From Chiloscyllium plagiosum (taxonomy: Eukaryota): a DNA stretch of 20,000 bases. The notes beneath the pieces were generated by a model. It was given only the letters and a program-made list of their open reading frames with translations, made no database searches and was not told the DNA's origin. The translations under genes and the position numbers were made by a program. The stretch lies in the NCBI RefSeq assembly GCF_004010195.1, contig NC_057718.1, positions 72,261,515-72,281,514 on the forward strand. The letters run 5' to 3'. Below, piece after piece: positions 1 to 20,000 of this stretch (positions within the stretch are counted from its first letter, which is position 1; each line of letters opens with the position of its first letter).

Positions 1-120
1 GCATCTGCATGGTCTCGCCAATATACCATGCCTTGGGGAATCCTTGCCTGCAGCACATGAGGTAGACAACCCTGGCTGAGTGACATGAGTATCTGCTGTG
101 TATGTGGTGGGTGGTGTTTC
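1..120 (-). mobile_element. Penelope-like element GIY-YIG endonuclease fragment (continues beyond window start)
   Basis: Reverse complement translates NTTHHIHSRYSCHSARVVYLMCCRQGFPKAWYIGETMQM, a VVY...YIGET GIY-YIG signature typical of PLEs. Confidence 0.85.
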
Positions 121-600
121 AACATATAATGCGCCAGCACCTAACCTATCTACAGTCAGCCCTGCCTCAGCTGAGGGTCACACTCTCTCAGAATTGCAAA
201 GGACCCACTCTGTACTACATCCTCAGGAGAATTCATACTCTCAACAAACAGTATTTCAAGTCCGTCTCAAACATCAAAAACTGGAAGTACAACAAACTTT
301 TATCTACCCACCTCCATAACCAGCGCTCCTCAAACATTCCAGTAGATTCCCCCGGCCTCTGGAACAGCTCGGACGCCATTAGCCATGCGGCTGGTGCAGC
401 TGCCACCCCCACGCTGACTGATGATGCCACTTCTGCCCCAATCATGGCCGCTCCCACAGCCACTTCCGCCCCTCAAAATTCCTCATGCACCACACGTGAC
501 ATCACTTCTGCCCCTCACATCATCGCTGATGTCACACGCTCAGTGACTTCCGCCCCCCACTGCCATGTTTGTCACCACTTCCGCCACCAACGCCACTCAC
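121..600 (+). mobile_element. Probable Penelope-like element N-terminal ORF region with TSAP-type repeats
   Basis: First half of ORF 102..938 (RQHLTYLQSALPQLRVTLSQNCKGPTLYYILRRIHTLNKQYF...) resembles, from recall, the pre-RT region of fish/shark PLE ORFs. It abuts the inverted GIY-YIG fragment and is cut by a CR1 3' end near 601. Confidence 0.5.
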
Positions 601-2319
601 GTACAGCACACCACAGGCCCTTTCGCCCTCTATGTTTTGAGGGCCTTCTATCCAACTCTAAGGTCAGACTAACCTATATAGCCTTCATTGTACTAACTTC
701 CATGTGCCTATCCAAGACCTTAAATGTACCTAATGCACCTGACTATACTACCACCGCTGGCAGTGCATTCCATGCAATCCATCGCTCTCTGGGTAAAGAA
801 CCTATTTCTGACATCTCCCCTAAACCTTCCTCCAATTATCTTAAAATTATGCCTCCAAATGATAGACATTTTCGCCATGGGAAAAAGTCTTTGGCTATTC
901 ATTCTGTGCAAGCCTCTCAATATCTTGTACACCTCTAACAAGTCACCTCTCTTCCTTCTTCACTCCAATGAGAAAAATCCTTGCTCCCTCAAACGTTCTT
1001 CATAAGCCATCTAGTCCAGGCAGCATCCTGGTAAATCTCCTCTGCACCCTCTCTCAAGCTTCCACATCTTTCCTATAATGAGGTGACCAGAACTGAACAC
1101 AATATTCCAAGTGTGTGGTCTAACCAGGACTCTGAACAGCTGCAGCATAACCTCACGGCTCTCAAACTCAATCCCCCTACTAATGAAAGCCAACACGCCA
1201 CGTACCTTCTTAATATATACCTGATGACCCTGGGTGGCAATTTTGAGGGATCTATGGACGTGGACCCCAAAATCCCTCTGTTCTTCCACACTGCCAAGAA
1301 ATCTGCTTTAAAACCTGTATTCTGCATTCAAATTTGACTTTCCAAAGTGAATGACTTCACATTTTTCCTAGTTGAACTCCATCTGCCACTTAGCAGCCCA
1401 GTTCTGCATGTCAATGTCTTGTTGCAACCTACAACAGCCCTCCACTCTATCCATAACTTCACCAACCTTTGTGTCACTGACAAACTTACTAACCCACTCT
1501 TCCACTTCCTCAGCCAAGTCATTCGTAAAAATCACAAACAGCAGATGTCCCAGAACCGATCCCTACGAAACACCACTCATCACCGAACTCCAGGCTGAAT
1601 ACTTTCCGTATGTCTTCTAAAGGGCCAGCCAATTCTGTATCCAGACAAACATTTTTCCCTGCATCCCATACCTACTTACTGTCTGAATGAGCCTATAATG
1701 GGAAACCTAATCAAACACCTTGCTAAAATCCATGTACATCACATCCATTGCTCTACTATCATCAACCTGTTTTGTCACATCCTCAAAGAATTCAGTAAGA
1801 TTTGAGAGGCATAACCTGCCCCTCTTAAAGCTATGCTGACTATCTCTAATAAAACTATGGTTTTCCAAGTAATCATAAATCCTGTCTCTCAATATCCTCT
1901 CCAATACTTTGCACACCACAGCCCTAAGACTGACTGGTCTGTAATTTCCAGGATTATTCCTATTCCCTTTCTTGAACAAGGGAATAACATTTGCCACCTT
2001 CAAAGCATCCGGCACTTTCCAATGGTCAGTGAGGACACAAAGATCATTGGCAAAGGTGCAGCAATCTCTTTCCTCGTTTCCTGTAATAACCTAGGGCACA
2101 TCCCGTCTGGCCAAGCGGATTTATTTATCCTTATGTTTTTCATCATTTTCGGCACATCCTCCTTCCTAACATCAAACTATGAGCATATCAGTCTATTTCA
2201 CACTGTCCCTCTCAGTAGTAAATACAGAAGCAAAATATTCATTGAGGACTTCTCCTACATTGTCCAACTACAGGCGTTAAGTTCCCTCCACTATCCCTGA
2301 TCGGCCATACTCTCACTTC

Positions 2320-2452
2320 CTCATTCCTGAAGAAGGGCTTATGCCCTAAACGTCGATTCTCCTGTTCCCTGGATGCTGCCTGACCTACTGCGCTTTTCCA
2401 GCAACACATTTTCAGCTCTGATCTCCAGCATCTGCAGACCTCACTTTCTCCT
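2320..2452 (+). mobile_element. Short PLE-terminus insert carrying a hammerhead motif, 14-bp TSD
   Basis: Perfect TSD catactctcacttc at 2306-2319 and 2453-2466. The body ...gatgctgcctgacct...ccagcatctgcagacctcactttctcc matches the 3' end of the longer PLE at 16749-16880. Confidence 0.9.
2322..2359 (+). ncRNA. Minimal type I hammerhead ribozyme motif with a G12-to-U core mutation
   Basis: CTGAAGA (2327-2333), A, stem II GGGC-TTAT-GCCC (2335-2346), then TAAA instead of GAAA, palindromic ACGT, predicted cleavage after GTC (2354). Confidence 0.75.
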
Positions 2453-3619
2453 CATACTCTCACTTCGGCCATCCACTTGATCCTCACTTAAGTGTAGAAC
2501 GACTTTGGGTTTTCCTTAATCCTAGCTGCTAAAACTTTTCCATGCCCCATTCTACCTCCAAGTTCATTGTTCAGTTCCTTCCTGGGTGCCTTGTAACCAC
2601 CTAAAGCCCTATTTGATCCTTGCCTCTTGAACCTTAAGTAAGCTTCCTTCTTCCTTTTGACTAGATGTCCCACATCCTTTGTCACCCAAGGTTCTGTCAA
2701 CCTATCTCTTCCTTACCTCAGTGGGACAAATCTTCCCAGCACTATCAGCAGGTGCTTTCTAACCAACCTCCACATTTCTGCTGTGCATTTCCCCGAGAAC
2801 AACTGTTCCCAATCAAGGCACACAGTTCCTACCTAATAGCACTGTAATGTCCCTTCCCCCAATTAAGTACTTTCCCATACCATCCGCTCCTATTGCTCTC
2901 CATGAATACAGTAAAGGTCAAGGAGTTGTGATCACTATTACTGAAATGCTCTCCCACCGAAAGATCTGACACCTGGCATGGTTCGTTGCCAAGCACCAAA
3001 TACAATATGGCCTCCCCTCTAATCGGCCTATCTATCTATTGAATCAGGAACCTTTCCTAGACACAACTGACAAAAATTGCTCCATCCAAACTATTTGAAC
3101 TAAGTACTAAAAAAAAGTAGGTTCCAATCAATGTTAGGAAAATTAAAGTCACCATGACAACAACCCTAACTATTACTTCTACACATTTCCAAAATCAGCC
3201 TGCCAATCTGCTCCTCAATGTCTCTGTTGCTACTGGGGGCAGGCAGAAATCTCCCACAAAAGTGATTGCTCCTTTCCTGTTTCTTCCACCCATACTGACA
3301 CTGTAGACAAATCCTCTTTGACGTTCTCCCTTTCTGCAGCTGTGATACTATCCCTCCACCTCCTTTACCTCCTGCCGCCAATTCCTTTTGAAACATCTAA
3401 CCCTGGAACATGCAACAACCATTCCTGCTCCTGTGATATCTAAGTCTCCGTAACGGCCGCAACATCATTGTTCCAACTATGCTCGAAGTTCATCAGCCTT
3501 ACTCTTGATACTAGTTGCATGAAAATAGACACACTTCAATCTCACATTAACTACAACTTTGCCCTATCAAGTGCTTATTGCTCCTCACAGACTCTCTGCA
3601 CACTGTATCTGGCTGTTCA

Positions 3620-3921
3620 CTGGTGGTTAGCACTGCTGTCTCAGTGCCAGAGACCCGGATTCAATTCCCGCCTCAGGCAACTGTCTGTGTGGAGTTTGCA
3701 CATTCTCCCTTGTGTCTGCGTGGATTTCCTCCGGGTGCTCTGGTTTCCTCCCACAGTCCAGAAATGTGCAAGTTAAGTGAATTGGCCATGCTAAATTGCC
3801 CGTAGTGTTAGGTGAAGTGGTAAATGTAGGGGAATGGGTCTGGGTGGGTTGCTCTTCAGAGGGTTGGTGTGGACTTTTTGGGCCGAAGGGCCTGTTTCCA
3901 CACTGTAAGTAATGTAACCTA
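3620..3921 (+). mobile_element. HE1-like tRNA-derived SINE, slightly 5'-truncated, inserted in CR1
   Basis: tRNA-like head tggttagcactgctgtctcag...ggattcaattccc (Pol III A/B-box-like), core gtgtggagtttgcacattctccc...ggtttcctcccacagtcc, CR1-type tail gggccgaagggcctgtttccacactgtaagtaat. Highly similar to four other copies in the window. Confidence 0.92.
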
Positions 3922-4789
3922 CTCCATCACCTGATCCATAGCTCAGGTTCCCACCCCCCCCTTGCCAATCTAGTTTAAATCCTCCTGAACAGCTCGAGCA
4001 AACCTCCCGCCCAGGATATTGGTGCTGCTCCAGTTCACGTACAACCGTCCTTCTTGTTCAGGTCCTACCTTCCCCAGAAGGCATCCCAATGATCCATATA
4101 TCTGAACCCCTCTCTCCTGCAGCCATGTGTTCAGCTACACTCGCGCTCTCTACTCCTCGCCTCATTAGCCCGTGGCGCCAGTAGCAATCTTGAGATTACT
4201 ACTCTGTTCATCCTGCTTTCCAGCTTCCAACCTAATTCCCGCTATTCTCTTTTCAGGTCTTCCTCCCTTTCCCTGCCTGTACCACAACTTCTGGCTGCTC
4301 TCCCTCATCCTGAAGAATCCTGTAGATGCAATCAATCAGAGACATCCCTGACCATGGCAGCCAGGAGGCAAATCACCATCTGGAGTCTCGCTTGCAACCA
4401 CAGAACCTCCTGTCTGTTCCTCCCACAATTAAATCTCCAATCACTATTGATCTCCTGTTCTCCCTGCTTCCCTTCTGAGCCACAGAGCCAGGTTCAGTGC
4501 CAAAACATGGCCGCTGTGGCTTTCCCCTGATCGATACTAACCCCACCCCCACCAACAATATTGACTTTAAAGCCATCTCTACAGTCCTAGTTATACAACT
4601 TACAAGGACAATGCTCCAGTCACTGATCTCAGAACATTTGGGCGAAGACTGCCACAAGGGTACAGTTCCCTTTCCTTAGTATTGGTCTCAAAGATTAAGT
4701 CTGTTTCCGAGTACATTACATTCAATGGAAATACAATACACTGAATACAAATACGTGGAGGCACTGAAGAAGTGAGACTTTTCCTGGTA

Positions 4790-5815
4790 TCTCAGCAATG
4801 GAAACAGACTCTTCGGTCCAACTAGTCCATGCTGACCATGTTCCCAAACTAAATTAGTCCCACCTGCCTGAGCTTGGCCCACATCCATCCACATCTTTCC
4901 TGTGCATGAACTTATCCAAATGTCTTTTAAACACTGTAAACGTACCTGCATCCACCACTTTCTCTGGTTGCTCATTTTACACACAAAAAGAAGTTGCCCC
5001 TTATGTCCTTTTTAAATCTTTCTCCTCTCACCTTTTTAACAAATGCCCCCCAGTTTTGAACTCTTCCACCACAGGGAAAAAAAACATGTCGTTCACCTTA
5101 TCTATTCCCATCACGATTTTATAATCTCGAAGTCACCCCTCAACCTTTTAGAATTCCAGTGAAAAAAGTCTCAGTCTTTTAAGTCTATTTGTACATTTCA
5201 AACCCTCCGTTCCTGGCATCATTTTGGTAAAATTTTCCTGAACCCTCTCCCGTTTAATAATATCTTAGAACAGAGTTGAGGAGAAACTTCTTCATCCAGA
5301 GAGTGGTGAGTGTGTGGAATGCTCTGCCCCAGAAGGCTGTGGAGGCCAAGTCTCTGGATACTTTCAAGAAAGAGTTGGATAGAGCTCTTAAGGTTAGTGG
5401 AATCAAGGGTTATGGGGATAAGGCACGAACAGGATACTGATTGAGGATGATCACCCATGATCACAATGAATGGTGGTGCTGGCTCGAAGGGCAGAATGGC
5501 CTACTCCTGCATCTATTGTCTATCTTTCCTATAACAGGGTGACCAGAAATGCACACAGTACTCTGGAATAGGCCTCACCAATGTTCTGCACAACCTTAAC
5601 ATGATGTCTCAACTCCTATACTCAAAGGTCTGAGTAATGAAGGCAAGCATGCTAAATGATGCAAATTTCAAAAAATTATGTACATTAGCCCCTTAGGTCT
5701 CTCTGTTTCACAACATTACCCAGAGCCCTAGCATTAATTGCATAAGTCCTGTCCTTGTTTGTATTACCAAAATGCAATACCTCATGTTTATCCAAATTAA
5801 ACTCCATCTGCCATA
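4790..5815 (-). mobile_element. 5'-truncated CR1 LINE (C-terminal ORF2 and 3' UTR)
   Basis: 3' hairpin region near 4800-4830 (ggaaacagactcttcggtcc). The body is homologous to the other CR1 copies up to aactccatctgcca (~5813). Confidence 0.85.
5267..5520 (+). mobile_element. CR1 3'-end fragment of a different subfamily, nested antisense in the CR1 at 4790-5815
   Basis: Encodes RTELRRNFFIQRVVSVWNALPQKAVEAKSL and ends in gaagggcagaatggcctactcctgcatctattgtc. 6-bp TSD tatctt at 5261-5266 and 5521-5526. Confidence 0.85.
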
Positions 5816-6294
5816 TCTGAATACTTTCTTTCCATCATCTCATTCAATTGTAGAAGTTAAGGCAAATGACTCACATTCCAATGACTAAAGGCACAAGCTC
5901 ATGACTGCCTGAAATATAAATGCAATTCTTTCCTTTCCCTCATTTGTGTCCCATTAATGGTCTACAAGGAAATGCTACAAATCTGTGTTTATATAGATAG
6001 TTTACTAAGTGCTAGAAAATATAAAATAATAGGATGGATTTCCTCAACTCGTTAGTGCCTCATTTCTAATGAGCATCACCCAACAGATGACATAATGCAG
6101 TGTTGGGAAACTGCCAGATTTCATAAAAAGTGCAGGATATAATCACATTCTACTGATATTGAACTTATGACAACACACTGCCTCACCATCTTCAACAACT
6201 TAAAGCTTTTTTTTTGAAGGGAGATCTAAACACAGAATGCACATTTTGCATTTCAAAAGAAATAATTTAATTCCATCAAATCAACTGACATTCA

Positions 6295-7758
6295 ACATGC
6301 AGTCACAGATCTACTGCACAGAAAATTGCCATTCAGGCATTGTGTTTGTGCTGGTCAAAAACAATCAAACTATTTCTATCCCACGTCCTAGCACGTGGTC
6401 TTGTGTGCCTTGGTAATGCAATTAATGTTACGTGGATTCGAGAAGTGCACAAATATTCAAGTTGTGGCCAAACCAAAATATTTTATACAGTTCCAGTATA
6501 ATTGCCCTGCTTTTAAACTCTATGCCTTGGCTACTAAAGGCAAGAATATCAGTACTCCTTTTTAACCACTTTATCCACTTGTGCTGATCCTTAAAGGAGC
6601 AGTGTGCATGCACACCAAAGTACCTATGATCCTCGGTGCTTCCCAGGACCAATCACATATTCCCTTGCTTAATTTGTCCTGCTTGAGTGCATCATCTCAT
6701 TTATCCAGACTGAATTCAATTCACCACTGATCAGCCCATCTGACCAGCTCATCTACATGCTCTTGTAGTCCAAGGCTACCTACCATTTTTGAATCATCTG
6801 CAAACTTATTGATCAACACTCCTACATTCAAATCTAAACCACTTATAATCATTTATAAAAGACACAAACAGCAAGCGCTTAACTCACTGATACCTGACTG
6901 GACAACACTTCCAGTTGGAAAAACATCCATGAACCATCACCCTCTGCTTCTCGCCATTCAGTCAATTGTGGATCTAATTTGCCAAAGGTCCTTGCATGCC
7001 ACGGGCTCTCAGTTAGTTATCAGTCTTCCATGCGAGACCTTATCAAAAACCTTGCTGAAGTAGAAACAGACTTCACCAAAAGCATTGCCCTCATCTACAC
7101 ACGTGGTCACCTCTTCGGAAAATTCAATTAAGTTGGTCAGACATGATCTCTCCCAAACAAAATTACTCTGATCTTGATGATTCTCTGCCTTTTCAAAGGT
7201 AGATTAATTCTTTCCCTCAGAATTTCTTCCAGTAATTTCCCCACCACTGAGGTTAGACTGACTGTCCTGTAGTGTCCTGTTTTATCCCTTGCTCCCTTCC
7301 TGAATGACATTACCACATTGGCTGTCCTCCAGCACCTCTCCTGTGGCCAGAGAGGAACTGAACATTTTTTAAAGCACCCTGCTATTTTCTCTCTTGTATC
7401 ACTCAACCTGGGATATATGTCATACAGCTCTTGAAATGGATCGACTTTTATATTTGCCAAACCACACAGAACATCCTCTCCATCTGTGCTAATTCCTTTA
7501 ATTGTATCACATTTTCCCTGATTTCTATACCCATATCTTCCCTTTCAATACCCATATCTTCCCTCTCAATACATCAAAGTATTAATTTAGAATCCTAACT
7601 CCAAACTCTGACTCTACACACAAATTATCACTGTATTCCTTAACAAATCTTACCTTTTCTCTTGTTATCCTTTTATCCTTAATGTATCTGTAAAACAACT
7701 TCATATTTTCCTTTATTTTACATGCCAGTATCTTTTCATTTCTCCTTTTAGCACTTCT
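6295..7758 (-). mobile_element. Old, internally deleted CR1 LINE (RT region and 3' end)
   Basis: Minus ORFs give VLGSTEDHRYFGVHAH (6428-6652), RTANVVMSFRKGARDKTGHYRTVSLTSVVGKLLEEILRERI (7137-7460) and KIKENMKLFYRYIKDKR (7582-7860). Confidence 0.85.
7527..7568. repeat. 21-bp tandem duplication inside CR1
   Basis: atacccatatcttccctttca (7527-7547) followed by atacccatatcttccctctca (7548-7568), one mismatch. Confidence 0.9.
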
Positions 7759-7779
7759 TATAGAGTCATAGAGGTGTGC

Positions 7780-7902
7780 GGGGAGAAAGTGAGGTCTGCA
7801 GACGCTGGAGATCAAAGCTGAAACTTTATTGCTGGAACAGCACAGCAGGTCAGGCAGCATCTAGGGAACAGAAGATTCGACGTTTCGGGCACATGCCCTT
7901 CT
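7780..7902 (-). mobile_element. Short PLE-terminus insert carrying a hammerhead motif, 14-bp TSD
   Basis: TSD tcatagaggtgtgc at 7766-7779 and 7903-7916. Minus strand reads (tg)aagaagggcatgtgcccgaaacgtcgaatc...gcagacctcactttctcc. Confidence 0.9.
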
Positions 7903-7905
7903 TCA
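7874..7905 (-). ncRNA. Minimal hammerhead ribozyme motif, 5'-truncated within the CUGA turn
   Basis: Minus strand: aTGAAGA A GGGC-ATGT-GCCC GAAA CGTC gaatc. Stem II, GAAA and GUC are intact, but C3 and the stem I 5' strand are replaced by target DNA. Confidence 0.75.
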
Positions 7906-8782
7906 TAGAGGTGTGCAACATGGACACAGGCCCTTTGGCCCAACTTGCCCATGCCACCCAGCTTTCACAATTGAACTAGTCCCATTTGCCTGCAATCAGT
8001 CCATATCTCTCCAACCTATCCCATCCATGTAACTATCATGTTTTTTAAATTATAAAATTGTACTAACTTCCATTACTACTTCTGGTGGCCTGTTCCAAAC
8101 ACTGATCACTACTTGTATGAAAAACAATGCCCCCCTACGCCCATTTATATCTCTCCCTTCTCACTTTCAATCTACACCCTCTAGATTTAGACTCTCCTAT
8201 CATGGGAAAAAAAGCTGTTAGCTATCTGCCTTATTTCTGTCTCTCACGATTCTCTTCAAGGCCATTCCTCAGTTTCTTATGCTGCAGGGAAAGACGTCCC
8301 AGCCTATCCAACCTCTCCTTATAAGTTAAACCTTCCAGTCCAGGTAGCATCCTAGTAAATTTTTTCTGCACTCTTCCTAGTTTAATAATATCCTTTCTTT
8401 CTCGGGTGACCTGAACTACATGCAGTACTCCAAATGTCACCTCACCAATGTCTTGTGCAACAAGATGTACCAGCTTCTACACTCACTGCTCTAACTAATG
8501 AAAGCAAGCATGCTGAAAGCCTTCTTCACCATAGTGTCCAGCTGTGACCTTACTTTCAAGGAGCTATGAACCTGTACCACTGAATCTCTTTGTTCTATAA
8601 CACATCCTAGAGCCCTATACAAGTCCTGTCCTGCTTTGATTTACCAAAATGCAATACCTTGCATTTACCTAAGTTAACCTCCACCTGCCATTCCTCAACC
8701 CAATGGCACACTTGATCAAGATCTTATTGCATTTCCACATAACCTTCTTACACTGTCCACTTTTTTGCCAATCTTGGTGTCA

Positions 8783-8901
8783 GAGACAAAAATAAAACTG
8801 CAGGTGCTGGAATCCAAAGTAGATAAGCAAGAGGCGGAAGAGCACAGCAAGCTGGGCAGCATCAGGAAGGGGAGAAGTTAACTTTTTGGGTGTTACCCTC
8901 C
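8783..8901 (-). mobile_element. Short, older PLE-terminus insert of a different subfamily, with degenerate hammerhead, 8-bp TSD
   Basis: TSD tggtgtca at 8775-8782 and 8902-8909. Minus strand begins gagggtaacacccaaaaagttaacttctcc (decayed stem II and GAAACGTC), then gatgctgcccagcttgctgtgctcttcc...ccagcacctgcag. Confidence 0.75.
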
Positions 8902-9567
8902 TGGTGTCATCCACAAACTTACTAACCATATCTCCTAAATTCTCATCCAAATCATATGTAAATAACAAATAACAGCGCACCCAGCACTGATGTCTGTGGC
9001 ACACTGCTGGTCAGAGGGCTCCAGTCTGAAATACAACCCTCTACCACTATCCTCTGCCTTCTACCTTTTAAGCCAATTTTGTATCCAATTGACTAGCTCG
9101 CCTTGATTTTGTGAAACTTAACTTTATTCATCAATCTACCACGTGGTACCTTGTCAAGGGCTTGCTGAAATACATATCGACAATGTCTACATCATGTACT
9201 TTCTTGGTCACCCGTTCAAAAACCTCAATCCAATTCGCGAGACAAATTTCCCATGCTGACTATCGTAAGAGTCTTTGCCTCTCAAAATGCCTATAGATCC
9301 TATCTCAAAATCCCCCTAACAACGTACCTACTGCTGATGTTATGCTCAACGATGGGTTTTGTCAAGCATTTCCTTGTAGCCTTTCTTAAATACTATCACA
9401 ACATTAGTCACCCTCCAAACCTTCGGGCACTTCATCCCTGGTTGTTGATGATAAAAATGTCTCTGCTAGGCTGCCTGCAATTTCCTCCCTAGCCTCATTC
9501 AAACTCCTGAGATACACTTCTCAGGTCCTGAGGACTATTCTACCTTAATACGTTTTAAGACTTCCAG

Positions 9568-10159
9568 GGAAAAGACTTTGCCTACTTATCCTATCCATGC
9601 CCCTCATAATTTTGTAAACCTCTATAAGGTCACCCCTCAGCCTCTGACACTCCAGGGAAAACAGCCCCAGCCTGTTCAGCCTCTCCCTGTAGCTCAAATC
9701 CTCCAACCCTGGCAACATCTTTGTAAATCTTTTCTGAACCCTTTCAAGTTTCACAACATTTTTCCGATAGGAAGGAGACCAGAATTGCACACAATATTCC
9801 AACAGTTGCCTAACCAATGTCCTGTACAGCCGCAACGTGACCTCCCAACTCCTGTACTCAATACTCTGACCAATAAAGGAAAGCATACCAAACACCTTCT
9901 CCACTATCCTATCTACCTGCGACTCCACTTTCAAGGAGCTACGAACCTGCAGTCCAAGGTCTCTTTGTTCAGCAACACTCCCTAGGACCTTACCATTAAG
10001 TGTATAAGTCCTGCTAAAATTTGCCTTCCCAAAATGCAGCACCTCACATTTATCTGAATTAAACCCCATCTGCCACTTCTCAGCCCATTGGCCCATCTGG
10101 TCAAGATCCTATTGTAATCTGAGGTAACCCTCTTCGCTGTCCAGTACACCTCCAATTTT
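9568..10159 (-). mobile_element. Well-preserved internal CR1 ORF2 C-terminal fragment (both ends missing)
   Basis: Uninterrupted ORF 9545..10096: QWAEKWQMGFNSDKCEVLHFG...QRDLGLQV...LYRTLVRQLLEYCVQFWSP...RLRGDLIEVYKIMRG. Confidence 0.92.
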
Positions 10160-10535
10160 AAAATTAAGTTCTGGATTACCCCCTCTCTTTAGGGCCTTCT
10201 ATATACTGGCTTAAAAAACTGCCCTGGATACATTTTAAGAATTACGATCTCTCTAACCTTTCATATTACAACTAACCCAGTTAATGTTGGATAAGTTGCA
10301 ATCCCACACTATCGCTACCTTATTACTTTCCTCTTCCTTGAAATATCCCTCAACATCTACTATTGTACTTCTCTTGGATTTTTAGGAGGCCGAGTAAATT
10401 CCCACCAATGTGATTGTTCCTGTTTGCTTATTAAATTCTACCCATTTGGCCTCGTTTGAGGACCTTTCTAATATGTCATCCTGCCTTACTACTGTAATAA
10501 ATTCCCTGATCAAAATTACAATACCTCCTCACTTT
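10160..10535 (-). mobile_element. Degenerate CR1 APE-endonuclease fragment
   Basis: Minus strand gives decayed versions of GVYYRPP (GTITLVGIYSA...) and GDFNFPNIDW (IVWDCNLSNINW), homologous to 3000-3300. Confidence 0.7.
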
Positions 10536-11054
10536 GACATGGTGGAATGAAATACAGACTTGAATATCATCAACTGCTTATATTTTGTCTATAGATTTCA
10601 TAGAAGGTAATTTTCATTGTACGTTTTGCATCCCATTCTTCAAGGTGATCATTGCGTACTGCATACGATTTATGAAAAGAAGTTCCACATTGGTTTAAAC
10701 ATTATAAATATTTGGTATCATTACTGAATTCAAGTTTGTGGTCTCTAACCTCGCAGCATTTTCACCATAAAGTAACCATGTGGACCTGCGTACACAATTT
10801 ATGCTAACATGACCATGTATTACTCAAGGCTTGCAGTATAGATGCTGCCACTCAAATGATGTGTAATAACTATTTAGGCAGATGTAAATGATCCTGAAAC
10901 TTATAAAAGAAGAGTGGGGAGAATTCCCAGTTTCCTTTCTTAACCCGTTACTCTTTTATTTATTATCTCTTCTGTAAACTGACTGCCATAATTATCATCA
11001 ATGTTTACAATGGAAAATAATGATAGTGCAGCAAAAGTAACCATTGATGTAAAG

Positions 11055-11578
11055 TGGTAAGAGTAATAAAAAGATGGGGTACTGGGCTAACGGTCGGATA
11101 CTTGGTAGTGTGGATGAGCAGAGGGATCTTGGTGTCCATGTACACAAATCTTTGAAAGTTGCCACCCAGGTAAATAGTGCGGTGAAGAAGGCAGATGGCG
11201 TACTGAGGTCATGTTGCAGTTGTATAAGACTCTGGTGCGGCCACATCTGGAGTATTGTGTGCAGTCTTGGTCGCCATACTATAGGAAGGATGTGGAGGCA
11301 CTGGAACGGGTGCAGAGGAGGTTTACCAGGATGTTGCCTGGTATGGTAGAAAGATCGTATGAGGAAAGACTGAGACACTTAGGGCTGTTTTCATTAGAGA
11401 AAAGAAGGTTTAGGGGTGACTTGATAGAGGTGTACAAGATGATAATTATGGGCATTTAAGCGGGCGTTGGATAGGCATATGGAGGATAGTGGGCTAGTGT
11501 AGGTTAGGTGGGCTTGGATCGGCGCAACATCGAGGGCCGAAGGGCCTGTACTGCGCTGTATTCTTCTATGTTCTATGT
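11055..11578 (+). mobile_element. 5'-truncated CR1 LINE with internal deletions and (TTCTATG)n tail
   Basis: ORFs give NGRILGSVDEQRDLGVHVHKSLK (11074-11349) and LYKTLVRPHLEYCVQSWSPYYRKDV...RGDLIEVYK (11211-11459). The 3' end is gggccgaagggcctgtactgcgctgtattcttctatgttctatg. Confidence 0.92.
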
Positions 11579-11684
11579 GCCTAGAAGTATCCACAGAACA
11601 TGATATTGCTCATAAAATGTTTTTAAAGAATTTATGTCAATATTGTAGATAGATATAATATTAGATAAGAGCCAAGTGTAGTAC

Positions 11685-11785
11685 CTTTCATTTTCCACAG
11701 GGCACTTGGATCTCCAGTCGCTAAGGTGGCTGTCATACTCCACTGACAATATTCTGAGATTGGGGCAGTCTGCAGCCAACCAGGT
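11685..11785 (-). CDS. SERAC1: SERAC1 internal coding exon (next exon downstream), 101 nt
   Basis: Minus strand reads tgatttgcattcAG | acc tgg ttg gct ... gaa aat gaa ag | GTacta. Translation is [33 protein letters not shown](R), contained in ORF 11573..11812. Recalled human sequence is [32 protein letters not shown]. It starts in phase 0, joining ...CWPK of the previous exon in frame. Confidence 0.95.
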
Positions 11786-11908
11786 CTGAATGCAAATCAG
11801 CAATATAGACACATTAAGTTAAAAGTCAAAAATCATTTAAATTGACTTCTAAAACTCAATCATAATATATGACATTTTACATTGCTCCAATTATAAGTGT
11901 AGAAAATT

Positions 11909-12221
11909 GATTAGATTACTTACAGTGTGGAAAAAGGCCCTTCGGCCCAATAAGTCCACACCTACCCGCCGAAACGCAACCCACCCAGACCCATTCCCCT
12001 ACATTTACCTCTTCACCTAACACTACGGGCAATTTAGCATGGCCAATTCACCTAACCTGCACATTTTTGGATTGTGGGAGGAAACCGGAGCACCCGAAGG
12101 AACCCACGCAGACACGGGGAGAATGTGCAAACTCCACACAGAGTCGCCTGAGGCGGGAATTGAACCCAGGTCTCTGGCGCTGTGAGGCAACAGTGCTAAC
12201 CACTGTGCCATCGTGCCACCC
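11909..12221 (-). mobile_element. HE1-like SINE, full length
   Basis: Reverse complement runs gggtggcacgatggcacagtggttagcactgttgcctcacagcgccagagacctgggttcaattccc...gggccgaagggcctttttccacactgtaagtaatctaatc. Confidence 0.95.
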
Positions 12222-13224
12222 ACAAATCAATACTGAATCAATACTGTCTACAAAATCAATGCTTTCAATGGAAGACATGAAAAGTACATAATTGCGCCTG
12301 TTTATTTGAAAACAACTGGCCAGGAGTATCAACAATATAATGTTTAAAACCTTCATACTTCTTTGCAATTGGAGTGTGGGAGGGAAATAAAACCATCATA
12401 ATTTTAAGGTATCAACTACATTCCAAAGTCGTGACCAGAATACTGATCAACAGTAACTTTATACCAAGTTCATGCTGTTTTTGTTTTTCAGAGGATTGAG
12501 ATCCTCACCTGCCATGTTGGTAGATAGCATGCAAAATTTGATGCTGCCTCCTCAATTACTGCATTGCAACATTGCTCCAAGAGGCATTTAGAGGGATGAG
12601 AAATTCCTGCCAATTTCTTGGAATTTGAACTTTTGGAGACTGGATTCCCACTTTTGGAAATATGCTTCCAACTTCTGCATACAGTCCATACAGCATTGAA
12701 GTAGTTGACATACATCTCACTTTAAACATTTTAGAAAGGACGCAATGTGACTTTGCAGGTTCTAAATACAACAGCAGAAAAGGAACAGATTGCTATTAGT
12801 TCTGGTAGAAGGGGTTGTGTATGTGCAGTGTGTCTGTTCCTGACCGCCAGTTCGATGTGTAGCTGTGTTCTGCTAGTTAAGGAGGAAGGGATTGAATGCA
12901 GCCTCTGAACATCACAAAGTGCAGATTTCTTCCACAGTTCAGAGATCAGATTTAGTCTAGAGAATGGGCGAGACCTCACTGAATATAGAAGAAAATCAGG
13001 TGGCTGTCAGTTGACATCCAGAGAGCATAGTTTGCAAACACTATGTAAAATGTATAACTGTGCAGCTTTTATTTCCTCTCTTCTGCTTTCCAACTTTCCA
13101 AGTCAAATCTGCCTAAAGCAAAACAATTTTTTTCTCAATCCATTAATTCAAGAATCCTGTAGGCAATAATTGATGACAGCTCTGTTTAAGGCAGTTGTGT
13201 ATCCTTGGGTTCTTTCCACCATTA

Positions 13225-13430
13225 AGTCAATGAGTGCAGAAGAGTCGCATCAATCCAAAGAATCTGCACCCATATATCAATATTAATCCTGCTTTCCAGC
13301 ACTAGGCCCATAACCTTGCTATGACATTTCAAGTGATCATCTACGTATTCTTTAAAAGCCATGAGGCTTCTCCTCTCTATTATACTCCCAGGCTGTGCAT
13401 TCCAGATTCCCACCACCCACTGGATACATT
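13225..13430 (-). mobile_element. Old CR1 3'-end fragment
   Basis: ORF 13222..13416 VGIWNAQPGSIIERRSLMAFKEYVDDHL is a decayed CR1 ORF2 terminus (VVxVWNxLP...FKxxLD). Confidence 0.7.
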
Positions 13431-13650
13431 TTACTTTTCTTCATTCCACCCCAACATGACTAAATGAATTATTTTACACAGGTGAGGAGAAAGCCTCTCC
13501 ACTAAACAAAGGGGAACAGACACGTTTGTACATTTAACCCACCTTTAGTTATTACAAACCAATTATAGTATTAATTAATTACATACACATCCAATCAAGT
13601 TAATCGTGTGGCTTCATGATAAATCCATGGACATCTTTACTTCATATTCT

Positions 13651-14069
13651 GGGCATAAGCACTTCATCAGGAATGTGGAAGGAGAAGGGAGCTGACAGAT
13701 AAGTAGGAGGGTGGATGGGGCTGGGGGCATATTAGGTGGGATGGTGATAGGTGGATGCAGGTGGGAAGTAATTAGGTGGGGAAGGTGGAATGGATAGGTG
13801 GGAAGGAAGATGGATGGGTAGGACAGGTCAAAACAGAGGTGTCAAATTGGAGGGTTGGATCTGAGATGAGTGGGGGAAGGGAGATTTGGAAACTGGTGAA
13901 GTCAGTGTTGATGCCGTGTGGTTGTAGGGTCCTGAGACAGAAGGTGAGACGTTCTTCCTCCAGTTTGTGGGTGGCTTTGATTTGGTGGTGGACGATTTGT
14001 ACGTCTTTAGGGGAGTGTGAGGGAGAGCTGAAGTGGTTCATCACTGGGCAGTGGAATTGTTGGTGCGTG
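13651..14069 (-). mobile_element. Penelope-like element 3' fragment (GIY-YIG C-terminus, C-rich UTR, truncated hammerhead)
   Basis: ORF 13772..14125 contains HFSSPSHSPKDVQIV...KLEEERLTFCLRTLQPHGINTDFTSF. The minus strand ends cattcCTGATGAagtgcttatgccc (13675-13651) with GAAA lost. Confidence 0.88.
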
Positions 14070-14850
14070 CTACCACTCAAAATATACTTCCCTCCCCACT
14101 CCGAGATGCATTCTGCAGAGACCATTCCCTCTGTGACTCATTTGTTAGGTCCTTGTCCCTGCCAATCCACCCTTCACAAATAGCACCTTCCCTTGCCGCC
14201 ACACGAGGTGTAAAACCTCCATCCAAGACCCTAAAGGATCATTTCAAATTCGGCAGAGATTTTCCTGCACGTCCACTGGTCTCATTTACTGCATCCGTTG
14301 CTCTCGGTGTTGTCTCCTCTACATCGGGGAGACAGAGTGCCAACGTGCAGAGCGGTTCAGGGAACATCTCTGGTCCACACATACCGAACAACCCCACCGC
14401 CCTGTGGCCAAACACTTCAACTCTCCCAAAGACATGCCAATCCTGGCCCTCCTCCACCGCCAGCTGCAGGAAGAATGCCTTACCTTCCACCCTGGCACCC
14501 TACGACCACACAGCATCAACATCGACTTCACCAGTTTTCAAATTCGCGTCACTTCATCCCCGGTCCAAAACGCCAACTCGGCACCTCCATCTTGACCTGT
14601 TCTACCCATCCCATTTTCCTTCCTACCTATCCACTTCACCATCCCCACTAACACATCACAATTACCTCTCACCTGCATCAACCAATCGCCATCCCATCTA
14701 CCTTCCCCCCGCCTTACCTTGAGCACCCTATTTATCTCTTTGCCTCCTTTCCCGCTACATTGCTGGTGGAGACCGTTTGCCCAGAATGCCGACTCTCCTG
14801 CTCCTTGGATGCTGCCTGACATGCTGCACTTTTCCAGCACCACACTTTTT
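14070..14850 (+). mobile_element. Penelope-like element 3' half (linker, GIY-YIG, UTR, degenerate hammerhead)
   Basis: Translations TTQNILPSPLRDAFCRDHSLCDSFVRS, FSCTSTGLIYCIRCSRCCLLYIGETECQRAERFREHL (~14260-14370) and HFNSPKDMPILALL...GTLRPHSINIDFTSFQI. Terminal motif gatgctgcctgac...ttccagcaccacac lies at 14808-14845. Confidence 0.9.
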
Positions 14851-15519
14851 CATTCTCTGCATGAATTACATGACTGAAGATATCAGAGAACAAAAATACC
14901 ACTGAATAGTTTGATTGATTTCCCAATAGTCTAACTGTATGGAAGTATGATATTAGAGAAAATCATGGTCCTGAAACCTGAATTCACTTCAATTCTGATG
15001 ATGGATAAAGAATTGTTCTATTTGGACTTTCTGTCCTATCATGTTCAAAAGTAGCATAACAACGCAAGCTTGAAGGTGTCGAAATAGGCCGCTATACCTG
15101 TTTACAAATGCAATAATTTATATAACATACAAGTCCTTTGACATAGATTTGCTCTCCCACTCATTGTCATAAATCCAAGATATTTTTTACCCAGACAACA
15201 ACAGTTTACTTTGCACAGTATTATTTGGCAGCATACTGTTCTATCTATGAGTGAAAAGAGATCATTTACCAGTGAAATAAATGAAAATGTCAGACATAGT
15301 TATGTTCTCAGGAAGGAACATTTCATTGTTTTTATTTTACACTCATGCTGGGTGCATAAATTTATTATGTATCAGCTGTATAATGCTTTTGACAATCAGT
15401 CATCCTTGGGAACTTTCATGATGAAAAATTAAATATGCTAATATTCAAAATATACACTACTGCTATTCAGATATCTGAAGAGATTAAACAGTAATGTTCT
15501 AAATGAAATCAAATAAATA

Positions 15520-15612
15520 ATTGAAGAGGAAAAATTCCAGGCCTATGAAGGAAAGCAGGGGGTAGAATTATAAGGAAAAAAAAAGTACAGGAGCAATGAG
15601 CTGAATGATTTA
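15520..15612 (+). mobile_element. Possible highly decayed CR1 3' UTR remnant
   Basis: ttgaagaggaaaaattccaggcctatgaaggaaagcagggg...acaggagcaatgagctgaatg loosely resembles CR1 3' UTRs. Confidence 0.35.
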
Positions 15613-15680
15613 TTTAGTAAAGAACAATTGAGATAATCATAAATGAGTTTCTACATTCATAGCTGGGTAAGTATAAAGTG

Positions 15681-15978
15681 TGGGCGGCGCAGTGGCACAG
15701 TGGTTAGCACTGTTGCCTCACAGCGCCAGAGACCTGGGTTCAATTCCCGCCTCAGGTGACTGACTGACACGTTCTCCCCGTGTCTGCATGGGTTTCCTCC
15801 GGGTGCTCCGCTTTCCTCCCACATTCCAAAGATGTGCAGGTCAGGTGAATTGGCCATGCTAAATTGCCCGTACTGTTGGGTAAGGGGTAAATGTAGGGGT
15901 ATGGGTGGGTTGCGCTTCGGTGGGTCAGTGTGGACTTGTTGGGCTGAAGGGCCTGTTTCCACACTGTAATGTAATCTA
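15681..15978 (+). mobile_element. HE1-like SINE with a small internal deletion
   Basis: gggcggcgcagtggcacagtggttagcactgttgcctcacagcgccagagacctgggttcaattccc...gggcctgtttccacactgtaatgtaatctaa. It lacks tgtggagtttg relative to the other copies. Confidence 0.95.
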
Positions 15979-16044
15979 AAAAATATAAAAAAGACAAACA
16001 AAAGGGTGTCAAATGCGAACAGTTTAGACAGATATCACTGGTAC

Positions 16045-16171
16045 CTTTGGCCAACATTCTGTGTAATCAGCATCCTTATCCTCCATATTACTGTGGTCCT
16101 TCTGTCGCCATGTTTTAAAAGCTGCCCCCAGCAGACCATGGATGAAAAGAACATCTGCTTTGATTGACTGA
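16045..16171 (-). CDS. SERAC1: SERAC1 internal coding exon (start of the lipase/PGAP1-like alpha/beta-hydrolase domain), 127 nt
   Basis: Minus strand reads polypyrimidine ttttttttcttcAG | t cag tca atc aaa gca gat ... tgt tgg cca aag | GTacca. Translation is (x)[42 protein letters not shown], matching recalled human SERAC1 [25 protein letters not shown]...YTTCWPK. The exon ends in phase 0, compatible with the next exon. It is not in the ORF track. Confidence 0.95.
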
Positions 16172-16519
16172 CTGAAGAAAAAAAAGGTCAACATCTGTAT
16201 TCATCTGTAGTATGCAAAAAAGCTGTACAACATTTTGAATTAGTATAGCCCGAGATTGATGAAAGTAAATAATTCTAAGTTGCTACTGTGTTGCTGTTTA
16301 ATTATTAAACCAGTATGTTGAATTTATCACAATGAGAGAGAGCCATTAATAAAACAGATTCTATTGTTGTATATAAGGGCTCGGAAAAATAAGGGGTTAA
16401 ATCAGATCAAAATTTGTAGTCAAGAGAAGTGCAAATTTTTTTATTGCACTAGTATCTTCATGTAAGGTCAGAATACCTGATGGATACTTGGTATTGACAC
16501 TGAGACCAGAATTCCACAA

Positions 16520-16640
16520 AACACAGGAGCAGAATTAGACAATTATGTCAATCAGGTCTGCTTTGCATTTTGATTATGGCTAATGTGTTTCTCAATTCCA
16601 TTCTACTGTCTTCCCCCATTACTTTTGATCACCATATTTA
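16520..16640 (-). mobile_element. Old CR1 3' tail fragment
   Basis: caggagcagaattagac...gattatggctaat...tccattctactgtcttccccc...ttgatc is a decayed reverse complement of a tail similar to that at 5400-5520. Confidence 0.6.
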
Positions 16641-16748
16641 AGACTACTGTGCCTTTCTGAGAGATGTGTTCTGTACTGTTGCTCTTATAGGTAGGTGTTG
16701 CCACTGTGGTGCCGGAATGTTTTCTTCAGACAGGTGATTAGAATATAT

Positions 16749-17720
16749 GGAGAAAGTGAGGACTGCAGATACTGGAGATCAGTCAAAAGGTGTGGTGGTG
16801 GAAAAGCACAGTTGGTCAAGCAGCACCTGAAGAGCAAGAGAGTCGACGTTTCAAGCACAAGGTATTCATCAGGAATGTGGGGTTGGGGGGTGGGGGATGG
16901 CAAGGGGGCTGAAGAGATAAATGTGAGGGGTTGGGGCTGAGGGGGGGAAAGTAGCTGGGAATGCAATAGCTAGATGAAGATGGAGGGTGATGGTGATAGG
17001 TCAGAATGGAGAGTGTAGCAGATAAGTGGGAAGGAAGATGGACAGGTCAGTCATTCAAGAGGCTGGTTCAGAGTTGATGGGTTGGATCTGGGATAAGGTG
17101 AGGGGAGAGGAGATGAGGAAACTTGTGAAATCAACATCGATTCCATGTGGTTGGAGGGTCCTGAGGCGGAAGAGGTGCCAGGCATTGAGTGGCTAGGATT
17201 TTGCGGTGGAGGCGGCCCAGGACATGCCTGCCCTTGGCAGAGTGGGAGGAGGAGTTGAAGTATTCGGCCACAGGGCGGTGGGGTTGTTTAGTGCATGTGT
17301 CCCATAGATGTTCTCTGAAATGTTCCACAAATTGCTGTCCTGTCATCCCAATGTAGAGGGGACCACATAGAGAGCAACAGACACAGTAGATGATGTGTGG
17401 GGAAGTGCAGGAAAATCTCTGTCAAATGTAGAAGGATCTTTTGGGGCCTTGAATGGAGATGAGGGGGGAGGTGTGGGTGCAGGTTTTACACCTCTTGCGG
17501 TGGCAAGAGACAGTGCCGGGTGTGGAGGGTGAGTTGGGGGTCGGAGGTGGGGGGTGGGGCGTGGGGCCTAATAAGGGAGTCAAGGAGGGAATGATCTATA
17601 TTTATGGAGAAAAATATATCTCTGGTGGTGGAGTCTGTTTGTAGGTAGTGGAAATGATGGAGGAAGATGCATTGTATGCTGAGGTTGGTGGGTTGGAAGG
17701 TGAGGACCAGGGGGTTCTGG
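16749..17720 (-). mobile_element. Penelope-like element 3' half with intact 3' terminus
   Basis: Minus strand gives RFSCTSPHIIYCVCCSLCGPLYIGMTGQQFVEHFREHL...PVAEYFNSSSHS (GIY-YIG) and LVLTFQPTNLSIQCIFLHHFHYLQTDSTTRDIF. It ends gcagtcctcactttctcc, like the mini-inserts. Confidence 0.92.
16840..16877 (-). ncRNA. Hammerhead ribozyme motif with intact catalytic core but decayed stem II
   Basis: Minus strand: cattc CTGATGA ataccttgtgctt GAAA CGTC gactc (core spans 16872 to 16845). Confidence 0.7.
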
Positions 17721-19687
17721 AGAGTGTGGATATTTGTGGATGTGGTGCCAATCAAGTGGACTGCTCTTTCCTAGATGGTGTCAGGTTTCTTGAGTATTAC
17801 TGGTGTTGAAAGTGGAGAATATTCCATCACACTCTGGGACTTGTGTCTTGTAGATGGTGCACAGGTTTTGGGGACTCAAGAAGAGAACATTTCAGTATTC
17901 TGAGCCTCTGACTTGCTTTAGTAACCAACACATTTATAAGGCGAGTCTAGTTGCGTTTCCGATCAATGGTAACCCTCCATGATATTGACAGTTCGGTGAT
18001 GGTAACAATATTAAATGTCAAGGAGTAGTGGTTAGATTATGTCTCACTAGAAATGGTCATTGTCTGACATATTTACAGCTTGAATGTTACCTGCCATTTC
18101 TCAGCCCAAGCCTGGAATTTGTTACATTTGGACATGTGCAGCTTCAATATCGGAGTCGTCCCAAATGGTGCTGAACGTTGTGTGATCATTGGTGCACATC
18201 CCTACTTCTTACCTTACGATGGTGAGAAGATCATTGATGAAGCAGCTGAGGATAATTGGGTCTAGGACACTATCCTGAGGATCTCCTGCAGAGATATCCT
18301 GCAATTGAGATGACTGACTTCCAATAACCTGAATCATCTTCCTATGTGCCAGATGTGACTCCAACCAGTAGAGAATGTTCCCCTAATTCCCATTGATTCA
18401 ACTTTTGTTAGGATTCCTTGGTGGGTGGCACGCTGACACAGCGGTTAGCACTGTTGCCTCACAGCGCCAGAGACCCGGGTCCAAATCCCGCCTCAGGCAA
18501 CTGTCTGTGGAGTTTGCACATTCTCCCCATGTCTGCGTGGGTTTCCTCCGGGTGCTCCAGTTTCCTCCCACAGTCCAAAAATGTGCAGGTTAGGTGAATT
18601 GGCCATGCTAAATTGCCCGTAGTGTTAGGTGAGGGGGTAAATGTAGGGGAATGGGTCTGGGTGGTTGCTCTTCGGAGGGTCGGTGTGGACTTGTTGGGCC
18701 GAAGGGCCTATTTCTACACTGTAAGTAATCTAAATTTAAATAGAGTAATCTAAATCTAAATATGGCCCCACTGTCAACTTCACCTCACATTGGAAATTCA
18801 GCTCTTTTGTTCATGTCTGAACCAAAGTAAGGAGAGAATGGTTCTGGTGGGCCCCAAGCTAGGCATCAGTGAGCAGGTTGCTTTTAAGTAGGTGATGCTC
18901 GATAGCACTTTTAATGGCACCTTCCACCTCTCTCTGATGATTGAGAGTAGACTGATGGGGTGGTTATTGATCAGGTTGGATTTGTCCTGCTTTTTATGTA
19001 CAGGATATGCCTGATCAAATTTCCACATGTCAGGCAGATGTCAGTGTTGTAGCTGTACTGGAAGAGCTTGGCTAGGGTTGCAGCAAGTTCTGGAGCACAA
19101 ATTTTCAGTATGCTGTCTGGATTATTATTACAGCCCACAGCTTGTTCAAGGCCTCCACCATGGAGTGAACTGGATTGGTTGAACACTGGCATCTGTGATG
19201 CTGCAGACCCCTGTAGGAGGCAGAGATTGATCATCCTCTCAGCACTGTTGGTTGAAGATTGTTGCAAATGCTTCAGTCTTATCTTTTGCACTGATGTACT
19301 GGTTTCTTCCATCATTGCAAATGGGGATATTTGTTGAGCCAGCTCCTCAAGTGAACTGTCCACCACCATTCACAACTGGATGTGGCAGGACTGCAAAGCT
19401 TGCATCTGATCCGTTGGTTATAGGTTCAGTAAGTTATCAATCACTTGTAGCTTTTGCTTTTAGGCACACAAGTAACCCTGTTTGGTAGTTTCACCAGTTT
19501 GACATCTCAATTTTAGGTGTACTTGATGGTGCTCCTGGAATGCCTTCCTGCAGTCTCCATTGAACCGAGATTAATCTCCTGGTTTGATGGTAATGGTTGA
19601 GCGAGGGATATGCCAAGCTATGAGGTTGCAGATTGTGTTCAAGAATGATTCTGATGCTGTTGATAGCACACAGATCTTCATGGATGC
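17721..19687 (-). mobile_element. Degenerate LINE of a second, distinct CR1/L2-group family (RT region), interrupted by a SINE
   Basis: Minus ORFs give ITIKPGD (19571-19819), ILKICAPELAATLAKLFQYSYNT (18971-19369) and PVHKKQDKSNLINNHPISLLSII (18798-19028). GDPQDSVLDPIILSCFINDL occurs near 18230-18290 and IYKTQVPECDGIF/LIGTTSTNIH near 17725-17860. Confidence 0.85.
18422..18760 (+). mobile_element. HE1-like SINE, full length
   Basis: Same head, core and tail as the other copies; tail is gtaagtaatctaaatttaaatagagtaatctaaatctaaa. Confidence 0.95.
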
Positions 19688-19826
19688 GTGTGTGCGAGAG
19701 AGAGAGCGCAAGAGAGCAAACGAGAACGAGAGAGAGAGCGCGCGCGCGCGCGAGTGTGTGTGTGTGGGGTGGGGGGAGAGGCGGTGGGGGCTTGTGAGTG
19801 TTTGTGAGAGTGGGTGCATGTGTGTG
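19686..19826. repeat. Compound microsatellite (GT)n/(GA)n/(CG)7/(GT)n
   Basis: gcgtgtgtgcgagagagagagcgc...gagagagagagcgcgcgcgcgcgcgagtgtgtgtgtgtg; the CG run spans 19739-19752. Confidence 0.9.
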
Positions 19827-19844
19827 AATTTAAATGGATATATG

Positions 19845-20000
19845 TGGGCGGCACGGTGGCACAGTGGTTAGCACTGCTGCCTCGCAGCGCCAGAGACCCG
19901 GGTTCAATTCCCGACTCAGGCGACTGACTGTGTGGAGTTTGCACGTTCTCCCCGTGTCTGCGTGGGTTTCCTCCGGGTGCTCCGGTTTCCTCCCACAGTC
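19845..20000 (+). mobile_element. HE1-like SINE 5' half (runs off window end), CpG-rich and probably young
   Basis: gggcggcacggtggcacagtggttagcactgctgcctcgcagcgccagagacccgggttcaattcccg...ggtttcctcccacagtc. Confidence 0.95.

Follow-up and report, generated by a model that had tools for sequence, protein, structure and literature searches.

Short insertions of a Penelope-like end module with 5′ ends near a hammerhead motif in Chiloscyllium plagiosum

Minimal hammerheads in the repeats of Penelope-like elements (PLEs) are already known, as are PLE tails, solo truncated copies and PLE-derived retrozymes. For truncated insertions of Neptune-type elements, the available parts of PMC8557442 and PMC3846280 describe an end module on long GIY-YIG copies, a pLTR, an optional tail of 30–40 bp and an adjacent inverted copy; a CX2-5CxxC linker between RT and endonuclease is given as a Neptune feature in the former, with a similar motif in Nematis. 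Solo hammerheads of metazoan PLEs, in the sections of PMC4209133 at hand, are minimal type I motifs with an extra base before stem II, a short stem I and a palindromic stem III, occur mostly as single copies and number ~2,000–9,000 motifs per genome; insertion ends are unmapped and sharks unmentioned in those sections. In the Poseidon element PAc of Anolis carolinensis (PMC11167929), cleavage is dispensable, in vitro it is mainly the uncleaved RNA that serves as substrate, priming is internal at ~85–100 nt past the cut, and two start sites set the tail. The distance from cut site to 3′ end is 85–92 nt, as worked out from the figures of that paper, and the first 172 nt of the ORF, with starts at 111–118, are needed. 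Non-LTR retrozymes (PMC7229834; bioRxiv 10.64898/2026.07.22.740005) are small, non-coding and PLE-derived, with a type I hammerhead and target-site duplications (TSDs) of >4 bp; they form tandem repeats of 150–450 bp units with one hammerhead per unit, mostly of canonical motif, and are expressed as circles.

Three short inserts (A, B and C) and three long PLE arms (D, E and F) in a window of 20,000 nucleotides, the whole stretch analysed, were compared with these systems. They resemble Neptune-type insertions in the end module on long GIY-YIG copies, 3′ ends 33–40 nt apart, a tail-less inverted arm, TSDs of 8–14 bp and the linker of copy E, and differ in a very high copy number and in the many copies cut down to a hammerhead-to-tail stub. 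The solo hammerheads are matched in all motif features listed above and in the prevalence of single copies. With PAc, the locus shares the two tail-setting sites and, presumably, internal priming on an uncleaved template; PAc belongs to another clade by its linker motif, and its ORF starts in stem II, whereas the candidate ATG here lies 19 nt past the cut site. Unlike retrozymes, which are otherwise similar in size, coding status, hammerhead type, origin and TSDs, the inserts are monomers with broken minimal motifs.

Short inserts and long copies in the window

Inserts A, B and C are real, independent, target-site-duplicating insertions (Table 1), as the initial annotation had proposed from their coordinates and TSDs of 14, 14 and 8 bp, all of which proved exact. 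Chance was controlled with 5000 random segments of 119–133 bp from the window, scored for abutting exact repeats: repeats of ≥8 bp occurred in 0/5000 (no slack) and 6/5000 (5 nt slack), and repeats of ≥14 bp in 0/5000 and 2/5000, respectively. Empty sites were found for two inserts. A CR1 paralogue within the window aligns across insert C with a single gap of 127 columns (119+8), and contigs of sequencing runs X9 and X14 skip the locus of insert A, with net differences of 147 and 148 bases (156−9 and 163−15; expectation 133+14=147). The label of one family held for A and B, which are 88% identical (107/122), and did not extend to C, with 68/119 identical positions to A and 70/119 to B (57–59%); the three inserts thus represent at least two subfamilies.

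Table 1. Coordinates of inserts, long copies and sequence features in the window
Feature	Position	Strand	Description
Left TSD of insert A	2306..2319	+	14 bp, exact
Insert A	2320..2452	+	133 bp PLE end module (hammerhead and tail), within CR1 fragment
Right TSD of insert A	2453..2466	+	14 bp, exact
Hammerhead motif of A	2323..2358	+	minimal type I; layout after PMC4209133
Stem I	2323-2326/2355-2358	+	one mismatch
Core	2327-2333	+	
Stem II	2335-2338/2343-2346	+	
Stem III	2350-2353	+	palindromic; predicted cut after 2354
Candidate PLE ORF start	2373..2452	+	ATG-led frame open to 3′ end in A; likewise in B, C and D
Optional tail	2413..2452	+	~33–40 nt between two 3′ end sites; from loose ends and joints; D ends near 2412
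TSD of insert B, 3′ side	7766..7779	-	14 bp
Insert B	7780..7902	-	123 bp, subfamily of A (88%), begins at hammerhead N7
TSD of insert B, 5′ side	7903..7916	-	14 bp; final 3 nt match hammerhead UGA
TSD of insert C, 3′ side	8775..8782	-	8 bp
Insert C	8783..8901	-	119 bp, end module from another, diverged subfamily, within CR1 fragment
TSD of insert C, 5′ side	8902..8909	-	8 bp
Arm F	13646..14119	-	inverted, tail-less PLE fragment with the end of the GIY-YIG region, repeat sequence upstream and the hammerhead as far as stem II
Arm D	14149..14848	+	long 5′-truncated PLE: GIY-YIG region and tail-less end module; inverted unit with F
TATA-like heptamer; initiator-like A in D	14729; 14757	+	weak
Copy E	16749..17740	-	long 5′-truncated PLE, ~990 bp: linker, GIY-YIG, hammerhead, full tail

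The assignment of the inserts as PLE terminal segments was borne out by the same module terminating the long GIY-YIG copies D and E. There it lies downstream of GIY-YIG coding remnants, with Pfam scores below the cut-off and strong protein homology, and shows 72–79% identity to A and B; the only tie of insert C to the long copies is a likeness of 49–59%. RT is absent from the window, and the long copies match proteins that combine RT and GIY-YIG. Judged by sequence likeness, the inserts are end modules from the terminal repeat of an EN+ PLE, the type that carries a C-terminal GIY-YIG domain. The linker of copy E reads C-x4-C-x2-C, its first Cys lying directly upstream of the translated stretch, and this CX2-5CxxC-type linker places the elements in the putative Neptune type. 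A search for TSDs of the D/F unit and of E gave no convincing pair.

In EN+ PLEs the terminal repeat overlaps the ORF start, for which the ATG-led frame is a candidate here. Among 72 proteins inspected by eye, none had a start matching the ATG-led tail frame, and a search for proteins beginning with this frame yielded two candidates, none at E ≤ 10. In all three long arms, an initiator-like A precedes the hammerhead C3 by 6 nt; the TATA-like and initiator-like motifs are spaced by 29 nt in F (13705, 13676) and by 45 nt in E (16923, 16878). This pattern was picked after the copies had been seen and counts as one ancestral observation, with the spacing lost in E. PMC4209133 reports a canonical splice acceptor at the edge of the hammerhead in D. 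virilis. For the present family such a site was rejected: the closest CAG stops 22 nt short of C3 in F and 37 nt short of it in E, and is missing from D.

Hammerhead motif and ends of the copies

The hammerhead was called by inspection of core and stems together with the family letters, following the description of minimal hammerheads in the accessible text of PMC4209133; by this approach, a minimal hammerhead is present in the terminal repeat. An Rfam scan returned no hammerhead at E ≤ 1 (0 hits), stem covariation on six copies was not significant and no better than in shuffles, and folding z-scores of six stretches ranged from −1.64 to +1.48, none significant. None of the three inserts retains an intact core. 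In A, G12 is changed to T at 2347, a position with G elsewhere in 78–87% of the aligned depth; B and C begin within the core, and B lacks C3 together with the 5′ stem I strand. The statement that the inserts begin at a hammerhead ribozyme stands for the motif as the site of their 5′ ends and needs correction as regards an intact core. The 5′ end of A lies 7 nt ahead of C3 and 35 nt upstream of the predicted cut, that of B at N7 and 24 nt upstream (with 3 nt of microhomology to the TSD), and that of C at about N7/G8, with an upstream span similar to that of B by alignment. Both the gathering of 5′ ends at the motif and the previously estimated 25–35 nt upstream of the GUC cut agree with these values. 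Extending upstream of the cut, the inserts exclude a self-cleaved RNA as template, which is consistent with PMC11167929.

Of the five module copies in the window, three measure 119–133 bp and two exceed 700 bp, with none in between. Under simulated smooth truncation, three ends fell within any 15-nt span in 0.3–6.7% of trials, and three clustered ends together with two long copies occurred in <0.1%. Among the listed joints of known spacer (best 12 of 176 rows), 7/12 restart at 2323–2325 after 1–12 letters. Two transcribed loci border on unrelated sequence, one at ~2319 and the other, judged from its clipped letters, inside the core. RNA read depth was fitted best by ends confined to 2322–2360 (relative RMS 0.051, versus 0.113 for smooth truncation); a model without real ends, with diverged hammerheads in half of the copies, was nearly as good (0.081). 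These are poly(A) single-cell reads, whose depth reflects expression, and the identity of the aligner was a guess. The starts of B, of C and of some RNA reads lie 5–25 nt inside the predicted RNA start. A run search listed no RNA data set with the module, an outcome uninformative about expression.

The six highest-ranking loose-end rows of each DNA run contained no 5′ pile at 2320–2325, nor was a pile of molecule starts found. The top 5′ pile, at 2348, was discounted as a clipping artefact beside a private change of A and does not mark a genuine 5′ end; its loose parts are short (median 47–66, versus 176–255 for most 3′ rows), which suggests that repeated DNA extends upstream of the pile in many copies. 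Since the alignment reference is itself a stub, long copies and copies ending at 2320–2323 look alike in the contigs. On the basis of the window copies, the listed joints and the RNA depth, the 5′ ends appear to lean to the upstream edge of the hammerhead. We found no paper describing such clustering; Fig. S2 of PMC11167929 (genomic end coverage) may show a similar step.

Under three species labels, each run has the module on contigs numbering in the tens of thousands; depth summed over contigs does not give a copy number and serves here as the basis for "very abundant" only. Among the best 24 of 1057 rows, 3′ loose ends with low-agreement flanks were found on at least 2277 contigs at 2451–2453 (X1), 1649 at 2452–2453 (X14) and 892 at 2452 (X9), the main 3′ end lying 98 nt past the predicted cut. 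A second group ends at 2407–2412, and joints were seen at 2450>2418, 2454>2420 and 2412/2452; the two 3′ end sites, 33–40 nt apart, delimit the PLE tail. Head-to-tail joints from 2452/2453 to 2322–2327 were carried by at least 26 (X1), 11 (X14) and 3 (X9) contigs, three of those listed having spacers of 2–5 letters, and amount to ~1% of the 3′ junctions in X1 (at least 26 versus at least 2277; a rough figure). Every module copy in the window is a monomer. A pattern scan of viral and metagenome contigs for further copies gave 0 matches. A second motif hit 114 metagenome loci and one viral locus and was discarded, with blastn likeness beyond the motif in 0/115.

Possible origins of the stubs

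We favour, with modest confidence, the reading that the stubs are TSD-making insertions of the PLE end module for which RT was primed on uncut RNA and ran off a front end just before the hammerhead. The RT/GIY-YIG protein would nick the target and prime internally at one of the two tail sites, as in the anole element, ~100 nt downstream of the cleavage position in an RNA that is still intact. The template would start ~6 nt before C3, from a terminal-repeat promoter of a full or truncated long copy, and copying would stop at the RNA front end to give a "strong-stop"-like cDNA of 90–135 nt, the first 0–25 nt of which may often be lost at joining (compare the microhomology of B). Long copies would result from priming at the downstream repeat. 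The stubs would be dead on arrival because they have neither the upstream promoter nor the sequence beyond the priming site.

A truncation hot spot is a possible but doubtful alternative: on a long read-through PLE RNA, RT or second-strand joining would fail preferentially where the hammerhead is folded or bound by protein, or in the pyrimidine-rich sequence just upstream. Most PLE insertions are reportedly 5′-truncated with a single terminal repeat (bioRxiv 10.64898/2026.07.22.740005), solo minimal hammerheads are probably truncated PLEs according to the available part of PMC4209133, the ends spread across 2320–2360 rather than falling on one base, and the inverted arm F likewise breaks in the hammerhead. 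However, a structural block would first be met at the 3′ strand of stem I and at stem II (2358–2343), whereas A, the RNA locus at 2319 and 7/12 of the listed joints traverse the whole motif and end at its upstream edge; moreover, in the folded hammerhead of A, helix I is weak and stem II alone forms. The initial annotation had also considered PLE copies whose reverse transcription ends preferentially at the hammerhead. This comes nearer than a retrozyme, but the ends fall within the upstream half of the motif or at its border, a pattern that run-off appears to fit better than stalling on arrival at a structure.

That some short copies are masters with an internal promoter, trans-mobilised by PLE protein in the manner of a SINE, we consider improbable. 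A and B have changes in common against D and E, which is no proof of independence because the long copies compared are all old. C at 2369 reaches up to 42% of aligned depth in organism A, versus at most 8% in organism C and 3% in organism B, and this skew implies that a young, lineage-specific subfamily exists; in the accessible parts of the respective papers, pLTR sequences suffice for trans-mobilisation (PMC3846280) and non-autonomous PLEs, MRC1 among them, have been described (PMC8557442). Against a SINE-like unit, the stubs come from at least two subfamilies only 57–59% alike, share no single fixed 5′ end (2320, 2331, ~2331) and no one consensus, have both 3′ ends in common with long copies, and do not extend past the priming site, whereas ~55–60 nt of RNA beyond it are required by the anole element (PMC11167929). 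No tRNA gene was called in the window. Even less credible is a non-LTR retrozyme, in which tandem 130-bp units would self-cleave as dimers, circularise and be reverse-transcribed to monomer offspring. Retrozymes derive from PLE repeats and are present in the sole chondrichthyan sampled (bioRxiv 10.64898/2026.07.22.740005), and head-to-tail joints do exist here; but these are rare and the 3′ ends fall at two PLE tail sites, so the definition of a retrozyme fails, all window copies are monomers, and none of the three inserts has an intact core. The listed RNA rows show no read pile at the cut site, poly(A) single-cell reads being a poor test for small circles. The discrete retrozyme or SINE-like unit suggested earlier finds no support: nearly all copies are monomers, they stem from at least two subfamilies and have the 3′ ends of the long copies, and two of the three inserts start within the core. 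The inserts are probably not a separate ribozyme element.

Significance for Penelope-like elements

We see a slim chance that the young subfamily marked by C at 2369, which is common in organism A alone, is a self-propagating, ribozyme-headed element of 130 bases that has its own internal promoter and is partly supplied by rare tandem dimers undergoing cleavage and circularisation; it would then be a newborn retrozyme and among the smallest retroelements moved by Penelope-like enzymes. The value of the locus lies in its scale, as a useful data set for PLE specialists rather than a novel element class. Should the stubs be run-off products, the genome would represent a very large natural map of the start and stop points of PLE RT, and would bear on the transcript starts of vertebrate PLEs, on hammerhead cutting in vivo and on how the terminal repeat is rebuilt.

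Short insertions and their Penelope-like relatives

The window is vertebrate DNA rich in repeats, among them LINE fragments that we take to be CR1 and five tRNA-like SINE copies (76–95% alike over aligned stretches) that presumably resemble shark HE1. Inserts A and C sit within CR1 fragments, and insert B in another element's 3′ repeat, that element being itself nested in a CR1 fragment. These inserts, annotated initially as three independent insertions with target-site duplications (TSDs), are indeed bounded by exact repeats; abutting repeats of ≥8 bp occurred in 0/5000 random same-size segments without slack and in 6/5000 with 5 nt slack. Empty sites were found for two of them: in a CR1 paralogue the stretch missing at the position of C measures exactly 127 bases, and contigs from the public sequencing runs X9 and X14 skip a net 147–148 bases at A. 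Inserts A and B are closely related (107/122 identical positions), whereas C shares 57–59% identity with them and is thus assigned to a different subfamily, so that the annotated single family holds for A and B but not for C.

Features of the window (window positions)
Feature	Positions	Strand	Exact flanking repeats
Insert A	2320–2452	+	14 bp
Insert B	7780–7902	−	14 bp
Insert C	8783–8901	−	8 bp
Long 5′-truncated copy D (module end 14848)	14149–14848	+	
Long 5′-truncated copy E (module end 16749)	16749–17740	−	
Inverted arm F	13646–14119	−	
tRNA-like SINE copies	3615–3915, 11911–12225, 15679–15975, 18420–18730, 19843–20000		
CR1-type LINE fragments	1011–2800, 7000–7760, 8200–9200, 9545–10140, 11075–11570		

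A profile search for the module, the hammerhead plus tail end segment of Penelope-like elements (PLEs), identified five copies (A–E) and one partial copy (F). In D and E, the module adjoins GIY-YIG coding sequence, into which both copies extend 700–990 bp upstream and which matches RT+GIY-YIG proteins, confirming that the inserts are the terminal segment of PLEs present elsewhere in the window. The nearest named PLE proteins in the protein search carried the label Chiloscyllium punctatum, which points to a shark. Translation of E and adjacent sequence gave a C-x4-C-x2-C linker, a type described for Neptune and Nematis in PMC8557442. D and F form a tail-less inverted unit (13646–14848) like those in the PLE descriptions of PMC3846280 and PMC8557442; F breaks inside the hammerhead after stem II, D stops at the short tail-less 3′ site, and no clear TSD was found around the unit. 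The inserts behave like ordinary short PLE insertions, and the PLE features open to testing are present.

At the start of the module lies a hammerhead of the minimal type I outlined in PMC4209133. G12 is replaced in insert A, C3 and one stem I strand are lost in B, and G12 is missing from insert C, whose start lies near N7/G8. Family-wide, G12 accounted for 78–87% of aligned depth, and the variants listed were largely CpG-type. Stem covariation was not significant in the six copies, and an Rfam scan of the window gave no hammerhead match.

Distribution of copy ends

Genome-scale evidence was obtained from four public runs aligned to window 2240–2539, a reference that is itself a stub (a copy reduced to the module); 75,733, 90,281 and 58,408 contigs matched in runs of three organism labels. 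The 3′ end was sharp: among the best 24 of 1057 rows, loose ends numbered at least 2277 at 2451–2453 in X1, at least 1649 at 2452–2453 in X14 and 892 at 2452 in X9. Agreement between the flanks of these ends was low. A second group ended at 2407–2412, part of it running on by some nine letters in a variant form of the family. Its separation from the first end, 33–40 nt, follows from joints in which 33–39 nt of tail are repeated or the strand flips between 2412 and 2452 (27, 13 and 1 contigs). The interval is the PLE tail, which is tied to two internal RT start sites in PMC11167929. From the predicted cut after 2354 to the main 3′ end we counted 98 nt; figures in the same paper give 85–92 nt for its anole element. 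Head-to-tail joints occurred in 26, 11 and 3 contigs (approximately 1% of 3′ junctions in X1). In a few X1 contigs, the tail of 33–39 nt was locally duplicated in tandem (2418–2456). Some X14 joints repeated the hammerhead alone (2354>2323, 2358>2323 at depth 669, and 2364>2323), possibly representing tandem doublets able to fold as a dimer in cis.

Three of the five window copies measure 119–133 bp and two exceed 700 bp; smooth-truncation simulation placed three ends within any 15-nt span in 0.3–6.7% of trials. Among joints with a known spacer (best 12 of 176 rows), 7/12 restart at 2323–2325 after 1–12 letters, and two expressed loci meet unrelated sequence, one at ∼2319 and one inside the hammerhead core. 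RNA depth at 2330–2339 was 0.54 of the plateau, clipping alone giving 0.83–0.91. With the aligner guessed and RNA weighted by expression, depth was best fitted by zero ends in the tail and ∼2% per base over the hammerhead (relative RMS 0.051), versus 0.113 for smooth truncation and 0.081 for diverged hammerheads with zero true ends. RNA reads ran in both directions, with plateau values of ∼800 and ∼1300; copies carried along as passengers in host transcripts would be expected to give this picture. Loose parts at 2348 were short, which suggests that many copies continue upstream. The highest-ranking loose-end rows of the DNA runs included no 5′ pile at 2320–2325. Weighing the window copies, joints and RNA depth against the stub reference, the missing DNA pile and the end-free fit, the annotated clustering of 5′ ends at the hammerhead is likely, as judged from window copies and stub-referenced reads. 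A search of part of the literature retrieved no publication on such clustering at PLE hammerheads or on shark stubs of this sort.

Template and origin of the stubs

TSDs, a common end module, two 3′ ends and sequence kept upstream of the cut are the observed parts of the mechanism. Because that upstream sequence is retained, a cleaved linear template is excluded, as the initial annotation had concluded; in agreement, ribozyme mutants left insertion unchanged in the experiments of PMC11167929. We lean toward reading the inserts as run-off copies of uncut PLE RNA that starts near the hammerhead and is primed at the tail. The template would start ∼6 nt before C3, where 3/3 long arms have an initiator-like A, preceded by a TATA-like heptamer at 28–29 nt (D and F) or 45 nt (E); this pairing, a post hoc pattern reflecting one ancestral event, occurs at 9/464 such initiator sites in the window. 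Priming at a tail site near the RNA 5′ end would yield a run-off product of 90–135 nt, which would then be integrated, often losing some 5′ sequence. The frame led by ATG 2373 stays open up to the 3′ end of all four copies A–D, which would suit a repeat overlapping a candidate start of the ORF, the arrangement described for rotifer PLEs in PMC3846280; protein comparison and search found no support for this ORF start.

A 5′ truncation hot spot at the hammerhead is a rather unlikely alternative to run-off copying. An independent SINE-like unit appears improbable, since the inserts share neither a single 5′ end nor a single consensus; it is kept alive by the A/B variant C2369, a subfamily marker of a lineage-specific burst that is common in organism A (≤42% of depth) but rare under the other two labels, organism C (≤8%) and organism B (≤3%), the long copies available for comparison being old ones. 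The retrozyme-like origin also proposed initially is very improbable: non-LTR retrozymes, as characterized in PMC7229834 and bioRxiv 2026.07.22.740005, are tandem units each with a complete hammerhead, unlike the inserts. The stubs, a kind of element already known, are real, abundant and informative on the PLE mechanism.
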